64,000 nucleotides of DNA, from NCBI GenBank assembly GCA_025993795.1, contig JAMQHL010000034.1, positions 9,291 to 73,290 of the forward strand, read 5' to 3'. The DNA comes from Planctomycetota bacterium (GTDB lineage: Bacteria > Planctomycetota > UBA8742 > UBA2392). Under the pieces are notes generated by a model that saw nothing but the letters and a program-made list of their open reading frames with translations, was not told the origin of the DNA and made no database searches. The position numbers were made by a program, and so were the translations under genes. Shown in pieces: positions 1-64,000 of the stretch (position 1 is its first letter; the number at the start of each line of letters is the position of its first letter).

Positions 1-1
1 A

Positions 2-265
2 TCCCATGCAATCTGGCAGCGCGTGCGCATCAGCGCAATCAGTGTGCAGGCCAAGGGTGGCGACATGAAATCGTTTTACGCGTCGCTGAACGGGCAACTG
101 AACGCAGCCAAGCTGGCGAAAATCGGCGTGACCGAGGCCGAGTTACGGGGCACGCATTACGTGGCAACAGACTACAAAATCAGCTGCTACGGCAAGAAGA
201 TGACAGTCGAAGCCGTGAAGCCCAACACCAAAGGCTACGTGTCACAAGAGTACGACATTCCGTAA
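2..265 (+). CDS. 3' part of a hypothetical protein (5'-truncated by window edge)
   Basis: Frame is open from position 2 through the GTG at 23 to TAA at 265; no recognisable motif. Confidence 0.6.
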   Translation, partial: SHAIWQRVRISAISVQAKGGDMKSFYASLNGQLNAAKLAKIGVTEAELRGTHYVATDYKISCYGKKMTVEAVKPNTKGYVSQEYDIP

Positions 266-1048
266 TTACGGCTTGCGCACGGTCCAGAGCTGCTCGCTGC
301 CGTGCTTGTAGGGCTGGCCCTTGAAGCCGCCCTCCAGTTTTTCGACTACCAGGCCGCTGAGTTCAAACAGGTGTTCCATCTCATAGCGGAAGAAGTAGCG
401 CAGCTTGATGCGGCGCGCGCGGCGCCACAGGCTGCGGCCCTGGTCGTCGAACTTTTCGTAAATCCACTGCTCTTCGAAGCGCTGCTCTTCAGGGCAGGCC
501 ACGCGGCAGGCGTATGCCACTACGCGCCCGCCGGGCACTTCGGTCTCGCCTACTTTGCGCATGGCGCTGGCGTTGGGCCCGACATTTTCGGCAAGAACGC
601 GCAGGTTGGGGTCAAACAGGTTGACCACCAGGCGGCCCTTGGGCGCCAGGTGCTTTCGGCAATGCTCAAGACATGAGCGCTGCTCAGCCGTTTCATGCAG
701 GTGCTGGAAGGCGCGAAATGGAATCACGATCAGCGGAAATCGAGTCTTCAGGTCAAACTTGCGCATGTCGCCTTCAAGCAGCGTCAGGCGCTTGATTACG
801 TCCGGTGCTTCCCTGTCGACCTTTTCTCCGCATGCCTCCAGCATCATCGGCGCGATCTCAAGCGCGGTGACGGCGGCGCCTGCGCGGGCCATCGGGATCG
901 TCACGCGGCCGGTGCCGGCGGCAAGTTCAAGCACTTTGCCCGCCTTCTTTGCCAACTTGCTGAAGTAGGCGACGTCGCCGTCCACGCCGTCGCTGAGCAG
1001 GTCGTACAAGTCGGGCGTGTCGTAAAGTGTGCTGGGTTGCTTAGCCAT
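266..1048 (-). CDS. Class I SAM-dependent methyltransferase
   Basis: Motif I VLELAAGTGR, acidic ALEIAP, motif LEGDMR; start overlaps birA stop by 8 nt. Confidence 0.9.
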   Translation of the reverse strand: MAKQPSTLYDTPDLYDLLSDGVDGDVAYFSKLAKKAGKVLELAAGTGRVTIPMARAGAAVTALEIAPMMLEACGEKVDREAPDVIKRLTLLEGDMRKFDLKTRFPLIVIPFRAFQHLHETAEQRSCLEHCRKHLAPKGRLVVNLFDPNLRVLAENVGPNASAMRKVGETEVPGGRVVAYACRVACPEEQRFEEQWIYEKFDDQGRSLWRRARRIKLRYFFRYEMEHLFELSGLVVEKLEGGFKGQPYKHGSEQLWTVRKP

Positions 1049-2060
1049 GGCTTTCGGTCGCCTTTGTTTCGGGCTTCGGCGGTTGAACCTCGCGCACGTT
1101 GCTGACGCTTTCGGCGCTGATCGTCAGTTCCTTTTCGTCGATGCGCAGTGTGATGCCTTCGCTGGGATGAACGCGAATGATGGTGCCCTCGATCTCTTCG
1201 CCGGCCCGGCTCAGACGCACGTGCTTGCCGCCCATGTGCACGAACTCGCTCCAGGCTCTTGCCAGCTTGTCCCACTTCTTCTTGCGGACCAGGTCATAGA
1301 CGCGCTCAAGATAAAACAGCAGCGGCCGCAGCACGCGCACGCGGTTCAGCGGCCGCGAACCCGGCCGCTCGAGGCGCAGGCTGGTGGCGGTCTCGCGCAG
1401 GCTTTCCGGAAAGTCGGTGCGCAACTGGTTCACGTTCAAGCCAATACCCAGCACAAAAGTGTCGGGCACGTTGCTGCGCGCTTCCACCAGGATGCCGCAG
1501 ACCTTGCGGCCGCGGATGATGACGTCATTGGGCCACTTGATCTCGGCGGGCAGGTGAATGAACTGCTGCAGCATGTTGGCGACGGCCAGGCTGGCCATGC
1601 CGGTAAGAAACGCGACGCGGTCCGGCGGCACGGCGACCCTGAGCACTACCGACATCCACAGGCCCAGTCCCGGTGCCGAGTGCCATTCGCGGCCCATGCG
1701 GCCACGGCCGCGCATCTGACTGTCGGCAAGGATGACCGTGCCGTCCTTGAGGTCGTCGTCGGCTTCGACCAGTTCCCAGGCGGTTTCGTTGGTGGAAGAA
1801 AGCTGGTCGTGAATGCTGAGTTTGCGGCCGATGATCTTGGTGTTGAGGTCTTCACGGATCTCGTGCTTGAGCAGGCGGTCAGGTATGTCGATCAACTTCA
1901 CGCCGAGGTAGGGGTGAAATTCGATCGAGTAGCCCTGCTCAATGAGCGCTTCGACGTCAGTGAAAATGGCATCGCGGGAGATTTTTAGTTTCTCCTCGAT
2001 GTCGCCGACGGGGACGTAGTGGCTTTGTTTCTTGAGAAAGCTGATCAGGTCAGTGTTCAT
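1041..2060 (-). CDS. birA: Bifunctional biotin-[acetyl-CoA carboxylase] ligase with N-terminal HTH
   Basis: SSTN, QMRGRGRMGREW, KWPND, KVCGIL, GIGLNVN motifs; real start MNTDL at 2060 (the longer ORF runs into mnmG). Confidence 0.93.
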   Translation of the reverse strand: MNTDLISFLKKQSHYVPVGDIEEKLKISRDAIFTDVEALIEQGYSIEFHPYLGVKLIDIPDRLLKHEIREDLNTKIIGRKLSIHDQLSSTNETAWELVEADDDLKDGTVILADSQMRGRGRMGREWHSAPGLGLWMSVVLRVAVPPDRVAFLTGMASLAVANMLQQFIHLPAEIKWPNDVIIRGRKVCGILVEARSNVPDTFVLGIGLNVNQLRTDFPESLRETATSLRLERPGSRPLNRVRVLRPLLFYLERVYDLVRKKKWDKLARAWSEFVHMGGKHVRLSRAGEEIEGTIIRVHPSEGITLRIDEKELTISAESVSNVREVQPPKPETKATESHG

Positions 2061-2148
2061 GTGGCGCGGAGTGTAAGGAAGTGACAGGCCCTCGCGCAAG
2101 GACAGGCGGCGACTCCTGTTCTCTGCCGCGTCTGCTATTCTTCGAGCC

Positions 2149-4002
2149 ATGGGCGCGTTTGAAGTCATTGTGGTGGGTGGGGGGCACGCGGGGATTGAAG
2201 CCGCGCTGGCGGCTGTGCGGGTTGGCGCGCGCGTTTGCCTGGTGACGTTTGAGCGCGCCGGCATTGGCCGCATGTCGTGCAACCCCGCCATTGGCGGCGT
2301 GGCCAAGGGCCAGATCGTGCGCGAGATTGATGCCCTGGGCGGCGCCATGGCCCGGCTGATCGACGCCGCCGGAATCCAGTTCCGCATGCTCAATCGCAGC
2401 AAGGGCGCGGCCGTGATCAGTCCCCGCGCGCAAGCCGACAAAGACGCATACCAGCAGGCGGCGCAACGCCTGTGCGAAGGCACCGACGGCTTATGCCTCG
2501 TCGAAGGTGAAGCCGTTGAACTGCTGGTGTCGGGAAGCGGAAACCGGGAATCGGGGTTCGACGAAGCCACTCCCGCCGTCACCGGCGTCAAGCTCGCCGA
2601 CGGCCGCGAACTGCACGCGCCGCGCGTGGTACTGACCACCGGCACGTTTCTGGGCGGGTTGCTGCATTACGGCGAAGAAAAGATTTCAGGCGGGCGCGCC
2701 GGCGAAAAGGCCGCGGTCGGCCTCTCGGGCCAATTGCGTGCGCTCGGGTTCAGGCTGGGCAGGCTCAAGACCGGTACGCCTCCGCGGCTGGCCCGCGAAA
2801 GCATTGACCTGGGTGCGCTGCAACAGCAGCCCGGAGACGAGCCAGCAGAACCGTTTTCATACATGACCGGCGAACTTGCAGTACAGCAGATGCCGTGTTG
2901 GGTCACGCACACCAACCCGGCGACCCATGCTGTGATTCTCGAGAACATGGTGCGCAGCCCGCTGTACAGCGGCCAGATTGTCGGCATTGGCCCGCGCTAT
3001 TGCCCCAGCATCGAAGACAAGGTCAAGCGCTTTGCCGACAAGCAAAGCCACCATGTGTTCCTTGAGCCCGAGACGCGCGACGGCGACACCATCTACCCCA
3101 ACGGCATCAGCACCAGCATGCCGCGCGACGTGCAGGATGCGCTGGTACGCACGATGCGCGGCCTTGAGAACGCCCGCATCGTGAAATACGGCTATGCGGT
3201 CGAGTACGACTTCGTGCCTCCGACACAGATTGACGCAAGCATGCAGACCAAGCTGCTGCGCGGTCTTTACCTGGCGGGGCAGATAAACGGCACCACCGGC
3301 TACGAAGAAGCCGCAGCCCAGGGCCTGATGGCGGGCCTGAATGCCGCACGCACACTGGACACCCACGAGCCCGTGGTCCTGCGGCGCGACCAGGCGTACA
3401 TCGGCGTGCTGATCGACGACCTGACGACGCGCGGCACCGACGAACCCTACCGCATGTTCACCAGCCTTGCGGAGTACCGGCTGCGGTTGCGCAGTGATAA
3501 CGCCGATCGCAGGCTTACGCCGTTAGCACAGCAGATCGGCATATGCGAGCCGGCGCGCGCGCAGCGACTGCAATCGAAACTGGATGCCTACGCAACCGGC
3601 GAAGCTTTGTTGAAGGCCGAGCGCCGTGAAGGCAAGTCGCTGTACGACTGGTTGCGCACGCCGCAGTTTGAGTGGGCGACAGCGCTGGCCCGGCTGCCCG
3701 CAATCGCACGACTGGACGCGGAGGCACTGCAGACGCTTGAGATTGACGCCCGCTACGCCGGCTACATCGGGCGCGAAGATGCCGAAGTCGCCCGCCTGCG
3801 CGAGCTTGAAGCCGTCAACGTGCCCCGCAACCTGCGCTATGAGGCCATGTCCAGCCTGCGCAAAGAGGCGCGAGAGAAGCTCGCGGCTTTGCAGCCATTG
3901 ACACTGGGGCAGGCCGCCCGCATTCCGGGTATCGGCCCCGGGGATGTCAGTGTGCTGCGCGTGTACCTGAAGACCGGTGTAGGGGCGCCGGCCCATGGAT
4001 GA
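2149..4002 (+). CDS. mnmG: tRNA uridine-5-carboxymethylaminomethyl modification enzyme
   Basis: VVGGGHAGIEAA, MSCNPAIGG, LKTGTPPRL, GPRYCPSIEDK, GQINGTTGYEEAAAQG. Confidence 0.97.
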   Translation: MGAFEVIVVGGGHAGIEAALAAVRVGARVCLVTFERAGIGRMSCNPAIGGVAKGQIVREIDALGGAMARLIDAAGIQFRMLNRSKGAAVISPRAQADKDAYQQAAQRLCEGTDGLCLVEGEAVELLVSGSGNRESGFDEATPAVTGVKLADGRELHAPRVVLTTGTFLGGLLHYGEEKISGGRAGEKAAVGLSGQLRALGFRLGRLKTGTPPRLARESIDLGALQQQPGDEPAEPFSYMTGELAVQQMPCWVTHTNPATHAVILENMVRSPLYSGQIVGIGPRYCPSIEDKVKRFADKQSHHVFLEPETRDGDTIYPNGISTSMPRDVQDALVRTMRGLENARIVKYGYAVEYDFVPPTQIDASMQTKLLRGLYLAGQINGTTGYEEAAAQGLMAGLNAARTLDTHEPVVLRRDQAYIGVLIDDLTTRGTDEPYRMFTSLAEYRLRLRSDNADRRLTPLAQQIGICEPARAQRLQSKLDAYATGEALLKAERREGKSLYDWLRTPQFEWATALARLPAIARLDAEALQTLEIDARYAGYIGREDAEVARLRELEAVNVPRNLRYEAMSSLRKEAREKLAALQPLTLGQAARIPGIGPGDVSVLRVYLKTGVGAPAHG

Positions 4003-4177
4003 AGCCGGAACATACATCTGCGACCACTGCGGCGAAGAAATTGAGGTGCCGGTTGACCCTAGCGCCGGTCAGGATCAGGAGTATGTAGAGGACTGTCCGG
4101 TATGCTGCGCCCCCAACCTGCTCACCGTCTGCTGGGACGCTGACGGCCGCGCGAACTTTACGGCGCGTGCCGAGTAA
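3995..4177 (+). CDS. CPXCG-motif cysteine-rich small protein
   Basis: CDHCG ... QEYVEDCPVCC; overlaps mnmG stop. Confidence 0.85.
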   Translation: MDEAGTYICDHCGEEIEVPVDPSAGQDQEYVEDCPVCCAPNLLTVCWDADGRANFTARAE

Positions 4178-4255
4178 TTGCTTTGCGTGTGAAGGGTCTA
4201 TGTGTAAATTTGACGTGACTATCATCCCAGCGTTGAACCATGGGCGAGATGGGCA

Positions 4256-5149
4256 ATGGCATTGTCAGCCGAGGAATCACAATCGGGCATTGAAGACTGG
4301 GTGCTGCGACAGTTGCCCGGGCTGACCTATGTGTGCGAAAATGATGAGTTCTACACAATGCGCTTTCTGTGCAGTGGCAGCGGACACGCCTTTGGGTACG
4401 ACCTGCAGGACTTCGTGGACAACAAGCACTACTTCGCCGCATCGGCGATTCATCCCGACGACCACGACCTGGTCGATCGTTTCGCAGAAACCATGAATCT
4501 GAATGCGCGGCCGATTGTCGCGCGCTACCGCCTGGTCCGCGCCGAGGGCAAAGTCGTGCCGGTTCTTTGTTCCGCGCGGGCGGTGCGTAACCCGTCGGGC
4601 GCGGTGCTGGCGATCGCAGGATTCTTCTTTGACATTAGCGACATGAAGCCGCTTCAGGGCGACACCTGCATCCTGACCGATCTGTCACTTCCCGCCATCG
4701 ACGTCGCCGGCCCGGTATTGTCACGCCCGGAGCCTATGACGGCGGGATGGCTGTTGCCGCAACTGGCGACTGTCAGCTACGCCACGACCGACAACGCCCC
4801 ATATACGCCGGTGTATCTGAGCGGGAGCCTGAAAAGCGAACTCGGTTATGACATCACCAAGTTCATCGCTGAGCCGGGTTACAGCATGGCCTCTGTGGTG
4901 TATCCCGATGATGCAGACCTGTCCGACGAATCGATCGAGAAGGCAGCAGCCGAGCCCGGCAACGAGTTGTGGATGCGCCTGCGTGTGGTAAACGAAGCCG
5001 GCAACCCGGTGCAGGTGCTGTGCGGGCTGCGCGGGGCGCGCCATGACGCATACCCGGGCGGGCGCGGTATCGTCGGCACGGCGCTGTACCTACACGACGT
5101 GCCGGGATTGCAGGGGCCCTCGAAGATACTCTCGTTCAAGCCGGCCTGA
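4256..5149 (+). CDS. Tandem PAS/PAC-domain protein with no output domain
   Basis: Two homologous units (IHPDD..YRLVRAEG; VYPDD..RLRVVNEAG). Confidence 0.8.
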   Translation: MALSAEESQSGIEDWVLRQLPGLTYVCENDEFYTMRFLCSGSGHAFGYDLQDFVDNKHYFAASAIHPDDHDLVDRFAETMNLNARPIVARYRLVRAEGKVVPVLCSARAVRNPSGAVLAIAGFFFDISDMKPLQGDTCILTDLSLPAIDVAGPVLSRPEPMTAGWLLPQLATVSYATTDNAPYTPVYLSGSLKSELGYDITKFIAEPGYSMASVVYPDDADLSDESIEKAAAEPGNELWMRLRVVNEAGNPVQVLCGLRGARHDAYPGGRGIVGTALYLHDVPGLQGPSKILSFKPA

Positions 5150-5223
5150 GTCTGCGGCGGGCGTTCAGTGGTGGCGGGCCCAAGGTCAGTGCCGAATCGC
5201 CATCGCTGTCGCGGCACACTTCC

Positions 5224-5796
5224 ATGACCGTTCGCATCGCTATCGTCTTTGCTACTTCCAGCGGCAATACGCTTGAGACCGCGCGTATGGCCGCTGCGGG
5301 GGCTGCCGAGGCGGGGGCCGTCACCACGCTTTACTGCGCGCGCGACTTCTCGGCGGAAGTGCTGACCCGGCATGATGGCATCCTGATCGGCGAACCGACC
5401 TGGGGGCAGGGCGACCACCACGCGGATTTCAGGCCGTTCGACGACAGTATGGCGAAGCTGCTCGTTCCGGCGAAGCGATTGCGCGGAAAGGGTGCCGCTG
5501 CATTTGCCGGCTGCGACCGCGCATACCGCAACTTCGGCCGCGCCATTGAGCTGATTGAGCAGCGCCTGGCCGGGTGCGGCGCAGACATCCTGCAGCGCGG
5601 ATTGATGATCGAGCTGCGCCACAACCCGGCAAGCCGCGAGTTCACGCAACAGTGGGGGCGCGACTTCGTGGCGCGCCTGCGCGGCGAACTTGCGCGTGAA
5701 GCGTTTGAGCCCCGCATGGGGAGGGCCGAGGTGGACCAGGTCATGGGCATCAGTGCGGCCGAGCGCGAAAACCGGGAACTGGGCGGCCTGCGCTAG
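5224..5796 (+). CDS. Flavodoxin with C-terminal extension
   Basis: FMN loop ATSSGNT, GEPTWGQG, FGRAIELIE. Confidence 0.85.
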   Translation: MTVRIAIVFATSSGNTLETARMAAAGAAEAGAVTTLYCARDFSAEVLTRHDGILIGEPTWGQGDHHADFRPFDDSMAKLLVPAKRLRGKGAAAFAGCDRAYRNFGRAIELIEQRLAGCGADILQRGLMIELRHNPASREFTQQWGRDFVARLRGELAREAFEPRMGRAEVDQVMGISAAERENRELGGLR

Positions 5797-6599
5797 TCGC
5801 TGGAATCTTCTTTGTCGCTGCGCACCCGAACCACGCCGCGTTTCGTGCTGCGGAAGAACGTGACCCAGTGCTGGGCGGCGGGGCTGTCCTGAAAGTCTGA
5901 CTCGATCATTTCCAGCGCTTTCTCAAGCGGCGTACCGCTTCGGAACAGCAGCTTGTAGGCGTCACGCAGGCGCTTAATCTGGTCGCGGTCAAAGCCGTTG
6001 CGTTTCAGGCCAATGGCGTTCAATCCGTACACCGGACAGCCGAACCCGCCGACGCGGCAAAACGGAGGAATATCCATGCTGGTTACCGATCCCCCGGCGA
6101 CCATGGCAAATCTGCCGACACGCGCGAATTGATGAATGGCGACGAGGCCGCCGAACACGACGCGCTCTTCAACGGTGACGTGGCCGGCGAGCTGTACCGC
6201 GTTGGCGGCAATGACGTGATCCGCGACCGCAGTGTCATGGCCGACGTGGCAATACGCCATGAGAAATGTGTGGTTGCCGATGGTGGTGGTTTGCGCGGTG
6301 GTCTTGGTGGTGCCGCGGGACACCTGCACGTAGTCGCCCAGGAAGTTGCTGTTGCCGATCACCAGCCTTGTGGGGTCATCTTTGTAGCCGAGGTCCTGCG
6401 GCGGAGCACCCAGGCTGCAATGATTGCCAATTCGGTTGTTTTCGCCGATGACGGTCGGGCCTTCGATTACGGTGTGCGGCCCGACGCGAGTTCCCTTGCC
6501 GATCACAACGCCGGGGCCGATGACGCAGTAGGGGCCGATCTCGGCGCTGGTGTCGATTGCTGCCGCAGGGTCGATAATTGCGGTTGGGTGAACTGGCAT
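5793..6599 (-). CDS. lpxA: Acyl-ACP--UDP-N-acetylglucosamine O-acyltransferase
   Basis: Hexapeptide repeats, LGAPPQDLGY, MAYCHVGHD, VAIHQFARVG, GLNAIGLKR. Confidence 0.96.
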   Translation of the reverse strand: MPVHPTAIIDPAAAIDTSAEIGPYCVIGPGVVIGKGTRVGPHTVIEGPTVIGENNRIGNHCSLGAPPQDLGYKDDPTRLVIGNSNFLGDYVQVSRGTTKTTAQTTTIGNHTFLMAYCHVGHDTAVADHVIAANAVQLAGHVTVEERVVFGGLVAIHQFARVGRFAMVAGGSVTSMDIPPFCRVGGFGCPVYGLNAIGLKRNGFDRDQIKRLRDAYKLLFRSGTPLEKALEMIESDFQDSPAAQHWVTFFRSTKRGVVRVRSDKEDSSD

Positions 6600-6606
6600 G
6601 GCCGCG

Positions 6607-6680
6607 AATGATCAATTATCGATGTCAAATGTTCAATGCCCCCGTTCTCGAGGGCATTGGCCGTTGAACACTGAAAACTG
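6607..6680. repeat. Degenerate heptamer-based inverted repeat
   Basis: AATGATC/AATTATC/AATGTTC/AATGCCC-like units facing GGGCATT/GGCCGTT/GAACACT/GAAAACT. Confidence 0.5.
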
Positions 6681-6687
6681 CGGTACG

Positions 6688-7308
6688 TTAGCGCCGCTGC
6701 AGGATGCTCAAAATCGCCGTAAGCTGAGTCTTCTGCATTTCAAGTTGTTCCTTGATTGCCGTGATCTCTTCGGCATTCCCGCCGCCACCGCCACCGCCAC
6801 CACCGGCAACGATGCCCTCGCCGACTTCGCGTCCGAGGTTGATCAGGTCAGCGTACCAGCGCGACTCGGGCATGCTGGTGACCACTTTTTCCGTGAGTTC
6901 GCGGCTTGCCTTGCTTACCGCGCTCAGGTGCTTGAGCGCCTGGTCCATCAGCTCGGCAGAATCGCCGCCAAGGTCGACCTTCATGCCTTCTTTGCGTGTC
7001 TTGCCGATTTCGTCGCGCAGGTTTCGCAACTCGTCGCGGATGCGCCCCAGCATTTCCGTCACCGGGCCCATGTCAACGTTTACGGTCACCTTCGGGGCTG
7101 GTCCGCCGCCACCGCCGGTACCGGCCGGGGCTGAGTAGGCCGGTGCCGGCGCGCTGGCCGTTGACGTTCCGGTGTCGTCGCCATAGTCGTCACCGGGGCC
7201 TGGCGCCGGGGCCTCACCCAAACCAAGGGGCGAACGCTCTTCGTGCGTCTTGGCCTCGGATGTCTTGAGGCGTTTAGAGAGACTTGCCAGTTTTGCCAGG
7301 TCCGCCAT
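6688..7308 (-). CDS. Hypothetical protein: N-terminal helix, Pro/Gly/acidic linker, coiled coils
   Basis: 206-aa ORF, heptad-like LGRIRDELRNLRDEI and IKEQLEMQKTQLTAIL; SD-like AGGTGA upstream. Confidence 0.8.
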   Translation of the reverse strand: MADLAKLASLSKRLKTSEAKTHEERSPLGLGEAPAPGPGDDYGDDTGTSTASAPAPAYSAPAGTGGGGGPAPKVTVNVDMGPVTEMLGRIRDELRNLRDEIGKTRKEGMKVDLGGDSAELMDQALKHLSAVSKASRELTEKVVTSMPESRWYADLINLGREVGEGIVAGGGGGGGGGNAEEITAIKEQLEMQKTQLTAILSILQRR

Positions 7309-7338
7309 GTCGAATCACCTGCGTTTGGTTACCTAGAC

Positions 7339-7366
7339 AACGCGCCCGGTGGGCACCGGGCGCGTT
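7339..7366. terminator. Perfect 13-bp stem hairpin between actin-like gene and its downstream ORF
   Basis: AACGCGCCCGGTG-GG-CACCGGGCGCGTT; U-tract on the minus strand is weak. Confidence 0.5.
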
Positions 7367-7395
7367 TTCACGGTCGGATTTGCCGAGGCTTGATT

Positions 7396-9453
7396 CTAGT
7401 CCTCGTGACTCAGTGCTGCAAGAAGGCATCCCTTGGCCGTGGCATTGAGAGGGTCCTCGGCTTTGCGGATCTCGCTTACCTTGATCGGGAACTTGCTGGC
7501 CATCTTGCTGAACTCGTCCTTGAACACCTCAATGAAACCGCCAACCTTGCTGGTACCGCCTGAAACAGCGATGGGTACCGGCTTGGGGAAATTGGGGATG
7601 TCTTTGGTGACCGAGAACTTCTTTACGATGTTGTCGAGCGAGTATTTGACCAGGTGGCGGTAGTAGATGACGATGGCTTCTTCTTCGGGCGTCTTGGGCG
7701 CGTTGATGTCAACACCGCGCTCTTTGACTGCAGTGATCTTGGAAGCAGCGCAACCCATGACCTGCGCGGCCTGCTGGTCGATCCAGTCGCCGCCCTTGGC
7801 CGTCGAGAAGCTGATGACCGGCATGCTGCGGAAGCATACGCAAACGTTCACCATGCCGCCGCCGCAGGAAATGCCGATGCCGGTAAACTCGTCGTCGCCC
7901 AGTTCGCTGAACACGATGGCCTGACCTTCGTTGAACGGGTGGCCGCGGTAGCCAAGGCGCTCAAGCAGGCCGTTGGCGATGTTCGTGTGGTACACGATAT
8001 TCATCGTGCTGTCGACCGGGTCAGCCGGGATGGAGTAGTACACCATCTCGCCTTCTGCACGCGGCGGCCCAAGAATCTTCTTGAACAGCTCGACTTCCAT
8101 CGGCATTGCGTCCGCGTCGGTGGGACTGATCAAGCCGTTCTTCATCGGCCGGCGCATCTCGCGGTTGAAAATGTTCGCAAGCTCGAAGGCATCTTCACCA
8201 ATGATGAAGAGCTTGTTCTCGCGCTTGATGTACGGAACACCCTGGCCCTTGAGCATCTTCAAGGTGTACGGGTCTTCGGGAACGTCCAGGAACGCGTTGC
8301 GTGCCGGAAAGAACTCGATGCTGCCCTCTTCATCCATGCGGGCCGCTACCAGGTTGGCTGTACCTACGTCTAGTCCGCGCCCGAGGGGCGCACCCGAATC
8401 ATCACCCACGGTGAATACCTCCGGCTGTTGAGAAACTTCTTCTCGTGGCTCCGCGGGAGTCGACTCTGCCGAGACCATCTCGGGCCCGTCGGCGTCCGCG
8501 CTATCCTGTTGGTTTGCTTGACCTTCTTCTTCTTCTTCTCCCCCAAGGTCAAGCTCCTCGGGTTCGCTGGCCGTTGCGATTGCGCCAGAACTATACTCAT
8601 GCTCGTCTGACTGACTGCTGCTTTCTTCGTTTTCGTCCCCAGAACGAACAGCCACCGAAGATACTTCCAAGGCTGCTGCACCGTCGTCGGACTGGTACGG
8701 ACCCTCCGCCGAATACGTTTGCGCGGGGGTGTGTGCTGCTTCCGGATCCGGGTCGGGTTTCTGCGCCGCTTTATCTAGCAGCAAGTTTTCCGTTTGACCA
8801 GCCTGATTTTCGAGACTCGCGTGACCTTCATCCCCCGTATCCGCTTGATCTTGCGCGATGTTCGATTCCCATTCCAGGGCAGTTTCCGGCGGGCCCTCCG
8901 TCTTACCCAGCGTCGAAGCGGTCAATTCGTCACCTGCCTCTTCCGATCTCTTTTCCGGCGGAAACGCCGCGTCCATTGCTTGCGCCGCCACCGTCATCGG
9001 CCCGCAACTGCCTGAGCCGGGCTCAATCGGAATCTCAAACTCGCCGATATCCGTTTCGTCGTCTACGTCTTCTACTTCCATCATCTCGCGGGACGCCACG
9101 GTCATTGGGCCTGCGGGCCCATCCTCGCCAAGGCTGCTTTCATCAAGGTCGCTGATGTCCGTGACCCCTGGGCCTGTGACGATCTCGCTGACGTCATCGT
9201 CGGCGATGTCATCTTCGGCGCTCCACTCAATGACCTCGTGCCGGCCGCTGGGTGTTACGTCTACCGGCGTATCGTGCCAGTTCTTCTCCTGCACCTTCGT
9301 CGTGCGGCGCTTGGCCGCCTTTTGCAGGCGCTCGCGCACGGTTTCACGGTGCGGTTGCTCGGCCAGGTCGCCCAGGTCAAGGTCGGCATCGTCGTCTTCG
9401 TAGACGACTTCCCCTTCGCCTTGGGCGCCTTCTTCGTTGTTCTCAGGTTCCAC
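7396..9453 (-). CDS. Actin-superfamily ATPase with long acidic disordered N-terminus
   Basis: Phosphate-1 GLDVGTANL, connect FNEGQA, phosphate-2 GISCGGG, adenosine VSGGTSK, connect-2 EDPLNATAKG; first ~350 aa are D/E-rich low complexity. Confidence 0.85.
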   Translation of the reverse strand: MEPENNEEGAQGEGEVVYEDDDADLDLGDLAEQPHRETVRERLQKAAKRRTTKVQEKNWHDTPVDVTPSGRHEVIEWSAEDDIADDDVSEIVTGPGVTDISDLDESSLGEDGPAGPMTVASREMMEVEDVDDETDIGEFEIPIEPGSGSCGPMTVAAQAMDAAFPPEKRSEEAGDELTASTLGKTEGPPETALEWESNIAQDQADTGDEGHASLENQAGQTENLLLDKAAQKPDPDPEAAHTPAQTYSAEGPYQSDDGAAALEVSSVAVRSGDENEESSSQSDEHEYSSGAIATASEPEELDLGGEEEEEGQANQQDSADADGPEMVSAESTPAEPREEVSQQPEVFTVGDDSGAPLGRGLDVGTANLVAARMDEEGSIEFFPARNAFLDVPEDPYTLKMLKGQGVPYIKRENKLFIIGEDAFELANIFNREMRRPMKNGLISPTDADAMPMEVELFKKILGPPRAEGEMVYYSIPADPVDSTMNIVYHTNIANGLLERLGYRGHPFNEGQAIVFSELGDDEFTGIGISCGGGMVNVCVCFRSMPVISFSTAKGGDWIDQQAAQVMGCAASKITAVKERGVDINAPKTPEEEAIVIYYRHLVKYSLDNIVKKFSVTKDIPNFPKPVPIAVSGGTSKVGGFIEVFKDEFSKMASKFPIKVSEIRKAEDPLNATAKGCLLAALSHED

Positions 9454-9624
9454 AGGGTCTGCGCTGTCTTACAGCGCCTTGTTTAAGCGGCTTCCGGGAG
9501 ATCGGAGAGATTCTATTCGCCGGCGGCGTTCACGCAAGGAGTAGTCGCGTATGTCGCCCGCAGCGGCCACTGACAGGCAGCGGACCCGGCTGGCCCGACC
9601 CGGCCCCTTGGCTATACTTGGAGC

Positions 9625-10014
9625 ATGCGCCTGACTGCCCAATGTGCTTGCGGATGGCAACGCAGCCTCAGCCCATTCTACGCGGGTAGACGCCTGCGTT
9701 GTCCCGAGTGCGGGCAGGTAGTCCCGGCCCGCAGCTTGACCGTTGCGCGTTCCAGGCCGCTAGCCGCCTTTGCCCGCCGGCCCGTGCGTGGGGCGCTGTG
9801 GTTGCAGCGCGCCCTGCTGGCGTTGGTGCTCGTGGTTGCGGGCCAGACGCTGGTTTCGTACGAGATTGCCAACAGCATGGACCGCTTGCGCGATCTTGAA
9901 CGAGCAGGGCCGGAACCCGCGGCCGGCGAGCCTGAGGCGGTACGTCCAGAGCCGCCCCGGTTTCAGACCAGGCCAACGCCGGAGCGCGACACCGACCGCC
10001 TGGATGAGTTCTAG
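9625..10014 (+). CDS. Zinc-ribbon single-pass membrane protein
   Basis: CACG ... CPECG, then hydrophobic ALLALVLVVAG. Confidence 0.7.
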   Translation: MRLTAQCACGWQRSLSPFYAGRRLRCPECGQVVPARSLTVARSRPLAAFARRPVRGALWLQRALLALVLVVAGQTLVSYEIANSMDRLRDLERAGPEPAAGEPEAVRPEPPRFQTRPTPERDTDRLDEF

Positions 10015-10062
10015 CGCGAGCCGCGCGCCGTCGTTACCATCGCGCCCCGAAGGACAGAGACC

Positions 10063-10698
10063 ATGACCTACCGGATTACCTGCCTGTTACTGATCGCTTT
10101 GGCCCTTGCCGGTTGTGGCGGCGGTGCCGTGAACAACCAGCCGGATGGTGACGCGACTGGCGGCTGTAAGCCCGCGCCGGTCAATGACGCACCGCCGGCC
10201 AACAAGGCCGACGACACACCCAGGGAAGACCCGTTCCTCTACCAGAAAGTACAGGCCGCGCCGGTGGGCGGATGGGTTGCATTGAGCAAGGACGGCCGCT
10301 CTGAGCTGTTGAAGCACGCAAAGCCTGACCTGCCCAAGGACCTGAAGTATGTTGCCGGAGTCTGCAACACAAAGGCGCCCGGAGGCACGGAAGGCGAATC
10401 ACACTGGAACGACTGGTTGAAGCAGGCTGCGGGCGCGATCTTGTACCATGCCAGCAAGGACCAGATGGACCTGGCGGCAGCGGTGAAGGAGTACGCGCCC
10501 AAGATTGCCGCGGGCGTGCCAGAGGTGAAGACAGAGGGCGAAGTCGCCTGGACAGCCATGCAGGGCGGCGAAGTGCAGGTCATCGCACTGAAAAACAAAC
10601 TCGGTACTTACATTGTGGTCGGCATCATCCTGGCGTCGGATGCCGACGAGCATTCCAGCCAGATTCGGCAGTGGGCAGCCAGCATCAAAACGGAATAG
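10063..10698 (+). CDS. Hypothetical lipoprotein
   Basis: Lipobox LAGC after a hydrophobic signal; SD-like AAGGA upstream. Confidence 0.8.
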   Translation: MTYRITCLLLIALALAGCGGGAVNNQPDGDATGGCKPAPVNDAPPANKADDTPREDPFLYQKVQAAPVGGWVALSKDGRSELLKHAKPDLPKDLKYVAGVCNTKAPGGTEGESHWNDWLKQAAGAILYHASKDQMDLAAAVKEYAPKIAAGVPEVKTEGEVAWTAMQGGEVQVIALKNKLGTYIVVGIILASDADEHSSQIRQWAASIKTE

Positions 10699-10706
10699 GA
10701 ACGATC

Positions 10707-10811
10707 ATGGGATACAACAGCAGCAAGAAGGGTCACCTCAAGAACAAGCGCGCGAAGATGAAGCGCGCCAAAGAACGCAAGCGCAAGGAAAGCCTTGAAA
10801 AGAAGAAGTAA
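10707..10811 (+). CDS. 34-aa Lys/Arg-rich small protein (not in the ORF track)
   Basis: MGYNSSKKGHLKNKRAKMKRAKERKRKESLEKKK*; AGGA at 10697-10700; followed by a hairpin. Confidence 0.7.
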   Translation: MGYNSSKKGHLKNKRAKMKRAKERKRKESLEKKK

Positions 10812-10817
10812 CTGACC

Positions 10818-10882
10818 TCGGGAATCGGCAATCGGGAATCGGGAATCGCGCCAGTTGCTGATTCCCGATTCCCGATTCCCGA
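10818..10882. repeat. Heptamer tandem repeat arranged as inverted repeat
   Basis: (TCGGGAA)x4 with one mismatch, 11-nt loop, (GATTCCC)x3. Confidence 0.9.
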
Positions 10883-10895
10883 ACACCGGTTCCCT

Positions 10896-11990
10896 ATGCA
10901 CCGCGTCTGGGCTGAAATCGACACTGCTGCCGTGCGCCACAACCTTCGCGCGATCCGTGCCCGTGCGCCCGGGGCCAAGGTCATGGCGGTGCTCAAAGCC
11001 AACGCCTATGGCCATGGCGCCGTTGAGATGGCGCGACTTCTGGTTGGGCAAGGCATCGATCATCTTGGCGTCGGCGACAGCGGCGAGGCCCTTGAACTGC
11101 GCGATGCGGGCATCACAGCACCGATCCTGATCGTCGGCGGCATCATTCCCGGTGAAATGCCCGCTGTCGTTGCCCGCGACATCGAAGTCAACCTGCATAC
11201 CGTTCAGATGGCCAGCGAACTTAACGCCGAGGCCCAGCGCCAGGGGGCAACGGTGCGCGTCCACCTCAAGATCGACACCGGTATGGGGCGCCTTGGCATG
11301 CAGCCCTTCGAAGCCGTGCCCTTTCTGCACAAGTTGCGCAGCCTGCGAAATCTTGAGCTGGTGGGATTGTGCACGCACTTCAGTTCTCCCTATGAGGAGA
11401 ACCCCGCGTTCACCCAGCGCCAGATTGAGTACTTCAACCTGGCAGCCGAGGTGGCCGACCGCCTTGGCTATGGCGACCTGGCGCTGCATGCCAGCTCAAG
11501 CCTTGCTGTCTGGAATCATCCCAGTGCCCAGTTCAACCTGGTGCGCACCGGCATCGCGCTGTGGGGCCTCTTGCCCGGTGGCGAGTCGGGCTGGGAGCAG
11601 GCGTTGAAGCCGGTTCTGGCGCTCAAGAGCCGCATCCTGTTTCTCAAGGACGTGCCCGAGGGGACACCCATCGGCTACAACCGCACCTATTATACGCCGG
11701 CGCCAATGCGCATTGCGACCCTGCCGGTCGGCTACAACGACGGCTACCGTACAAGTCTGAGCAACCGTGCGCAGGTGCTGGTGCGCGGCAAGCGCTGCCC
11801 TGTCGTCGGGCGCGTGAGCATGGACTACACCACAATCGACGTTGGCCACGTACCGGACGCTGCGGTGGGTGACGAAGTAACATTGGTCGGCGATGCCATC
11901 AGCCTGTACGAGGTCGCTGCATGGGCAGAAGCCATCCCCTATGAGATCTTGTGCGGACTGGGCCGTCGCGTCGCGCGGGTTTACATTTAG
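10896..11990 (+). CDS. alr: Alanine racemase
   Basis: VLKANAYGHG PLP-lysine motif, HLKIDTGMGRLG, IGYNRTY, GRVSMD. Confidence 0.96.
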   Translation: MHRVWAEIDTAAVRHNLRAIRARAPGAKVMAVLKANAYGHGAVEMARLLVGQGIDHLGVGDSGEALELRDAGITAPILIVGGIIPGEMPAVVARDIEVNLHTVQMASELNAEAQRQGATVRVHLKIDTGMGRLGMQPFEAVPFLHKLRSLRNLELVGLCTHFSSPYEENPAFTQRQIEYFNLAAEVADRLGYGDLALHASSSLAVWNHPSAQFNLVRTGIALWGLLPGGESGWEQALKPVLALKSRILFLKDVPEGTPIGYNRTYYTPAPMRIATLPVGYNDGYRTSLSNRAQVLVRGKRCPVVGRVSMDYTTIDVGHVPDAAVGDEVTLVGDAISLYEVAAWAEAIPYEILCGLGRRVARVYI

Positions 11991-12121
11991 TTGTCAGTTC
12001 CCAGTTGTCAGTTTTCAGACCGGGTGTTTGATGGAAGGGGCCTGCGGCGGAGAAGGTTGAACGCCAGAGCAGGCGGCAACGTGACGCCGAAAACTGACAA
12101 CCGACGACTGACAACCGGCAA
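11991..12121. repeat. Heptamer-based inverted repeat
   Basis: TTGTCAG TTCCCAG TTGTCAG TTTTCAG ... CTGACAA CCGACGA CTGACAA CCGGCAA. Confidence 0.8.
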
Positions 12122-12128
12122 CGAAAAC

Positions 12129-12608
12129 ATGCCCGAAGCGCCCCCCGACATGCAGGCACTTGGCCGCGTACCCACCGGCCTCTACATCATCACAGCCGAG
12201 AACAACGGCCAGCGGGCGGGGTTTCTCGCCAGTTGGGTGTGCCAAGCCGGGTTTTCGCCGCCTGCCGTTACCGTTGCCGTCAAACAGGACCGGCCGATCA
12301 TGCGCCAGATGAGCCGGTTCGCGCACTTTGCTGTCAACCTGCTGGGCAAGGATGACCAGGCCATCATGGGCCGTTTCGCGCGCGGCTTTGATATTGGGCA
12401 AGACCCGTTTGCCGGAAGCCAGATTAAGCGCACAGACAACAACACGCCGTACCTGCCCGACGCGCTGGGCTTTCTGGAGTGCCGCGTACTGCGCGTTCTG
12501 GAGCCAAGCACCGAGCACAACATCATCGCTGCCGAAGTCATTGGCGGCCGGATGTTGAAAGAAGGCGAGCCCTGGGTGCATGTGCGCAAGAGCGGCGAGC
12601 ATTATTGA
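12129..12608 (+). CDS. Flavin reductase-like FMN-binding protein
   Basis: ALGRVPTGLYIIT, FLASWVCQ, FAVNLL, EHNII, WVH; start after the repeat at ATG 12129. Confidence 0.88.
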   Translation: MPEAPPDMQALGRVPTGLYIITAENNGQRAGFLASWVCQAGFSPPAVTVAVKQDRPIMRQMSRFAHFAVNLLGKDDQAIMGRFARGFDIGQDPFAGSQIKRTDNNTPYLPDALGFLECRVLRVLEPSTEHNIIAAEVIGGRMLKEGEPWVHVRKSGEHY

Positions 12609-12698
12609 TTGTGGGGGATGGGGTTTAGGGCGAAGGGATTAGGCCATGGGGCGTAGCGCCGTGGTGCCGACGTTCCACTCCTGCCTCCTGCGACGCCC

Positions 12699-14582
12699 AT
12701 GGACCCAGCCTGCCAGATCCTTAAAGCCGCCCGCCGCATCGCCGTTCTCGGCATGTCGCCGAAATCGCACCGCACCAGCCACGCCATCGCGCTGTATCTG
12801 CAAGGTGCCGGCTACGAGGTTATTCCCGTCAATCCCGGCCACACTGAGATCGAGGGCATGAAGTGCTACCGCACGCTGCAAGGAGTGCCCGGCCCCGTGG
12901 ACATTGTTGACGTATTCCGCGCCGCAGAACACGAGCACGAAGTCTGCGCCGAAGTACTGACCATGGACCCGCTGCCCAGAGCCGTCTGGTTTCAGCTGAA
13001 CGCCGGAGGCTGGGAGGTCGAAGGTAAACTGCGCGACCACGGCATTGAGGTGTTCGTAGACAGCTGCATCAAGGTCGTCCACAGCCTGTGTGCCGGTCGG
13101 GGGGTGAGCGTCAGCGCGGGTGTTCTCGCCCATGGCACTTGCCTTTCCGCGACCAGAAGCAAACATCACGCCATGCCCAAACGCCTGCTGGTTGTCGGAC
13201 TGGACTGTCTTGAACCTTCGCTGGCTTTTGACCGCTGGGCCGACCGCATGCCCAATCTTACGCGGCTGCGTGAGCGCGGCGTATGGGCGCGCATGCGCAG
13301 CACCATTCCGCCAATCACCATTCCCGCCTGGCAGTGCATGGTCACCGGCAAAGACCCCGGCACACTGGGCATGTACGGTTTTCGCAACCGCAAGGATTAC
13401 AGCTACGACGCATTCGTCTTTGCCGACGGCAGGATGGTCCGCGAACCGCGCGTCTGGGACGTGCTGAGCAAGCAGGGCCTCAAGAACATCATCCTGGGTG
13501 TGCCGCAAACTTACCCGCCCAAGCCGCTCAACGGCGTTATGGTTAGCGGCTTTCCGCTGCCGGACATGGAAGGCACCTGGACGTATCCGGCGACGCTCAA
13601 GCAGGAAGTGATGTCGGTTTGCGACTACATACCCGACGCCGAAGATTTTCGCAGCGAGAACAAACAGGAAATCCTCGACACGCTGATCACCATGGCGCAG
13701 CGCCGCTTCAAGCTCGCCGGCCACCTGCTGGCGAACAAGCCGTGGGACTTCTTCATGATGGTCGAGATGGGCACCGACCGGATTGTGCACGTGCTGTGGC
13801 GCTACACCGACGAAAAGCATCGGCACTATGTGCCCAACCACCCGCTGAACAACGCGATGCGCGACTACTATGCACTGTGCGACAAGCTGATGGGCGAGCT
13901 GATCGCGCCCTATGAAAACGACCCCGACACGGCAATCGCCGTCGTCAGCGACCACGGCGCGCGCGGCATGGATGGCGGCATCCGCATCAATGAGTGGCTG
14001 ATCCGTGAAGGCTACCTCACGCTGAAAGAGCGCCCCAAAGAACTGGTCGGCATGAGCAAGCTGATCAAGGCAGGGCAGATTGACTGGTCGCGCACGAAAG
14101 TCTGGGCCGAGGGCGGCTATTACTCGCGCATCATGCTGAATATCAAGGACCGTGAACCCGAGGGCATCGTCGAACCCGCAGCAGTGCCCGCGCTGCTGGC
14201 AGAGCTGACCGCGAAGTTAAAGGCCATCCCCGACGACCAGGGGCGACCGCTGACCACCCACGTCTACACGGCGCAGGAAACTTACAAGGTCGTGAAGAAC
14301 ATCCCGCCGGATCTGATCGTGATCTTTGGCGATTTGGGCTGGCGCAGCATCGGCAGCATCCCGACGGAAGAAAACGCGCCGCTGCACGTGTTCGAGAACG
14401 ACACCGGCCCCGACGACGCCAACCACAACTGGCACGGCTGCTTTGCCATGGCCGGATGCTCCGTGCCCGCCAAGGGCGAGTTGCCGGCTTTCAGTCTGAT
14501 GGATTTCGCGCCAACAGTGCTCAAGTACTTCAATGCCGAAGTGCCCGCCGACATGCAGGGCGCGGCTTTGTCAATCGTCTGA
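12699..14582 (+). CDS. CoA-binding (YccU-like) domain in frame with an alkaline phosphatase/NPP-family phosphodiesterase
   Basis: N-part IAVLGMSPK..YEVIPVNP..VDIVDVFR; C-part GLD, STIPPITIPAW, SDHG; no stop between them. Confidence 0.7.
   Translation: MDPACQILKAARRIAVLGMSPKSHRTSHAIALYLQGAGYEVIPVNPGHTEIEGMKCYRTLQGVPGPVDIVDVFRAAEHEHEVCAEVLTMDPLPRAVWFQLNAGGWEVEGKLRDHGIEVFVDSCIKVVHSLCAGRGVSVSAGVLAHGTCLSATRSKHHAMPKRLLVVGLDCLEPSLAFDRWADRMPNLTRLRERGVWARMRSTIPPITIPAWQCMVTGKDPGTLGMYGFRNRKDYSYDAFVFADGRMVREPRVWDVLSKQGLKNIILGVPQTYPPKPLNGVMVSGFPLPDMEGTWTYPATLKQEVMSVCDYIPDAEDFRSENKQEILDTLITMAQRRFKLAGHLLANKPWDFFMMVEMGTDRIVHVLWRYTDEKHRHYVPNHPLNNAMRDYYALCDKLMGELIAPYENDPDTAIAVVSDHGARGMDGGIRINEWLIREGYLTLKERPKELVGMSKLIKAGQIDWSRTKVWAEGGYYSRIMLNIKDREPEGIVEPAAVPALLAELTAKLKAIPDDQGRPLTTHVYTAQETYKVVKNIPPDLIVIFGDLGWRSIGSIPTEENAPLHVFENDTGPDDANHNWHGCFAMAGCSVPAKGELPAFSLMDFAPTVLKYFNAEVPADMQGAALSIV
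13173..14582 (+). CDS. Type I phosphodiesterase/nucleotide pyrophosphatase family protein (probable independent start MPKRLL)
   Basis: In-frame ATG directly before the first beta-strand LLVVGLD typical of the family. Confidence 0.65.
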   Translation: MPKRLLVVGLDCLEPSLAFDRWADRMPNLTRLRERGVWARMRSTIPPITIPAWQCMVTGKDPGTLGMYGFRNRKDYSYDAFVFADGRMVREPRVWDVLSKQGLKNIILGVPQTYPPKPLNGVMVSGFPLPDMEGTWTYPATLKQEVMSVCDYIPDAEDFRSENKQEILDTLITMAQRRFKLAGHLLANKPWDFFMMVEMGTDRIVHVLWRYTDEKHRHYVPNHPLNNAMRDYYALCDKLMGELIAPYENDPDTAIAVVSDHGARGMDGGIRINEWLIREGYLTLKERPKELVGMSKLIKAGQIDWSRTKVWAEGGYYSRIMLNIKDREPEGIVEPAAVPALLAELTAKLKAIPDDQGRPLTTHVYTAQETYKVVKNIPPDLIVIFGDLGWRSIGSIPTEENAPLHVFENDTGPDDANHNWHGCFAMAGCSVPAKGELPAFSLMDFAPTVLKYFNAEVPADMQGAALSIV

Positions 14583-14831
14583 TAGCAGGAAGTGCCGCTT
14601 GAGGAAAGCTCGTCCTGAACCTGTCTTGAGATAGCGCTCGAATTCCAGCGCCTTGTGCTTCGTCGGGAACCGCAACGCCACCAAGCATTGCCATGGCGCG
14701 TACTTAGAGGTGTGCCTCGCACGGCCTGCGTCGTGATCGGACAGCCGCTTGTTCAGGTCTTCGGTAAAACCTGTATAGATTTGATTTGGATGTGAAATGC
14801 TCTTGAGCACGTACACGTAGAAGAACGTCAT
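14571..14831 (-). CDS. Small GIY-YIG nuclease family protein
   Basis: FYVYVL..IYTGFT..KRLSDH..HTSKYAPW..ALEFERYLKTGSGRAF. Confidence 0.9.
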   Translation of the reverse strand: MTFFYVYVLKSISHPNQIYTGFTEDLNKRLSDHDAGRARHTSKYAPWQCLVALRFPTKHKALEFERYLKTGSGRAFLKRHFLLSDD

Positions 14832-14857
14832 CGGCTGCCTTCTCAGCGTTCGCAATA

Positions 14858-14983
14858 GTCCGCCTTCGCCAAGGCTACGGCGGACACCAGACTTCGCAGC
14901 TGGCACCCTCAAGGTCTTGTCGCGCATTGGCTATGGCGCGCCAGACGAAGCAGCCTCGGACGATAGTCCGAGGCTGCGAAGTC

Positions 14984-14988
<5 letters not shown>
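14858..14988. repeat. Nested REP-like hairpins
   Basis: GTCCGCC..GGCGGAC (14858-14885); 16-bp inverted pair 14885-14900/14973-14988; GCAGCCTCGGA/TCCGAGGCTGC hairpin. Confidence 0.75.
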
Positions 14989-15059
<71 letters not shown>

Positions 15060-15154
15060 GAATGAGCGCGGAATGGTAATGGCGGCGCAAAAGTCACGCA
15101 ACCCCCGGCATTTCACAGGCTAAAACGTGGCGCGGTTGCTGCTATCCTGCGCCC

Positions 15155-16759
15155 ATGACTTCGCCGGTTCTGCTCGTCATCCTTGACGGTTGGGGTGTTG
15201 CCCCGCCCGGGCCCGGCAATGCAGTGGCTGCAGCCAACCCCGAGTGCTTCAACGCGCTGTGGCAGGATCACCCGCACACCACGATTGCGGCATGCGGCGA
15301 AGAAGTTGGCTTGCCCGCAGAACAGTTCGGCAACTCGGAAGTCGGCCACTTGAACCTGGGCGCCGGGCGCATTGTGTGGCAGGACATCACGCGCATCGAC
15401 AAAGAAATCCGCGAAGGGAAATTTGCCGCCAACCCGGCACTGAAGCAGGCGCTGAATGCCGCGGGCAGCACCGGGGCAATCCACCTGATCGGCCTCACCA
15501 GCGACGGCGGCGTGCACAGCGTTGACCGGCACTACTTCGCGCTGCTGGACTGGCTGAAGGGCGTGAACTTTGATGGCGACCGCGTGTTCTTTCACGTCAT
15601 CACGGACGGCCGCGACACGCCGCCGACAAGCGGACTGGGCCACGTCGAGCGCCTTGACGCAAAGATCGCGGCAACAGGAATGGGCCGCATCGCCTCTGTC
15701 TGCGGCCGCTACTATGCCATGGATCGCGACAAGCGCTGGGACCGCACGCAGCGCGCCTGGGACTTGTACACGCTGGGCGAAGCCGAGACCGGCACCGATG
15801 CGGCGCAGGTAATTCGGGACAACTACGACGCCGGCGTCACTGACGAGTTCATCAAGCCCCGCTTCATCGTCTCGCACGGCGAGCCCCTGGGCCACATGCG
15901 CGACGGCGATGCTGTCATCTTTTTCAACTTTCGAGCTGACCGCGCACGCCAGTTCTGCTGGGCGCTCACCAAGCCCGGCTTTGACGGCTTTGCACGGCGC
16001 AAGCAGCCGCAATGCACGCTCGTGACCCTGACCAGCTACGCGCCAGACATACCGGCCCACGTGATGTACAAGCCGCAATCGCTGAAGAACACGCTGGGCG
16101 AGTGGCTTGCGGGCAAGGGGCAGGCGCAGTTCCGCTGCGCCGAGACTGAGAAGTACGCCCATGTAACGTACTTTTTCAATGGCGGCGTGGAGCAGCCGAA
16201 CCCGGGCGAAGACCGCGCGCTGGTACCGTCGCCCAAAGTCGCGACGTATGACCTGCAACCAGAGATGAGCGCGCCTGAAGTTTCGCGCAACGTTTGCGCC
16301 GCCCTTGCCGGCGGCAAATACCCGTTCGTGCTGGTGAACTTTGCCAACCCTGACATGACCGGCCATACGGGCATCTTCGAGGCCGCGGTCAAGGGAATTC
16401 AGGCCACAGACAAGGCGCTGCGCGAGGTTGTGGTTGCAGCCGAGCAGGCAGGCTACGCCGTGCTGGTGACGGCCGACCACGGCAACGCTGAAGAAATGCT
16501 GCTGAGTGCCGACGCCGCCAGGAATCCGCGAAACCAGGAAAAGGGCACGTCGTATGCATCGCCGGTCTTGGCTCGCGCTGACGGTATGGCCTCCAGCACA
16601 CAGCACAGCCACAACCGAGTACCGCTGATACTGTGCGGCAAACACCCGCCCCGAAAACTGGCCGACGGCGGCAGGTTGTCCGACGTGGCGCCCACGGTGC
16701 TTGACTTGATGGGTGTTAGGCCGCCGGGCGAAATGACAGGACGGTCATTGCTGCGCTGA
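15155..16759 (+). CDS. gpmI: 2,3-bisphosphoglycerate-independent phosphoglycerate mutase
   Basis: LVILDGWG, GNSEVGH, TDGRDT, GRYYAMDRDKRW, ETEKYAHVT, NPDMTGH, DHGNAE. Confidence 0.97.
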   Translation: MTSPVLLVILDGWGVAPPGPGNAVAAANPECFNALWQDHPHTTIAACGEEVGLPAEQFGNSEVGHLNLGAGRIVWQDITRIDKEIREGKFAANPALKQALNAAGSTGAIHLIGLTSDGGVHSVDRHYFALLDWLKGVNFDGDRVFFHVITDGRDTPPTSGLGHVERLDAKIAATGMGRIASVCGRYYAMDRDKRWDRTQRAWDLYTLGEAETGTDAAQVIRDNYDAGVTDEFIKPRFIVSHGEPLGHMRDGDAVIFFNFRADRARQFCWALTKPGFDGFARRKQPQCTLVTLTSYAPDIPAHVMYKPQSLKNTLGEWLAGKGQAQFRCAETEKYAHVTYFFNGGVEQPNPGEDRALVPSPKVATYDLQPEMSAPEVSRNVCAALAGGKYPFVLVNFANPDMTGHTGIFEAAVKGIQATDKALREVVVAAEQAGYAVLVTADHGNAEEMLLSADAARNPRNQEKGTSYASPVLARADGMASSTQHSHNRVPLILCGKHPPRKLADGGRLSDVAPTVLDLMGVRPPGEMTGRSLLR

Positions 16760-16782
16760 TTGTTGTGGAGACCAGTACGCCC

Positions 16783-18069
16783 ATGGGTGAATCCATCCGG
16801 CTGGACATCACGAACCTGACCGCCGACAAAGTGGGCGAGCACGGTATTTCTGCGGCGGACGTTCTGGCGCTGGACGGGCGTGTGGCGGAGTTGCGCACCG
16901 TGGTTGAGCAAGAGCGCGGCGAGGGGGCGCACTACTACCTGGCGTCAGCGGCAGCCGCCAGCGAACTTGAGTCAGTGCTGCGCATCGCACAGCCGCGCAT
17001 GGGCCGCTTCGGGCACCTTGTTCTGCTTGGCATCGGCGGCAGCGCGCTTGGCCTGAAAATGCTGGCGCAGGCGCTGGCATATCTTGACACGTCAATGCCT
17101 GAGCTGCATGTGGTGGACAATACAGACCCCGCGCTGCTGGCGCGCGTGCTGGCGCGCATTGAGCTGAAGCAGACGCTGTTTGTGGCGGTCAGCAAGTCCG
17201 GCGGCACGCTGGAGACCGTGGTTGCGCTGGGCCACGTGGTCAGGTTGCTGCAGCACGCAGGGCTGGAGCTTTCTGACCACGTGCTGACGGTGACCGACCC
17301 GGAACAGGGCCCGCTGCGCGAGTTCACGCGACGCCACAACCTGGAAAGCGCGGACATCCACGCGGCGATCGGCGGGCGCTTCTCGGTGCTTACGCCGGCT
17401 GGCACGCTGCCCGCTGCGCTGCTGAACCTTGACGTGGCGTCGCTGCTGCACGGCGCTGACCGTATGGCCGGCGTATGCGCCAATGGTGAGCCCGCGAAGT
17501 TGTGGCCCGCGCGCCTTGGTGTGCTGGCCGCCGACCTGTGCCTCAAGCACGGCAAGACCGGCATTGTGTTCATGCCTTACAGTTCGCGGCTTGAGTACTT
17601 GTCAGACTGGTTCGTGCAACTGTGGGACGAGAGCCTTGGCAAGGACGGCAAGGGCCAGACTGCAATCCGGGCCGTCGGCGCGACGGACCAGCACGCACAA
17701 CTGCAACTGTTCATGGACGGCCCGAACGACAAGCTGCTGGTGTTCGTGCGAATCGAGAAACATGTGCCGGACGTGGCAATCGGCGACTTCGAGTGGGACC
17801 TGTTCGGGTGCCCATACGTCAAGGGCCGCACGTTGGGTCAGGTGATCAACGCCCAGCAGGCGGGCACGGCCGATGCGGCAACTGCGCGGGGGCGACCCAA
17901 CGCCACGCTGGTGCTGCCGCGCTTGAGCGCGGAGACAGTCGGTGAGCTGGTGATGGGCTTGATGGCAGCAACCACGTACGCATCCAAGGTACTGGGCGTA
18001 AACGCCTACGATCAACCGTCCGTCGAGCTTGGCAAGCGGATCAGCCGGCAGATGCTGGGCGGTCCCTAG
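16783..18069 (+). CDS. pgi: Glucose-6-phosphate isomerase
   Basis: LGIGGSALG, SKSGGTLET, GGRFSVLT, QLWDESLGK, TDQHAQLQ, DQPSVELGK; start may be 16765. Confidence 0.95.
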   Translation: MGESIRLDITNLTADKVGEHGISAADVLALDGRVAELRTVVEQERGEGAHYYLASAAAASELESVLRIAQPRMGRFGHLVLLGIGGSALGLKMLAQALAYLDTSMPELHVVDNTDPALLARVLARIELKQTLFVAVSKSGGTLETVVALGHVVRLLQHAGLELSDHVLTVTDPEQGPLREFTRRHNLESADIHAAIGGRFSVLTPAGTLPAALLNLDVASLLHGADRMAGVCANGEPAKLWPARLGVLAADLCLKHGKTGIVFMPYSSRLEYLSDWFVQLWDESLGKDGKGQTAIRAVGATDQHAQLQLFMDGPNDKLLVFVRIEKHVPDVAIGDFEWDLFGCPYVKGRTLGQVINAQQAGTADAATARGRPNATLVLPRLSAETVGELVMGLMAATTYASKVLGVNAYDQPSVELGKRISRQMLGGP

Positions 18070-18128
18070 CCTCGACGCATGCAGTTGTGGCATTCATGCG
18101 GCGAGTGCCGATGGAAGTTGCGGCGTTG

Positions 18129-18178
18129 CAGGCTCCTGCAGGGATGGTTTCGACACCAACCCTATCGGCAGGAGCCTG
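18129..18178. repeat. Long hairpin between convergent genes
   Basis: CAGGCTCCTGC ... GCAGGAGCCTG with an inner imperfect stem. Confidence 0.6.
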
Positions 18179-18227
18179 TTCATTTTTGCCGCGTTCCCAT
18201 CCCCCACAAGAAGCGCAAGAGTTGACG

Positions 18228-19052
18228 CTAGCCGTCGCGAGGCTTCTTCTCGTCTTTTTCGACATCGTCCCACTTCAGCAGGGCTTGGCCATCGTCCCCC
18301 ATAGCAACGAGTTCGGTCACCGCATCGTCTGTTTCCATCTTGATGATGCGGTCAAACCAGCCGTTACTGACCTCCCAGAGCTTGGTTACGCGCCTCGTAC
18401 GCAAGTCCTTAGTCGTGGACTTCATGCCGCTCCAGGATCTCCCCGCCAGTTCAAGGCCTTCGAATTCTTCTTGCGTGTGTTCGTATTTCACTTCGTTCGT
18501 TTCCTTGGCATCTGGACCTGGCTGAACAGGCTTTTCCATCACCGTGATTTCTTTGCCCTTCTCACCGGGCTTGCCAATCCAAGCTTTCTTGACATTGGCG
18601 AAACTATCTCTTGCTGACATGCTGACCGTGAAGGCCGTCACATAGCGGTGCTTGGAGGACTTCCTGAGGCTCATCTCTATCTTCTCGACAAGGATCGTTT
18701 CGCTTTCCACACGCACGATCGTCCAGCGGGTGGTCGTGGTCGCGCTTCCATCCTTCATCGTCGAGGTGGTTTCCCAGTACTGGCCGGACTTCGGATCGTG
18801 GAGAACCGTCACCCTGTACGCGGCCTTGGCCGTGCCATCGCGAAAGGGCTTGATGGTGGCATCGGTAGTGTCCGGCGCTTCAGACTTCTTGAACGCGTCA
18901 CCCTCTTTCACGGGTTTGTTATCGGGTTCGTCTTCGGCTTTGTCTTCGCGCTTGTCCTTGGGATCTGCGAGGACATTTCCGTTTTCGCCGCCGAATCCGA
19001 ATGCGCACAGCAACAGGACCGGGGTAACCAGAAATGCCAGTACACGCTGCAT
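18228..19052 (-). CDS. Hypothetical exported beta-rich protein
   Basis: N-terminal hydrophobic signal, charged linker, GGAG upstream. Confidence 0.75.
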   Translation of the reverse strand: MQRVLAFLVTPVLLLCAFGFGGENGNVLADPKDKREDKAEDEPDNKPVKEGDAFKKSEAPDTTDATIKPFRDGTAKAAYRVTVLHDPKSGQYWETTSTMKDGSATTTTRWTIVRVESETILVEKIEMSLRKSSKHRYVTAFTVSMSARDSFANVKKAWIGKPGEKGKEITVMEKPVQPGPDAKETNEVKYEHTQEEFEGLELAGRSWSGMKSTTKDLRTRRVTKLWEVSNGWFDRIIKMETDDAVTELVAMGDDGQALLKWDDVEKDEKKPRDG

Positions 19053-19222
19053 CGAAAACTCCAGAGGGGAAAGCCGGGGTATGACAAGTGAGACGCGAAG
19101 CTGCCGCGGTCAGTTCCAGCAAAAGCCGGCGTCCATCAATGCGGCAGCGAAGAGCGCGATTATCGGACGCTGGCGCGCGCGGTGTCGGCCTAACCTGCCT
19201 TTGGCCAATCCTTTGCGTTGAT

Positions 19223-19251
19223 TTGACACGTCAAGTTCGTTGCGATAGCCT
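19223..19251 (+). promoter_or_regulatory. Sigma70-type promoter
   Basis: TTGACA-N17-TAGCCT; predicted TSS ~19258 at the start of the riboswitch. Confidence 0.75.
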
Positions 19252-19255
19252 GATT

Positions 19256-19388
19256 GCATCGCCGAGTTTTGCCCTGCGTGGGGCGAAAGCGGGGGACCCA
19301 GGATCCTTGGGGCTAATCGCAACAGCGTAGGGCCAATCTTCTTCGGCCCGAGCCCGTCAGCTAACCCCGCAGGCGTTGAAGAGGAGGC
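19256..19388 (+). ncRNA. c-di-AMP (ydaO/yuaA) riboswitch
   Basis: Conserved tracts ATCGC..GCGGGGGACCCA..TTGGGG.TAATC..GTAGGG..CCCGAGCCCGTCAGCTAACCCCGCAGGCGT; stems GCCC/GGGC, CCCA/TGGG, GGGCC/GGCCC; lies upstream of K+ transporter. Confidence 0.92.
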
Positions 19389-19390
19389 TG

Positions 19391-21304
19391 TTGCCGGCAT
19401 CCTCATTTGTCTGGCCGCGCGGACACTGCCCGCCGGTTTGGGCGGCGTGCAGGCTGAGGTCATCGTTGGGCGACACCAGGCTGATCCATCGAATTCTGAC
19501 CGACGAACGGGTCGAGAAATGGCGTGCGCGCTGCTTCTGGGTCAACGCGCCGATAGCGCTGCTGGCACTTGCCAGCTTTCTGCTGTTCCACGGTGAGGTG
19601 TTCCCGCAGCGCTGGGAGTCGTTCATCGCGCTGTTCCAGGCGCTGTGCCTGATTGCACTGATCGGCGAGACCGTGGGCGTCTTTGTCCTGGCGCGCAACC
19701 TGAAGGAGGGCTGGCGGCAGGCCCCCGGCGACACGATGGCGCTGCTGGTCGGCGCCCTGATGGGGCTCGGGTTGTTCGTTGTTTCGCCCTGGGGCGCAGC
19801 CTACCTGGACGAACCCACCACGCTCACGGCATTCGCCTACCTGACCCAGGCGGGATTGCTGTCTTTTGTAATGGTGCGGCTGCTGCGCCTGGTCAGCTTC
19901 GTGACGCGCCTGGTGCAAAGCCCTCTGCACGTGTTTCTCGGCAGCTTCGCCGGGCTGATTCTCATCGGCGCCGGCCTGCTGATGCTGCCAGGTGCCCATG
20001 CGCCGGAGCAGGAAGTTACGTTTCTTGACGCGTTCTTTACCGCCACGTCGGCTACATGCGTGACCGGTTTGACAGTGCTGGATACGGGCACGGCTTGGAC
20101 GCGCTTTGGTCAGCTGGTGATCATCACGCTGGTGCAGATGGGCGGTCTGGGCATCATGACGTTCGCTGCCTTCTTCGGCCTCGCGTTTGGGCGCGGCATG
20201 GGCGTCAAGGGTGCCGCCGCCGTTGGGGAAGTGATGAATCTTGACCTGATCGGGCGCGTCGGGCGGGTCACGGTCTGGATTCTGGGTACCACGCTGGTGT
20301 GCGAGGGCCTTGGTGTGTTCCTGCTTTACGGCCACTGGGTAGACGCGGCAGGCAACGTGCTGCCGGCAGGCGAGCAGCTCTACTATTCGATGTTTCACAG
20401 CATCAGCGCGTTCTGCAACGCGGGGTTTTCTCTCTACTCGGACAGCATGGTGCGCTATGTCGGGCACTGGCCGGTCGTGTTGAGCATCTCATGGCTTGTC
20501 GTCATGGGCGGCCTTGGCTTTACCGCGATCATGGAGGTAACGACATTCCGGTTCTGGGCGCACCCGTGGGCACGCCGTGTTTCGTTCATCAAGCGCAGAG
20601 TGAAGGGCCAGCCGATCCCGCGACTGAGCCTGCAGTCAAAGATCATCCTGACCATGACCGCGGCCCTGCTGCTGATCGGCACGGCCGGCATGCTGGTCTT
20701 TGAATGGAACTACACGCTCAGGGAACTGGATTGGGACGACAAGCTGGCGGCTGCGCTGTTCCAGTCGATGGCGGCGCGCACTGCCGGGTTCAACAGCGTG
20801 GATACTCCGTCAACCAGCACTGCCACGCAGTTCTGGACGATCCTGCTGATGATTGTCGGCGGCAGCCCGGGCAGCGTGGCCGGCGGCATCAAGACCACAA
20901 CGTTTTTCGTAATGATCCTGTCGGTGGCGGCTACGTTTACCGGACGCCCCACAGAAGCATTCCGCCGCCGAATCCCTGAGTCGCTGATCCGCAAGTCGCT
21001 GGTCATGCTGGTGCTGGCCATGGTGTTCATTTCCGCCGCCACGCTGGCGCTGTGCGTCACCGAAGCCGACCACATGGCGGGGGACTATTACGGTTTTGAG
21101 CATGTTCTGTTCGAAGCCTCCAGCGCATTCTGTACCGTGGGCCTCAGCAGCGGCATGAGCAGCGAGTTGACCCCTGCCGGGCGGATCATCATCATCGCGT
21201 GCATGTACATCGGGCGAATCGGGCCGCTGACGCTGGTGCTGGCGATCGGCCGCCGGGCACAGCGCAGGTTTGAGTATCCTGAAGAGAACATCATGATCGG
21301 CTGA
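19391..21304 (+). CDS. Ktr/Trk potassium uptake membrane subunit (KtrB/TrkH family) with N-terminal membrane extension
   Basis: Four filter motifs ATCVTGL, AFCNAGF, ARTAGFN, AFCTVGL; GGSPGSVAGGIKTTT; start codon uncertain. Confidence 0.92.
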   Translation: MPASSFVWPRGHCPPVWAACRLRSSLGDTRLIHRILTDERVEKWRARCFWVNAPIALLALASFLLFHGEVFPQRWESFIALFQALCLIALIGETVGVFVLARNLKEGWRQAPGDTMALLVGALMGLGLFVVSPWGAAYLDEPTTLTAFAYLTQAGLLSFVMVRLLRLVSFVTRLVQSPLHVFLGSFAGLILIGAGLLMLPGAHAPEQEVTFLDAFFTATSATCVTGLTVLDTGTAWTRFGQLVIITLVQMGGLGIMTFAAFFGLAFGRGMGVKGAAAVGEVMNLDLIGRVGRVTVWILGTTLVCEGLGVFLLYGHWVDAAGNVLPAGEQLYYSMFHSISAFCNAGFSLYSDSMVRYVGHWPVVLSISWLVVMGGLGFTAIMEVTTFRFWAHPWARRVSFIKRRVKGQPIPRLSLQSKIILTMTAALLLIGTAGMLVFEWNYTLRELDWDDKLAAALFQSMAARTAGFNSVDTPSTSTATQFWTILLMIVGGSPGSVAGGIKTTTFFVMILSVAATFTGRPTEAFRRRIPESLIRKSLVMLVLAMVFISAATLALCVTEADHMAGDYYGFEHVLFEASSAFCTVGLSSGMSSELTPAGRIIIIACMYIGRIGPLTLVLAIGRRAQRRFEYPEENIMIG

Positions 21305-21330
21305 AGCAAAGCCGGCAGAAAGAGGGTTCA

Positions 21331-21987
21331 GTGCAGAAAGTTGCCATCATCGGTCTGGGTCGTTTCGGCATGGCGCTGGCAGAGGCGCTGGCCAAGGATG
21401 GCCTTGAGGTCATCGCCATCGACACGGTGCCCGCAGTGGTGGACCAGATCAAGGACAAGGTCGCGCTTGCAGTGACCGCCGACGCCCGGGAACTCGAGAC
21501 CCTGCGCTCGCTGGGGCTCGGAAAAGTCGACACCGTGGTGGTCGCCATCGGCGAGAACTTCGAGGCCACGCAGCTTGCGATGCTGGCAGCGCGTGACCTG
21601 GACTATCCCCGCGTGATTGCGCGCGCCAACGACCGCATCAAGGCCACGATTCTGCGCCGCCTTGGCGCTGACGAAGTCATCATGCCCGAAGAACAGGCAG
21701 CCCTGAAGCTGGCGCAGAAACTTGCAAAGCCGGGCCTGCTTGAGGCAGTCGAGATCGGCACCGAGCACAGCTTCGTACAGGTCAAGGCGCCGCGCGCCGT
21801 GATTGGAAAGACGCTGCTTGAGCTAAACCTGCGCAAGACTTTCAGCGTGAACCTGGTTGCGATCAGCAGCGCGGACGGCAACAACATCAGCATCCCCGGC
21901 CCGGACACAACGCCCGGCGAAAACGACGTGCTGATGATCGTGGGCAAGGACAAAGACATCGACCGGTTCATGCGCGAAACCGAGTAG
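21331..21987 (+). CDS. Ktr/Trk regulatory subunit (KtrA/TrkA family, RCK_N + RCK_C)
   Basis: IGLGRFG nucleotide-binding motif, VIMPEEQAA, C-terminal LNLRKTFSVNLVAI. Confidence 0.93.
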   Translation: MQKVAIIGLGRFGMALAEALAKDGLEVIAIDTVPAVVDQIKDKVALAVTADARELETLRSLGLGKVDTVVVAIGENFEATQLAMLAARDLDYPRVIARANDRIKATILRRLGADEVIMPEEQAALKLAQKLAKPGLLEAVEIGTEHSFVQVKAPRAVIGKTLLELNLRKTFSVNLVAISSADGNNISIPGPDTTPGENDVLMIVGKDKDIDRFMRETE

Positions 21988-22130
21988 TGGACGCAGGCGC
22001 TCGATGTGCCGCACCATCCGCAGGTTGTTGAACTTTGACCCGCCCGCGACAGACACCGAAGTCGAAGCTGAGAAGGCGCGCGCAAGCGCTTCTCCGCCCC
22101 CGCCCGGCAAGCGTAAATGGGTGAATGCGC

Positions 22131-22685
22131 CTAATCGGGCTGGCGCGCCGTGCCCGTTTCAAGCAGATCGCTGATCTGGCGCGCGAGGTTCAGCACGCTG
22201 AACTTGAAGCGTCCCTGGGCCGTGGCGGTCTCGAACACGCCACTGCTGCCCTTGCCCTCGAGTTTGCCCTCATACAGCACTTCGCCGGTCTTGGCGTCAG
22301 TGATTCTTACGTTTGCGCGCGCAAATCCGGCGCCGCCTACCCCGAAGCTGCCGCCCTTGTCCATCTCGTATATGTCGCACTCAACGTAGGACTTGGTTGC
22401 CTCACTTGCGTCCTTGATGTGCGTGATATTTTTGTAGCACTCGCTGTTCATTTCCTTCTGGAAGTCCACGCTCCATCCGGCAACCCACAGCCGCCACTCC
22501 TCGTCCGGGATTTCCCAGTCCTGTAGTGGCTTGAAGCTGACTGTCAGCCCCGTGACCTCGTACGCGCCGGTCATTTCGAGGCGGTTGGTCTCCCGCGTCT
22601 TTTCATCAATGATGGAACGCCCGCCGCACCCGCCAATACCAACCAAGCCAACGAGTGCAGCAACGAGCAGCAAGAGTCTGCGCAT
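22131..22685 (-). CDS. Hypothetical lipoprotein
   Basis: MRRLLLLVAALVGLVGIGGC signal with Cys; GGAGG upstream. Confidence 0.75.
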   Translation of the reverse strand: MRRLLLLVAALVGLVGIGGCGGRSIIDEKTRETNRLEMTGAYEVTGLTVSFKPLQDWEIPDEEWRLWVAGWSVDFQKEMNSECYKNITHIKDASEATKSYVECDIYEMDKGGSFGVGGAGFARANVRITDAKTGEVLYEGKLEGKGSSGVFETATAQGRFKFSVLNLARQISDLLETGTARQPD

Positions 22686-22832
22686 GATGAACCTCCGGCG
22701 TTCGTTCGTGGACAATACAGTGGCAGGCCGAGATCTTAGCAAATTGTCACCAGAATGCCCCGGTTGTGAGTTCCGTCAGTGCAAACCCGCGCTCGCTTGC
22801 GGCCGGCCCGACGTTGACTAAGGTTCGCAGGC

Positions 22833-23642
22833 ATGGCCGGCAAAATCCGCATCGGAGTCGTCAGCTATCTCAACGCGATGCCGTTGTGGATCGCGCTGCG
22901 GCATGACGAAGACATTGAGCTGGTACCCGATACCCCGGCACGGCTGTCAGACCTGATGCGCCAAGGCAAGCTGGACATTGGCCTGCTGCCCGTGGTTGAG
23001 GCGCTGCGCGAGCCCGCGCTCAGCTTTTTCCCGGACTTGGGGATTTCCGCCGACGGCACGGTTGACAGCGTCGGCCTGTTTACGCGCGAAGAGCTTTCCA
23101 ATGTCAAGACCGTCGCGCTTTCCGCCGCAAGCCGCACCAGCAACGCGCTGGCGCGTGTCGTGCTGAACGAAGTCGGCGCACGGCCGGCCTACGAGCAGGT
23201 GGATGTTCTGCCCGAGTCGCTTGCACAGCGCAACGAAGACGCCGTGTTGCTGATCGGTGATGCCTGCCTGCGCGGCCGCAAAGTGGAGCAGGACCGCGTG
23301 TTCGTTGACCTGGCAGCCGAATGGAAGATCCTGACTGACCTGCCGTTCGTGTTCGCGGTCTGGGCGGGGCCCGACGCGCTGCTGACACCCGCGTTGCACA
23401 AGCGGCTGCACACGGCGCTGCGGCAGGGGCGCGAGCTGACCTATAGCGCAATTCGCTACGCTGCCATGGACACCGGCTGGAGCGAAGCCGAGCTTGGGCA
23501 TTATCTGGAAGAAGTGATTATTCACGACCTTGGGCCGCAGTCGCTGAAGGGGCTGCTGGAGTTTGCGCGCCGCGCATCAGCGTTGAGTGAGCTGCCCAGG
23601 TCTGCGGTGGACAGAGTGCTCGATGCCATCAAGCTGGCCTAG
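22833..23642 (+). CDS. mqnA: Chorismate dehydratase (futalosine pathway)
   Basis: VSYLNAMPL, ASRTS, LLIGD, DLAAEW, LPFVFAVW. Confidence 0.92.
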   Translation: MAGKIRIGVVSYLNAMPLWIALRHDEDIELVPDTPARLSDLMRQGKLDIGLLPVVEALREPALSFFPDLGISADGTVDSVGLFTREELSNVKTVALSAASRTSNALARVVLNEVGARPAYEQVDVLPESLAQRNEDAVLLIGDACLRGRKVEQDRVFVDLAAEWKILTDLPFVFAVWAGPDALLTPALHKRLHTALRQGRELTYSAIRYAAMDTGWSEAELGHYLEEVIIHDLGPQSLKGLLEFARRASALSELPRSAVDRVLDAIKLA

Positions 23643-23823
23643 CCAGGCAGATCGGCGCCATTGGCGCGATCACGCCGGGCCAACGCGCGATCAAGAAACG
23701 CGATGTCCGGTGTGGTAAGGCACCGGTATTGAGCGCTGATCCTGCAACCAATGCCCCAGCAATGAAGACCAGCCCTGCAGCTCGGTGGCTTTCCGTTGCG
23801 CGATGCCGGTCTATAGTGCCGGC

Positions 23824-24987
23824 ATGATTGCCAGGGCAACACCAGCTGAGTTCCTGCGCGTAGCCGACAAGGTGCTTGAGGGCAAACGCATCTCACCCGA
23901 TGAGGGCCTGTACCTGCTTGGGCACGCGCCCGTGCATGAGCTGGCGGCACTGGCGGACACCGTCCGCGATCGGAAAATGCACGCCGCCGGCCGCGCCGAC
24001 CTGGTCACCTACGTGATCAGCCGCAACATCAACTACACCAACGTGTGCATCACCGATTGCGACTTCTGCAGCTTCTATCGCCGGCCGCTTGATAAAGATG
24101 CCTACACGCTGGACACTGAGGCGCTGCGCACCAAGGCGCAGGAAACACTCGATCTCGGCGGGACCGAAATCCTGTTGCAGGGCGGCCACAACCCAAAGCT
24201 GCCGCTGAAGTACTACGCCGACATGCTGGGCCTGTTTCGCGACATGGGCCTGCACAACCACGCGTTCAGCCCCAGCGAGATCCAGCACCTGGCCATGTTC
24301 TGGAAGATGACGCTGCCCGAGGTCCTGCGTGAGCTCAAGGCCGCCGGCCTGCAGAGCATCCCCGGCGGTGGCGCCGAGATCCTGAACGACCGCGTGCGCG
24401 GAATCATCTGCCCCAAGAAAGGCGGCGCAGACGCGTGGCTTGAGCCAATGCGCCAGGCCCACAAGCTGGGCATACGCACCAGCGCAACCATGATGTTCGG
24501 CCACGTCGAAACGTTTCCCGAGCGCATTGAACACCTTGAACGCCTGCGCGCATTGCAGGACGAGACCGGCGGTTTCACGGCTTTCATCTGCTGGACGTTT
24601 CAGGCCGAAGGAAACCGCATGCACGACGTGCATATGGCTGGCGCACACGACTACCTGCGCACGCAAGCCGTCGCGCGTATCTACCTTGATAACTTCGAGA
24701 ACTGCCAGGCAAGCTGGGTAACCCAGGGCGGGCAGGTCGGGCAGGTCAGCCTGCGCTATGGCTGCAACGACATGGGCAGCCTGATGATTGAAGAGAACGT
24801 GGTAAGGCTGGCAGGCGCGGCCTTTCGCATGACCGAGTTCGAGATTCGTCGGCTGGTACGCGAAGCCGGCTACCAACCCCAACGCCGCAACTTCTACTAC
24901 GAGCAACAGAAAGAACCCGCCGACCTGGACGCCACACTCGAATCCGCAGCCACCGGCGACAAGCGCCGCGTGGCGATCGCGGGCTAG
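23824..24987 (+). CDS. mqnC: Cyclic dehypoxanthinyl futalosine synthase (radical SAM)
   Basis: RNINYTNVCITDCDFC, LQGGHNP, PGGGAE, ATMMFGH, ASWVTQG, NDMGSLMIEENV. Confidence 0.9.
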   Translation: MIARATPAEFLRVADKVLEGKRISPDEGLYLLGHAPVHELAALADTVRDRKMHAAGRADLVTYVISRNINYTNVCITDCDFCSFYRRPLDKDAYTLDTEALRTKAQETLDLGGTEILLQGGHNPKLPLKYYADMLGLFRDMGLHNHAFSPSEIQHLAMFWKMTLPEVLRELKAAGLQSIPGGGAEILNDRVRGIICPKKGGADAWLEPMRQAHKLGIRTSATMMFGHVETFPERIEHLERLRALQDETGGFTAFICWTFQAEGNRMHDVHMAGAHDYLRTQAVARIYLDNFENCQASWVTQGGQVGQVSLRYGCNDMGSLMIEENVVRLAGAAFRMTEFEIRRLVREAGYQPQRRNFYYEQQKEPADLDATLESAATGDKRRVAIAG

Positions 24988-25120
24988 TGCGGGGGCATGG
25001 GTGCCTCGCCCGATGCCGGCTTGCAGCTGCAGCTCACGGGCGGCGTGCGGGTGCCACTTTCGAGCTATTGCCTTTCCCACGCACTTCGCATGGCGTGAAA
25101 CGTCGCTACAATGCCGCGCC

Positions 25121-26206
25121 ATGACGACTGCTGCGCTTGAGTTGAGACCGCTTTCGCCCCAGCGCGACTGTCGTGCCTACCTGCTGTGGGACCCTGCCAC
25201 GCTTGAATCCGCCGTCATTGATGTGCGCTTTGATGCTGTGCAGCACACGCTGCCCGTGCTGGCTGAGTTGGGCCTGAAGTTGAAGTACGCCATCGACACA
25301 CATACCCATGCTGACCACCTGAGCGGCAGCGACCGGCTGCGTAATTTGACCGGCTGCAAAGTCGTGATGAGCAGCGACGCGCGCTCACGCGTGCCTGACC
25401 ATCTGGTGCAGGACGGTTCGTCGCTGAAACTTGGCGACCACGAGCTGCGCTTCTTGCATACGCCCGGGCACACGCCTGACAGCATGTGCATCTTTGACGG
25501 CGCGCGGGTCTTTACCGGCGACACGCTGTTTATCGGCAGCGCTGCCCGCACCGACTTCATGGGTGGCAGCAGCGAGCAACTGTTCGCGAGCTTCCGAAAG
25601 ATTGAAAAACTCGGCCCCGGCATCGAAGTCTGGCCCGGCCACGACTACAACGGCAAGTTCAGCAGCACCGTCGGCGCAGAACTCAAATCCAACGGCGCGT
25701 TTGCCGACAGCAAAGCCGGCCTGGTTGACCGCCTGAACATCAAGGGCGCGTTGCCCGCCAACATGGCTGAAGTGCTCAGTTTCAACACAGAAGCCGGCTT
25801 GCCCGAGGCGCGCATTGTCACGCCGCAGCAGGTAGCCGGGCTGGGTGTCGCGGGCAAGGACTACACGCTGCTGGATGTGCGCTATGCAGACGAGTGGGCT
25901 GCGGGCCGGGCGCCCGGCGCCGTGTTCATCCCGATGCCCGAAGTGTCAGCACGCTTTGACGAAATTCGCAAGCTGCCGCACCCGATTGTCAGCGTCTGCC
26001 GCAGCGGCGTGCGCGCGACCTTGATGATGATGACCGCGCGCCACGCGGGCGACGACGACTGGCTGTTGCTTGAGGGCGGCATGATCGCCTGGCACAACGC
26101 GGGGCTGCCCATGGAAAGCGACAGCGGCGCCCCCGGGGTTATCGCAAGCAAGTTCTCTACGGGTGGAAGCTGCCAGTCGGGCGACCGCACCTGCGACGCC
26201 CACTAG
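25121..26206 (+). CDS. MBL-fold persulfide dioxygenase (ETHE1-like)-rhodanese fusion
   Basis: DTHTHADH, TPGHT, FTGDTLF, RTDF, PGHDY; rhodanese loop CRSGVR. Confidence 0.85.
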   Translation: MTTAALELRPLSPQRDCRAYLLWDPATLESAVIDVRFDAVQHTLPVLAELGLKLKYAIDTHTHADHLSGSDRLRNLTGCKVVMSSDARSRVPDHLVQDGSSLKLGDHELRFLHTPGHTPDSMCIFDGARVFTGDTLFIGSAARTDFMGGSSEQLFASFRKIEKLGPGIEVWPGHDYNGKFSSTVGAELKSNGAFADSKAGLVDRLNIKGALPANMAEVLSFNTEAGLPEARIVTPQQVAGLGVAGKDYTLLDVRYADEWAAGRAPGAVFIPMPEVSARFDEIRKLPHPIVSVCRSGVRATLMMMTARHAGDDDWLLLEGGMIAWHNAGLPMESDSGAPGVIASKFSTGGSCQSGDRTCDAH

Positions 26207-26221
26207 AGCGATCAAGAGCGA

Positions 26222-26926
26222 CTACTCTTCGTCTTCGTACTTGGGCCAGCTGGTGATGTCGTCGCCCCGGCCGTACTGGTTGATGCCGTCGGGCCCGAAG
26301 CTCCATAGTGCGTAGTCGGACGGATATGCGCCCGTGGTCGGGTGACGCAGGGCATCCTGGGCGTCCTGCGCGGTGATTCGGATCTGCGTGCCATTGGCCA
26401 GCGTGATGTTCTGGTCAAGGCGCCCGTTGCGTAACTCCACGATGTTGACGTACACAAGCGGGTTGCCCCACGGATCTACAAATTCAAACAGGTCGCGCGA
26501 AGTGCCCACTTCGATGTCCAGGGCCTGCGGCGCAAGTGCGCTCTCGACCACCAGGTCAAGGTCCATGTTTGTGCGGCGCTTGTCGTCGGCAAACAACGGC
26601 ACGTTCAGGTAGGGTCCGTTTTCCTTGCGCGAGCGCAGCGCCAGAATCAGCGTCTCGATGCCTTCGTTTTCCTTGTTCGGGGCTGCCAGCACCTGGTTGG
26701 GCATCATCAGCGCCGCAAGGTCCTGCATGTTGCTTGGCGGTGCCGTTCCCCAGCGCGCCGAGTAGCTGTCAATGTTGGTCTTGAGCGTCTGGATTGTGGC
26801 GGTGGCTTCAGCCTGTTCGCTTTTTGAGAACGCGCCCGAGAACGCAACCACCAGCACCGCCATCAGGATCACGATGATCCCGATGACAATCATGATCTCG
26901 ATCAGCGTGAAGCCGCGCCTGCGCAT
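26222..26926 (-). CDS. Type IV pilin / GspG-like pseudopilin
   Basis: Class III signal RG|FTLIE + hydrophobic helix; DPWGNPL..WSFGPDG..DDI C-terminal motifs. Confidence 0.9.
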   Translation of the reverse strand: MRRRGFTLIEIMIVIGIIVILMAVLVVAFSGAFSKSEQAEATATIQTLKTNIDSYSARWGTAPPSNMQDLAALMMPNQVLAAPNKENEGIETLILALRSRKENGPYLNVPLFADDKRRTNMDLDLVVESALAPQALDIEVGTSRDLFEFVDPWGNPLVYVNIVELRNGRLDQNITLANGTQIRITAQDAQDALRHPTTGAYPSDYALWSFGPDGINQYGRGDDITSWPKYEDEE

Positions 26927-29859
26927 CAGTTTCTCCGGCGTTCGCCCAAGCCGCTGTCGAAAATGAACTTGACACGCTCAATCTCGACGCTGGCCTGTGT
27001 GCCGCGGAACGCGTTGACGTAAAAGCCCGCCGTCGCCTCAAGGTCAGCGTTCTTGAAATCGTTGCGGGCCATGGCGTCGGCGCGGTCCATGGGCAGTTTG
27101 ACCTCGAACCCGTTAATCAGCGCGAAGTACTGCACGTCGCTGCCGTCATCGGCCAGTTGGCGGCGTATGCCCAGCACAAGCGGCTGCTCAAGATTCAGCG
27201 GCACGCCGCCGTAGTCGCCGACATCGACGTACCCGAACTGTTTGCGTTTCTCGGGCTCGGCGGTGTTGTCGGTCTTGAACTCGCGGGTTTCCCAATACAC
27301 GCGCCCGTCACTGTCAATGCCGACCATCATCGACGCCAGCGGCACAGGCGTTGCGCCCGACGAAGGTTTGCGGTACTTGGCGATATAGACCCCGCGTTCC
27401 CAGTTGTCGGTGCCCATGCGCACAAACTCTGCTTCCATGGCAGCCAGCGTGCGGTGGGGGCGCTTGATCTCGATGCGGCTTGGAATACTGGTCTCGGCTT
27501 GCTTGATGCCGAGCTTGAGGCGCCCGCCCTTGATGCCCGTGTTGGGGATAAACCCGGCGTCAGGTTTTGGCACGCGCGGGACGTTCCAGCTTCCGAAGTA
27601 GTCGTCCTTGCTGTCGGTATTGAAGTCTTCGACATCAAAGTATTGGCGCTGGTTCTCTTCAATCTTGCGCAGCCACTCTTTGGCATAAGCCAGCGGCACG
27701 CTTTTCTGATAGTCCTGGTGCAGCGTGCTGCTGGAGAAGAAGCGCTTGTCCACGGCTCGCGCCAGATGGTCAAAGAACGCCTGCTTGGCGTCGTTATGAA
27801 AACCCAGGCTGTACTGGGCATAGGCATACACGTTGTAGCAGGCCAGGCTGGGCACGTCTGCGATTTCGCGCTCGGTGGGGTTCTGGGCCTTTTCGCCATC
27901 GGCATAGATCGTCAACTGGTCAATCAGCTCGCGGCTCAGGTCACGCGCCTTGGACAGGTAGGCCTTGCGTACTTCTGTCCGGTCTGTCGCGACAGCAATC
28001 GCCTGTGGCGCGGTTTCAGACAGGCGCAGGTAGAGCGTTGCCAGGGCAAGCTTGGTAGCCGGCTGACGCGGCTGGATTGCCAGTGCCGCCGAAAAGAACG
28101 CCGCAGCTTCCTTCATGGTGGGGGTAAGCTCGCCGGCAAAGTCCACGGATTCGCCGGCGGCAAAGCGTACCAGCAGTGCAGCCCGAATGCGTTCAATGTC
28201 CGCCAAGGCGATTTCGGCCAGCATGACCAGTGCCGGGTAGAAGTCGGGCTCATACTTCAGGCAGCGTGCCAGGTAGTCCTTGGCAAACACCTGCAGGCCG
28301 GCCTTCATGTTCAGGTCCGCTGCTGCAAAGTTCAGCAGCGTGTGCTGCGGGTTGACGTCGAGGCCTGCGGTGGCCGCAGCCAGCGCCTCACGGAACATGC
28401 CGATGCGGGCGTACAGGCGATACTCGGCCAGCCAGGCCTCGGCCGAAAGCGGGTCGATCTTCTTGGCGGCTTCAATCACGGCCAGCGTATCGCCGCGGGG
28501 TGCAGCGGGTTTGTCGGGTCGTGTCATGCGGTATTGGCCGTCCGTCTGCGCATAGATAACAAGCGCGCGCGCCATCAGCGGATTGAGCGGGTACACCGTG
28601 GCTGCGGCGGGAGACGCATAGCCCAATGCTTCGTTCCACCAGGGCAACGTTTTGACGATGTCGCGGATCTTGTCGTGGTCGGCCTTCTCTTCGCCGCGGC
28701 GGGGCAGGTTGCGGTGCAGCAGCATCGCGCAGTAAAGCACGCGGCCTGCGGCCCAGCCGGGTGCTCCCTGCGGGATCTTGTCCAGCGCAGACGTGGACGC
28801 GCCGAAGTCCTGCAGACTGAACTCAAGTTCGGCCAGGGTCAGCCAGGCGCGGCCCTGCTCAGCTTCCGCGCTGGTTTCCAGCACCAGCTCGGTGCCGGCC
28901 AGCATGCCGACAAGGTCTGTAATCTCGGTACGGGCTTCCGCAAAGCGCTTCAATTCAATGAAGCAGCGCGCGAGCAGCCAGCGGGCCTCGCTGTGGTTGC
29001 GCGCGTTGGCAAGGTGCGGAATGGCAGATTCATAGAGTTGCAGGCGCGAAACGAAGATGCGTCCAACAGCCAGCGAAAAGCGTTCACGGTCGGGGCTTTC
29101 CACGCCGGAGCGCAGCGCGCTGAGATAGGTGCTTAGCTCAGAGTCCAGGTTGTTGCGCGTTCGGTGGAAGTTGGCAAGTTCGTCGTAAATGCCCGCGAAC
29201 TTGGGATTGCGGTCGCGGATGTACACGAATTGCGCCTGGTAGAACTGGGCGAACTCGTTTCGTTCTTCGGGGCTGAATCCGGTTTCGCTGTTGTCTACGT
29301 TTGCGATGATGTCGCGGTGGGCGGCTTCCCAGTCATTGACTGCCTTTTGCCGCTCTTCGCCGCTGAACTGGTTGACATAGCCTTCGAATATGTCGACCCA
29401 GGTCTGCGGATAGCCCTTGATCGTCACCTTGGAGGGCGGCACCCAGTAAAGCCGCTTGCGCTCATCCACGATGTTCAACATGCCGGCGCCATCGACGCGT
29501 GGCTGGCGGGGATTGATTGCGTAAAAGTAGAAGCGTGAGCCCTCAGGCGCCGGCGTGCCAAGCCAGCGGGCAAAGGCGGCGCGCCAAAGCGCGGTGTTAT
29601 AGCGGCGCGCAAGACCGGTACGGTCCCAGCGTTCAACCCGAAGCAGGAAGTCGTCGCTGGAGGCGCCGACAAGGTTGCCGCCGGAGCGGTCGGTAATCCG
29701 GTTCGGGCGCACCTCCCATTCGCGGTTGGCGCCCTCCATCTGGAGCACCAGGTAGCGGCGTGGCGTGTCGGTGAGCGTGATCTGGCTTGCCAGCGCGGGC
29801 GCAAACAGGCCGGCGCCGGCGAGCAGCAGCAGGCAGGCGAACAATCGCGGGCGGATCAT
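26926..29859 (-). CDS. Large exported TPR-rich protein with C-terminal beta domain
   Basis: Signal MIRPRLFACLLLLAGAGLFAPALA; many A/L/Y helical repeats; TGATG overlap with pilin start; start may be 29889. Confidence 0.8.
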   Translation of the reverse strand: MIRPRLFACLLLLAGAGLFAPALASQITLTDTPRRYLVLQMEGANREWEVRPNRITDRSGGNLVGASSDDFLLRVERWDRTGLARRYNTALWRAAFARWLGTPAPEGSRFYFYAINPRQPRVDGAGMLNIVDERKRLYWVPPSKVTIKGYPQTWVDIFEGYVNQFSGEERQKAVNDWEAAHRDIIANVDNSETGFSPEERNEFAQFYQAQFVYIRDRNPKFAGIYDELANFHRTRNNLDSELSTYLSALRSGVESPDRERFSLAVGRIFVSRLQLYESAIPHLANARNHSEARWLLARCFIELKRFAEARTEITDLVGMLAGTELVLETSAEAEQGRAWLTLAELEFSLQDFGASTSALDKIPQGAPGWAAGRVLYCAMLLHRNLPRRGEEKADHDKIRDIVKTLPWWNEALGYASPAAATVYPLNPLMARALVIYAQTDGQYRMTRPDKPAAPRGDTLAVIEAAKKIDPLSAEAWLAEYRLYARIGMFREALAAATAGLDVNPQHTLLNFAAADLNMKAGLQVFAKDYLARCLKYEPDFYPALVMLAEIALADIERIRAALLVRFAAGESVDFAGELTPTMKEAAAFFSAALAIQPRQPATKLALATLYLRLSETAPQAIAVATDRTEVRKAYLSKARDLSRELIDQLTIYADGEKAQNPTEREIADVPSLACYNVYAYAQYSLGFHNDAKQAFFDHLARAVDKRFFSSSTLHQDYQKSVPLAYAKEWLRKIEENQRQYFDVEDFNTDSKDDYFGSWNVPRVPKPDAGFIPNTGIKGGRLKLGIKQAETSIPSRIEIKRPHRTLAAMEAEFVRMGTDNWERGVYIAKYRKPSSGATPVPLASMMVGIDSDGRVYWETREFKTDNTAEPEKRKQFGYVDVGDYGGVPLNLEQPLVLGIRRQLADDGSDVQYFALINGFEVKLPMDRADAMARNDFKNADLEATAGFYVNAFRGTQASVEIERVKFIFDSGLGERRRN

Positions 29860-29900
29860 CGTGTGCTTCAGTTGTGCGTTGCCGATCATGTTTGTGCTCG

Positions 29901-30380
29901 TTACTCGTCTGTTGCGCGCAGCTCGACGCGGCGGTTGTCGCGCGGCACATAGGCTGCCACGCGTGACAGGCTGGGGCGTGCGCCGGCTGCCACGTCAAAA
30001 TCGTGCATCGCCGAAAAACCGGGCGCCTGCAATTCAAGCGGCGGCAGGCCTTCGTAAGTTTCCTGGGTCAGGGACCAGGCGGAAGCCTTGGGCGGTGTGT
30101 ATATGTCGCGGTCATCAAAAAACGGCCGGTTGATGTCATGGGCATCGGGTTGCGTTGGCGTAATCTCGGTTGGCTTTTCCAGCAGGCGCAGCGCCTTCTC
30201 GGCGGTCGCCGGGTCGGCCTTGGCTGTGCTCATGCTGCCTGCGCGAACCTCAGCGTCGATGTCTGCGATACCGCCGCCCAGCGGCCGCGCCTTCAGCGCG
30301 ATCAGAATGGTGGCAATGAGCACGATCCCGAACAGGATCTTCTCTTTCCATTCCTCAAGGATTCTGAGTGCCTTGTCCAT
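29901..30380 (-). CDS. Hypothetical bitopic membrane protein of the pilus operon
   Basis: One TM (ILFGIVLIATILIAL), Pro-rich tail; 3 nt from the upstream gene. Confidence 0.75.
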   Translation of the reverse strand: MDKALRILEEWKEKILFGIVLIATILIALKARPLGGGIADIDAEVRAGSMSTAKADPATAEKALRLLEKPTEITPTQPDAHDINRPFFDDRDIYTPPKASAWSLTQETYEGLPPLELQAPGFSAMHDFDVAAGARPSLSRVAAYVPRDNRRVELRATDE

Positions 30381-30383
30381 ACG

Positions 30384-31310
30384 CTACCGGAACCTTCTGG
30401 GCTGGTTGGTCTGCTGTTCCTGCTTCTTGGCCGATTCATCTGCCGGGTAGGTTGACTGCTCATTCACCTGGAAGGCGACCACGGTCAGTGACGCGAAGAT
30501 CAGGTTGTCCTGCGGCTGCAACAGGTCAGGTTTTTCAAACTTGAAATCCTCAATGGCAAGGTAGCGGTTCTTCATTTCGCCCTTCACGGGGCGTTGCAGG
30601 TCGATCATGAAGTTGTACAGGGCTTCTTCTGTGGCGCGGATCTTTACGCGCAGCGCGGTGCCGCTCATGAACGGTGGTTCGCCGACGCCGGCGGGCTTGG
30701 TGGGCACGCCGCGCTTATCAAGCTGGTCGTCAACGGCGCGGAAGTCGAGCTCGTTCAGTTCGGCAACCTTGCTGCGTTCGACCGAGCCTGCGACGCAGCG
30801 CACGATGTCGAGCATTTTGAGAAAGCGCTCGACGTCGCTGCTCTTGATGTCGGCGCGGTCTTCCGGCACCTGAAAGCCGAACGCCTTGCGGGCGTTGACG
30901 TCCTGTGTGAAATAGCGCTGGTAGCCAAGCTGGCGCTTGAGGTCGAGCATCAGTTGCGTGAAGTGCTGGAACTGGTCACCCTCATTCGCGTTCTCTGGCA
31001 GCACGGCAAGGGTGTAATCCGGCGCGTAGACAAAGGCCAGGCGCTCGTTGCGCGCGGTGCTGACCTGGTTGATCGTCTGCGTGCGGTCCTGGATGCGGCG
31101 GCCCTGCAGCGTCGCGGGCTCGCCCTTGAACTTCACGGCGTCGCCGAACAGTGCACGGTAGTTGGTGGTGAACAGCGTGCGCGCCTGCGCCTGCTTTGAA
31201 TCCAGGCTCAGTGAAAGATCACTGAATTCGCCGCTGGCGACAATCAAGATCACCAGCAGCACAATCAGCACAGCCGCAAAGCGCGCGTGTTTCTTGACGT
31301 GCTTCATCAT
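30384..31310 (-). CDS. PilO-like bitopic protein
   Basis: N-terminal TM, helical middle, C-terminal LYNFMIDL..LAIEDFKFEK alpha/beta pattern; 4-nt overlap with pilM. Confidence 0.55.
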   Translation of the reverse strand: MMKHVKKHARFAAVLIVLLVILIVASGEFSDLSLSLDSKQAQARTLFTTNYRALFGDAVKFKGEPATLQGRRIQDRTQTINQVSTARNERLAFVYAPDYTLAVLPENANEGDQFQHFTQLMLDLKRQLGYQRYFTQDVNARKAFGFQVPEDRADIKSSDVERFLKMLDIVRCVAGSVERSKVAELNELDFRAVDDQLDKRGVPTKPAGVGEPPFMSGTALRVKIRATEEALYNFMIDLQRPVKGEMKNRYLAIEDFKFEKPDLLQPQDNLIFASLTVVAFQVNEQSTYPADESAKKQEQQTNQPRRFR

Positions 31311-32974
31311 TTCGCGCCCTCCTGTGCCAGGATGTCAAGCTCAAGCGTGTGCACAACGTCAAGACCCTCTGCGGCCGGATTGTCCTTGGCCGAGCCAGGA
31401 ATCACCTTGGTGACGCCCTTGATGCCGGTCAGCACGCCGCGCAGGTCGGTGTTGACCTGGTTGGGGTCGGCGCCCGGCAGGCGCTCAATGAAGAACTCGA
31501 GCTTCAGGCGCGTGATCGGTTTGAATTCTTTCGTGTTGGCCGGGTTGTTGGTGTCGGTCACCAGCTCCGCAGAGCGGATGCGCACTGAATCCGGGCGTTT
31601 TGCGTTCAGCGCAATCAGCACCTGCGTTGCGACGCGGCCGGGGCCGGGCGCGACAAGGCCCGCTTCGGCGCGTTTGGCGGCACGCTGGGAGGCTTTTTCG
31701 TAAATCTCGACCTCGCTGCTGGCGCTGGCGTAGCGCCCAAGCGGGCCCTGCTGCGTCTTCCTGAGGTACTCGTCGGCTTCCGTCGTGCTCTTGTTGGTTA
31801 ATACGTAGAGCGGCAGCACCACCGCCAGCACAAGCGCGGCCGCCAGATAAAGGAAAATGCTGTGGTTCAGGAACTCGCGGCGGCGTCGCACGCTGGCCGG
31901 CAGGAACTCTGCGCGCTCGGCTTTGCGGTCTGCGTCCAGCGCGGCCAGGCCCAGCGCGAGTGCAAGTGCCGGTCGGTAGGCCTGCGCCGTCTCGTTGCCC
32001 TTGGCGTCGAGGGCGCCCGCATCCACGTTGGCCAGGGGGTCGAAGACCTCAACGGTCTTGCGAACCCGGTTCATCATCAACTCACGCAGGCCTGGAATGG
32101 CCGCGCCGGCGCCTGACAGCACGATCTTGCGCACGTCCATGGCCGTGGCGCGCATGGCGGCCTTGGCCACCATCACCGTGCCCAGAATCTGCTGGAACAG
32201 GCGGGCCGCAACTTCCTGGCCGGCCTCAACGCCGCGGTCATTGCTCAGGTTGTCTGCGGCGATGCTGGGCCGCAGGTCAATCTGCCGGAAAAGCAGCTGG
32301 CGTACCGCGTCGCGGTCGGTGCCGTACTCGGGCAACAGGCGTGTGATGAAGTCATTGACGCCGACGCTGAGCGTGCGGGCGTACATCAACTGGCCTTCGC
32401 GCACCAGAATCACGTCGGTTGCGTCATCGCCGATGTTTGCATACAGCGAAACGTAATCGCCCTCGGTGTCGCCGGATATGCGGTAAGCCTGGTACAGCGC
32501 GATACAACCGGGGATCAGCGGGCCGACCTCAAGGCCGCTGGCGGCCAGGCTGTTGGCGTAGTGGTCAATCACCTCTTCACGCGCCAGCGCGACATGAATC
32601 GCGGGCGAATAGTCAAAGTCGTTGCCGGTAATGTAGTCAGCGAGAATCTTGCCGCCTTCGCCCGCCATCTCGTCGGCTTCGACCTTTACCGACATCTCGA
32701 TGTGTTTGGGGTTGGTCGTGGCCAGGGGCGCAAAGCGGTAATAGACGTCTTTGCCCGGCACCAGGGTGGCCGGGCGCTTGCCCTTGATGCCCTTGCCCTG
32801 CAACGCGCCGTAGGTTGTGCCCAGCGGGGCGCCCGCGTTTGCTTCGGGTCGTTGCTCGGGGTCAGGCGCAAAGCCCGGCAATGCAATGCAGGCGCGCAAT
32901 TTCCAGGCGCCGCCTGTGCGCACGACGCTTGCGTAAAGGCTGAGGTTGCTGCCGATGTCTACGCCTGTGCCCAT
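31307..32974 (-). CDS. pilM: PilM-like actin-fold domain fused to TM and PilN-like domain
   Basis: GVDIGS, NIGDDATDV, KIVLSGAGA..PGL, ALALGLA..AEFLP..RRR, TM, then periplasmic domain. Confidence 0.8.
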   Translation of the reverse strand: MGTGVDIGSNLSLYASVVRTGGAWKLRACIALPGFAPDPEQRPEANAGAPLGTTYGALQGKGIKGKRPATLVPGKDVYYRFAPLATTNPKHIEMSVKVEADEMAGEGGKILADYITGNDFDYSPAIHVALAREEVIDHYANSLAASGLEVGPLIPGCIALYQAYRISGDTEGDYVSLYANIGDDATDVILVREGQLMYARTLSVGVNDFITRLLPEYGTDRDAVRQLLFRQIDLRPSIAADNLSNDRGVEAGQEVAARLFQQILGTVMVAKAAMRATAMDVRKIVLSGAGAAIPGLRELMMNRVRKTVEVFDPLANVDAGALDAKGNETAQAYRPALALALGLAALDADRKAERAEFLPASVRRRREFLNHSIFLYLAAALVLAVVLPLYVLTNKSTTEADEYLRKTQQGPLGRYASASSEVEIYEKASQRAAKRAEAGLVAPGPGRVATQVLIALNAKRPDSVRIRSAELVTDTNNPANTKEFKPITRLKLEFFIERLPGADPNQVNTDLRGVLTGIKGVTKVIPGSAKDNPAAEGLDVVHTLELDILAQEGAK

Positions 32975-33010
32975 GCTGTCCCGGTCCTCACCACTGCCAG
33001 ACTGCTGTGA

Positions 33011-36000
33011 CTATCCCTCTTCTTCCGGCAACCCCGCGGGAAGCCGCCCCGTCAGGGCCTGCAGCCGCCGGGCCAGCGCGCTCTCGCGGTCCAGCCATCC
33101 TGACGGAGGTGTTTCGGCTGAGAACGGCATGTTCTTCAGCCACTTCTTCTGGCCTTCGGTCAGCAGCACCGAAAGCAGATGCGCCTGCACCAGCCTGATC
33201 AGGTCGCGTGCCTGAACCGCGCGATCGGTGGCGATGTTCTTGAGGCCCTGCTTGTTGAACTGGTCCATTTCCTTGAGCAGGATGTCCGCCACATCGGCCA
33301 GGCGTTCCTTTGCTTCAATACCGCGCAGACAGCGCGGGTAGCGCCGCACCACAGTCTGCAGTTTCAGCATTCCCTGCACGTACTGTCCGCTTTGCAGGTA
33401 GTCGCGCGCGCTGACGATGTACGGCTCGCTGTCACGTTGCTCAATCTCGATCTCAAGCATGAACAGGCTTTCACGCGCCCCTTCTGCAAGCTCGCTGAAG
33501 TCCTCGGCCACCTGCTTGAGTTGCGTCAGGGCCGCTCGGGCCTTGCGAGCCGTTTCTTTGCTGCGCTTGTTCATGCCGCCGCCCGCAAGCTCTGCCTGCA
33601 GCGTGAGCTGGGTGTCGTCCCATGTCGAGGCGGAGCCTCGAAGCTTGTCGGCAGTGTCAATCGCCTCGCGCATCGCCGAGCGGTACAGCTGCTCATTGCG
33701 CGTCAGGGCCGGCACGTTGATTCCGTCGCGCAGTTCAATCAACCGCAGCCGGTAGTGCTTGCTGGCAGCGTCAATTGCCTCGGCCGCAGCCGCAATCTCG
33801 GACTGGTTGTACGTAAAGTCGGCGATCAGTTTCAACGCGCGGTTGACGCGGTCGACCTGATCTTCACCGGGCTGTACGGCGCTGAGCAGCCCAAGGTTGC
33901 GTTGCAGTTCGTCGCTGCCCTGTCCGGGCTTGAAGGTCAGCGACAGACTGCCGCTGTTCTGCAGCAGCAGCTCGCGGCCCCCGACCGCCGATCCCGCCCA
34001 GGCCCGGGCTCCCGGCGACTCAATCAGGTTGCCGGTGCCGGTATCAGCAGCAAGCAGGCGACCAAACATGGATCGCTCGGCGCGCGCTACGCCGATGTCA
34101 TCTGCGTAAGCGGCAGGGTATTTTCCGTCCGGCTCAAAGCGCACGAGCTCGCCGGGGACCCACTGCGGTGTGGCCAGCGCGTTCAGCGCGACAAAGCGCG
34201 CCGCCTTGCTGAAGTCGCCTGACGCCGTCTGTTCAAGGCGTGCGCTGAATGTCGCGCCCGCGTCTTTGCCGCCCAGGTTGACCAGCAGCCTGACGTCATG
34301 TCCCGCGACCGGATCAAAGTAAAGGAAGCTGCCCTGGATTTCATTGCCCGAGGTGGTGAGGCTCGGCGGCTCAACCAGAGTCTGCATCGGGTCAAGCGGG
34401 TCTTCGCGCCCTTCGGCGGCGTACAGCAGAATGCGCCCACCGCGCAGCAGGCGCCCACCCGGGCCACTGAGTTCAATGTCGCCTTCGGGCGAAAACTCCC
34501 ACGACAAGCCGGTAACGGAACTGACCTGCTGGGTCGTCATCATCGCCCGCGCGTTATCGTCGGCTTGAACTGCAATCTCGTCGAACATGACGCTGCCGGG
34601 TGTGCCGCTGATGCCCACTGCAATGCTGAACGCCCTGGCCCTGTCGGGGGCGCGGGCGCTGCCTGCAAGTTCCGTCCACTCCTGCATGCGGGTGCGCGCC
34701 GCAATCGGCGTGACCAGAATGGGGTCACGGTCGCGCGGGTGGGCAAACCACCAGACCTGCACCAGCGCCGTGCCGAGACGGTCGTTGCCGAACTCGGGGT
34801 TCATCGCGAACGCGCTGACGCTGACGCCGCGGGACTTGAGTTCAATGGCGTCGCTGACCGCGAGACTGATGCGGTTGCTTGCATTGAAACGCCCGATCAG
34901 CAATGCGTATTGTCCGCCCTTGGCACCTTCGGTCAGGCTGAAGTTATCCGTGCCGCTGACTGAGTAACGCCAGCCGCGAGGAAAGCCGCTTTCGTCGCGG
35001 TCGTCAAAGCTGGAGTTCGCGCCCAGCAGGCCGCCGCCGCGTGCCGCCGGGAATGAGCCATCGCCCCGGCCGCCGCCCTCGGAATTGCTGGTGGTCATCG
35101 TATACGCGGCGAACAGGACGGCCCCGGCCACGATCAGCACAATCAAGATTTCCGCAATCGCAAAGACCGCGCCGCCGCCACCGCTGAAGCGCACCTTCTG
35201 GGTCAGGGCCGCCATGTCCGTCTGCGATGCCTGGCGCAGGTCGGCTTCGCTGGCTTCGCCAACCGGAATGCCGGCGGCATCGACAACATCATCAACGTCG
35301 TCATCCGGCTGTCGCTCTGCCTTGCGGGCTTCATCGAGGCGCTTGCGAACATCCGTGCCCGCGAGTTTTGGGGCGGACTGGCCGCTGCTTTCGTTGGGCT
35401 TTCCGTGAAGCTGGAACTTGAATACCTGGCTGCCCAGCACGACCTTCATGCCGGTCGTTAGCTTGACCGGGCCGGTGATCCTGGTGCCGTTGATCACGAC
35501 GCCATTCGTGCTGCCCAGGTCCTCAATAATGTAGTCCACTCCGTCTTTGCGGATGCGGGCATGGTAGCCGCTGGATTTGCCGTCGTTTTCAAGGCAGAGC
35601 TGATTGTCGTGTTTGCGCCCGATGTTGTACGGGTCATGGGTCAGCGGATGGATTTTGTCCGGCAGGCTGCCCTGCAACAGCACCAGCGCAGCCGGTGCGA
35701 CCACGGTGCGTGTGCTCTGGCTGCTGTCGGGCTCAGGGCCTGCATTGTCAGCCTGTTCAAGGTCAAGGCCGCTGGCGCGCGTGCTTTGGACGCCGGCCAT
35801 GACGGTGTTGGCGCCCGGGCCCCCGGTCTCTTCGAATTGCATGTCCACTGTGCCGATGGTGATGATGTCGCCGGGTTTGATCGCGCCTTCCTGAACACGC
35901 CTGCCATTTAGGAACGTGCCATTCTGCGAGCCAAGATCGACGATCGCCCAGGCATCGTCGCGCTTCTCAAAGCGGCAGTGCGCGCGGGAGAGCCGCGTGT

Positions 36001-36103
36001 CCTTGACCACCACGTTGGAGTGCTTTTCCGAACGCCCAACCGTTGCGGCGTCGGTCAGCTCGACGGGGGGGTGCTCACTCTTTTTGAAGACAATACGGGG
36101 CAT
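33011..36103 (-). CDS. Double-FHA bitopic protein with extracytoplasmic jelly-roll-like and helical domains
   Basis: FHA1 VGRS..LSRAHC..DLGSQNGT; FHA2 IGRK..SSGYHA..DLGSTNGV; TM ILIVLIVAGAVLFAAY. Confidence 0.88.
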   Translation of the reverse strand: MPRIVFKKSEHPPVELTDAATVGRSEKHSNVVVKDTRLSRAHCRFEKRDDAWAIVDLGSQNGTFLNGRRVQEGAIKPGDIITIGTVDMQFEETGGPGANTVMAGVQSTRASGLDLEQADNAGPEPDSSQSTRTVVAPAALVLLQGSLPDKIHPLTHDPYNIGRKHDNQLCLENDGKSSGYHARIRKDGVDYIIEDLGSTNGVVINGTRITGPVKLTTGMKVVLGSQVFKFQLHGKPNESSGQSAPKLAGTDVRKRLDEARKAERQPDDDVDDVVDAAGIPVGEASEADLRQASQTDMAALTQKVRFSGGGGAVFAIAEILIVLIVAGAVLFAAYTMTTSNSEGGGRGDGSFPAARGGGLLGANSSFDDRDESGFPRGWRYSVSGTDNFSLTEGAKGGQYALLIGRFNASNRISLAVSDAIELKSRGVSVSAFAMNPEFGNDRLGTALVQVWWFAHPRDRDPILVTPIAARTRMQEWTELAGSARAPDRARAFSIAVGISGTPGSVMFDEIAVQADDNARAMMTTQQVSSVTGLSWEFSPEGDIELSGPGGRLLRGGRILLYAAEGREDPLDPMQTLVEPPSLTTSGNEIQGSFLYFDPVAGHDVRLLVNLGGKDAGATFSARLEQTASGDFSKAARFVALNALATPQWVPGELVRFEPDGKYPAAYADDIGVARAERSMFGRLLAADTGTGNLIESPGARAWAGSAVGGRELLLQNSGSLSLTFKPGQGSDELQRNLGLLSAVQPGEDQVDRVNRALKLIADFTYNQSEIAAAAEAIDAASKHYRLRLIELRDGINVPALTRNEQLYRSAMREAIDTADKLRGSASTWDDTQLTLQAELAGGGMNKRSKETARKARAALTQLKQVAEDFSELAEGARESLFMLEIEIEQRDSEPYIVSARDYLQSGQYVQGMLKLQTVVRRYPRCLRGIEAKERLADVADILLKEMDQFNKQGLKNIATDRAVQARDLIRLVQAHLLSVLLTEGQKKWLKNMPFSAETPPSGWLDRESALARRLQALTGRLPAGLPEEEG

Positions 36104-36260
36104 GTGTGCCGTCAGGCAGTGTGCAAGGTCAATCCGGGGGACCCCCAGAGTTTATCCCAAGTCCATCGCCATACAAGGATTGCCGTAATCTGAACATTGC
36201 GAAACCGGGGGGTGCCCGGCGGCGCAATCCAATCCGCGAAGGGCCGGTTTGTGGCTTCCG

Positions 36261-38489
36261 CTAGTCACCCATGGCCGCCTGGTGCGCGGGCTGGGAGGCC
36301 TTGAGGTCCTCCAGCATCAGCCGAATCGTGTCACTCGCGTAGCTGTAGGTGTGCCAGCGCCCGGTTTTGGCGCCAATGTCGTCCATGGTCTGGCCGATCA
36401 GGCGCCTGAATTCCTTGTAATCGTCGAGGGTCATTTTCATTTCGAAGAGACGTCTCACCTGTTCGCGGGTCAGCCCCGTCGGCACCGGGTTGCCATCCTC
36501 GTCAACGCCAGGCCAGTTGTTCTCCATGAAGATATCAAAGTTATCGCGGAAGTACCCGAAGGGGTCTGTGATCGAGCTGAGCTCGGCCCTGTCCGCGAGC
36601 AGGGCAAAGCAATTCTGGCGCTTCGAAAACAGCGGGCGGACGTCGCCCATGTACTTCGAACTGGCGGTCAGGCCGGCGACCAGCCAGTCGCGGACCTCGT
36701 CGTAAAAGTGCTTGCGGACCAGTTCGCGCGCAAGGTCATGGTCATCCATGTCGAACTCAAGCCATGTCAGGACCATTTCTTTGATCGCAGCGCGATTGGC
36801 GTCAAACAGCTCGGGCTTTTTCTTGATCGCATTGCCGACATGGGCCTGCTCGTTCGTGCGGATAAGCGACAGGCGACGGTTTATGCCGTACATGTTAATG
36901 CCCAGTTTGTACTCAAAGTCAGGGTCATTGCTGGCGGCATCTGCCAGCAGCTTGTAGTGGTTCTGCCAGGTCGTGTCGTACCAGTTCCACCAGTTGCGGC
37001 GTATGGACGGGTCGGTCGCATAGTTCCAGAAGCCACCAAGGTGCATGTCGCGCTCAATGATGGACCAGTCACCTATCGTGAGAAAGCGCTGCCGATAACG
37101 ATCAAGCTGGGTCTTGGCTTCGGCATAGCTCTTGTTGCGCGCGTCCCAGTATTGCTTTGAGGCAAGAGCCTGCTTCATCAGGTCGATGACCAGCGGAATC
37201 GTCGGTTGATCGCCAAATGCCATCGCCAGTTTTTCGATGGCAGCATTGCTCTGTTCCTTGAGCAGCTTTTCGTCCTGGATCGTCTTTGTGGCGGCGTCAA
37301 TTGCCTGGGCCTGATCGCGCAGTTTCTTCAAGCCGTCGGTAAACCCCTTTTCGCCCGCCGCGATCTCGGTCAACGCGAGGCACCTGGCGGAGTCACCCTC
37401 GGCCAGCGCACTGCGGGCGTCAAGATAGGCTTGCGCGCGCCGTATCAGCGCCTTGTGAACATCCGAAGGCGCGCGGTCGCGCAGCGCAGCCTTGATGGCG
37501 CTCAGGGCCTGGTCGGGCCGGTCGCCGGCCAGCAACTCTTCGGTTATGCGCGTGGCTGCGTTCAGCTCATATGTGTCAACTTCGTCAAGCGCGCTCTTGA
37601 GTGCGTCGGTGCCGCCGTGGACTTCGATATGCTTGAGCAAGAGCGTACGTGCATCGTCAGGCTTGCCCGACGACAGGTAGGCGCGTGCGCTTTCGATGAC
37701 TTTGCGCTCGGGGTTTTCCGCCGGGCCGCTGAACACCGCCAGCCCAACGATAATTGCCGTTGCCAGGATCAGCGCCGCCGCAATCACGGCAATGACCATG
37801 CCTCGCGACGATTTGCCCTGGCTTTCGACCAGGGCTTCCAGCGTGTCCTGGTAACGCGTGAACTCTTTTTCGGCCAGGTTGGTCAGCTCAAGCACGCGGG
37901 TCTTGTTCTTTTCCTTGTCGATGTTGGTGCCTTTGATGACTTTCTGGTAGCGCTCGTCGGCTTCATCCATCGCGACTTTGTACAGCTTGATCTCGCTGCT
38001 TTCGGCGCCCTTGGGGCGGAACGCCTTGACGAAAGAAGTCGGCACCTCGGACTTGTTCATGGCAAGAAACACGGACTCGGTGAAGTAGATCTCGTCAGGA
38101 TTCGTTGCCTTCTCAATCTTTGCGGCCACGTTCACCGGGTCGCCGAACACATCGTTTTCAGTAACCGTGACTTCGCCGCTGTTGATGCTGACCTTGATGT
38201 GAATCGCGTGGGAGTCGTCTTTGCCGACGTTGAACTTGCGCAGCGTGTGCTGCATGAACAGGCCGCACTGCACGGCGTTGGTCGGGCTCTCAAACGTAAT
38301 CAGGAACGCATCGCCGATGGTCTTGACGATCTTGCCGTCAAAGTGCGCCACGATCGGCATAAGCAGCTCGTTGTGTGTATCCAGCCGTGACATCAGGTCC
38401 TGGCGGCTGATCGTCTCGGTGTGCTTGGTGAAACCCGAAATGTCGGTGAACATAACGGTAAGATTCTTCTGCATGCGGCTGGTAGACAT
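36261..38489 (-). CDS. Class III adenylate/guanylate cyclase with TM and extracytoplasmic helical domain
   Basis: VMFTDISGFT, KTIGDAFL, DVFGDPVNVAAKIE; TM MVIAVIAAALILATAIIVGL. Confidence 0.9.
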   Translation of the reverse strand: MSTSRMQKNLTVMFTDISGFTKHTETISRQDLMSRLDTHNELLMPIVAHFDGKIVKTIGDAFLITFESPTNAVQCGLFMQHTLRKFNVGKDDSHAIHIKVSINSGEVTVTENDVFGDPVNVAAKIEKATNPDEIYFTESVFLAMNKSEVPTSFVKAFRPKGAESSEIKLYKVAMDEADERYQKVIKGTNIDKEKNKTRVLELTNLAEKEFTRYQDTLEALVESQGKSSRGMVIAVIAAALILATAIIVGLAVFSGPAENPERKVIESARAYLSSGKPDDARTLLLKHIEVHGGTDALKSALDEVDTYELNAATRITEELLAGDRPDQALSAIKAALRDRAPSDVHKALIRRAQAYLDARSALAEGDSARCLALTEIAAGEKGFTDGLKKLRDQAQAIDAATKTIQDEKLLKEQSNAAIEKLAMAFGDQPTIPLVIDLMKQALASKQYWDARNKSYAEAKTQLDRYRQRFLTIGDWSIIERDMHLGGFWNYATDPSIRRNWWNWYDTTWQNHYKLLADAASNDPDFEYKLGINMYGINRRLSLIRTNEQAHVGNAIKKKPELFDANRAAIKEMVLTWLEFDMDDHDLARELVRKHFYDEVRDWLVAGLTASSKYMGDVRPLFSKRQNCFALLADRAELSSITDPFGYFRDNFDIFMENNWPGVDEDGNPVPTGLTREQVRRLFEMKMTLDDYKEFRRLIGQTMDDIGAKTGRWHTYSYASDTIRLMLEDLKASQPAHQAAMGD

Positions 38490-38578
38490 ATGCTGGCTCG
38501 CTTGGTTTGCGTTCGCGGTCGACGCTGCAGGGCCTCAGACCGTAGACGATAGACCATCAACCGTTGATCGAGGGCCCA

Positions 38579-39436
38579 ATGTATCTACCCAAGGGCGCAT
38601 TTGCACCCGTTCCTACGCCGCTGACGCATGAAGATACGCTGGACACCAGTGCCCTGTCGGCGCACCTGAGCTGGCTGAAACGCGAAGGTCTGGACGGCGC
38701 GCTGATCCTGGGCACCAATGGCGAGTTCGCTTCCTTTACGCTGGCCGAGCGGCGTGCAGTCGCGGAAGCTGCCGTGAGGGCGGACTCGGGCCTGAAGCTG
38801 ATTCTGAATGTCGGGAGCTGTGCCGTTGACGAAGCCCGGCAGATGTCCGAAGTCGGCGCCGACCTGGGCTATGACGCCCTGATGTGCCCGCCGCCTTGGT
38901 ACTTTCGCAACGCGCCGGCCCAGGGCCTGTCGGACTTCTTCCGAAGGGTACTGGAGCATGCGCGCTTGCCGGTGCTGCTGTACCACATTCCGCAACTCAC
39001 AGGCATTGCGCTCACGGACGAGCTGCTGGATACCATTTGCGGCAACACACGCTGCGCGGGCATCAAGGACAGCACCGGCGACGAAGCCGAACTTGGGCGC
39101 CTGCTGCCCCGCTTTGCGAGCCGCAGCTACCTGGTGGGCAACGACAGGCTGATTGCGGCAACCCTGCAAGCTGGCGGCCACGGCAGCATCACCGCGTGCG
39201 CCAGCGTAATCCCGGACCTGGTCAAGAGCGTCGAACGCAACGCCGATCAACAAGTGAAGCTGAACAGCGTGCGCGGATTGCTGGAAAAGTTCGGCCTGGG
39301 GCCGGCGGTGAAGGCCATCCTGCGCAAGAAAGGATTCGGCGACTACGCCACGCGCCCGCCGCTGACAGCGCTGCCGGATGCACAAGCCGAGCAGATGATC
39401 GCGATGCTGAACATGTTCGGCGCGATCAAGTGGTAA
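38579..39436 (+). CDS. Dihydrodipicolinate synthase/N-acetylneuraminate lyase family aldolase
   Basis: PTPL, LGTNGEF, LLYHIPQLTG, Schiff-base GIKDS. Confidence 0.88.
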   Translation: MYLPKGAFAPVPTPLTHEDTLDTSALSAHLSWLKREGLDGALILGTNGEFASFTLAERRAVAEAAVRADSGLKLILNVGSCAVDEARQMSEVGADLGYDALMCPPPWYFRNAPAQGLSDFFRRVLEHARLPVLLYHIPQLTGIALTDELLDTICGNTRCAGIKDSTGDEAELGRLLPRFASRSYLVGNDRLIAATLQAGGHGSITACASVIPDLVKSVERNADQQVKLNSVRGLLEKFGLGPAVKAILRKKGFGDYATRPPLTALPDAQAEQMIAMLNMFGAIKW

Positions 39437-39449
39437 TGCCTGGCTGTCG

Positions 39450-40667
39450 CTACTCCATGGCCTTTTTGCAGTTGCTCAGGATGATCATGCCGAAGCCCGT
39501 GCCGTAAGGCTTGGCGTAGCCGTAAAGCGGGTAGTCCCAGAAGCTGCCGTCGTCGTACTGGCCTGCCACGATAAGCTCGCCGAGCTTGTCGCCGTACTTG
39601 GGCTGATCGGCCTTTGGAAGCGCCAGCACGTTGCGCGACGCGTGATAGTGGCCGAAGTAGTAGTAATACGGTGCCGTGGCGTACCAGGCCTCATGCGGGA
39701 ACTGGCGTCCGCGGCCGATCTCAATGAACACGTGCTCAGGCCCAAGAAACGTGTCAAGTTGCGCCTTCAGCATGTCCGGCGTCACAAGGCGACCCCACAG
39801 TTGCAGCGCGTTGTCGCCGGACTGGCTGCGGCCCAGGCTGCCGCGCGGCAGGTTGGCAACGCCCTGCGGGTAGTGCATGTGCCCGCTGCTGTAATAGTAG
39901 GCACCGTTGGGGATGCGGTGGCGCTGCAGGTAATCCAGCGCGATCTGCACGTTATGGTCGCGCAGGCCTTCGCCGTCGGGGTTGGATTCACTGCGACCAA
40001 GCCGCAGGTCAGACTTGAAGGCCTCATGCAGCGCCACCAGCGCCGCAGCGGTGGTGAATGCCGTGCTGATGTCGCCACTGGGGCGCAACGTGCGAAAGTC
40101 AAAGTCGTAGTAGCCCCAGCCACCGTCCAGCGACTGGTGGTCCAGCAGCCGCCGCAATTCGTGCTCGGCGCGCTTGCGCAACCGCGGCTTGTCTTTGGCA
40201 AAGCGCGCATCGGCCATGGCGCGCGTCAATGCCTGGACCATGTAGGTGTGCGACCAGACGTTGTAGAATGTGTTCATGGTCGCGCGCGGCGTATCCGGCG
40301 CGTCAATCAGGTACTCAAAGCCCTTGGCCAGTGCGGCATTGATCTCGTCGGTGGGCGGTTGCAGCAGCAGGCCCATCAGGCACAGCGCGGTGCTGGCGTT
40401 GCCCCAGACGTGCAGGCTGTTGATGCTGCCAAGATATATGTCGTTGGGGCGCTCAGTCATGTAGCCCCAGTCGCCCTGTCGTTTCTGGTTATCCAGTGCC
40501 CAGCGCACGGCGCGGTCCAGGTTCTGCTGGTACTTCCATCCGGCTGGCTGGGGCGTGGGATCGGGCGTCGGCGCGGGTACTACCGGCGCAGGCTTGTTGT
40601 CGGCACTTTTCGTGCAGGCGCAAAGGGTCAGACCGATCGCGGCAAGGATGATCCATGTTGGGCGCAC
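39450..40667 (-). CDS. Lipoprotein with prenyltransferase/squalene-oxidase-repeat (alpha/alpha toroid) domain
   Basis: Lipobox LCAC; QW-like motifs QKRQGDW, HQSLDGGW, QYDDGSF; GGAG before GTG 40667. Confidence 0.8.
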   Translation of the reverse strand: MRPTWIILAAIGLTLCACTKSADNKPAPVVPAPTPDPTPQPAGWKYQQNLDRAVRWALDNQKRQGDWGYMTERPNDIYLGSINSLHVWGNASTALCLMGLLLQPPTDEINAALAKGFEYLIDAPDTPRATMNTFYNVWSHTYMVQALTRAMADARFAKDKPRLRKRAEHELRRLLDHQSLDGGWGYYDFDFRTLRPSGDISTAFTTAAALVALHEAFKSDLRLGRSESNPDGEGLRDHNVQIALDYLQRHRIPNGAYYYSSGHMHYPQGVANLPRGSLGRSQSGDNALQLWGRLVTPDMLKAQLDTFLGPEHVFIEIGRGRQFPHEAWYATAPYYYYFGHYHASRNVLALPKADQPKYGDKLGELIVAGQYDDGSFWDYPLYGYAKPYGTGFGMIILSNCKKAME

Positions 40668-40700
40668 GTGCACTCCTGCTTCTACGGCCAAACACTCAGA

Positions 40701-41867
40701 CTACTCCGGCAGTGACACACCAACCCTGGCACCCGGCAGGAACTTGCCGTCGGCGTTGTCCACCTCGATGCGCGTGCTGACCTTGCCGTCACGCACCAGC
40801 ATACCGATCAGCTTGACGGTGCCGCTGCCACTGACACCGAGTTCGTCGCTCTTCACGGAAACCTTGGTGCCCGGCTGATACTTGGCGCGGGCATTGGCCA
40901 ATACCGGCACGGTGACGTGAAGCGTGGCTGTGTTGATCACAGTGACCAGCGCCTGTCCGCGGTTGACTTTGTCGCCCGCCTTGGCGGGCATGGCAACGCC
41001 GTCGTTGCCGGCAAGGCCGCCGGCCAGCATCACGCCGTCGTGTGGCGCGATCAGCACAAGCGCATTGGCGTCAGCTTCAAGTTTGGCCATCTGCTGGACG
41101 GCATCCTTGTGCCTGCGCTCAGCACCCATGAGTTTTGACTTCAGGTCAGTGTTGCCGTTGGCTTTCAGTGTCTCGATGCGTTGCATCTCCAGTTCGGCGC
41201 CTTTCACGGCGCTTTCAAGGTCCTGGTCACGGCGCGGCAGATCAACTTTCAACCAGCGGTCGTGGCGGTCCTGCGCCATCTTGTGGCGTTCTTTGCTCTG
41301 GGCCAGGCGCCGCTTGCTGCGGTTCAGCACAATGTCCTGGCTTTCCTTGGCGAGATCGTTGCCCTTGTACAACTTCTCGAGCTGTGCCAGCTCTTCTTCC
41401 TGGTCTTCGATGCTGAACTTGCTGCCCTCAAGGTTCATTTCGTTGTTGCGCACCTGCTGCTTGCGGTCGATCTCGCGAAAGAACTGCAGCTCTTCGCGGG
41501 CGCGCTCAAGGCGGCGCTGCGCCGCCAGCACCTGCTCGGGAAAGCTGTCTTCGTACTGCCTGGAAGCGTCTTTCATCGCCTGCAGCCCAAGCTCGGCGGC
41601 GGTCAGGCCTTCGCGACCGCGCTCAAGGGCCTCGGCGTACTCGGGCGCCTCAAGCTCGGCGAGTTTGTCGCCCGCTTTCATGGCCATGCCGGGCGTGGCG
41701 ATCCACTTCAGCCGTAACTCGCCACTGTACGCCTGCAGGTCCACTTTGACTTCGGTCGCCTGGGCGGCTTCCAGCTTGCCGGAAAGCGCCTTGCTGTCGT
41801 CCTGGGCTTGCGAGATGCCGGCTACGGCAAGAGTGATCAGCACAGCAGAACAAATCTTAAGACGCAT
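40701..41867 (-). CDS. HlyD/periplasmic adaptor (membrane fusion) family protein
   Basis: Signal peptide, split lipoyl halves (MKAGDKLAEL / LIAPHDGV..GDKV..GQAL), long coiled coil, PGARV terminus. Confidence 0.85.
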   Translation of the reverse strand: MRLKICSAVLITLAVAGISQAQDDSKALSGKLEAAQATEVKVDLQAYSGELRLKWIATPGMAMKAGDKLAELEAPEYAEALERGREGLTAAELGLQAMKDASRQYEDSFPEQVLAAQRRLERAREELQFFREIDRKQQVRNNEMNLEGSKFSIEDQEEELAQLEKLYKGNDLAKESQDIVLNRSKRRLAQSKERHKMAQDRHDRWLKVDLPRRDQDLESAVKGAELEMQRIETLKANGNTDLKSKLMGAERRHKDAVQQMAKLEADANALVLIAPHDGVMLAGGLAGNDGVAMPAKAGDKVNRGQALVTVINTATLHVTVPVLANARAKYQPGTKVSVKSDELGVSGSGTVKLIGMLVRDGKVSTRIEVDNADGKFLPGARVGVSLPE

Positions 41868-42020
41868 CGGAATGTCTCCGTGGGCACAGCCAGAATGAGG
41901 GAACACCATGAATACGCGTATCCCCCCGTCGGGGGAAGGAAAATTGTGAGGTTGCGGCAACCCCCGTAAATGACAACCGCCGCGATTTCCGCGGCGGTTG
42001 GGCCTGCTTGCCTGATCGGG

Positions 42021-44663
42021 CTACTCTTCGGGCTGATCTTCGTCGGGGTTGGTCTTCTTGTCTTGTGTCGTTGGGTTGTTCGGGTCGGTGGGCTGGGTTT
42101 TGGGGGTGTAGCCGTCTTTCCATCCGCCGTCGGTTTCACCGAGAATCCAAAGGGCTTCGCAGGTGCCGCACAGCTTGCCGAAGCTGGGGTGGCCCAGCCA
42201 GGTGCCGTCGGCATTACGTGTCTGCATCAGGGACTTGATGCAGATTTCGTTGATGTCCTTGAACTGGGACTTGCCGCAGTCCTTGGCTGCCATCAGCGTC
42301 CAGTAGTGGCTGAACAGCCAGTAGTATGCCGCGTTGAACCAGCGCTCAAGGTTGTGCGGGCTGCCGCCGATGCGCGGGTTGTAGTAGTACTCCATGCGCC
42401 GCACAACGTCGAGCTCGCTGCGGTAGCGAATGAACTGGTCGATGATCTTCTTCAGGTCGCCGCTCTTGCGCGTGCCGTAGCGGTTCAGCGCAAGCTCGCA
42501 GATGCCGTTGCGACCCTGGCAACCACGGATGTCGATGCCCATGTTGTTCGGGTGCTCGCGTGAGCCTGCACGGTACATGTAAGTCTCGGCGCCACCGTGT
42601 GCGGCGTCTTTCTCGCGCAGATTGGTCAGCAGGTTGGCGGCGCTGCGCAACGGCCCCTTGAGCGTCGTGCGCATGCCCTTGATGTCGATGTCTTTCTGGA
42701 CATCCAGCAGCACAAGCAGTGCCGCCGCAGTGGCAAAGCTGGGGGCTTCACCCATTTCGGGGTAATATGCCCAGCCGCCTTCTTCAACACCTTCCTCGGC
42801 GTCGCCGGTTGTGGGTTCCCACTTGGGCAGCACGTACTTTATCTCGATCGACTTGCCGCCACGGTCCATGGTGAAGATCGCTTCTTCGCCGGCGGTGAGG
42901 TCCCAGTACGCGTCACGGAACGAGAAGAAATCGGCGGTCTGGTTGCCATTGATGGCGGAGAAGATGTCACCGACCTTCATGCCCGCCTTTTCGGCGGCGC
43001 CGCCCTTGTCCACGCGGTTGCACATGGCCCGGAACTGGCGGTCCACCGTCACCCCGAACTGGGGGTTGAAGGGCTGCGGCACGGCGTCGGCGATGACATC
43101 CGCCTCCATCTCCTGCCCGTCACGTATCCACTTGATCTTGAACTGCTTGCCGGCAGGCACCGTGCCCAGAAACTCAAAGAAATGGTCGTAGCCCAGCATC
43201 GGCGTGTCGCCAACCCAGGTGACGCGGTCGTCATCTTTCAAGCCGGCTTCACCAGCCGAAAGGTCGGGGCGTATGCCGTCAACGACGACGCCGTTGTCGT
43301 CGCCCTTGTCTTCTTCTTTGACTATGAAGCCGAACCAGCCCTCCGGGGCGCCGCTGGCTTCAATGGTCACGCTGGTTTTCCTCTTCTTCTCGCCGCGCAG
43401 AACCTTCAGCTTGATCTTCTTGCCCGGGACGATGCCGTTTTCATGCACGCGGAAGTCGTCGATCTTGCTGATAGCGTTGCCTTCGACCTCGTTGATGATG
43501 TCGCCGACTTCAAGCTTGTCGCGGCACGGGCTGAAGGGCAGGAACTTCTCGACAATCGGACCTTCGCCAACTCCCGGGCTGAGCTTCAGACCAAGGTAGC
43601 CGGGCCATGATGGCTTGATGCTGACGTCCTTTGTGAACTCGGCGCGGTCGCGCTTGATCTTGAGGCGCACCTTCTGGCCGCCCTGCCAGTTCGCCTCTTC
43701 AAGGTAGAAGTCCAGCGCGTTTTCGATGCGCAGGCCCTCGGCCTCAATGATCCGGTCGCCAACCTGCAATGCGACGCCTTCGGCGGTGCCGCCGGGGATA
43801 ATTCTGTCAATCGGCGCGCCGCCGCGGTACTCGGTATCGGTGGGGGGCTTCATGACCACGCCCAGGCCAGCCGGGCCTGAGTTCTTGAGGCGGCTGCTGA
43901 TGCGGGCCTTGCGCTTCTTTTCAAGCAGCTTGGCAGTGTCCTGCGGCAGTTGCAGGCGCAACATGGAGTTGACCATGCGGCGCGAAACCGCGCGGATCTC
44001 GTTCTTGAGTTCTTCGTCCTTGGTGACGACAAACTCACCGTGCAAGAACTTCAGCCCAAGCGTGTAGCGCCAGTTGGCGTACCAGACGCCCAGGGGCAGC
44101 TTGCCGCGATACACGCGGTCGATTACAAAGTTGACGGCCTTCTTGAGTGCAGCCTCAATGCGGATCGGGTCTACCTTGATGTGGTAGCGCAGTGAAACAC
44201 CCGCCAGTGCCGTCGCGGAAATCGCGTCCACGGCCTGGTCCGCAGTGTCCGACAAGAGCGAACCAGACAGCTCAACGTCCCACGCGCCATTCTCTTTCTG
44301 GCTGTCGAGCAGGAACTCGATTGCCTTCACGATTGCTGCGCGAACTTCATCGTCGGCGGGCATCTTTCCCGTCAGGTCCAGCGGCGGGTCAGGTTTCCAG
44401 CCCGGCGGCTGCATGCCGGGGCCTTGCAGCGGCTGAATCCCCGATCCGTTGCCGCCGATGTCGAGCAGCACCCTGGTAGGGTCAAAGTCCGGCATCGGCG
44501 CCAGCTTCGGCTGCTCCAGGCCAGCCATGGTGTCGCCGACGTTCGAGACTTCCACGACCGGCGTCGGCGCAACCTCAGTTCCGCGGTAGTTCGTGCTGAA
44601 CAATGCCAAGCCGCAAAGTACGGCAGGAACGAGAAGTGCCCTCTTAGAGAAGGAGTAGCCCAT
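42021..44663 (-). CDS. Exported alpha/alpha-toroid protein with four internal PDZ domains
   Basis: SQKENGAW, GGWAYY, TRNADGTW; four PDZ units (GLGV..GDRI, YLGL..GDII, WFGF..DDRV, QFGV..GDIF). Confidence 0.85.
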   Translation of the reverse strand: MGYSFSKRALLVPAVLCGLALFSTNYRGTEVAPTPVVEVSNVGDTMAGLEQPKLAPMPDFDPTRVLLDIGGNGSGIQPLQGPGMQPPGWKPDPPLDLTGKMPADDEVRAAIVKAIEFLLDSQKENGAWDVELSGSLLSDTADQAVDAISATALAGVSLRYHIKVDPIRIEAALKKAVNFVIDRVYRGKLPLGVWYANWRYTLGLKFLHGEFVVTKDEELKNEIRAVSRRMVNSMLRLQLPQDTAKLLEKKRKARISSRLKNSGPAGLGVVMKPPTDTEYRGGAPIDRIIPGGTAEGVALQVGDRIIEAEGLRIENALDFYLEEANWQGGQKVRLKIKRDRAEFTKDVSIKPSWPGYLGLKLSPGVGEGPIVEKFLPFSPCRDKLEVGDIINEVEGNAISKIDDFRVHENGIVPGKKIKLKVLRGEKKRKTSVTIEASGAPEGWFGFIVKEEDKGDDNGVVVDGIRPDLSAGEAGLKDDDRVTWVGDTPMLGYDHFFEFLGTVPAGKQFKIKWIRDGQEMEADVIADAVPQPFNPQFGVTVDRQFRAMCNRVDKGGAAEKAGMKVGDIFSAINGNQTADFFSFRDAYWDLTAGEEAIFTMDRGGKSIEIKYVLPKWEPTTGDAEEGVEEGGWAYYPEMGEAPSFATAAALLVLLDVQKDIDIKGMRTTLKGPLRSAANLLTNLREKDAAHGGAETYMYRAGSREHPNNMGIDIRGCQGRNGICELALNRYGTRKSGDLKKIIDQFIRYRSELDVVRRMEYYYNPRIGGSPHNLERWFNAAYYWLFSHYWTLMAAKDCGKSQFKDINEICIKSLMQTRNADGTWLGHPSFGKLCGTCEALWILGETDGGWKDGYTPKTQPTDPNNPTTQDKKTNPDEDQPEE

Positions 44664-44938
44664 TGTGTATCCCCTCGGGCGCAAGCGCCGAAACTGCAAC
44701 CACACCGGATGAGAATTCATGCCTAAAGACGCAATTCCTAGCTACGGAGTTCCAAGCAACTTCAAGAGGTTAATACGAGGTTCGGCAAGTTGTTGGCGGC
44801 TGGATTCTCCGATCTGCCACCCGAACGCAGAGTTTAGCAAGAAAGCAACGAAGGCACACAAAAAGCGTGCCTGGTCGTGCAGTGTCGCAATACAAATCAG
44901 CCGGCATTTGCATATCGGCAATCAGCGACCTCCAGCGC

Positions 44939-47548
44939 CTAATCCTCGCCCTCTACCTTTCGGTCTGGTGCCTTTTCCTCTTCCTTGGCTTCCTTCTCTT
45001 TGGCGTCTTTTTTCTCGTCGGGGCCGGGCGTGATCGGGCTCTTTGGTTTGTCCGGCTCTTTCGGGTCTTCCTTGTCGCGGTCGCGGCGAACATGGTCAGT
45101 GAACACCGGCGGCGCTGCACGCTTCAGGAACAAGATGGCCCAGGCACAGTTGATCAGGTTGGAGGTCGGCCCCATGTCAGGACGAAAGCCTTGGCCATTG
45201 CTCCAGCTGCCGTCGAGGTTCTGCGCCTCAATCAGCGCTTCTGCGCCGATCATGTACCAGTCAAGGCCATTGCTGAGCTTTCGCAGGCCGGCAAGTTCAC
45301 ACCCGCGTTCCACCGAATAAAGATTGTAGTACGTGCCTATGCCGTCGCTGCAGGACTTCATCACCTGACCGTCGGCCCGTGCCAGCATTTCCGGCGTGTA
45401 GTAGGTGGCTGCAAGGCGCAATTGCGCGCCATGAATATGCCTGGCGATCTCGAACTCGAACTTCTGGTCGAGCGCGTCACGCGACTTCAGCTCGTCGAGG
45501 CAGATTGCCAGGCTGCCGATGCCGGCTGCCGTAAACTGCATGGTGTCACCGCCGCGCACGACACTGTACGACCAACCTCCTGCCACAATCTTGCCCTTGT
45601 GCACAACGGCCGTGCGGCCAGTGCCTTCGCTTGCGTACTGGTACTCCACCGCAGGCGCGCCCTGCACTTGCGCATAACTGTCGATCAGGCGCTGCGCCTC
45701 GTTCTTGAAGGTCGTGGCAGAAACCTTGGCGCCGAGCGTGCTTCCGGCCTGGTAGGCCAGCACCGCGAACTGTGTGCAGGAATTGTCGCTGTGGGTCAGT
45801 TTTTGGCTGGGGTAGTAGCCCCAACCACCCTGCAGCCCGCGCGAACCGTCAAGCTGGCCGATGATTGCGTCAATCACCGCCATGTGGTCCCGCTTGACCA
45901 GCTTGCGGATTTTGACTCGCGCCGCCTCAAACTCTTTCGCCGTGTTTGCGCTGAACAGGCCGGCTTCGCGCATTTCTGGCTCGTACAGCTTCTGGTACGC
46001 CATCAAGATCAAGCCAGCGTTGTACGTGCCGACCCCGCGCTGCGACATCGCCTCGCACTGGGTCGTGAGCTTGTCAAAGCCCCGTGTGATGACTTCAGCG
46101 TCCCGCGAGTAACGGCCATGAAGCAGCGCCAGCAGGCAGACCCCGGTGTTCCCGGGCTGCTGCTCGTTGGTGCCGCTGAAACTGCCGTCGGAGGTCAGCC
46201 GGGTTTCAAGGAATGCGCAACCGTCTTCAATGGCAAAGCCGACGCGATCATTGAAGCTGCCGCTGTCTTCACGCTCTTGGCTGGCATGCAGCAAAGCCAG
46301 GGCGTGCAGATAGCGGCCGATGGCTGCCAGTGTATGCGCAGACAAGGGGCCGTTTCCGGCGCGCAGCAGACCGCCGCACAGCGCGACGCCGGCAAGGGCG
46401 GTCTCGGCACTTTCGATTTCTTCGCGCTTCGTAATGGTAGCTCCAAGGCCCATTTCGTTCAGCAGATTGTGTCGGCCGACGAATGCGCCGCGCATGTCGG
46501 CCTTGGCCGTTGAGCGTGTCAGGCAGTCGTGCCGCCAAACATCCATGCTGGTGCGGGCCGTGGTCATGTCTTTGTGCAGCCCCCACAGGAACAACAGACC
46601 GGCCCCCCTTGGCTCAAGGCGTTCCCACTGCTCCGACCACTCTTCCAGCTTGGAAGTGACGGCCTTGAGTTGCTTGCTCAACGTGCTTTGAATGGACTTC
46701 GGCAGCAGGCCTTCCGGTGCGTTCAGCGCCAGGCTCAGGGCCATCATGCCCATCTGGTTGGTGTGCTGGGTCTGGCTGAACTGTTCAAGCCGGGGGTTGG
46801 TGGTCCATCCACCCTTGCGCTCCCAAGCTTTGCACAGGGAGCGCAGGTCGGTTTCCCACAGTGAGGTATCGACCTTCACGCCCGAGTCGTGGGCGCAACG
46901 CAGGATCACAGCGCGCCACATCTGGTTCGCAAACCAGTTGGTGTGAACATTATCCTTAGTAATGAAGGGCGAGTTGATCGCCGTTGCGGCTTTCATCTCT
47001 TGCGCGGTCTTGTAGATCTTCCCAGCGCGCTCTTTCAGTGCTTCCGGCGAACGGGCGTCGCCCCGCAACAGTGCCGCGCGGCAGATGAGCGCCTGGATTG
47101 CCGCCGGGCCTAGAAGGTTGCCGGCTGCGGGGACCTGCGTGTCCATCATGCGGCGCAGGTGGTTGTCAGCGGCCGCCGTCAGCGGCATGCCGCTCTCGAG
47201 CACGAGCCACAGGCGCATGGCCTCAACTTCGGTGAATGCCTCGGCAGTACTGACTTCAAACGACTTCAACGAAGAAGGCCGGTAGCGCCGACCTTTGAAC
47301 AGTTCTTCTTCAAACTCGGGGCGCAGCAGGTACCGCAGCGCGTTGTAAAGCACCTTTTCTTGCCGGCTGAGGGTGTCAGTGAGCGCTCGGGCGCGACTCA
47401 GTTCATCGGGGTCAATCGGCGCCGGTTTGATCGAGTCTTCCGCGGTAACCGAAAACGCGCAAACGCAAGCAAGTAACAGGGCGCATGGGAGGTAGCGAAG
47501 GATCCTCAATGTCTGCTCCGGCGAAAGGTCACACGACTGGGCAGACAT
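44939..47548 (-). CDS. Exported protein with prenyltransferase-like alpha/alpha toroid domain(s)
   Basis: GNTGVCLLAL, QGGWGY..SDNSCTQFAVL, GGWSY, YYNLYSVER, AQNLDGSW; start uncertain. Confidence 0.8.
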   Translation of the reverse strand: MSAQSCDLSPEQTLRILRYLPCALLLACVCAFSVTAEDSIKPAPIDPDELSRARALTDTLSRQEKVLYNALRYLLRPEFEEELFKGRRYRPSSLKSFEVSTAEAFTEVEAMRLWLVLESGMPLTAAADNHLRRMMDTQVPAAGNLLGPAAIQALICRAALLRGDARSPEALKERAGKIYKTAQEMKAATAINSPFITKDNVHTNWFANQMWRAVILRCAHDSGVKVDTSLWETDLRSLCKAWERKGGWTTNPRLEQFSQTQHTNQMGMMALSLALNAPEGLLPKSIQSTLSKQLKAVTSKLEEWSEQWERLEPRGAGLLFLWGLHKDMTTARTSMDVWRHDCLTRSTAKADMRGAFVGRHNLLNEMGLGATITKREEIESAETALAGVALCGGLLRAGNGPLSAHTLAAIGRYLHALALLHASQEREDSGSFNDRVGFAIEDGCAFLETRLTSDGSFSGTNEQQPGNTGVCLLALLHGRYSRDAEVITRGFDKLTTQCEAMSQRGVGTYNAGLILMAYQKLYEPEMREAGLFSANTAKEFEAARVKIRKLVKRDHMAVIDAIIGQLDGSRGLQGGWGYYPSQKLTHSDNSCTQFAVLAYQAGSTLGAKVSATTFKNEAQRLIDSYAQVQGAPAVEYQYASEGTGRTAVVHKGKIVAGGWSYSVVRGGDTMQFTAAGIGSLAICLDELKSRDALDQKFEFEIARHIHGAQLRLAATYYTPEMLARADGQVMKSCSDGIGTYYNLYSVERGCELAGLRKLSNGLDWYMIGAEALIEAQNLDGSWSNGQGFRPDMGPTSNLINCAWAILFLKRAAPPVFTDHVRRDRDKEDPKEPDKPKSPITPGPDEKKDAKEKEAKEEEKAPDRKVEGED

Positions 47549-47713
47549 AAGGTAGTGGATGGGCGGTCAAAGCCCAACACTATTGCCGATTCGCCATTGC
47601 GGATCAGGGCTCAGTGACTCGGTGCTTCGCGCTTTCGCAATTGATGCCAGCCGCGAGCCCCGAAAAAATACAACGTGCAGCGGTGTTGCCGCCGCCGCAC
47701 GTTAGCAAGTGAA

Positions 47714-48091
47714 TCAGACCGTTGATTCGGCAGCTTCGCCGTTGGCTTCGGCGTTTTCGTCTTCGCTGCTTTCGTTCTCATCGGACTCCGAGGTGAACTC
47801 AAGTTCCCACGGGCCGTCCGGTTCAAATTGCGCAAGCGTCAATTTGGTGATCACTTCGCTGGTGTCTACGTCAGGACCCCAGCTTACGCGGTCAACGGTG
47901 TCCTGGGCGGCGACGAGCTCAACGCTGTCTTCGTTGGCAACGCTCCACGGTGCCTTCTCAAGAGAAGCGCGCAGTTCCTTGAATGCTTCGCCCGGAATCA
48001 GAATGCCGTAGTGCCACGGCGCATCGTGCTGCAGCTCTTCAATTGTCGCGGCGTGCTCGCCATCAATGAAGATGTTCGTCTTCTCGCTCAC
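47714..48091 (-). CDS. Hypothetical acidic protein
   Basis: GTG at 48091 with GGAGA upstream; acidic tail. Confidence 0.65.
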   Translation of the reverse strand: MSEKTNIFIDGEHAATIEELQHDAPWHYGILIPGEAFKELRASLEKAPWSVANEDSVELVAAQDTVDRVSWGPDVDTSEVITKLTLAQFEPDGPWELEFTSESDENESSEDENAEANGEAAESTV

Positions 48092-48741
48092 TGTCTCTCC
48101 TGTACCCGCCGTTGCTCGTCGTGGTGGAATCATCAAGCCCGCATTCCTGCGGGCGTAAACTGGGGGAAAGCGCCTTGTCACCTTGCTGCTTCGGTCAACT
48201 TCGACACGAGTTTGAGGCGAAGAGGTATCTTCCCCTTTCCCTGCTTCCTATCTAATCGGATTTCCTTCCCGGTGCGAGGCGTAACACGGATTTTCTGGGG
48301 CAAGATTTTCGGGCCGACACGACTCCGCAGGTGCAAAACGCACAGCCGCGCTTTTGCACCGACGGCGTTGCAGCCAAAGGCAAGCGCCGCGACGCGCCAC
48401 ACACGCCTGAACGAACGCCCTGCGCAGGAACTTCCCGAATCGCCCTGTCAACCAAATACCGGGCGGTTAGTTCCGACCCCGCGGATACGACGCAACCATG
48501 TACAGCGTTTGGTTTTCCGACGTTACTGACACCCATCATGCAGTTTGGCACATAAGATCCACAAACTGCCAAGATTGCCCTGTCTGAATTTTTCCTGATT
48601 CCGTAACCCCAAACAAAGCAGGCACTTGCTCCAAACCCCATATTTCTCGCCTTTCCTCGCTAGTCGTACCCGTAACTTCTACTGTTACAATCGCCAGCGT
48701 CGGGCCCTCCCCGGCGTCCTGTTTGAAGGTTGTGGATTCCA

Positions 48742-50034
48742 ATGGCCTATCGCGTTGTGAAACTTCCGCTCACTACCACGCGCACCAGCACGACACGCGG
48801 TCGTACTCTCGTTCGTCTGTCACGAAAGCGCGGCAAGCTCCCGCGCTCAAGTTTTTCCGCGTTCCAGATTCTGGCCCGGCGTCTTGGGCGCCACGAGTTT
48901 CGCGTTGAATCCGACAAAGAGGACGGCTGGCTTCGCTGGTTGCGTGAAGCCGGCGGCGCCAAGCGCCACGGCGATGCGCTGAAGCTGGTTACTCGCGGCG
49001 ATGCCATGGCGGTTGTTGTACCCCTGGTCAAGGGTGTTGCTGCGCCGCGCATGGACGAAGTGATGCGCCTGTTTGCGGGACTTGAGCTGGCGCGGCAGCT
49101 CAGGGCCAAGCGCATCGGCAAGGTCGTCACACTGCTTTGGCCCGCGATCGACATTGGCGAATGGGGCGAAACCGGTATCAGCGCGATCATGCAGCGTACC
49201 GGCGAGCTTGAGGACGTCGGTTTTCGCGGCGGCGCCGTCCAGAAGTACATCGACGGTTTGCGCAGCACGTTGCCGGGAACCGGTTTTTCCAGCCTGCTTC
49301 TTGATCAGCTTGCCCGGGCCGCCGACGACGACCCTGACCTGTTCAAGGCGCGCCTGCTGCTTCGCTGGTTCGATGACGAGAACCTGACTGTTCTGAAGCC
49401 GACCGCATCGGCCGGATATGAACTGAACCTGCGCAACCTGTTCAAACAGATTCCGTTGGTTGCCGCTGTCGGCAGCGGAAGCCCCGTGGCGGGTGTACCC
49501 CCCGGCGAGCCCGTGCCCTACCCGGGCGGAAGTGCAACCGTGATTGAGGGCAAGGTCGAGAGCTGGCTGGCCAAGTTCGGGCTGCAGCCTGAAGAGGTGC
49601 TTGCCAGCGAAGTGCAACCCGACGATGCCGTGAAGCGCCACCTGCCTGAGGACATTCCGGGCGTGTTCAGCGAAGCGAAAGAGCGCGTGCTGTCTGAGCT
49701 GCTGCGCTTCGAAATGGGTCTGAATGACCTTGGGTTCAACCCCGAGAACGACATCAAGAAGCTGCTGACGAACACGGACATCGGGTTTGACAAGCTCCGT
49801 CAGCGCGCAACGACCGAAGCGGCACGCGAGGTGGACGTGAACGGCAAGCAGCTCGCCAAGCTGTTTCACTACCTGCTGCCCGACGGCAAGCCGCAGCAGG
49901 AGGTGATGAGCCTGCTGCATTATCTCGATTTTTACGGCCCCGACTTTCTTGAGGGGCTGCGCACGAAGCTGCAGTTCGATGACGTGAGGCACCAGGCTGT
50001 GTATCTGGCAGATGAAGATGCAGTCGGAGGTTAG
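48742..50034 (+). CDS. BshC-like protein with degenerate motifs
   Basis: SATVIEGKVESWLAKFGL and LLPDGKPQQEVMSLLHYLDFYGPDF resemble the BshC C-terminal half. Confidence 0.55.
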   Translation: MAYRVVKLPLTTTRTSTTRGRTLVRLSRKRGKLPRSSFSAFQILARRLGRHEFRVESDKEDGWLRWLREAGGAKRHGDALKLVTRGDAMAVVVPLVKGVAAPRMDEVMRLFAGLELARQLRAKRIGKVVTLLWPAIDIGEWGETGISAIMQRTGELEDVGFRGGAVQKYIDGLRSTLPGTGFSSLLLDQLARAADDDPDLFKARLLLRWFDDENLTVLKPTASAGYELNLRNLFKQIPLVAAVGSGSPVAGVPPGEPVPYPGGSATVIEGKVESWLAKFGLQPEEVLASEVQPDDAVKRHLPEDIPGVFSEAKERVLSELLRFEMGLNDLGFNPENDIKKLLTNTDIGFDKLRQRATTEAAREVDVNGKQLAKLFHYLLPDGKPQQEVMSLLHYLDFYGPDFLEGLRTKLQFDDVRHQAVYLADEDAVGG

Positions 50035-50242
50035 CAGTCTAGTCAGCAGTTTGTTGTAGGCCGACCGGGCAACTGCCAGCGACGCCCTGACTGCTGAAGA
50101 GAGAACTCGTTTCGCGGTACGTGTGATGCCATGTTGCACGTGCACAGGGCCCGGAGCGTTTGGCGGCGCGCCGGGCCCTCCCCATTTGTGACTGTGGGCA
50201 GGAGGTGTGGCACGATCTGCCGGCGATCACTACACTGCGGGT

Positions 50243-50851
50243 ATGCAGCAGCACACGAGCCAGCAAGATCTTCAAACGATCCGCGCGGCCCTTGAGGCGA
50301 ACTCGCGCCTTACTTCACTTTCGGGCGCGGCGCTGCTGATTTCGGGGTTCTTGACCTTCTTTGCTGCCGGCTTTACAGCGCAGGCCGGCCTGGCAGTGGG
50401 AAAGGCGCGTGCGGGCCTTGGAGGTGACGCGCTGGAGCAGATGGTGCTGATCTGGTCCGCAACACTGGTGGCCTCGGCGGCGCTGAACCTGCTGGGCATG
50501 CTGCGGCGTGCGCGCTCGGACGGGTTTCCGCTGGCGGCACGACTTGGGCGGCGCGTCCTGTTTGCGATGCTGCCGGCGCTTGCGGTGGGGGGCGCGCTGA
50601 CGCTGGCCCTGGTGATGCAGGGTTCGCTGCAATCGATTTTCGCGGTCTGGATGCTGTGCTATGGCGCGGCTCTGATTGCTGCGTCGGCCCACTCGTTGAC
50701 CAGCGTGCGTATGCTGGGCATGTTCACACTGATTGGTGGCGCGCTTGGCGTGATCCCCTGGCTGGAACTGGACTTCGTGCTGTTCGTCGCGACGTTCGGC
50801 GCCGGGCACTTCCTGCTGGGTGCATGGGTAGGAGTACGATATGGCTGGTAA
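50243..50851 (+). CDS. Hypothetical polytopic membrane protein
   Basis: About six hydrophobic segments; overlaps downstream HTH gene. Confidence 0.8.
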   Translation: MQQHTSQQDLQTIRAALEANSRLTSLSGAALLISGFLTFFAAGFTAQAGLAVGKARAGLGGDALEQMVLIWSATLVASAALNLLGMLRRARSDGFPLAARLGRRVLFAMLPALAVGGALTLALVMQGSLQSIFAVWMLCYGAALIAASAHSLTSVRMLGMFTLIGGALGVIPWLELDFVLFVATFGAGHFLLGAWVGVRYGW

Positions 50852-51161
50852 GGCAAGACTCAGCCCTGCCATTGAGCTTGACGGCGTAATACATGAGCGT
50901 GTGCGACTGGCAATCCTGTCCGCGCTGGGCAGCCACGGGCGCCTGAGCTTCAATGAACTCAAGGCGCTCACAGACACTACCGACGGCAACCTGAGTACGC
51001 ATTGCGGAAAGCTTGAAGGCGCCGGTTTCATTCGCGCGGCCAAGGGCCTGTTTGGCCGTCGCACGCGCACGAGCTACGAGATCACCACGGCGGGGCGCGC
51101 CGCGCTGCTGTCGTACCTTGAACAGCTTGAAAAGATCATGGGCGAGGTGCGGGGCCATTGA
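50841..51161 (+). CDS. Winged-helix (MarR/ArsR-like, HTH_34-type) transcriptional regulator
   Basis: IHERVRLAILSAL..LSFNELK..TDGNLSTHCGKLEGAGFI..RTSYEIT..GR. Confidence 0.9.
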   Translation: MAGKARLSPAIELDGVIHERVRLAILSALGSHGRLSFNELKALTDTTDGNLSTHCGKLEGAGFIRAAKGLFGRRTRTSYEITTAGRAALLSYLEQLEKIMGEVRGH

Positions 51162-51183
51162 TCCGCGCCATACGGAGGCAAAC

Positions 51184-51396
51184 ATGCCGAACGAATTCAT
51201 TGTGGTTGAGCGCATCGTGAACCAGCACGAACGCCATGACCCGGACGCCAAGAACCCGGGCTTCTTCGGTGTAGACAGCGAGACGATGATGCTGCGCAAC
51301 TACGGACAACTGGGCTATGCGCTGGTCAGCGTAGTCACCGAACCCGTAAGCCACGACCAGTCGCGCAGGCTTTTCTACATGATGAAGAAAGCGTAA
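51184..51396 (+). CDS. Small hypothetical protein (DUF4177-like)
   Basis: LRNYGQLGYALVSV motif; GGAGG upstream. Confidence 0.6.
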   Translation: MPNEFIVVERIVNQHERHDPDAKNPGFFGVDSETMMLRNYGQLGYALVSVVTEPVSHDQSRRLFYMMKKA

Positions 51397-51475
51397 GCCT
51401 CGTTACGTGTCTTGCGGACGATGATTTCGCGCATGCCGAGCTGGCATGCCCGCTACCCCAAGCCCCGGCTTTGCC

Positions 51476-52579
51476 ATGCTGATTCTGTGCGCGCCCGACA
51501 AATTCAAGCAGGCGTGTTCCGCAGGGCAAGCTGCGGAGGCGCTGGCGGCAGGGGTGCGCGACGCCGGCGCGGAGGCCCGCGTTCTGCCATTGGCCGACGG
51601 CGGCGAGGGCACACTCGATGTACTGAAAGGCGCGTTTCCGGTCAGCAAACAGGTGGCGGCCCGCGACGCGCTGGGCCGCGACGTGGCGACCGTCATTGGC
51701 GTGAGTGCAGACGGCAAACGCGCGCTGGTCGAGAGTGCGCAGGCCTGCGGCTTGTGGCGCCTCGACGAGCACGAACGCAACCCCCTTGAGACAGATACGC
51801 ACGGTGTCGGCCAGATGATCCAAGCCGCGCTGGAACTGGGCGTGAACGAGATTCTGCTGGGCCTGGGCGGCAGCGCCACCAGCGACGGCGGCGCCGGCAT
51901 GTGCGCGGCATTGGGCGCCAGGTTCTTTGGCGCAGACGACACCGAACTTCTGCCCACAGGCGGCCGATTGAAAGGCTTGCGCCGCGCCGACTTCAGCGGG
52001 CTCGACCCGCGTTTGAAAACGGTGCAGTTGCGCGCCATGTGCGATGTAATGTCGCCGATGCTGGGCCCGCACGGCGCAAGCCGCAAGTACGTCGTGCAGA
52101 AGGGCGGCACGACGCGCGCCATGCACAAGCTGGAAGAGGGCCTGTCGATCTACGCGCAATGCGCAAGCAACGCCGGCGCAACCGCCGACGGCCTTGAGCC
52201 GGGCAGCGGTGCTGCCGGCGGGCTGGGCTTTGGCGCACTGCTGCTGGGCGGCAAGCTGATCGAGGGTGCGCAGAAGGTGCTGGAGCTGATCGAATTCAAA
52301 ACGTTGCTCAAGGGCGTAAACGCCGTGTTCAGCGGCGAAGGCAGCTACGACGAACAGACCGCCGACGGCAAGCTGATCGCCGCGCTGGCCCGCGAGTGCA
52401 AAGCTGCAAGGGTGCCGCTGGTGGTGCTGGCCGGCACAACCAGCCCCGTCAGCATCGACGGCGTGACAGCCGTTTTCACGATCTCGCCCCACGGCGGCCG
52501 CCTGCAGGACAGGCTGAGCGAAACCACAGACAGCCTGCGCCAGCACGCGGCGGCCGTCACACGACTGCTTGCCCGCTGA
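51476..52579 (+). CDS. Glycerate kinase (GlxK/GarK family)
   Basis: APDKFK, LADGGEGT, GLGGSATSDGG, GSGAAGGLG, GEGSYDEQT..GK. Confidence 0.93.
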   Translation: MLILCAPDKFKQACSAGQAAEALAAGVRDAGAEARVLPLADGGEGTLDVLKGAFPVSKQVAARDALGRDVATVIGVSADGKRALVESAQACGLWRLDEHERNPLETDTHGVGQMIQAALELGVNEILLGLGGSATSDGGAGMCAALGARFFGADDTELLPTGGRLKGLRRADFSGLDPRLKTVQLRAMCDVMSPMLGPHGASRKYVVQKGGTTRAMHKLEEGLSIYAQCASNAGATADGLEPGSGAAGGLGFGALLLGGKLIEGAQKVLELIEFKTLLKGVNAVFSGEGSYDEQTADGKLIAALARECKAARVPLVVLAGTTSPVSIDGVTAVFTISPHGGRLQDRLSETTDSLRQHAAAVTRLLAR

Positions 52580-52801
52580 CGCGTATTCACATGTCGTCCA
52601 GTGCGAGTTCGCTGTTCGTTGCAGAAGCCAACCTGAACATGGGCTGGGCGGTCCGACTTAATTCCTGAGAAGAGCCCATGCTGATCGCGCAAAAGGCGTG
52701 AGCCGCGAAAACGCGACAGAACGGCATTTCTTCGCACTTTGGTGTTTCCGCGGCTGGCAGCGCAGTCTGGTTGTTACCCAGGAGAATTCTCGCCGGACCG
52801 C

Positions 52802-54298
52802 TTAGTCGTCAACGTAGCCCAGCTCTCGCAGGTGTGCTTCGATCTTCTCTTCTTCGCTTTTGCCGTTGCCCTGGGCCTTGGGCCCATCGCTGGTGCTGCG
52901 GGCTCCTGTTGCCTGGTCCAGCGCCTGCAAGAAGCTCCGCAACCGGCTTGCGGTTTCGCCTTCCGCGCCGAGTACACTTTTCAGTTCGCGGGGGTCGCGC
53001 TTGAGATAGAACAGCCGCCGCGTCGGCACTCCCGCGAGAAACAGGTATGGGTCGATGTACGCGGCCCTGAGCAATCCGAACAGGCCCTTTCGAAAGTGGT
53101 GGCCGTACAGAACCGGCAGCACGCCCGGCCGCGCGATCACGCTGAGTGCCCGGCCAAGCTCTTTGAAGTACTTCTTCACACGTGTGGCAAAGTGCGGCGG
53201 GTGGTACTCGACGTATTTCCAGTCGGGTGTGCGCACGACGCGCGCATGTTCTTCACGGTGAAACGGAAACGGCACCTCGATCACCAGCGCGTCGTGGATC
53301 TGGCGGCTGGTCTCTTCCCATAGCGGCCGCAGGCTTCTGCCGCGAAAGCGCCTTTGGGGTTCAAGGCCGCAGACATCCAGCACCGTCGGCGCAATGTCAA
53401 TCGTCTGCGCAAGACCGTCGCAGACCTTGCCCTGCGGCAGCACCTGCGGCGCGCGCATGATCATCGGTACGCGAATTTCTTCTTCCCATGGGTACTTGCC
53501 GTGGCCGGCGAGCCCGTGCTCAAAAAACATCTCGCCGTGGTCGCCGACCACCATGATCAGCGTTTCATCCAGCAGGTTGCGCTTTTCCAGCTCTGTGATC
53601 AGCTCGCCGAACTTCTCGTCCTGGTAACGCAGGCTGCCGTCGTACAGGTCGATCAACTGCTGCAAATCGGTCCGGTTGCGCACGCGCGAGAACGGCCGAC
53701 CGCGCCCGTCTACCGGCCCGGTGTACTTCGGGTCGGCTTCTGTATTGCAGCGGTCGGGCTGGCGAAACGGCTCATGGGTGTCGATCGACCAGATCAGCAT
53801 GAAGAATGGATCGTAGCTTTCGCCGCGCGCATCCAGCCAGCGCATGGCCCGCACGTGCAGGTCTTCACTGAGCGGCAGACAGTAGTCGTCGCCGCGCGAA
53901 TCCTGGCCGCGGTCTTTGCAGCGCTGGATCGTCTCGGCGTCCTTGAACGTGTCCTCAAACAGGTCAAAGCCGCGATTGAACCCGCGCAGCGCCGACACCT
54001 GATACACGCCCGAAAAGGCCACAGTCTGGTAACCCGCGCCCTTCAGCATCTCGGGCAGCCACGGCATGTCGGGGTTCAGGGCATCGCGCATCTTGTGAAT
54101 GCCGGTGCGCGACGGGTGCTGGCTTGAAAAGATGCTGGCGCCGCTGGGTGCGGTCCAGCCGCTGTTGGAGTAAGCATTGGAAAATGCCACGCCCTGTGCG
54201 CACATGCGGTCAAGGTTGGGCGTGCAGTCGCGGGGGTAGCCAAGCGCGTGAATGCGGTCAGCGCGCAGGCAATCCATGACGTAAAGGATGACGTTCAT
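52802..54298 (-). CDS. Sulfatase-fold (alkaline phosphatase superfamily) protein with Thr at the nucleophile position
   Basis: MDCLRAD, WTAPSGAS, DTHEP, LYDG, GDHGE, VPMIM. Confidence 0.85.
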   Translation of the reverse strand: MNVILYVMDCLRADRIHALGYPRDCTPNLDRMCAQGVAFSNAYSNSGWTAPSGASIFSSQHPSRTGIHKMRDALNPDMPWLPEMLKGAGYQTVAFSGVYQVSALRGFNRGFDLFEDTFKDAETIQRCKDRGQDSRGDDYCLPLSEDLHVRAMRWLDARGESYDPFFMLIWSIDTHEPFRQPDRCNTEADPKYTGPVDGRGRPFSRVRNRTDLQQLIDLYDGSLRYQDEKFGELITELEKRNLLDETLIMVVGDHGEMFFEHGLAGHGKYPWEEEIRVPMIMRAPQVLPQGKVCDGLAQTIDIAPTVLDVCGLEPQRRFRGRSLRPLWEETSRQIHDALVIEVPFPFHREEHARVVRTPDWKYVEYHPPHFATRVKKYFKELGRALSVIARPGVLPVLYGHHFRKGLFGLLRAAYIDPYLFLAGVPTRRLFYLKRDPRELKSVLGAEGETASRLRSFLQALDQATGARSTSDGPKAQGNGKSEEEKIEAHLRELGYVDD

Positions 54299-54450
54299 GC
54301 GTCGCAATATGCCGCAGGCAGGGCTTGCAGCATAGGGCTTGGGCAGTGGGGACAACGGCGCTCGCCAGGCCCCGGCCCCAAAGCCCCAAGGCCTGCTACC
54401 TTGCGTAGACGCGGCGATTTCGTAACACCGTGCGCCTCAGGAGGCATGGC

Positions 54451-54993
54451 ATGACAGAACGCAAGGGGTTTACTCTGTGGTTCACGGGGCTTTCCGGTGC
54501 CGGCAAGACCACATTGGCTGAGGCTGTTTCGGCCCGCATGCAGGCGCAGGCCATCGCGCACGAGATTCTTGACGGCGACGTAGTGCGCACGAACCTCAGC
54601 AAGGGCCTGGGCTTCAGCAAAGAAGACCGTGACACCAACATCCGCCGCATCGGCTTTGTCGCGCAGTTGCTGACGCGCAACGGCGTGCCGGTGCTTACCG
54701 CCGCGATCAGCCCCTACAAGGCGATTCGCGAAGAGTGCCGCGAAATGATCGGCCCCGAGCGCTTCATCGAGATCCATGTGCATGCGCCGCTTGAGACACT
54801 GGTCGAGCGCGACGTGAAGGGCCTGTACAAGAAAGCCATCGCCGGCGAGATCAAGAACTTCACGGGAGTAAGCGACCCCTACGAGGCGCCGGAGAGCCCG
54901 CACGTACGCGTAGACAGCAGCCTCGAGAGCGTCGAGGAATCGCTGGAAAAGGTCTGGAAGCACCTGCTTGAGCGCGGCTTCATTCGCAAATGA
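54451..54993 (+). CDS. cysC: Adenylyl-sulfate kinase
   Basis: WFTGLSGAGKTT, LDGD, LGFSKEDR, AISPY, RDVKGLY, FTGVSDPYE. Confidence 0.96.
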   Translation: MTERKGFTLWFTGLSGAGKTTLAEAVSARMQAQAIAHEILDGDVVRTNLSKGLGFSKEDRDTNIRRIGFVAQLLTRNGVPVLTAAISPYKAIREECREMIGPERFIEIHVHAPLETLVERDVKGLYKKAIAGEIKNFTGVSDPYEAPESPHVRVDSSLESVEESLEKVWKHLLERGFIRK

Positions 54994-55081
54994 CTGCGGC
55001 CGCTTTGGCTCGCAATTTCGGCCCAGGCCGCTATAAACGCGCCCTCACGGGCCGTGAACGCAGAACACGCTGGAGTTGAAC

Positions 55082-56227
55082 ATGCCTTCGAACACACCGG
55101 TAGGCGGGACGCTGGTCAATCGCGTAGCAGCCAACGCCGCCAAACTGCGCGCGGAAGCCGAAAAGCTGCCGGCCATCACTCTGCACGCCGCCGAAGTATG
55201 GGACCTGAAGCTGCTTGCAATTGGCGGCTATTCGCCGCTGAACGGTTTCGTTAACGAGCACGACTACGCCAGTATCATCGCTCGCGGCGCATTGACCGAC
55301 GGCACACCGTGGACCGTGCCGATCACGCTGGGTGTGCCGGGCGCGGGCAAGCTCGCGGCAGGCGGCCGCGCCGCGCTGAAAGACGAGCAGGGCAACCTGC
55401 TGGGCGCCATTTCCATCCAGCAGCTCTATCCGCGCCGCCTTGAGGACGAAGCCAAGGGCGTGTTCAAGACACTCGACGAAGCGCACCCCGGCGTGGCTCG
55501 CATTCGGGCCGCCGGCCAGACCCTGGTTGCCGGCGAAGTAGACGTGCTGCCCGACACCCTTCCCGCCACTGAGCAGGGCCTGATCTACAAGCCGGCCGAG
55601 GTTCGCGCCGAGATCGACAAGCGCGGCTGGAAGTCGATTGTCGCGTTCCAGACCCGCAACCCGATTCACCGCGCGCACGAATACCTGCTGCGCACCGCGC
55701 TGGAGACGGCGGACGGCCTGCTGATTCACCCGCTGGTCGGCGAGACGAAAAGCGACGACATTCCGGCTGTCGTGCGCACCGCGTGCTACCGAACACTGAT
55801 TGAGAAGTACTTTCCCAAGGAGCGCGTGATCCTGGCTGCCCTGCCCGCGCCGATGCGCTATGCGGGGCCGAAAGAGGCGATTCATCACGCCCTGATGCGG
55901 CGCAACTATGGTGCCACGCACTTCATTGTCGGGCGCGACCATGCAGGCGTCGGCAACTATTACGGCACCTATGACGCGCAGCAGATATTTGAGACGTACA
56001 GCCCGGGCACGCTGGGCATCGTCAACCTGAACTTCGAGCACTCGTTCTGGTGCAACGGCGTCGGCGGTTACGCGACCAGCAAGACCAGCCCGTTCGGCAA
56101 AGAGCAGCAGCTGACTATCAGCGGCACGAAGCTGCGCGAACTGCTGGCAAAGGGTGAGTACCCGCCCGCCGAGATCGTGCGCCCCGAACTGGCCGAGATC
56201 CTGATGGCCTACTACAAGACTCTGTGA
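55082..56227 (+). CDS. sat: Sulfate adenylyltransferase (ATP sulfurylase)
   Basis: GGYSPLNGF, FQTRNPIHRAHEY, MRYAGPKEA, HFIVGRDHAG, ISGTKLR. Confidence 0.96.
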   Translation: MPSNTPVGGTLVNRVAANAAKLRAEAEKLPAITLHAAEVWDLKLLAIGGYSPLNGFVNEHDYASIIARGALTDGTPWTVPITLGVPGAGKLAAGGRAALKDEQGNLLGAISIQQLYPRRLEDEAKGVFKTLDEAHPGVARIRAAGQTLVAGEVDVLPDTLPATEQGLIYKPAEVRAEIDKRGWKSIVAFQTRNPIHRAHEYLLRTALETADGLLIHPLVGETKSDDIPAVVRTACYRTLIEKYFPKERVILAALPAPMRYAGPKEAIHHALMRRNYGATHFIVGRDHAGVGNYYGTYDAQQIFETYSPGTLGIVNLNFEHSFWCNGVGGYATSKTSPFGKEQQLTISGTKLRELLAKGEYPPAEIVRPELAEILMAYYKTL

Positions 56228-56254
56228 TCGACCCCGGGCGCACGTAGGACAAGC

Positions 56255-56284
56255 AAACGGCAGGGCCAATTGGCCCTGCCGTTT
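56255..56284. terminator. Perfect 30-bp palindrome; probable bidirectional terminator
   Basis: AAACGGCAGGGCCAATTGGCCCTGCCGTTT between convergent sat and HD genes. Confidence 0.8.
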
Positions 56285-56301
56285 TCAATCCGGTCTGCTG
56301 C

Positions 56302-57921
56302 TTACTGGGTCAGGATTCTTTCGCGGCGCTTGGCGAGTTCCTGGCGGTACTTCTCGCGGGCATCCAGCGCGGCCTTGCGTTTGTCCTTGTCCGGGTCATC
56401 GGGGTACTTCACGCGATGGTGGTACATGCTGGCCAGGCTCTTTGCCAGCGAGTCTTCGACAACTTTCCACTCCGCGATCGTGATGTGGCACTCATCAAAC
56501 TGGCCATCGAGCAGCTTGTCGATGATCGCAGTGTGGACCATGGTCCGGATATCTTCCGGATGTGTCACGCCGCCCGCGAAGCGGCTTCGTGCCGTGGCCT
56601 CCACCTGGTCGGCGATGGCGGCAATGGCGCTTTCCTTGCGCTGGGGCTTGGGACCGGGGTAGCGAAACTGCCCGGCCTCGATTGTTTCGCCCTCGCGCAT
56701 CTGTTCTTTGGCTTTGTAGTAGAAGTACTTGATGACGCTGGTGCCGTGGTGGCCGGTGATAAAGTCTTCAAGAATCGGTGGCAGCTTGGCCTTGCGCGCC
56801 ATCAGCACGCCGTCGCTGACGTGGCTCAAAATGACCAGCGCCGACATCATCGGGCTGAGCCTGTCGTGCAGCAGCTTTGACTCGGGCTCGTTTTCAGTGA
56901 AGTACTCGGGTCGCACCATCTTTCCCAGGTCGTGAAACTTGATGCCGACTTCACCCAGCAGCGCATTGGCGCCGATGGCCTGGCACGCCCGCTTGGTAAA
57001 GTTGGCGACGTTCTGCGTGTGCTGCCAGGTGCCCGGCGCGCGCTGCTGCATCAGCGTGATCAGCGGGTGCTCGCCTTCCAGCAGTTCAATCAGGCGCAGG
57101 TCGGTAGTGATGCTGAACACGCGCTCAAACACCGGCAGCAGAAACGTGCTGAACACGCCGACTGCGGCGCCGATCACCAGTGCGCCGGCGGCCCAGAACA
57201 AGAGCCGAACCCAGGTGAACTCGCCCGCTGTTGACCAAACGCGCTCAACGCCGATCAGCCACAGCGCCACCACAATCAGCGCCGCCGCAACTCCGCCAGC
57301 CACACCCACCAGCGCCAGCTTGTAGCGCGATCGCAGGTTGCGCGTGAACAGCACGGCAGTCAGCGCGCCGGCCAGGGCAACCGTCAATGGAATCGGCTGG
57401 AACTCGTCGGCAGAAATCAGAACCACGGCATTGGCCAGCGTAGTGAACAACAGGGCGTCGATGGCAAAACGCTGGTCGAAGACCACGGCATAGGCGATGC
57501 CGCACAGCAGCAGCACGCCAAAAAGCACGCCCGGCGTAACCGCCGACTGAAGCATTTCGGGCGCACGTTCGGCCCCGATGACCGCAACTGCCTGGGTGAT
57601 CGCCGCGCTGAGCAGAACGCTGGACGCATAGAACATCTGCTTTCGGCGCTCGCCGAACAGCTCGACCCGGAAGCGCGAAAGATAGAAGCCATACAACGCC
57701 ACAAACCCGATGACGAGCATTGCCTGGCCGGCGATGCGGGCGGGATTCAGGTTGTCGTAGGGGGCAAGAATCACGCCGATCATGAGCAGCGTGAACGTGG
57801 CTGCACCGACTACGCGGGGCGTCCAGATCGCCCAGTCGATAGCCGTCTGCGAGCGCTCGTGCTCGCCGAGGCGTTGCTCAATGAGATCGAGTTTGCGCTC
57901 TTCCAGGTCGGAAAACGCCAT
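56302..57921 (-). CDS. 7TM-HD (HDIG) family metal-dependent phosphohydrolase, PgpH-like
   Basis: Multiple TMs, then APGTWQH, FHDLGK..PEYFTEN, HHGTS, FRYPGPKPQ, IADQVEA. Confidence 0.88.
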   Translation of the reverse strand: MAFSDLEERKLDLIEQRLGEHERSQTAIDWAIWTPRVVGAATFTLLMIGVILAPYDNLNPARIAGQAMLVIGFVALYGFYLSRFRVELFGERRKQMFYASSVLLSAAITQAVAVIGAERAPEMLQSAVTPGVLFGVLLLCGIAYAVVFDQRFAIDALLFTTLANAVVLISADEFQPIPLTVALAGALTAVLFTRNLRSRYKLALVGVAGGVAAALIVVALWLIGVERVWSTAGEFTWVRLLFWAAGALVIGAAVGVFSTFLLPVFERVFSITTDLRLIELLEGEHPLITLMQQRAPGTWQHTQNVANFTKRACQAIGANALLGEVGIKFHDLGKMVRPEYFTENEPESKLLHDRLSPMMSALVILSHVSDGVLMARKAKLPPILEDFITGHHGTSVIKYFYYKAKEQMREGETIEAGQFRYPGPKPQRKESAIAAIADQVEATARSRFAGGVTHPEDIRTMVHTAIIDKLLDGQFDECHITIAEWKVVEDSLAKSLASMYHHRVKYPDDPDKDKRKAALDAREKYRQELAKRRERILTQ

Positions 57922-58049
57922 GCGTTCTTCCGTGATTACCCACCAAGGGGCACCCCGCAAGTATAGCAAAGAAGGTGCGACGTCTAGGTGCTAGTCGGTG
58001 GCCCGGTTAGTGCGCGCTAGAAGTTGCGTCGCAGGCACCGGCGCGATGG

Positions 58050-58484
58050 CTACTCGAACTTGAACTTGTCGATGACTGCAAGCAACTGGCTCAGGTCGTC
58101 GTCGCTGACATCGCCAAGCACACGGTTGAGCAGCTTTTCAAACTCAGGGTCGATGCGGGCCAGTTGCCGCTGCCCTGCGCTGGTGATCTCGACCAGGTTC
58201 TTGCGGCGGTCGGAGTGTCCCCGGCGCCGGATCAGCCGCCGCACTTCCAGCTTGTCCAGAATCCATGTCGTGTTCGCGCGCGAAGCGATCAGCCTTTCCG
58301 CCAGTTCAGCCTGGGTCAGTGACTCGCCGCGTTTGTCGGCGCCGCGCAGTACGCGCAACGCGTTGTACTGGCTTTCCGTAAGTTCAAAGCGGCGTACAAC
58401 GGCTGTGACTGCCCGAAACAACCGGTTGGCGGTGAACACCATGCGTGCGACGGCGCGGCTGCGTTTCAGGTAGGTATCATCCAT
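58050..58484 (-). CDS. MarR family transcriptional regulator
   Basis: LTESQYNAL, LTQAELAE, ILDKLE..LIRR..DRRKNLVEIT..G. Confidence 0.93.
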   Translation of the reverse strand: MDDTYLKRSRAVARMVFTANRLFRAVTAVVRRFELTESQYNALRVLRGADKRGESLTQAELAERLIASRANTTWILDKLEVRRLIRRRGHSDRRKNLVEITSAGQRQLARIDPEFEKLLNRVLGDVSDDDLSQLLAVIDKFKFE

Positions 58485-58502
58485 GGCAAGATCGCTCCAT
58501 TG

Positions 58503-58524
58503 TGAATGATTCTATGATCATTCA
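58503..58524. promoter_or_regulatory. Candidate MarR operator overlapping the marR -10 box
   Basis: TGAATGAT-N6-ATCATTCA; minus-strand TAGAAT at 58509-58514. Confidence 0.6.
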
Positions 58525-58625
58525 ATGTCGATGGAATGCCGGCACGGCACACGCCACCACGGCATCCGGAGTGCATGCCGCACGCCCGCAAGACGCCGGC
58601 ATCGCGCCGTGATACAGTCAGCGCG

Positions 58626-61600
58626 ATGCCCGTGGCCGCATACTCCGACAAGAAACACAAGCTTGACTACTCGCGCCTGCGCCGGTTGCTCAAGGGTTCG
58701 GTCCGCGACGACGAGATTGCCCGCGCTCTCTACGCCAGCAGCGCCAGCGTCGTCGAGGTGTGGCCCAGCTGCATCATCGAGCCGGTCGATGCCGACGACG
58801 TGACGCGCGCCATGCAGTTCGCCCGCGAGCACCAGGTGCCCGTCACCTGCCGCGGCGCCGGCTCGGGCGTTGCCGGCCAGTCGCTGGGCCAGGGCATCAT
58901 CCTTGACTTCAGCGTCCACATGCGCCGGACCCTTGAGGTCAACCCATCGGCTCAATATGCGCGCGTACAGCCGGGTGTCGTCAAAGACGACTTTGACGCC
59001 GAGCTTGGCGGCTTCAACATGTTCTGGCCACCCGACCCCAGCAGCAGCCCGTGGTGCACGGTGGGCGCAATGGTCAGCAACAACAGCGGCGGCGCCAAGT
59101 CAATCCGCTGGGGCACGGCCAAGGACTATCTGCTGGAACTCGACGTGCTGCTGGCATCAGGGGAGCGCGTGAAACTGCGCCCGCTGGATGTGCATGCCGA
59201 CGGGCGAATTGAGTTTCCTGCCGACGCCGATGACGTCGAACGGCGCCTGGCGCAGGCCGTACTTCAACTGGCCACGGACAACGCCGGCTTGCTGCACAGT
59301 CAGCGGCCTGAGGCCACGCGCAGTAGCAGCGGCTACAACCTGTTTGAAGTGCTGCGAGCCCCCATTGTCGGCGACATCCAGCGCTATTACCCGCGCGTGG
59401 AGACCGACCCAGAGATCGGCAAAGGCAGGCCCGGCGTGCTGGATATGCCGCGGCTGTTCAGCGGCAGTGAGGGCACGCTGGGCATATTGCTTGAGGCGCG
59501 GCTGCGCGTGCTGAACTTGCCGCGCAAGCAGGCGGGCCTGACGCTGTACTTTGACAGCAACGAGAAAATGGCGCAGGGCGTGGTCAAGCTGCTGCCGACA
59601 CGGCCCACCAAGCTCGAGGTGCTCGACCGCAGCTTCATCGACGTGGCGGCAAAGTCCGACCCGAGACTGGGGCAGGGGATACCCGACAAGTTGCAGAGCA
59701 TGCTGATCGTTGAGTACTGGGACGACACCGCCGAAGCCACACGCGCCAGCGTCGATGCCGCCCTTGCCGCATGCTTGAGAGACGGCCCCGCCTTCGGCGG
59801 CGAGCCCGCCTACGACGCCAAAGGGCTCGATCGCGCCTGGACCGTGCGCAAGGTCGCCAGCCCGATCCTGAGCCGCGTAAAGGGCGACCTGAAGCCGACA
59901 CGCTGGATTGAAGATTGCGCCGTGCCGCCCTGGAAGCTGCCTGAGTTCATCGCCAGCTTTAAGGCAATCTGTGAGCGAAACGGTTTCACCGCCCACCTGT
60001 TCGGCCATGGCGGCGAGGGCAACCTGCACGTCAACCCGTTTGCCAACACCAAAGATGAAGGCCACCGCGAACGCATGCGCAAGGCGGCCGACGAAGTGTT
60101 TGCCATGGTCAAGGGTTTGAACGGCACGATCAGCGGCGAGCACGGCGACGGCATCATGCGCAGCCCCTACCTCAAGCAGATGTACGGCGACGTCTACCCG
60201 TTGTTCGTGAACGTCAAAGAACTGTTCGACGAACGCTACCTGCTGAACCCGCTGTGTAAGGTGATCTACCGGGGCGATGAAACAGCTTCCACCGAACGCA
60301 CCATCACCAGCTTCCTGCGCGTCGGCGACAAGTACGACCGCGTCACCACTGGCACCATTCTGGACACACCAGCCGTGCAGGAAGAGATCGAGAAGTGCCA
60401 CGGCTGCGGCAAGTGCCGCAACTACTGCCCGCTGATGCGCGTCGGCAAAGACGAGAAGTACAGCGCGCGCGCCAAGGCCAACCTGCTGCGCGGCGTCATC
60501 AGCGGGCGCCTTGACGCCACGCTGCTGACCGACGCCGAGTTCAAAGCCAACCTCGACCTGTGCATCTCGTGCGGGCAATGCCTGGTCGAGTGTCCGACGC
60601 AGGTGGACATTCCCGGTATCGCGATGCGCTTTCGCGACCAGTATGTCGAGCGCAAGGGCAAGGGCGGCGCCGTCGCCGACATGCTCAGCAAGCCCGACAA
60701 AATGGGCCGCCGCGGACAAACCATCGCGGGCATCAGCAACAGCATGCTCAAGAACCGCTTCGTGCGCGGGCTGGCGCAGAAGATCACAGGACTGGACGAG
60801 CGCCGCAAGCTGCCCCGGTTCCACACGTCCCGTGGCGTGGCAAAGCTCAAGCCGCTGGATGTGCCCGCCGACGTCCGCGCGAACATGCCAGCCGAGGTGG
60901 TGGTGTTTCCGGGCTGCTTTGCCGAGTACTACGACCCCGACGGCGAGAAGAACACGCTGATCGAGATCATGCACGCGCTGGGAGTGACCGTGCACGCGCC
61001 CGAGCTGAACTGCTGCGGTATCAGCCGCATCACCCAGGGCGACAGTCGGGGTGCCGCGCGCGAACTGACCGAGAACGTACAGAAGCTGGTCAAGCCCGCG
61101 GGGCGCGGTGCAAGAATCGTATTCAGCGCGCCGAGTTGCCTGCTGGCAGCCAAGCATGAGTGGGCGCGTATTGTCGGCACGGCCGACGCGCAGGTGGTTG
61201 CAGGCGCCTGTATCGACGCGCACGAGCTGCTGCTGGGCATTTTCCGTGCGCCCGCGATGTGTCGCCAGCTTGTGCCCTTGACGCGTAAAGTCGCCTGGCA
61301 CGAGCCCTGCCACAGTAAGGTGCTCGCGGTAGGCAACGCAGCGCGCGAGCTGGTGGACCTGCTGGATCACGCCTCGACGGTGAATCTGCAGGCGGGCTGC
61401 TGCGGGCTAAGCGGCACGTTCGGACTCAAGACCGACAACTTCGATATGTCGATGAAGATTGGCAGCACGCTGTTCAATCGCATCAACCGCGAGAAGCCGG
61501 ATGTGGTTACCACAAGCTGCGGCATCTGCCAGACGCAGATCCAGCAGGGCGTGCAGACCAGCGAAGACGGCAAACAGGGCGTGCAGCTCGCGCACCCGCT

Positions 61601-61634
61601 GCGGCTGCTGTACGAGGCGCTGCCCAAGGCCTAA
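58626..61634 (+). CDS. FAD-linked, Fe-S/CCG-domain oxidoreductase (GlcD/GlcF, YdiJ-like fusion)
   Basis: RGAGSG, PDPSS, GSEGTLG, GHGGEGNLH, SGEHGDG, CHGCGKC, CISCGQC..CP, two CCG motifs. Confidence 0.92.
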   Translation: MPVAAYSDKKHKLDYSRLRRLLKGSVRDDEIARALYASSASVVEVWPSCIIEPVDADDVTRAMQFAREHQVPVTCRGAGSGVAGQSLGQGIILDFSVHMRRTLEVNPSAQYARVQPGVVKDDFDAELGGFNMFWPPDPSSSPWCTVGAMVSNNSGGAKSIRWGTAKDYLLELDVLLASGERVKLRPLDVHADGRIEFPADADDVERRLAQAVLQLATDNAGLLHSQRPEATRSSSGYNLFEVLRAPIVGDIQRYYPRVETDPEIGKGRPGVLDMPRLFSGSEGTLGILLEARLRVLNLPRKQAGLTLYFDSNEKMAQGVVKLLPTRPTKLEVLDRSFIDVAAKSDPRLGQGIPDKLQSMLIVEYWDDTAEATRASVDAALAACLRDGPAFGGEPAYDAKGLDRAWTVRKVASPILSRVKGDLKPTRWIEDCAVPPWKLPEFIASFKAICERNGFTAHLFGHGGEGNLHVNPFANTKDEGHRERMRKAADEVFAMVKGLNGTISGEHGDGIMRSPYLKQMYGDVYPLFVNVKELFDERYLLNPLCKVIYRGDETASTERTITSFLRVGDKYDRVTTGTILDTPAVQEEIEKCHGCGKCRNYCPLMRVGKDEKYSARAKANLLRGVISGRLDATLLTDAEFKANLDLCISCGQCLVECPTQVDIPGIAMRFRDQYVERKGKGGAVADMLSKPDKMGRRGQTIAGISNSMLKNRFVRGLAQKITGLDERRKLPRFHTSRGVAKLKPLDVPADVRANMPAEVVVFPGCFAEYYDPDGEKNTLIEIMHALGVTVHAPELNCCGISRITQGDSRGAARELTENVQKLVKPAGRGARIVFSAPSCLLAAKHEWARIVGTADAQVVAGACIDAHELLLGIFRAPAMCRQLVPLTRKVAWHEPCHSKVLAVGNAARELVDLLDHASTVNLQAGCCGLSGTFGLKTDNFDMSMKIGSTLFNRINREKPDVVTTSCGICQTQIQQGVQTSEDGKQGVQLAHPLRLLYEALPKA

Positions 61635-61732
61635 GTCGCATTCAGTTGTGGTTTGCAGTACTCGATGAGGCTGGAGTAACTACAGGCGCTTTCTCGCGCC
61701 TTGCGTGCGCTGCGGACTAATCCAGAGTTGCT

Positions 61733-62644
61733 CTATCCCGCGCGTGGATGAAACTTCAGCATCACGGAGCGCAGGCGCTTCTGGTCAACGTGCGTGTAGA
61801 TCTGCGTTGTGCTGATGCTGACGTGCCCCAGCATTTCCTGCACGCTGCGAATGTCAGCCCCGCCCTCAAGCAGGTGCGTTGCAAAACAGTGGCGCAGGGT
61901 GTGCGGGTGCACCACCGCCGGGTTTATTCCCGCCTGCTGCGCGTAGATCTTGACCAGGTCCCAGACGCGCGTGCGCGACAGGCGCCGCCCGTTCTTGGAA
62001 AGGTACACGAAGTCGCTGGGCTTGCGCGCCATGGCCGGGCGCCCACGCTCAAGCCAGCGGCGCACTTCGCCCGCGGCACTTGCGGAAATGGGAACAATCC
62101 GTTCCTTGTTGCCCTTGCCGCGCACGGACAGATATCCCGAATCCAGGTGCAGCTTGTTCAGCGTCAGGTCGCAGACCTCGCTGACGCGCGCGCCCGTGGC
62201 ATACAGCGTCTGCAGCAAAGCCCGGTCGCGCAGCACCAGCGGCTCGTCGCCCGTCGGCGCATCCAGCAGCGCATTCACCTGCTCAAGGTCAAGGTAGTCC
62301 GGCAGCGTGTGCATCACCTTGGGCGGCATCAGGTGCTGGGCCGGGTCGGCATCGGTCTTGAGCTCGACGCTGGCAAACCTGAAGAACATCCGTATCGCAG
62401 ACACCCGCCGGGCCACGGTGCGGTCAGCAAGCTGCTCGTTGCGCTGCGACGACAGAAATGCCGTCAAATGCTCCGGGATCACGTGCGCGCTTTCATGCAC
62501 GCCACGGCGAAAGCAGAACTCAAGCAAAAGCTCAAGGTCCCGCCTGTAAGCAGCAAGAGTGTTCTCGGCAAGCCCGCACTCATAGCGCAGGTAGTCAAGA
62601 AACGCCTCAAGCAGCGTGCGCAATTCGCAGGAACCACCACCCAT
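61733..62644 (-). CDS. xerD: Site-specific tyrosine recombinase
   Basis: LYATGARVSE, GKGNKERIVP, HPHTLRHCFATHLLEGGAD..VQEMLGH..TTQIYTHV; start approximate. Confidence 0.9.
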   Translation of the reverse strand: MGGGSCELRTLLEAFLDYLRYECGLAENTLAAYRRDLELLLEFCFRRGVHESAHVIPEHLTAFLSSQRNEQLADRTVARRVSAIRMFFRFASVELKTDADPAQHLMPPKVMHTLPDYLDLEQVNALLDAPTGDEPLVLRDRALLQTLYATGARVSEVCDLTLNKLHLDSGYLSVRGKGNKERIVPISASAAGEVRRWLERGRPAMARKPSDFVYLSKNGRRLSRTRVWDLVKIYAQQAGINPAVVHPHTLRHCFATHLLEGGADIRSVQEMLGHVSISTTQIYTHVDQKRLRSVMLKFHPRAG

Positions 62645-62720
62645 GCAGACCCCCGGCGGACATCGCCAATAGGGTTGATCGGTTGAACCGGGGCACCGGG
62701 TTGAGGGGAAACGCAAAGCC

Positions 62721-62738
62721 GCGGGCCAATTGGCCCGC
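62721..62738. terminator. Palindromic hairpin downstream of tsf
   Basis: GCGGGCCAATTGGCCCGC. Confidence 0.55.
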
Positions 62739-62767
62739 AGCGTGTGCGTACTGTGCTGATTTACGTC

Positions 62768-63610
62768 TTACGCCTCGCCGACCTTGATGCGGGCAAAGGC
62801 TGCAAGCTTGAGCCCGGCGCCAGTGTTCTTGACGTGCTGTTCCACGTTAACGCTGGGGTCTTTCACGAAGGGCTGGGCCAGCAGGGTGTTTTCCTTGAAG
62901 TAGGCGCTGACTTTGCCGTCGGCGATCTTCTCCTGGATGTTTGCGGGCTTGCCGCTCTGCTTGGCCTGCTCAAGGGCTATCTCTTTCTCGCGCGCAATGA
63001 CGTCGGCCGGAACGTCGGCCTGGGTCAGTCCGATCGGGTTGGTCGCGGCCACGTGCATGGCGATGTCTTTGGCAAGTGCCTTCTCTGCGTCGGTTTCGCC
63101 CTTGCCGCCGGTGATCTTGACCAGCACGCCCAGCTTGCCGTCGCTGTGGATGTAGCTGCCGAAGAAGCCGTCGCCGTCAATCTTCATCAGCGACGATTTG
63201 CCAAGCTGCATGTTCTCTCCGGTCTTGGCGACCAGCGCCCTGATGGCGTCGGCAACGCTGCCACCTTGCGGGTGCTTCAGCTCAGCAATGTCGCCTCGGC
63301 CCGCCACTGCGGCGTCGGCGATGCCCTGCACCAGCTTTTTGAACTCGTCGTTGTTGGCGGTGAAGTCGGTCTCGGTGCTCAGGCTGACCAACGCGGCCTG
63401 CTTGCCGCCAGCCATGGCGATGGCGACCTTGCCTTCCGCAGTCTCGCGGCCGGCGCGCTTGGCGGCTTTGACTTCGCCCTTCTTGCGCAGTTCGTCAATG
63501 GCCTTCTCAACATCACCGCCGAACTCTTCAAGGGCGCGCTTGGCGTCCATCATGCCGCAGCCCGTGCGTTCGCGAAGTTCCTTGATCAGTGCAACCGTAA
63601 TCTCTGCCAT
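62768..63610 (-). CDS. tsf: Translation elongation factor Ts
   Basis: IKELRERTGCGMMDAKRAL, ETDF, IAMHVAA, LLAQPFVKD. Confidence 0.98.
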   Translation of the reverse strand: MAEITVALIKELRERTGCGMMDAKRALEEFGGDVEKAIDELRKKGEVKAAKRAGRETAEGKVAIAMAGGKQAALVSLSTETDFTANNDEFKKLVQGIADAAVAGRGDIAELKHPQGGSVADAIRALVAKTGENMQLGKSSLMKIDGDGFFGSYIHSDGKLGVLVKITGGKGETDAEKALAKDIAMHVAATNPIGLTQADVPADVIAREKEIALEQAKQSGKPANIQEKIADGKVSAYFKENTLLAQPFVKDPSVNVEQHVKNTGAGLKLAAFARIKVGEA

Positions 63611-63632
63611 GTCTCGTCCTCAAAAAAAGGCT

Positions 63633-63705
63633 TGGCCCACAAGGGTAACGAAGCTCACGAAGAAATGACCGTATCTCGTGCTCGTTCGTGTCCTTCGTGG
63701 GGCCA
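63633..63705. repeat. REP-like imperfect inverted repeat between rpsB and tsf
   Basis: TGGCCCACAAGGGTAACGAA ... TTCGTGTCCTTCGTGGGGCCA. Confidence 0.6.
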
Positions 63706-63746
63706 GGCAATTTGCAGTTCCATGCTCTGATTCAACGATTCCCGGA

Positions 63747-63998
63747 TCAGCCTTCGGCCTTGGGCGTCTCCGCTGCCGGGGCCGCTGCCGCGTCGGGCTT
63801 GCGGGCCGGCGGCTTGCGACGCACGGTTGGCGCCGGTGCCTTGTCGGCCTGCGATTCGGCTTCCTTGACCGCCTGCTCGGCGGTGGCGTCGATCTGGGCC
63901 TTCTGCTCGGCGCTGCGTGGTTTGCCGCGACCGGCGCGTTCGCGCTGCGGGCGGCGAGCGGGCTTTTCCTGGCGCGCGCGGGTTGGCTGGTCGTCAAA
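63747..63998 (-). CDS. C-terminal low-complexity tail of probable 30S ribosomal protein S2 (5'-truncated)
   Basis: Open frame to the window edge (…PAAETPKAEG*); identity inferred only from the conserved rpsB-tsf order. Confidence 0.55.
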   Translation of the reverse strand, partial: FDDQPTRARQEKPARRPQRERAGRGKPRSAEQKAQIDATAEQAVKEAESQADKAPAPTVRRKPPARKPDAAAAPAAETPKAEG

Positions 63999-64000
63999 GG

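Follow-up and report, generated by a model that had tools for sequence, protein, structure and literature searches.

The founding members of the c-di-AMP (ydaO/yuaA) riboswitch class, collected in Rfam family RF00379, are the ydaO (kimA) and yuaA (ktrAB) leaders of Bacillus subtilis, which employ an intrinsic terminator. In the case of the Corynebacterium glutamicum nlpC (cg2402) riboswitch, which has no canonical terminator, a translational effect has been reported, and the proposed scheme involves a GGAG:CTCC pairing without the ligand and blocking of the GGAG of the ribosome-binding site by CTCC in its presence (PMC9960051). The Streptomyces coelicolor rpfA riboswitch, also devoid of a canonical terminator, reportedly yielded terminated transcripts with c-di-AMP in vitro (PMC9960051). 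Here, we describe a planctomycete ktrB-ktrA locus that is headed by a genuine, ordinary member of this class. The locus resides in a 64-kb stretch of DNA, hereafter the window, from an uncultured Planctomycetota metagenome-assembled genome (MAG) of 3.29 Mb.

The window riboswitch shares with the B. subtilis leaders the aptamer class, the conserved blocks, the loop-to-tail pseudoknot and the kind of target, namely, Ktr K+ uptake, and the same logic is expected, whereby high c-di-AMP would result in less K+ import. By contrast, the intrinsic terminator of the Bacillus members has no visible counterpart in the window, ktrB precedes ktrA (ktrB-ktrA) where the Bacillus order is ktrA-ktrB, the riboswitch resides in a diderm planctomycete of high GC content, and the window KtrB is extended at its N-terminus by an additional membrane domain of ~150 aa. 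The arrangement is similar to the scheme put forward for C. glutamicum nlpC, which experimentally is a proposal as well, but the nlpC target is a cell-wall peptidase rather than a K+ transporter and, unlike in nlpC, the proposed anti-Shine–Dalgarno (anti-SD) and Shine–Dalgarno (SD) sequences of the window are separated by 50 nt that contain two hairpins. The rpfA riboswitch resembles that of the window in the high-GC host and the lack of a canonical terminator, whereas its target gene differs. The pairing of this riboswitch and its classic target with Planctomycetota was not mentioned in the literature that we searched. The locus extends a textbook second-messenger riboswitch with a classic target to Planctomycetota; no established concept is changed.

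Scanning with the Rfam ydaO-yuaA covariance model recovered the aptamer at positions 19250–19390 of the forward (+) strand, on which all features described below are located unless indicated otherwise. The match (86.0 bits, E 1.2e-18) lies well above the gathering score of 38 bits, spans the full model (1–134 of 134) and is the only one in the whole 3.29-Mb genome, which substantiates the ydaO-type aptamer that the initial annotation had placed in front of ktrB-ktrA. Within the aptamer, CGCC (19260–19263) and GGCG (19372–19375) form helix P1. The class-defining pseudoknot comprises 8 bp between the hairpin loop UCUUCUUC (19337–19344), which precedes the GAGCCCGUCAGCUAACC block, and GAAGAGGA in the 3' tail (19378–19385), and its homolog in the 4QLM RNA is the CUCCUUC/GAAGGAG pairing. 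In the alignment of 18 relatives, 93.6% of the pseudoknot cells are paired, compared with 56–83% when the partner is slid, and two of the pairs have changed on both strands. Across 28 planctomycete copies, the complementarity is conserved and shows co-variation, with two-sided changes in G022 (CUUCUC/GAGGAG) and G233 (UCCG/CGGA by script, UCCGG/CCGGA by eye).

The riboswitch leader is driven by a predicted promoter of the sigma-70 type (19223–19251), consisting of the −35 box TTGACA (19223–19228), a 17-nt spacer and the −10 box TAGCCT (19246–19251), exactly as initially read, and the predicted transcription start (~19256–19259) lies immediately 5' of P1. There is a single match to TTGACA-N17-TAnnnT in the 64 kb of the window (0.08 expected), and alignment of the family relatives revealed conservation of the TTGAC and T[A/G]nnnT boxes at a fixed spacing to P1. 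A generic promoter scan did not pick up this promoter, because TAGCCT agrees at only 3 of 6 positions. The −35 box is embedded in the palindrome TTGACACGTCAA (19223–19234), which we considered as a K+-specific operator and rejected; the motif is found genome-wide, without enrichment between genes.

The two genes of the unit are those originally named, with TrkH on the open reading frame (ORF) 19376–21304 and TrkA_N plus TrkA_C on the ORF 21331–21987. The long ktrB (19466–21304) encodes a protein of 612 aa that matches Pfam TrkH (181 bits) and contains the four P-loop motifs VTGL, NAGF, TAGF and TVGLS, which bear the pore-loop glycines that are conserved in KtrB/TrkH proteins. B. subtilis KtrB (8K1S) matches residues 154–611 (E 2.4e-71), the core being shared with the solved B. 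subtilis KtrAB structures (4J7C, 8K1S), whereas the helical membrane extension of ~150 aa at the N-terminus is absent from solved KtrB structures. The score against NCBIfam TIGR00933 is below the cut-off (303.4 vs 331 bits); the window KtrB is a divergent member of the subfamily, whose N-terminus bears an additional domain. Interpretation of the extension as voltage-sensor-like was not supported (AF2 pLDDT 80, no PDB match at E < 0.6, TM ≤ 0.44). The adjoining ktrA (21331–21987; 218 aa; Pfam TrkA_N 100 bits, TrkA_C 42 bits), preceded by its own SD AGAGGG (21321–21326), encodes an RCK_N domain with the GxGxxG site (GLGRFG) followed by RCK_C, and is matched by both KtrA and KtrC of B. subtilis at E of about 1e-35 (KtrA 2.9e-35). 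The stretch AIKRGKE of S. aureus KtrA, the Arg of which presumably contacts c-di-AMP, corresponds to AISSADG in the window protein. The RCK_C domains of the two proteins align over their full length (S. aureus RCK_C bound to c-di-AMP, 4XTT; E 1.8e-10). The gene 3' of ktrA is convergent and, therefore, the operon ends at ktrA.

The nearest relatives of the window KtrB, at 93% identity, come from Planctomycetota MAGs, in line with the probable planctomycete host proposed from the sequence. The genome also encodes the c-di-AMP signalling system that the initial annotation had anticipated: a search for DAC-domain cyclases yielded cdaA on contig C38 (L002 ORF, 281 aa, DAC domain 136.8 bits), the product of which is of the CdaA type, with N-terminal membrane helices and a DAC domain containing the DGA (HDGAIIV) and RHR (GTRHRAG) motifs, and the window itself contains, outside the operon, a gene for a candidate c-di-AMP phosphodiesterase of the PgpH type (56302–57969, minus strand; 7TM-7TMR_HD plus HD domain). 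The gene following cdaA has no Pfam match and is accordingly not called cdaR. The riboswitch occupies the 5' leader of a K+ target gene in a genome that carries both cdaA and a PgpH-type hydrolase gene.

The initial annotation correctly located GAGGAGG at the 3' edge of the aptamer (19381–19387, with the model match ending at 19390) but took it for the SD of ktrB. This motif overlaps GAAGAGGA and aligns with GAAGGAG of the crystallised Thermoanaerobacter tengcongensis RNA, which identifies it as part of the pseudoknot 3' strand and not the ktrB ribosome-binding site. Alignment of homologs places the start codon at TTG 19466 instead of the first TTG of the ORF (19376), leaving a leader of 76 nt between the end of the model match and the start codon, and the true SD is UGAGG (19455–19459; GAGG 19456–19459), 6 nt upstream of the start. 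The alternative whereby GAGGAGG is the SD after all, with translation starting at TTG 19391 or 19376 and directly hidden by folding of the aptamer or the pseudoknot, could draw on the in-frame position of TTG 19391, only 3 nt past the motif, and on the precedent of a direct SD-in-pseudoknot design in another planctomycete, G168. We consider it very improbable, however: among the relatives, the 25–30 codons between the aptamer tail and the ‘DTRLI’ motif are not conserved, in-frame stop codons in G015, G021 and G012 exclude a start at the tail, and G001 lacks a start codon in its vicinity. Furthermore, in G004 and G002, the same tail precedes a different gene, with an ATG 95–98 nt downstream, and every relative has its own SD (GGGGG, GGAGG or GAGG) located 5–7 nt before the conserved start.

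Downstream of the aptamer, GAGGAGGC (19381–19388) and GCAUCCUC (19397–19404) form a hairpin with one mismatch (19381–19404; −12.8 kcal/mol), which is part of the minimum free energy (MFE) structure, is followed by AUUUG and is proposed to represent the ligand-free (anti-sequestor) state. An equivalent imperfect helix, with energies from −9.8 to −16 kcal/mol, is found in 18/18 family relatives, and GAGG and CCUC (19401–19404) are invariant alignment columns; the invariance of CCUC is forced by its pairing with the invariant GAGG and is not, by itself, proof of an anti-SD function. Pair counting on the MAFFT alignment yielded no covariation signal for this hairpin: the four pairs of its proximal part never change, and the register of the distal arms shifts; in its place, we compared cognate and swapped hairpin arms, which revealed a modest difference (−13.06 vs −12.10 kcal/mol, permutation p = 0.034). 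The hairpin and the pseudoknot strand share 4–5 nt, and the two structures are therefore mutually exclusive. With the pseudoknot strand blocked, the proposed anti-SD CCUCA (19401–19405) pairs with UGAGG (19455–19459) in the MFE structure, and the probability that the SD is unpaired drops from 0.39 to 0.03 in the window and from a mean of 0.31 to 0.14 across 26 copies, which are not phylogenetically independent (Wilcoxon p = 6e-6), while the predicted accessibility is unchanged in G008, G012, G016, G007b and G014. In the window, the CCUCA:UGAGG helix consists of only 5 bp that close a 50-nt insert, and the MFE of the platform is not unusual compared with shuffled sequences (z = −0.5) and is uninformative. 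Any SD is complementary to CCUC.

From these complementarities, we infer that the leader would respond to c-di-AMP with OFF polarity and at the level of translation, and the reading that we favour, as reasonably probable, is a translational OFF switch of a two-gene K+ uptake operon consisting of the long ktrB and ktrA. Under this model, the purine strand GAAGAGGAGGC (19378–19388) would have two mutually exclusive partners. When c-di-AMP is bound, the strand would be locked in the pseudoknot with the loop 19337–19344, so that CCUCA would become available for pairing with the genuine SD, UGAGG, while bases nearby would pair with the region of TTG 19466, such that initiation of ktrB translation would be blocked. 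Without the ligand, the purine strand would act as an SD look-alike that captures CCUC in the 19381–19404 hairpin, and the SD would be left open. The model is in keeping with the identity of the targets, KtrB and KtrA being archetypal for these riboswitches (ktrAB, kimA). The initial preference for translational over terminator-mediated control is thus retained as the likeliest mode, but the SD that would be sequestered is not GAGGAGG. The translational OFF model has no need for the U-rich run that follows the hairpin.

For the region from the aptamer to the ktrB start, a scan listed no canonical terminator, in agreement with the earlier impression that an obvious U-tract terminator is lacking, and only AUUUGUCU is found 3' of the mismatched hairpin. 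U residues are conserved and enriched there (3.8 of 8 vs 1.5 expected), although the run is short and interrupted, and missing in G008 and G007a. An OFF switch that operates on transcription or RNA stability, via non-canonical premature termination, Rho-dependent termination or leader cleavage, would be compatible with this conserved run and with the 76-nt leader, and has precedents in the termination used by the B. subtilis members and in the terminated transcripts obtained for the terminator-less S. coelicolor riboswitch; besides, SD sequestration would expose the RNA to Rho, so that both modes could be coupled. We regard this possibility as rather unlikely, however, given that in the ligand-bound state no hairpin-plus-U-tract is possible within 19386–19480, the sole U-rich run following a hairpin that requires the pseudoknot strand.

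The same dependence could be turned around, with the hairpin (9 bp, one mismatch) and the 5 U in 8 nt of AUUUGUCU serving as a weak intrinsic terminator of the ligand-free state, in which case c-di-AMP would turn the operon on. Conservation of the U enrichment speaks for such an ON switch, as does a different family (f61), where the hairpin in the tail differs in sequence (GGGCG/CGCCC) but likewise precedes a U run. Yet all tested members of the class are OFF switches and c-di-AMP represses K+ uptake, the G168 design is unambiguously OFF, and similar U-rich stretches serve as loops of sequestor hairpins in compact translational designs; together with the irregular occurrence of the run, this makes ON polarity highly doubtful. 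The same slim chance is given to an extended version, whereby c-di-AMP would switch on a KtrB variant with an extra N-terminal membrane domain and a transport role perhaps unlike classical K+ import.

The initial annotation had implied that c-di-AMP riboswitches are rare outside Firmicutes and Actinobacteria, which proved to be overstated: the DAC domain is encoded in 39/41 relatives, and the riboswitch was identified in 38 of the 301 sampled Planctomycetota genomes (13%), upstream of ktrB, kimA-like genes, kup and a small number of unknown genes. Within this phylum, the class is patchy but widespread. Restriction to a single family, as the first 40 relatives had it (16/23 inside the family, 0/18 outside), was rejected by the 301-genome sample. 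Compact tail/anti-SD/SD triplets are present in other planctomycete families (G105, G109, G283, G154, G233, G218 and G248), whereas in G168 the pseudoknot strand itself is the SD, with GAGGAG separated by 7 nt from the AUG of its kimA-like gene. The comparative set constitutes a natural series of platforms, from an SD inside the pseudoknot, via compact decoy/anti-SD/SD triplets, to the expanded version in the window, and could serve to test a translational mechanism that so far has only been proposed for Corynebacterium. The odds slightly favour the notion that the pseudoknot strand evolved into an SD decoy and would represent a general translational platform across Planctomycetota.

The locus also varies within the genus, a short ktrB being present in G004 and G002. 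Its loss from the window was considered and set aside; the leader aligns with that of G001, with which the direct arrangement is shared, and an insertion in G004 and G002 appears at least as likely as a deletion of the short ktrB in the window.

The element upstream of ktrBA in this planctomycete belongs to the known class of c-di-AMP riboswitches and precedes the archetypal target of that class; the initial annotation was right in kind and wrong about which sequence is the Shine-Dalgarno (SD) sequence. The ydaO-type aptamer that it had proposed matches the full Rfam c-di-AMP model (RF00379) at 19250-19390 on the forward strand with 86.0 bits (E 1.2e-18; gathering score 38), and this is the only match in the 3.29-Mb assembly (75 contigs, ~85% complete; the window is C25:9291-73290). 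Helix P1 pairs CGCC 19260-19263 with GGCG 19372-19375 (forward strand). The promoter is also present as described, with TTGACA (-35; 19223-19228), a 17-nt spacer and TAGCCT (19246-19251), on the forward strand 5' of the aptamer. Since TTGACA-N17-TAnnnT occurs once in the window (0.08 expected), TTGAC is almost invariant across 18 related copies and the T-(A/G)-n-n-n-T box keeps a gap-free distance to P1 in these copies, the transcription start can reasonably be placed 1-4 nt 5' of P1.

The assignment of the downstream genes as ktrB and ktrA was borne out: ORF 19376-21304 carries Pfam TrkH (181 bits), and ORF 21331-21987 carries TrkA_N and TrkA_C. The closest relatives of KtrB, at 93% identity, are from the Planctomycetota MAGs JADJRK01 and JADZFR01, in agreement with the planctomycete host suggested earlier. 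The protein matches Bacillus subtilis KtrB (8K1S; E 2.4e-71) over residues 154-611 only, differing from it by an additional ~150 N-terminal residues with predicted helices, which are kept among planctomycete homologues. For KtrA, the B. subtilis counterparts are KtrA and KtrC (E ~1e-35), and its RCK_C domain aligns with the c-di-AMP-bound domain of Staphylococcus aureus KtrA (4XTT), with AISSADG here versus AIKRGKE in S. aureus. Because the gene following ktrA is convergent, the unit comprises the riboswitch, ktrB and ktrA. A GC-rich hairpin without a U-tract (GAGAAGGCGCGCGCAAGCGCUUCUC, 22069-22094), located between ktrA and the convergent lipoprotein gene, may be a bidirectional terminator.

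GAGGAGG (19381-19387) had been taken for the ktrB SD. The crystallized Thermoanaerobacter tengcongensis RNA ends with ...GCGUCCGAAGGAGAA, and this tail pairs with the loop CUCCUUC to form the pseudoknot of the class (PMC5393176). The window contains a homologous pair on the forward strand, namely, loop strand UCUUCUUC (19337-19344) and tail strand GAAGAGGA (19378-19385). Among 28 planctomycete copies, loop/tail complementarity is maintained despite sequence change (e.g., CUCUUC/GGAGAG, CUUCUC/GAGGAG, CUUCUUCG/CGAAGGAG, CAUUCUCUUC/GAAGAGGAUG and UCCG/CGGA, by eye UCCGG/CCGGA). In the alignment of 18 copies from family relatives, 93.6% of the pseudoknot cells are paired versus 56%-83% with slid partners, and two pairs are altered on both strands. 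The homology and conserved complementarity therefore identify GAGGAGG as an integral aptamer strand rather than the ktrB SD. The first TTG of the ktrB ORF (19376) falls within the aptamer tail and was rejected as the start codon, because the upstream frame is not conserved and the homologues start at M-x-(D/E)-T-(R/K)-L-I, with a GTG or TTG codon immediately before the motif. Stop codons in this frame rule out an aptamer-tail start in three relatives (G015, G021 and G012), and a fourth (G001) lacks a start codon near the tail. Homologue alignment places the start at TTG 19466, preceded at a 6-nt spacing by the SD GAGG (19456-19459), both on the forward strand.

The leader is probably under translational control, a reading of the platform that as a whole consists of sequence logic and thermodynamic prediction. 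With ligand bound, the purine strand would reside in the pseudoknot, leaving CCUCA to pair with the SD UGAGG, together with start-region pairing; without ligand, the same strand would forgo the pseudoknot and take CCUC into a hairpin. This predicted hairpin (GAGGAGGC/GCAUCCUC, forward strand; one mismatch, -12.8 kcal/mol) joins the purines to CCUC 19401-19404, and it and the pseudoknot would be mutually exclusive because 4-5 nt are common to both. A comparable imperfect helix of 8-10 bp is found in 18/18 family copies. The proximal four pairs, unvarying in these copies, provide no covariation; the distal arms vary (GCC/GGC, UGA/UCA, GGCC/GGCC), and cognate arms pair better than swapped ones (-13.06 versus -12.10 kcal/mol, p = 0.034). 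When the leader was folded with the pseudoknot strand blocked, as a stand-in for the ligand-bound state, CCUCA 19401-19405 paired with UGAGG 19455-19459, the flanks paired around the start codon, and the probability that the SD core is unpaired dropped from 0.39 to 0.03; across 26 copies, which are phylogenetically non-independent, this probability averaged 0.31 in the free fold and 0.14 with the strand blocked (Wilcoxon p = 6e-6).

Several observations temper this reading. The invariance of CCUC in the family copies is enforced by its pairing with GAGG, and every SD can pair with CCUC; the CCUCA:UGAGG helix has 5 bp and would have to close a 50-nt insert; and the platform fold is not unusual compared with shuffles. 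A U-rich run 3' of the hairpin (3.8 of 8 nt are U, 1.5 expected) keeps alive two transcriptional alternatives, non-canonical attenuation, which we consider unlikely, and a weak ligand-free terminator, that is, an ON switch, which appears highly improbable. The run may be a mere complement of the purine strand or a loop relic, and a terminator scan of the leader found no canonical terminator between the aptamer and the ktrB start, consistent with the earlier remark that no U-tract terminator was obvious.

Compact tail/anti-SD/SD layouts are evident in other planctomycete families. In G105, the tail GGGGAACCUC is followed by GAGGCUCCUC and AGGAGG-N6-AUG; in G233, the tail GGAGGGGCC imitates the SD strand within a sequestor of 9 bp; and G109, G283, G154, G218 and G248 have the same three-part layout. 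The SD-sequestering mechanism of the initial annotation, not supported for ktrB in the window, does occur in G168 (L080, G168:C12), where the pseudoknot 3' strand GAGGAG is the SD, 7 nt 5' of the AUG of a kimA-like gene, on its sequence a direct SD-in-pseudoknot translational design. For the Corynebacterium glutamicum nlpC riboswitch, a translational effect has been reported and a GGAG/CTCC/RBS scheme proposed (PMC9960051), similar to ours and putative there as well. The anti-SD scheme does not fit the platform of family f61. In its loci (L084-L086, L092), the aptamer tail folds into a GGGCG...CGCCC hairpin whose loop (CAAUCGUUC) is conserved and which precedes a short U run; the regulated APC-permease genes begin ~200 nt beyond it.

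The search for a diadenylate cyclase in the genome recovered a CdaA-type gene 3' of folP, with membrane helices, a DAC domain (137 bits) and DGA and RHR motifs; DAC domains are present in 39/41 relatives. The window itself encodes a 7TM-HD protein of the PgpH type (56302-57969, reverse strand), ~35 kb from the riboswitch, as a candidate phosphodiesterase for c-di-AMP. In locus L002 (1956-3236), a 426-aa gene without a Pfam match overlaps the end of cdaA, the usual place of cdaR.

RF00379 is found in 16/23 genomes of the family and in 38/301 Planctomycetota genomes (29/238 genera). The first regulated gene differs even between close relatives: it is long ktrB in genus g4, in G001 and in the window's genome; in G004 and G002, long ktrB is preceded by a short ktrB of 446 aa, apparently inserted there; and in G008, kup takes that position. 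A tblastn search of the window's genome assembly recovered no kup, kimA or short ktrB. Elsewhere in the phylum, the first gene may encode a KimA homologue (6S3K matched at E 1e-58), another APC permease, a methyltransferase or a protein of an uncharacterised family. A SAM-dependent methyltransferase (Methyltransf_23) follows a second riboswitch of G006 (L018, G006:C18) and may function in compatible-solute synthesis. The uncharacterised protein, encoded downstream of riboswitches in L087 (G051), L096 (G125b) and L084 (G298a), is membrane-anchored and at least 300-360 aa long (a lower bound, as some ORFs run past the locus end), and its shared motifs are YVPN..VGIVEKLWS and GYVFARDG. A Pfam scan, run on the G051 member only, gave no match. 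The protein appears to belong to the c-di-AMP regulon as a so far uncharacterised component.

The KtrB extension (19466-19925, residues 1 to ~153), conserved in planctomycete 'long' KtrB, contains long predicted helices, one of them Arg-rich (VRLLRLVSFVTRLV) and immediately N-terminal to the KtrB core. Its AF2 model (pLDDT 80, pTM 0.70) yielded no significant fold match in the PDB, voltage-gated channels being among the non-significant ones only.

The palindrome TTGACnnGTCAA is located at 19223-19234, at the promoter, and at ~17084-17095. It occurs 97 times in the 3.29-Mb genome versus ~1.4 expected from base composition and is the most frequent 5-2-5 palindrome of this 62%-GC genome. Only the 2-nt arm spacing is enriched (other spacings, at most 11 each), and T is shunned directly before the motif and A directly after it. 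There is no intergenic enrichment, with 81% of the sites in crude ORFs versus a crude coding fraction of 85%. The palindrome could be bound by a DNA-binding protein that acts globally, or it could be a motif connected with uptake or repair.

Follow-up and report, generated by a model that had tools for sequence, protein, structure and literature searches.

A six-gene operon widespread in Planctomycetota that probably encodes the assembly platform and pilin of a type IV filament machine

The described systems closest to the locus studied here belong, for the most part, to the type IV filament superfamily. In type II secretion systems (T2SS), the protein GspL joins an actin-fold cytoplasmic domain, a transmembrane (TM) segment and a periplasmic domain in one chain. 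In the type IVa pili (T4aP) of Pseudomonas, Myxococcus and Thermus, the pilMNOPQ operon runs in the order M, N, O, small protein, large exported protein. Amuc_1102, from the MUL2 cluster (Amuc_1098-1102) of Akkermansia muciniphila, is described as archaeal-pilin-like. In the Akkermansiaceae, MUL2 has been linked to the use of mucin and the uptake of glycans (PMC13174399). Outside the superfamily, SctD (YscD/PrgH) of type III secretion systems (T3SS) and TagH/Fha of type VI secretion systems (T6SS) carry cytoplasmic FHA domains that a single TM joins to a large periplasmic part. Planctomycetes have unusual envelopes and surface fibres and have been reported to take up whole polymers; to our knowledge, the genes behind these envelope, fibre and uptake structures are largely unknown. 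In this work we have analysed a stretch of 64,000 nt (the window) from a Planctomycetota bacterium (UBA8742; UBA2392), which covers positions 9,291-73,290 of the forward strand of contig JAMQHL010000034.1 (C25) in assembly GCA_025993795.1. We propose that six of its genes probably encode two parts of a planctomycete machine of this superfamily (T2SS/T4P class), namely its assembly platform in the inner membrane and its major fibre subunit. The block is real and apparently an undescribed version of this known machine class; our literature searches for this planctomycete cluster found no description of it.

Between positions 26222 and 38489 the window holds seven ORFs, all on the minus strand, with a third-position GC of 0.73-0.81 (Table 1). 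The ORF calls and our own reading of the sequence agree with an earlier interpretation made from the letters alone (the sequence-only reading), which had listed seven co-directional genes with the same coordinates and junctions but had given no length for the 157 nt between the cyclase and FHA genes. The FHA and PilMN genes are 36 nt apart, the PilMN and PilO-fold genes overlap by 4 nt (ATGA), a 3-nt gap (TAG-CGT-ATG) precedes the small bitopic gene, which is followed after 11 nt by the TPR gene, and the TPR and pilin genes overlap at TGATG. Each of the seven proteins has exactly one strongly hydrophobic segment, which fits a bitopic, signal-peptide or prepilin topology. On its flanks the block has unrelated genes, one of the DHDPS family (divergent) and one for an MBL-rhodanese protein (convergent).

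Table 1. Predicted features of the block in the window (positions counted from the first letter of the window)
Feature	Position	Strand	Length
Class III nucleotidyl cyclase	36261-38489	-	742 aa
Cyclase-FHA intergenic region	36104-36260	-	157 nt
Double-FHA bitopic protein	33011-36103	-	1030 aa
PilM-TM-periplasmic fusion (PilMN)	31307-32974	-	555 aa
PilO-fold bitopic protein	30384-31310	-	308 aa
Small bitopic protein	29901-30380	-	159 aa
Exported TPR protein	26926-29889	-	987 aa
GspG-type prepilin	26222-26926	-	234 aa

The order of the six genes from FHA to pilin was unchanged in each of the 16 family-level loci covering the whole block, with protein identities of about 35-97%, and a 17th family locus, a contig of only 4 kb, carries four of the genes in that order. 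Two order-level genomes keep the same six-gene order at 26-38% identity. Most of 20 additional loci, which belong to other families of planctomycetes, show a layout of FHA protein, PilMN, a protein of ~260-320 aa, a TPR protein of ~900 aa and a pilin, and our PilMN profile (A1) matched in 233 of 401 Planctomycetota genomes, mostly in ORFs of about 540-720 codons. Because their junctions overlap or nearly touch and their synteny is shared, the six genes are, as far as sequence can tell, one operon, conserved over much of the phylum. GspE, PilT or GspF matches were absent within 10 kb of the block at all 24 distant loci. A secretin lies nearby at three of these loci; the secretin types differ among them, and for this reason we name no partner secretin.

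To which class of machine do these genes belong? The 555-aa protein is PilM and a putative PilN-like part (residues 400-555) in one chain. It matches PilM_2 (PF11104, 32.8 bits, cutoff 27), TIGR01175 (E 6e-18, 64.9 bits, below the NCBIfam equivalog cutoff of 133) and, over residues 282-432, the Amuc_1101 family NF045709 (E 3e-16, 59.3 bits, cutoff 650), and its TM at 373-391 gives it the topology of GspL. The label "PilO-like" that the sequence-only reading had given to the following protein found no support in sequence: there was no Pfam, NCBIfam or PDB profile match, hhalign of its profile against the canonical PilO of the genome and the 344-aa protein of contig C41 aligned nothing past the TM helix, and the protein has only 31 representatives among 1.84 billion proteins. 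Its predicted fold, however, bears the label out (AF2, pLDDT 89.1, pTM 0.73). The best Foldseek matches were to Amuc_1100 (6lad, 6kny and 6laf; E 4.5e-7, target-normalised TM 0.58-0.68), with probability 1.0 and TM 0.63 for 6lad_A and TM 0.68 for the core domain 6laf_A, at a sequence identity of only 7-9%; PilO came next (3jc8_O, E 1.6e-4; 2rjz, E 3e-3; also 5uvr).

The prepilin has a class III signal peptide (RRRG/FTLIE) with Glu at +5, and an insertion in its globular domain. It matches PF07963 (N_methyl) and T2SSG (PF08334, 26.2 bits, cutoff 21), while its match to GspG (TIGR01710, E 1.3e-13, 51.2 bits) lies below the equivalog cutoff of 88.85 and covers only profile positions 5-52 of 108; in comparisons with solved pilins the N-terminal helix alone matched. 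A pilin-profile match follows PilMN at 22 of the 24 distant loci. In the window's family the block has a single pilin gene and lacks minor pilins; in other lineages more pilin-like genes continue the block, one of them of 1597 aa.

Between the platform genes and the pilin stand two further proteins. The 159-aa protein (TM ~11-29) occupies the slot of PilP/GspC and has a conserved C-terminal motif, LPPL...PGF...DFD...PRD (alignment A3); no lipobox, family match or PDB match was found, and its profile was found solely in the same gene order (loci L044 and L045). We also considered that its gene might encode a detached N-terminal part of the TPR proteins that are TM-anchored in other lineages; this was a visual lead only, and the HMM search gave no match outside the order. 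The 987-aa protein stands where pilMNOPQ operons have the secretin, and consists of a signal peptide, an N-terminal domain, a TPR array and a C-terminal domain of ~250 aa. It matches TPR_19 and other TPR families, TPR families are found in 17/17 orthologs, its PDB profile matches are to TPR only (positions ~455-565), and most distant loci have a match to its profile (A4) or an ORF of ~900-1000 aa in this slot. The C-terminal profile had no match in the PDB, and an impression that this domain is LamG-like found no confirmation.

The first gene of the six encodes a protein whose two cytoplasmic FHA domains (PF00498 in two stretches, 117.5 bits, E 3.4e-34) are followed by a TM (313-331), two beta-sandwiches of sugar-binding type in the periplasm (~350-725) and a C-terminal helical domain (~730-1020); the mean pLDDT of its AF2 model is 79.9, and ~85-94 over most of the periplasmic part. 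According to alignment A5, which includes two sequences at 26% identity, the GR, SxxH and NG residues are G23/R24, S39/H42 and N61/G62 in the first domain and G162/R163, S178/H181 and N200/G201 in the second, and all of them are invariant save R24, which is conserved at 90% or more. Foldseek matched the FHA domains to DgcB, Rv0020c and GarA, and phosphopeptide-bound structures are among the matched domains; it matched the periplasmic part to CBM22 (2w5f, 4xup) and MAM domains (4gwm, 2c9a), and a search for deeper homologues of this part gave family-level orthologs only. The protein also matches Yop-YscD_cpl (PF16697) with 92 bits. The sequence-only reading had named a lack of synteny of the FHA and cyclase genes with pilM in relatives as a result that would speak against it. 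PilMN has the FHA gene immediately upstream at each of the 16 family loci extending to this position and at 21 of the 24 loci from other lineages, and by this synteny the protein is an integral part of the block. Since the predicted phosphothreonine-binding residues are kept in both domains, this lineage-typical addition most likely couples assembly or activity of the machine to Ser/Thr-kinase signalling; the genome has about 25 genes for Hanks-type kinases.

Whole-genome searches placed all T2SSE, T2SSF and secretin matches on other contigs, so the cluster indeed has no PilB/GspE, PilC/GspF or PilQ/GspD, and the possibility that core genes lie just outside the window has to be abandoned. The genome has five GspE/PilB-type ATPases, four PilT-type ATPases, three GspF/PilC proteins and four secretins, scattered over these contigs, and three PilM-type modules. 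Homologues of GspD, GspE and GspF near the cutoff are among them, such as a secretin on C14 (339 bits, GspD cutoff 351) and an ATPase on C69 (613 bits, GspE cutoff 630). A separate, canonical pilMNOPQ lies on contig C66, and a cluster on C41 consists of a PilM fusion, the 344-aa gene, a 690-aa gene and a secretin. No prepilin peptidase was found in the source assembly, which is 85% complete; 22 of 23 family genomes have a single-copy one, distant from the block. Core genes are scattered at every locus examined, and their scattering therefore does not indicate that the core is borrowed.

How might such a machine work? According to the reading that we prefer, the PilM domain, fused to its PilN-like TM partner as in GspL, would dock a GspE/PilB-type ATPase at the cytoplasmic face, and the periplasmic part of PilMN would have the PilO/Amuc_1100-fold protein as its partner. 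Two more proteins, the small bitopic one and the exported TPR protein, may extend this scaffold toward a secretin of the outer membrane. The GspG-like prepilin would be cleaved by the prepilin peptidase and then polymerised, and the ATPase, GspF/PilC platform, secretin, minor pseudopilins and peptidase would be supplied from elsewhere in the genome. We infer these contacts, the partner core, the regulation by phosphorylation and any export or display by the machine from gene content, synteny and predicted folds.

Could the block instead be the planctomycete counterpart of MUL2, a fibre for glycan capture or uptake and not for protein secretion? The PilO-like protein is closest in structure to Amuc_1100, PilMN and the Amuc_1101 family have a region in common, and the sandwiches on the FHA protein resemble CBM22 and MAM domains. 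We nevertheless regard this as unlikely. The PilM fusion of C41 matches the Amuc_1101 family far better than PilMN does (E 1e-59, 203 bits), which makes the C41 cluster the nearer counterpart of MUL2; the pilin of the block is of the classical GspG type, not of the kind described for Amuc_1102; and a CBM-like fold is no proof of sugar binding. A similarly doubtful idea is that the block is the core of a filament machine typical of Planctomycetota whose FHA protein acts as a one-chain transmembrane coupler, in which the sandwiches would sense polysaccharide and the twin FHA domains would read phosphorylation, switching on a pseudopilus for polymer capture or uptake. If true, it would make the fibres and uptake structures seen on planctomycete cells accessible to genetics.

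The sequence-only reading had seen in the block a specialised accessory module, which would plug its own pseudopilin and TPR protein into another T4P/T2SS core, would be controlled jointly by phosphothreonine and cAMP, and might serve adhesion or contact attack. The contig without motor, platform or secretin and the integral FHA protein fit this reading, and so does the predicted cyclase, encoded by a same-strand gene 157 nt upstream. The cyclase has an N-terminal catalytic domain (PF00211, 65.6 bits, cutoff 21.9, E 5.7e-18, residues 7-161) in which we recognised by eye the putative metal-binding Asp residues (FTDISGFT, TIGDAF) and the Lys/Asp pair typical of adenylyl cyclases, one TM (232-250) and an extracytoplasmic helical or TPR-like part of ~490 aa. 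An ortholog is present in 23/23 family genomes, but it is upstream of and co-directional with the block only in G000, G061, G168 and G150, of the window's genus (loci L014, L021 and L016). In another genus of the family it is convergent with the block and ~3 kb downstream of it; in most family genomes it sits on a different contig or at a distance of hundreds of kb, and at the 24 loci of other lineages no cyclase was found near the block. The cyclase is thus a lineage-specific neighbour, a conserved family gene outside the six-gene unit, and the proposed cAMP coupling is not supported, although its two independent placements near the operon would still allow a loose functional link. Nor is the module specialised, given its distribution over the phylum, and three GspF, five assembly ATPases and four secretins are enough to serve each of the three PilM-type modules separately, so that a shared core, though conceivable, is not needed. 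For adhesion or contact attack we met evidence neither in favour nor against, and nothing points to contact killing. We consider an accessory module quite improbable. Since the six-gene unit is conserved without the cyclase and a gap separates the two, the 157-nt region probably holds the promoter of the operon. No sigma-70-like site was found in it, the consensus scan for promoters and terminators did no better than on shuffled sequences, and a sigma-54 scan of both upstream intergenic regions gave no site. Genes for FHA-sigma54 activators stand at the head of the block in other lineages.

The block might also be no filament machine: a scaffold of the PilM/N/O type would then have been put to a new use, as an envelope-spanning tether or signalling complex, with the pseudopilin as a structural remnant. 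This accords with the single pilin gene and the predominance of large scaffold-type proteins (TPR, helical domains), but is highly improbable, as the prepilin retains its cleavage motif and Glu+5 and recurs at 22 of the 24 distant loci, further pilin-like genes extend the block in other lineages, and the family retains motor, platform, secretin and peptidase genes.

A phylum-wide operon that joins a pilus or secretion platform, a predicted phosphothreonine reader and large periplasmic scaffolds is a testable candidate for one of the machines behind the envelope, fibre and uptake structures of planctomycetes. It also ties Amuc_1100, a medically studied Akkermansia protein, by structure to PilO-type platform subunits. 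For automated secretion-system callers it is a caution: in Planctomycetota the parts of a single machine lie apart from one another, so that an "incomplete" cluster is normal.

How, then, does the locus compare with the known systems? It resembles the T2SS in the topology of PilMN, in the bitopic PilO/GspM-fold partner that comes next, in the small bitopic protein of the GspC/PilP slot and in its pilin, for which GspG is the best family match. The likeness is one of topology and fold alone: no Pfam or NCBIfam match to the GspL, GspM or GspC families was found at E <= 0.1, the operon has no GspD, E or F, the double-FHA and TPR proteins are extra, and the pilin is 234 aa long with an insertion. 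With T4aP it shares the PilM family domain, the PilO fold and the gene order; unlike there, PilM and PilN are fused, the small protein has no PilP lipoprotein signature, and the TPR protein takes the place of PilQ, with no secretin on the contig. MUL2, also from the PVC superphylum, likewise has a PilM-TM fusion and an Amuc_1100-fold protein, whereas PilMN scores far below the Amuc_1101 family cutoff, FHA and TPR genes are added here, and no Amuc_1098-type secretin is adjacent (none on C25). As in SctD and TagH/Fha, cytoplasmic FHA domains are joined through one TM to a large periplasmic part in a secretion-type machine. In contrast to SctD, this part consists of CBM22/MAM-type sandwiches and a helical domain instead of ring-building motifs, and the gene context, with pilM and a pseudopilin, is that of a type IV filament.

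The six genes running from the FHA gene to the pilin gene are the platform-and-pilin module of a machine of the type IV filament class, found widely in Planctomycetota and marked by two signature additions, a double-FHA bitopic protein and a large TPR protein. The seven co-directional genes and tight junctions of the sequence-only reading were all found in the sequence: a gap of 36 nt between FHA and PilMN genes, an ATGA overlap from PilMN to PilO-like, a gap of 3 nt (TAG CGT ATG) from PilO-like to bitopic, one of 11 nt from bitopic to TPR and a TGATG overlap from TPR to pilin. The cyclase gene lies 157 nt from the FHA gene. Third-position GC is 0.73-0.81 in the seven ORFs, as in the window's other genes, and each product has one strongly hydrophobic segment and no more, internal in the cyclase (232-250), the FHA protein (313-331) and PilMN (373-391) and N-terminal in the PilO-like, bitopic, TPR and pilin proteins. 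The flanks, a divergent DHDPS-family gene and a convergent MBL-rhodanese gene, are unrelated to the operon. Pfam and NCBIfam place a class III cyclase domain at the N-terminus of the cyclase, two FHA domains plus a match to the YscD cytoplasmic-domain model in the FHA protein, PilM_2/TIGR01175 in the 555-aa PilMN (whose residues 282-432, spanning the TM segment, are like the Akkermansia Amuc_1101 family), TPR repeats in the 987-aa protein, and a prepilin N-methylation motif with T2SSG/GspG in the 234-aa protein. For the 308-aa and 159-aa proteins no Pfam/NCBIfam match was obtained, nor any match of their 17-sequence profiles to all PDB sequences.

Coordinates of the seven genes, in the window, and of related features on contigs of the same genome (C) and at loci of relatives (L)
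Feature	Location	Strand	Products
Seven ORFs, cyclase to pilin	26222-38489	minus	742, 1030, 555, 308, 159, 987, 234 codons
Second PilM-type cluster	C41:71596-79717		PilM-TM fusion 695 aa, 344-aa TM protein, 690-aa protein, 908-aa secretin
Five consecutive prepilin-type genes	C29:60842-64498		179, 192, 224, 261, 363 aa
Solitary TPR-rich secretin with Hanks-type kinase gene	C15:181675-191434		secretin 913 aa
FHA-sigma54 activator and GspF/PilC	C16:58081-64561		activator 638 aa
Second cyclase-domain gene	L014:19095-20621
Second cyclase-domain gene	L021:19116-20642
Extra DNA	L017:13094-15177		about 2 kb
Extra DNA	L022:13085-13802		about 0.7 kb
Secretin-like gene with PilMN	L064:9271-14212		secretin-like gene about 1000 codons

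How far is this arrangement kept? Scanning one genome per species gave 18 loci from Planctomycetota MAGs, one a 4-kb fragment; 16 of the 17 other loci span the whole block, and in all 16 the six genes have identical order and orientation, at protein identities ranging between about 35% and about 97%. At L017 and L022, extra DNA separates the bitopic gene from the stretch of the TPR gene that was matched; it may have been inserted, or it may encode a diverged N-terminal half of the TPR protein. Locus L045, with only 44% GC, comes from a 2.8-Mb genome of the same taxonomic order as the window; all six genes of the block are retained there, at 27-37% protein identity, and the locus can serve as a distant anchor in alignments. 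A PilMN profile at E <= 1e-10, which in the window's genome selects the operon's copy only and not the two other PilM genes, found an ORF, mostly of about 540-720 codons, in 233 of 401 Planctomycetota genomes. Profiles made from the window's family were run on 24 loci of other lineages. In 21 of these the gene directly upstream of PilMN has an FHA domain, and in 22 there is a pilin-profile match downstream, so that synteny of the FHA gene with pilM, on which the sequence-only reading had staked itself, is borne out within the family and beyond. The gene between PilMN and pilin matches the TPR profile in 15 distant loci, and several more have a gene of about 900-1000 codons at that position. 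Some lineages continue the block into more pilin-like genes, one of 1597 codons. At L064 the secretin-like gene stands directly upstream of PilMN, in the FHA gene's place, and pilin and TPR profile matches are absent downstream.

The cyclase behaves differently. An ortholog was found in 23/23 family genomes by whole-genome search; it is upstream of the block only in the three closest loci and, among the 23 genomes, upstream and co-directional only in four of the window's genus. In two genomes of a second genus, and at locus L018, it is convergent and about 3 kb downstream; in most of the rest, one of them from the window's genus, it is on a different contig or at a distance of 345-470 kb. No cyclase lies near the block in the 24 distant loci. 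The cyclase is a neighbour of the operon in one genus, and therefore the cAMP control once proposed is not a property of the system. The closest relatives, L014 and L021, have a second cyclase-domain gene on the far side of the MBL-rhodanese gene, about 2.3 kb from the pilin gene; the window has menaquinone-pathway genes at that place.

Phosphothreonine coupling via the FHA domains, by contrast, appears well founded at sequence and fold level. In an alignment of 15 FHA-protein sequences, including two at 26% identity, both domains keep the phosphothreonine-binding Gly-Arg, Ser-x-x-His and Asn-Gly residues in all sequences or in at least 90% of them. The AlphaFold2 model (mean pLDDT 79.9; linkers low, most of the periplasmic part about 85-94) has two FHA domains, a TM helix, beta-sandwiches at about 350-515 and 525-725 and an all-helical domain at about 730-1020. 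With Foldseek, the FHA domains match phosphopeptide-binding FHA domains of Bdellovibrio DgcB, M. tuberculosis Rv0020c, GarA/OdhI and chlamydial CT664, the sandwiches match xylanase CBM22 modules and MAM domains, and no T3SS ring-building motifs were detected. The genome has about 25 Hanks-type kinase genes, none on C25, the operon's contig.

The PilO-like protein had only 31 relatives in 1.84 billion representative proteins by profile search; its family is narrow or fast-evolving. The profile matched 19/20 sampled family genomes, two order-level genomes and, weakly, two others. The protein's AlphaFold2 model, a confident one from a 33-sequence alignment (mean pLDDT 89.1, pTM 0.73), consists of a long TM/coiled-coil helix and, after it, an alpha-beta domain. 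The top ten Foldseek matches in the PDB are all Akkermansia muciniphila Amuc_1100 crystal structures (E 4.5e-7 to 5.8e-5, probability 1.0, target-normalised TM 0.58-0.68), followed by PilO of the Myxococcus T4aP machine model and Pseudomonas PilO (2rjz, 5uvr), so that the name PilO-like is right at fold level; Thermus PilN matched weakly.

Where, then, is the rest of the machine? The lack of motor and secretin in the cluster is real and recurs at all loci examined in the phylum, and no GspE, PilT or GspF match lies within 10 kb of the block in any of the 24 distant loci, where a secretin is nearby in only three. The window's assembly (3.29 Mb, 85% complete) has four PilT-type, five GspE/PilB-type ATPase, three GspF/PilC and four secretin genes, all off C25 and mostly solitary. 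Some come near the T2SS models, such as the C14 secretin with 339 bits (GspD cutoff 351) and the C69 ATPase with 613 (GspE cutoff 630). The sequence-only reading had inferred that the operon plugs into a shared T4P/T2SS core. We consider a dedicated but dispersed core at least as likely, because the three GspF genes, five assembly ATPases and four secretins are enough for the three PilM-type modules, namely the canonical pilMNOPQ on C66, the C41 cluster and the operon. About 13 prepilin-type genes lie in five places, and the five on C29 are a candidate minor-pseudopilin set, which the window's family keeps away from the platform operon. A prepilin peptidase was not found in the 85%-complete assembly and is present in 22/23 family genomes, far from the operon. 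C16 has a solitary GspF/PilC gene with an FHA-sigma54 activator (GAFTGA motif) encoded 3.3 kb upstream of it. In other lineages such an activator gene often precedes the block, and at L046, L049, L051, L058, L061 and L066 similar activators (31-48% identity) are directly upstream of it, which weakly points to the C16 GspF as the platform partner. The C15 secretin, TPR-rich in its N-terminal half, has a Hanks-type kinase gene about 5 kb away.

The machine may secrete proteins, display a pilus or capture glycans. Its GspG-type pilin and GspL-like fusion point more to a pseudopilus like that of the T2SS, and the Amuc_1100 fold and CBM-like sandwiches fit a glycan role and keep that reading alive. 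Our literature searches found no published description of the planctomycete cluster, and the operon is best filed as a variant, without an earlier description found, of a known kind of machine. Its PilMN and PilO-like pair resembles Amuc_1101 and Amuc_1100 of the Akkermansia MUL2 locus (PMC13174399); a closer counterpart to that MUL2/Amuc_1098-1101 locus is probably the C41 cluster, with its PilM match to the Amuc_1101 family at E 1e-59.

Follow-up and report, generated by a model that had tools for sequence, protein, structure and literature searches.

The 64,000-nt window analyzed here, a stretch of the genome assembly of an uncultured planctomycete, contains four consecutive co-directional genes (P4, P3, P2 and P1) that raise the question of what a periplasmic adaptor does in the company of toroid proteins. 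A preliminary description had read the four as a single periplasmic or surface system, composed of three exported alpha/alpha-toroid proteins and an orphan HlyD adaptor. All four open reading frames were confirmed on the minus strand (Table 1). Inspection of the N-termini of the proteins and their homologues revealed signal or lipoprotein peptides on all four, and these export signals support the proposed periplasmic or envelope location. About a dozen toroid-family ORFs are dispersed over the 3.3-Mb assembly, so chance alone would not be expected to place three of them in a run of four genes.

Table 1. Features of the four-gene locus, with window positions and protein residues.
Feature	Window position	Strand	Residues	Description
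Hairpin 5' of P4	47671..47704	(-)		Strong, terminator-like; 13-bp stem, 8 GC pairs, then TATTTTTT
P4	44939..47548	(-)		ORF call; exported two-domain helical protein, 869 aa
P4 N-domain	46271-47431		~40-426	Helical
P4 toroid	45083-46270		~427-822	(alpha/alpha)6
Hairpin in P4-P3 intergenic gap	44852..44872	(-)		Terminator-like; 8-bp stem, then T-rich tail
P3	42021..44720	(-)		ORF call; P1 toroid paralogue, ~880 aa, four PDZ domains inserted
P3 probable start	44663		M20	
P3 PDZ array	42783-43934		~263-646	
P2	40701..41960	(-)		ORF call; secreted MacA/MexC-like periplasmic adaptor
P2 probable start	41867		M32	
P2 hairpin-tip motif	41316..41399	(-)	188-215	Conserved; EELAQLEKLYKGNDLAKESQDIVLNR; 69- and 26-sequence alignments
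P1	39450..40691	(-)		ORF call; lipoprotein toroid, 413 aa
P1 toroid	39453-40529		55-413	Single (alpha/alpha)6 domain

A survey of related loci indicated that the region consists of two units, P3-P2-P1 and the loosely linked P4. The adaptor gene was found immediately 5' of the P1 orthologue at 71 of the 75 evaluable genome loci, in two phyla, and the two genes overlapped by 4 nt at 26 of these 71. The same arrangement was observed in all 13 further genomes and at all four loci where P1 has extra domains. Two proteins (P0131/L052 and P0138) are in-frame P2-to-P1 fusions without an internal signal peptide; their Pro/Lys-rich linkers of 30-45 aa leave the position of the toroid along the adaptor unfixed. 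The complete order P4-P3-P2-P1 was seen again in the relatives' loci L009, L013 and L014. P3 was restricted to the clade of the window, P4 occurred alone in the distant relatives L004 and L006 and at another site in L011, and both were missing from most genomes with the P2-P1 pair. The four genes are thus not one conserved system: when synteny was followed across relatives, P4 proved to be unlinked and P3 partly so, whereas P2-P1 stayed linked. This pair is the ancient core of the locus, which the preliminary description had overlooked.

The hairpins between the genes fit this division. The strong one lies downstream of a 155-aa acidic ORF and upstream of P4, indicating that P4 is the first gene of a new transcription unit, and the one in the P4-P3 gap agrees with the separability of P4 from P3-P2-P1 in relatives. 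Many Planctomycetota and a subset of the Verrucomicrobiota have the P2-P1 pair, which was missing from 12 closed or near-closed Planctomycetota genomes and from most of the sampled Verrucomicrobiota. Given this patchy occurrence, the pair is accessory rather than a core envelope machine. The paired toroids of other lineages carry SGNH-esterase, GDPD, amidohydrolase, Dabb or ThuA domains (documented P1 fusions: GDPD + GDSL, Amidohydro_1, Dabb and ThuA). Specific to the window are a P2 without the membrane-proximal segment, a lipoprotein P1, and the attachment of a PDZ toroid and a fourth toroid protein. No description of an adaptor-toroid pairing was found in the literature searched.

By inspection, P1 carries a lipobox (LCAC, Cys26), and the Pro-rich linker behind it ends near residue 54. 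A lipobox-like motif was found in 61 of 80 homologues. The toroid belongs to the squalene-cyclase/prenyltransferase superfamily, whose catalytic motifs it lacks. It matched Pfam SQHop_cyclase_C with 30.5 bits (cut-off 26.1), and the P1 family profile matched 2sqc with an E-value of 1e-17, spanning only ~75 positions. The AF2 model (pLDDT 88.9) showed 12 main helices; against the closest solved (alpha/alpha)6 structures Foldseek gave a TM of only ~0.5 (maximum 0.54) at an rmsd of 6-7 Å, with GH76, GH105, polysaccharide lyase, glucose-2-epimerase, AprG, TEP1 and C5 among the matches. Sixteen residues are invariant (Y143, W146, H148, Y150, Y194, D196, Y267, R288, R329, H333, E334, Y342, H348, D386, Y392 and Y396), and the set was retained in all orthologues tested across two phyla, fused ones included. 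These Tyr, Trp, His, Arg, Asp and Glu residues are located in the loops preceding all six inner helices, a topology that suggests that they may form one pocket-like face of the ring. The conserved face had escaped the first reading of the locus. In the family alignment, mature P1 proteins share no invariant Cys. The presence of P1 was negatively associated with that of squalene-hopene cyclase.

P2 starts with a cleavable type I signal peptide by inspection, MRLKICSAVLITLAVAGISQA followed by QDD, with cleavage between ...ISQA and QDD. The same type was found in 25 of 26 homologues, which by inspection are without a lipobox, and P2 itself has neither a lipobox nor a TM anchor. Pfam assigned it to HlyD_3 (30.6 bits, cut-off 22.2) and HlyD_D23, and NCBIfam to RND_mfp. 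The family profile matched MexC-like and MacA structures (E about 1e-30), and the adaptor is closer to MacA/MexC than to HlyD, so that of the earlier label "orphan HlyD adaptor" the orphan part stood and the HlyD part did not. Lipoyl halves, a helical region of ~200 aa (residues ~110-315) and a beta-barrel domain make up the protein. In alignments of 69 and of 26 sequences, conservation peaks at its hairpin tip, with E190, Y198, I210 and R214 invariant and the family pattern EL.QL...Y....L......I...R. The RLS tip motif, by which adaptors bind the outer-membrane factor TolC (PMC13328181), is absent. The C-terminal membrane-proximal segment is gone in the window's P2 and its clade, which end ~55 residues short of most relatives, and is kept by most members of the family. 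The lack of an adjacent pump or outer-membrane factor had been noted before, and no ABC, RND or outer-membrane factor gene is present within ~10 kb on either side of the four-gene locus.

The P1-family HMM matched both flanks of the P3 PDZ array (toroid N-part ~119-257, C-part ~647-862), and hhalign of these flanks against the P1 family profile gave a probability of 99.4% (E 9e-22). In the tree, P3 forms a separate clade with 99% SH-aLRT. The protein has a hydrophobic leader, and a lipobox occurs in some orthologues. R737, H789 and H805 correspond to R288, H333 and H348 of P1. The D196 loop is missing and the PDZ array, matched by Pfam PDZ_2, PDZ and PDZ_6, sits at that site, its insertion point lying two or three residues N-terminal to the GGW(G/A)YY loop. 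Searches of Pfam and the PDB did not reveal another PDZ array inside a toroid loop.

P4 has a signal peptide of ~37 residues ending ...SVTA before ED (by inspection), and a disordered K/E/P-rich tail (823-869). No Pfam or NCBIfam match was obtained, and hhalign of the N-half matched nothing. The C-half matched the P1 family (hhalign 97.5%), and the all-helical AF2 model (pLDDT 79.7) gave Foldseek target-TM values of 0.5-0.6 to AprG, GH76, SHC and FTase-beta. At E<=1e-30, the homologues of P4 fall into about 50 clusters when grouped at 50% identity. The protein is loosely linked to the locus and family-specific, and members of its paralogous set are also clustered at a second site in the genome.

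The count of three alpha/alpha-toroid proteins can thus be kept with two restrictions, as the toroid of P3 is split by PDZ domains and that of P4 is confined to the C-terminal half. The QW-like repeats ascribed to them are weak, and only the P1 toroid has a Pfam match, those of P3 and P4 having none. No DxDD turned up when the four proteins were scanned by regex, in agreement with the preliminary description, nor did DDxxD or CxEQ. As judged from their sequences, none of the three toroid proteins is a cyclase, a prenyltransferase or a thioester protein. Pfam, NCBIfam, structure and profile searches returned no characterized member of this exported family, which had been regarded as uncharacterized.

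We propose that P2 and P1 form a pump-independent periplasmic complex on an envelope substrate, extended here by a PDZ-bearing toroid, a reading that we put at slightly under an even chance. The two proteins would associate at roughly 1:1, with P1 as the working module, binding or catalyzing, and P2 as an oligomerizing stalk across the envelope. The most likely substrate would be a lipid or glycan of the envelope or periplasm that carries ester or phosphodiester groups. The SGNH-esterase, GDPD, amidohydrolase, Dabb and ThuA partners point to such a molecule, and their heterogeneity makes the substrate class a weak assignment. In the window's clade, the adaptor would have lost its membrane-proximal segment and a diverged toroid paralogue, P3, would have been gained upstream of P2-P1. 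The P3 PDZ array, placed at the mouth of the putative pocket, could capture C-termini of proteins or peptides and deliver them to the complex. Of the protein-modifying or scaffold function suggested earlier, the scaffold is plausible, and for protein modification nothing direct was found beyond the PDZ array. A bolder and rather doubtful extension is that the locus represents a new type of envelope assembly, in which a membrane-fusion-protein scaffold without an energized transporter would carry one enzyme- or receptor-like toroid per protomer and lineage-specific modules (PDZ here, SGNH/GDPD in Gemmatales-type genomes), as a modular periplasmic workbench remodeling the envelope.

Against pump independence stands the membrane-proximal domain of most P2 relatives, which contacts the transporter in known adaptors. 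P2 could accordingly be an ordinary adaptor for a distantly encoded MacB or RND pump, with the toroids as accessory or substrate-delivery factors; the profile fit to MexC-like and MacA adaptors would agree with this, as would the three MacB-type and four RND pumps in the same genome. However, each of these seven pumps already adjoins its own adaptor gene (seven of the eight other adaptor genes are next to an RND or MacB pump), and no pump family recurs beside the P2-P1 pair in the >90 related loci examined. P2 moreover lacks a membrane anchor and an RLS tip, and in the window's clade also the transporter-contacting segment. We therefore consider a distant pump unlikely. A role of the toroids as stand-alone exported carbohydrate-active enzymes for polysaccharide foraging (hydrolases, lyases or epimerases built on an (alpha/alpha)6 barrel), with the adaptor merely a co-regulated neighbor, seems quite improbable. 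The glycan-related Foldseek matches of P1 (GH76, GH105, polysaccharide lyase, glucose-2-epimerase and AprG) and the invariant residues, typical for sugar-binding pockets, speak for it, and the esterase and amidohydrolase fusions would fit glycan de-esterification or deacetylation. Yet Pfam and NCBIfam gave zero CAZyme matches, the structural agreement is low, and squalene cyclases are the nearest relatives by sequence profile. The neighborhoods also vary freely and are not polysaccharide-utilization loci, and translational coupling and fusion to the adaptor point to a joint function.

The idea closest to the preliminary description is that the four proteins act together as a system that modifies proteins in the periplasm in the manner of prenyltransferases or lanthionine cyclases, with the toroids as catalysts and the PDZ domains picking the protein substrate. 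The fold is common to prenyltransferase beta subunits, FTase-beta is among the P4 matches, P3 has four PDZ domains, and the conserved His and Asp residues could bind a metal. We regard this system as very improbable, since no Prenyltrans or LANC_like Pfam match and no invariant Cys were found, and neither an alpha-subunit nor a periplasmic source of isoprenoid diphosphate is evident. The absence of P3 and P4 from most P2-P1 genomes further argues that the four are not one machine, and the negative association of P1 with squalene-hopene cyclase also counts against it.

To our knowledge, periplasmic adaptor proteins are understood solely as connectors between a pump and an outer-membrane channel. 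In the present case, the stable partner of an adaptor family is not a transporter but a protein with a sharply conserved site, to which the adaptor is fused in two instances; this partner is widespread in two phyla with poorly understood cell envelopes. If the P2-P1 complex exists, it would widen the known range of the adaptor fold and provide a handle on an envelope process in Planctomycetota and Akkermansia-type Verrucomicrobiota. Two testable variants come from the window: a toroid with a four-PDZ array and an adaptor without the membrane-proximal segment. In a 2026 review, a search for the terms "orphan" and "Planctomyc" found neither (PMC13328181).

Among known systems, P1 shares the (alpha/alpha)6 toroid with squalene-hopene and other class II terpene cyclases (PDB 1sqc/2sqc, 8pak, MstE 6sbf), at a structural match of TM only ~0.45-0.5. 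It differs from squalene-hopene cyclase in being one ~360-aa domain instead of two, exported as a lipoprotein, without DxDD and with a polar/aromatic site of its own. An assignment as squalene-hopene cyclase was rejected because TIGR01507 scored 37 bits (cut-off 431.1) and the single toroid has no beta-gamma architecture. A prenyltransferase beta subunit was likewise rejected, as PF00432 did not match and the mature family has no invariant Cys. A family-level or close structural match to (alpha/alpha)6 glycoside hydrolases, lyases or AGE epimerases was not found (no Pfam match, Foldseek TM <=0.54, rmsd >6 Å). Bacterial A2M, like P1, is a periplasmic lipoprotein. The P1 toroid resembles the thioester domain of A2M, C3-C5 and TEP1 in fold (Foldseek TEP1, C5), and some P1 homologues gave faint matches to Pfam TED_complement; P1 is, however, much smaller and has no macroglobulin domains, and the absence of CxEQ from P1, P3 and P4 excluded a thioester domain of this type.

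P2 resembles the MacA/MexC-type adaptors (PDB 5nik, 3fpp, 9j3d) in its lipoyl and beta-barrel domains and in a helical hairpin-like region between the lipoyl halves. It differs from them in having no cognate pump gene, a cleavable signal peptide instead of a lipid or TM anchor, the tip E-L-x-Q-L-x3-Y...I...R instead of RLS, a hairpin region ~2x the length of that in MacA and, in the window's clade, no C-terminal membrane-proximal segment. The four PDZ domains of P3 find their closest match in DegP/DegQ, RseP and Prc/Tsp. A PDZ protease was rejected because P3 has no protease domain and the NCBIfam matches to DegP and RseP cover only the PDZ regions, far under the cut-offs (e.g. 108 vs 416). 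P3 further differs from the PDZ proteases in that its PDZ array sits within a toroid loop.

The preliminary description had treated the four consecutive minus-strand genes, encoding a two-domain helical/toroid protein (P4), a PDZ-split toroid (P3), an adaptor (P2) and a lipoprotein toroid (P1), as one periplasmic or surface system for protein modification or scaffolding. A synteny survey anchored on P1 was carried out at 80 loci from species-representative genomes, the ORFs of which were searched with the four proteins and family HMMs. The P2-P1 linkage was broad, P3 was limited to one clade and P4 was mobile; the proposed unit therefore splits into three parts, of which P2-P1 is the ancient core, P3 belongs to one clade and P4 is loosely attached. 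A P2-type adaptor gene was found directly upstream of the P1 orthologue at 71 of the 75 evaluable loci, with a 4-nt overlap between the two genes in 26 of these, and the same linkage was observed in all of thirteen additional genomes (13/13). The linked loci belong to Phycisphaerae, Isosphaeraceae, Gemmataceae, Pirellulales, Brocadiaceae and several Verrucomicrobiota classes. When all neighbouring ORFs were clustered, no other family accompanied the pair, and no transporter did so; recurrent neighbours were lineage-specific (MscS-like channel, sulfatase, PQQ propeller, acylphosphatase and M16 peptidase).

The coordinates of the features are listed in the table. P4 is separated from P3 by ~275 nt, P3 from P2 by ~150 nt and P2 from P1 by 9 nt. 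The regional total of terminator-like hairpins is not above chance, and only the positions of the two listed are suggestive. No Rfam family was matched anywhere in the region, and a promoter scan of it returned nothing. Beyond the DHDPS-family gene lies an adenylate/guanylate cyclase of 742 aa with a long helical/TPR-like extension (36261-38489, minus strand); a HAMP-cyclase gene also adjoins the P3 homologue in the related locus L005. That locus repeats the order CC_BshC gene, small ORF and P4 homologue (P4 identity 49%). A bacillithiol-synthesis-like domain is unexpected for a planctomycete.

Positions of the four genes, their flanking features and related toroid loci (window coordinates unless a locus or contig is named; G000, the window's own genome)
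Feature	Position	Strand	Remark
P4	47548-44939	minus	ORF, 869 aa
P3	44720-42021	minus	ORF, 899 aa; probable start M20 (44663) by homologue alignment
P2	41960-40701	minus	ORF, 419 aa; probable start M32 (41867) by homologue alignment
P1	40691-39450	minus	ORF, 413 aa
Strong terminator-like hairpin	47704-47671	minus	just upstream of P4
Second terminator-like hairpin	44872-44852	minus	within P4-P3 gap
DHDPS-family gene	38564-39436	plus	converges on P1; 13 nt separate ORF ends
Small acidic ORF	47714-48181	minus	155 aa; upstream of P4
BshC-C-terminal-coiled-coil-like gene	48730-50034	plus	divergent from small acidic ORF
Second PDZ-split toroid	G000:C45:1029-3485		818 aa
Second multi-toroid cluster	G000:C48:1352-6800		P4 paralogue (869 aa), then toroid lipoproteins (454 and 389 aa)
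GDPD/SGNH-toroid locus	L100:5525-9931		
GDPD/SGNH-toroid locus	L102:3217-7814		
GDPD/SGNH-toroid locus	L103:2568-5844		

Adaptor and toroid are occasionally fused. The surveyed loci contained one fused ORF (L052), and a search with it recovered a second, full-length protein of 40% identity (P0138). In these two credible fusions the order is P2 to P1, the toroid signal peptide is missing and the linkers are Pro/Lys-rich (30-45 residues). Such an arrangement implies proximity and a 1:1 stoichiometry of P2 and P1, and would leave the site of the toroid along the adaptor free. A third candidate, P0139 (992 aa), still has the P1 signal peptide inside it, where the two parts meet, and is probably an artefact of read-through or a frameshift. 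Open frames of 840-1040 aa near P1 orthologues were also rejected as fusions, because the P2 and P1 frames differed in 13 of 13 checked. At L036 (3285-9878), a 2197-aa open frame in GC-rich DNA ends in a P2-like adaptor domain and represents either a giant fusion or an over-extended ORF.

Sequence, profiles and models bore out the export and the folds first proposed for the toroid proteins and the adaptor. P1 consists of a lipobox (LCAC), a Pro-rich linker and a single toroid, and a lipobox-like motif was present in 61 of 80 homologues. The protein scored slightly over the cut-off of Pfam SQHop_cyclase_C and an order of magnitude under those of the NCBIfam squalene-cyclase models. Its family profile matched the structure 2sqc with an E-value of 1e-17, across ~75 positions only, and PDB sequence searches with P1 and P4 returned no more than spurious hits or matches at the level of repeats. 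The AF2 model of P1, built on an 80-sequence alignment, has twelve main helices (pLDDT 88.9, pTM 0.85). Mean column identity among the 80 homologues was 37%, and (near-)invariant residues include Y143, W146, H148, Y150, Y267, R288, R329, P332-H333-E334, Y342, H348, D386, Y392 and Y396, together with a GGWGYYDF loop (Y194, D196). The helix map places them in loops before the six inner helices, and so probably on one face of the ring, the side that holds the pocket in (alpha/alpha)6 enzymes.

Some P1 orthologues recovered in the search with the L052 fusion carry C-terminal domains, namely GDPD plus GDSL/SGNH, Amidohydro_1, Dabb or ThuA; each is preceded by an adaptor gene, and all retain the (near-)invariant residues. 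The GDPD plus GDSL/SGNH type is represented by six or more protein clusters, L100 (Gemmatales), L102 and L103 among them; in Gemmatales-type genomes the partner is 790-980 aa long, and its hydrolase domains, GDPD-like and GDSL/SGNH, lie at the C-terminus. These esterase and phosphodiesterase partners hint at a lipid or glycan with ester or phosphodiester groups as substrate, which is a lead only, since the set of partner domains is heterogeneous. At L102 and L103 the genes after the toroid partner encode a DUF7133/HEAT protein and a ThuA protein, and at L101 (3308-7784) an lgt gene, for prolipoprotein diacylglyceryl transferase, comes after the adaptor and a toroid-Dabb fusion. A role of P1 in hopanoid handling is unlikely, because its presence was negatively associated with squalene-hopene cyclase across 301 Planctomycetota genomes (37/98/76/90; odds ratio 0.45, p 0.001, without correction for phylogeny).

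P3 contains four PDZ domains and lacks a protease domain. The P1-family HMM matched residues 119-257 and 647-862 (hhalign probability 99.4%); with both flanks related to P1, P3 is thus a toroid with a PDZ array inside it. This insert of ~390 residues sits directly before the GGW(G/A)YY loop; equivalents of R288, H333 and H348 are retained and the D196 loop is lost. Homologues occurred only where P1 identity was at least ~49% (L001, L005, L007, L009, L010, L013-L016). Tandem double toroids are present in some lineages, and the tree ruled out P3 as an orthologue of their second copy: these copies are recent duplicates within the P1 clade, and P3 forms a separate long-stemmed clade. P4 had no match in Pfam or NCBIfam; modelled by AF2 from 10 sequences (pLDDT 79.7), it consists of helices only and weakly resembles (alpha/alpha)6 structures. 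Kinship to the P1 family is limited to residues ~427-822 (hhalign 97.5%). The N-domain resembled nothing tested, and was rejected as a second toroid for lack of profile similarity to its own C-half, P1 or P3. P4 is confined to the nearest clade with varying placement: adjacent in L005, L009, L010, L013 and L014, elsewhere in L011, and alone in L004 and L006. The full-length architecture comprises roughly 35-50 clusters at 50% identity, and the toroid half gave more than 1,500 protein matches. About a dozen toroid-family ORFs are present in the window's genome, where the second multi-toroid cluster is without an adaptor.

At a strict threshold, P1 orthologues were detected in 124 of 283 high-quality Planctomycetota genomes. 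Of genomes with a completeness of 95% or more, about one in four had them, and the best E-values there were bimodal; none was present in twelve closed or near-closed planctomycete genomes in which every candidate was scored. Given this partial occurrence, the P2-P1 pair is a widespread accessory module and not a universal PVC feature. In Verrucomicrobiota, the phylum of L052, orthologues occurred in 10 of 151 genomes (~7%), and a quick maximum-likelihood tree of P1 domains placed verrucomicrobial sequences (Opitutales, Verrucomicrobiales, Akkermansiaceae) inside a Planctomycetia clade on short branches. Together, the nesting and the low occurrence suggest that the pair was transferred between phyla.

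P2 matched HlyD_3 and HlyD_D23, and a 26-member family profile matched MexC-like and MacA structures (E ~1e-30) in three regions: second lipoyl half, beta-barrel and membrane-proximal domain. The window's P2 and its near relatives stop ~55 residues early, and therefore lack the C-terminal membrane-proximal segment. P2 starts with a type I signal peptide, which 25 of 26 homologues also have. As originally noted, neither a pump nor an outer-membrane factor adjoins the adaptor; none is encoded within ~10 kb of the four genes. Among the eight other adaptor-like genes in the assembly (3.29 Mb, 85% complete), seven adjoin pumps (four RND, three MacB-type), to which P2 is the exception. That P2 works with a pump encoded at a distance is less well supported than a complex of P2 with P1.

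Within such a complex, the toroid would act as a ligand-handling module, to which the PDZ array of P3 may deliver protein C-termini, and P4 would be an auxiliary paralogue. Two other readings of the toroids, as stand-alone carbohydrate-active enzymes or as a prenyl-type protein modifier, are less well supported. The absence of DxDD was confirmed, and DDxxD and CxEQ are likewise missing from P1, P2, P3 and P4. The best PDB matches of the P1 model were generic (alpha/alpha)6 proteins (TM 0.45-0.54), among them glycoside hydrolases GH105 and GH76, SHC, MstE, AprG and the thioester domains of TEP1 and C5. In the literature searched, we found no description of the adaptor-toroid pairing and nothing relevant to the combination. 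The most conserved stretch of P2, EELAQLEKLYKGNDLAKESQDIVLNR, lies around the middle of a ~200-residue helical region, at the position expected for the hairpin tip. This putative tip differs from the RLS motif of TolC-binding adaptors, which binds TolC-type channels (PMC13328181).
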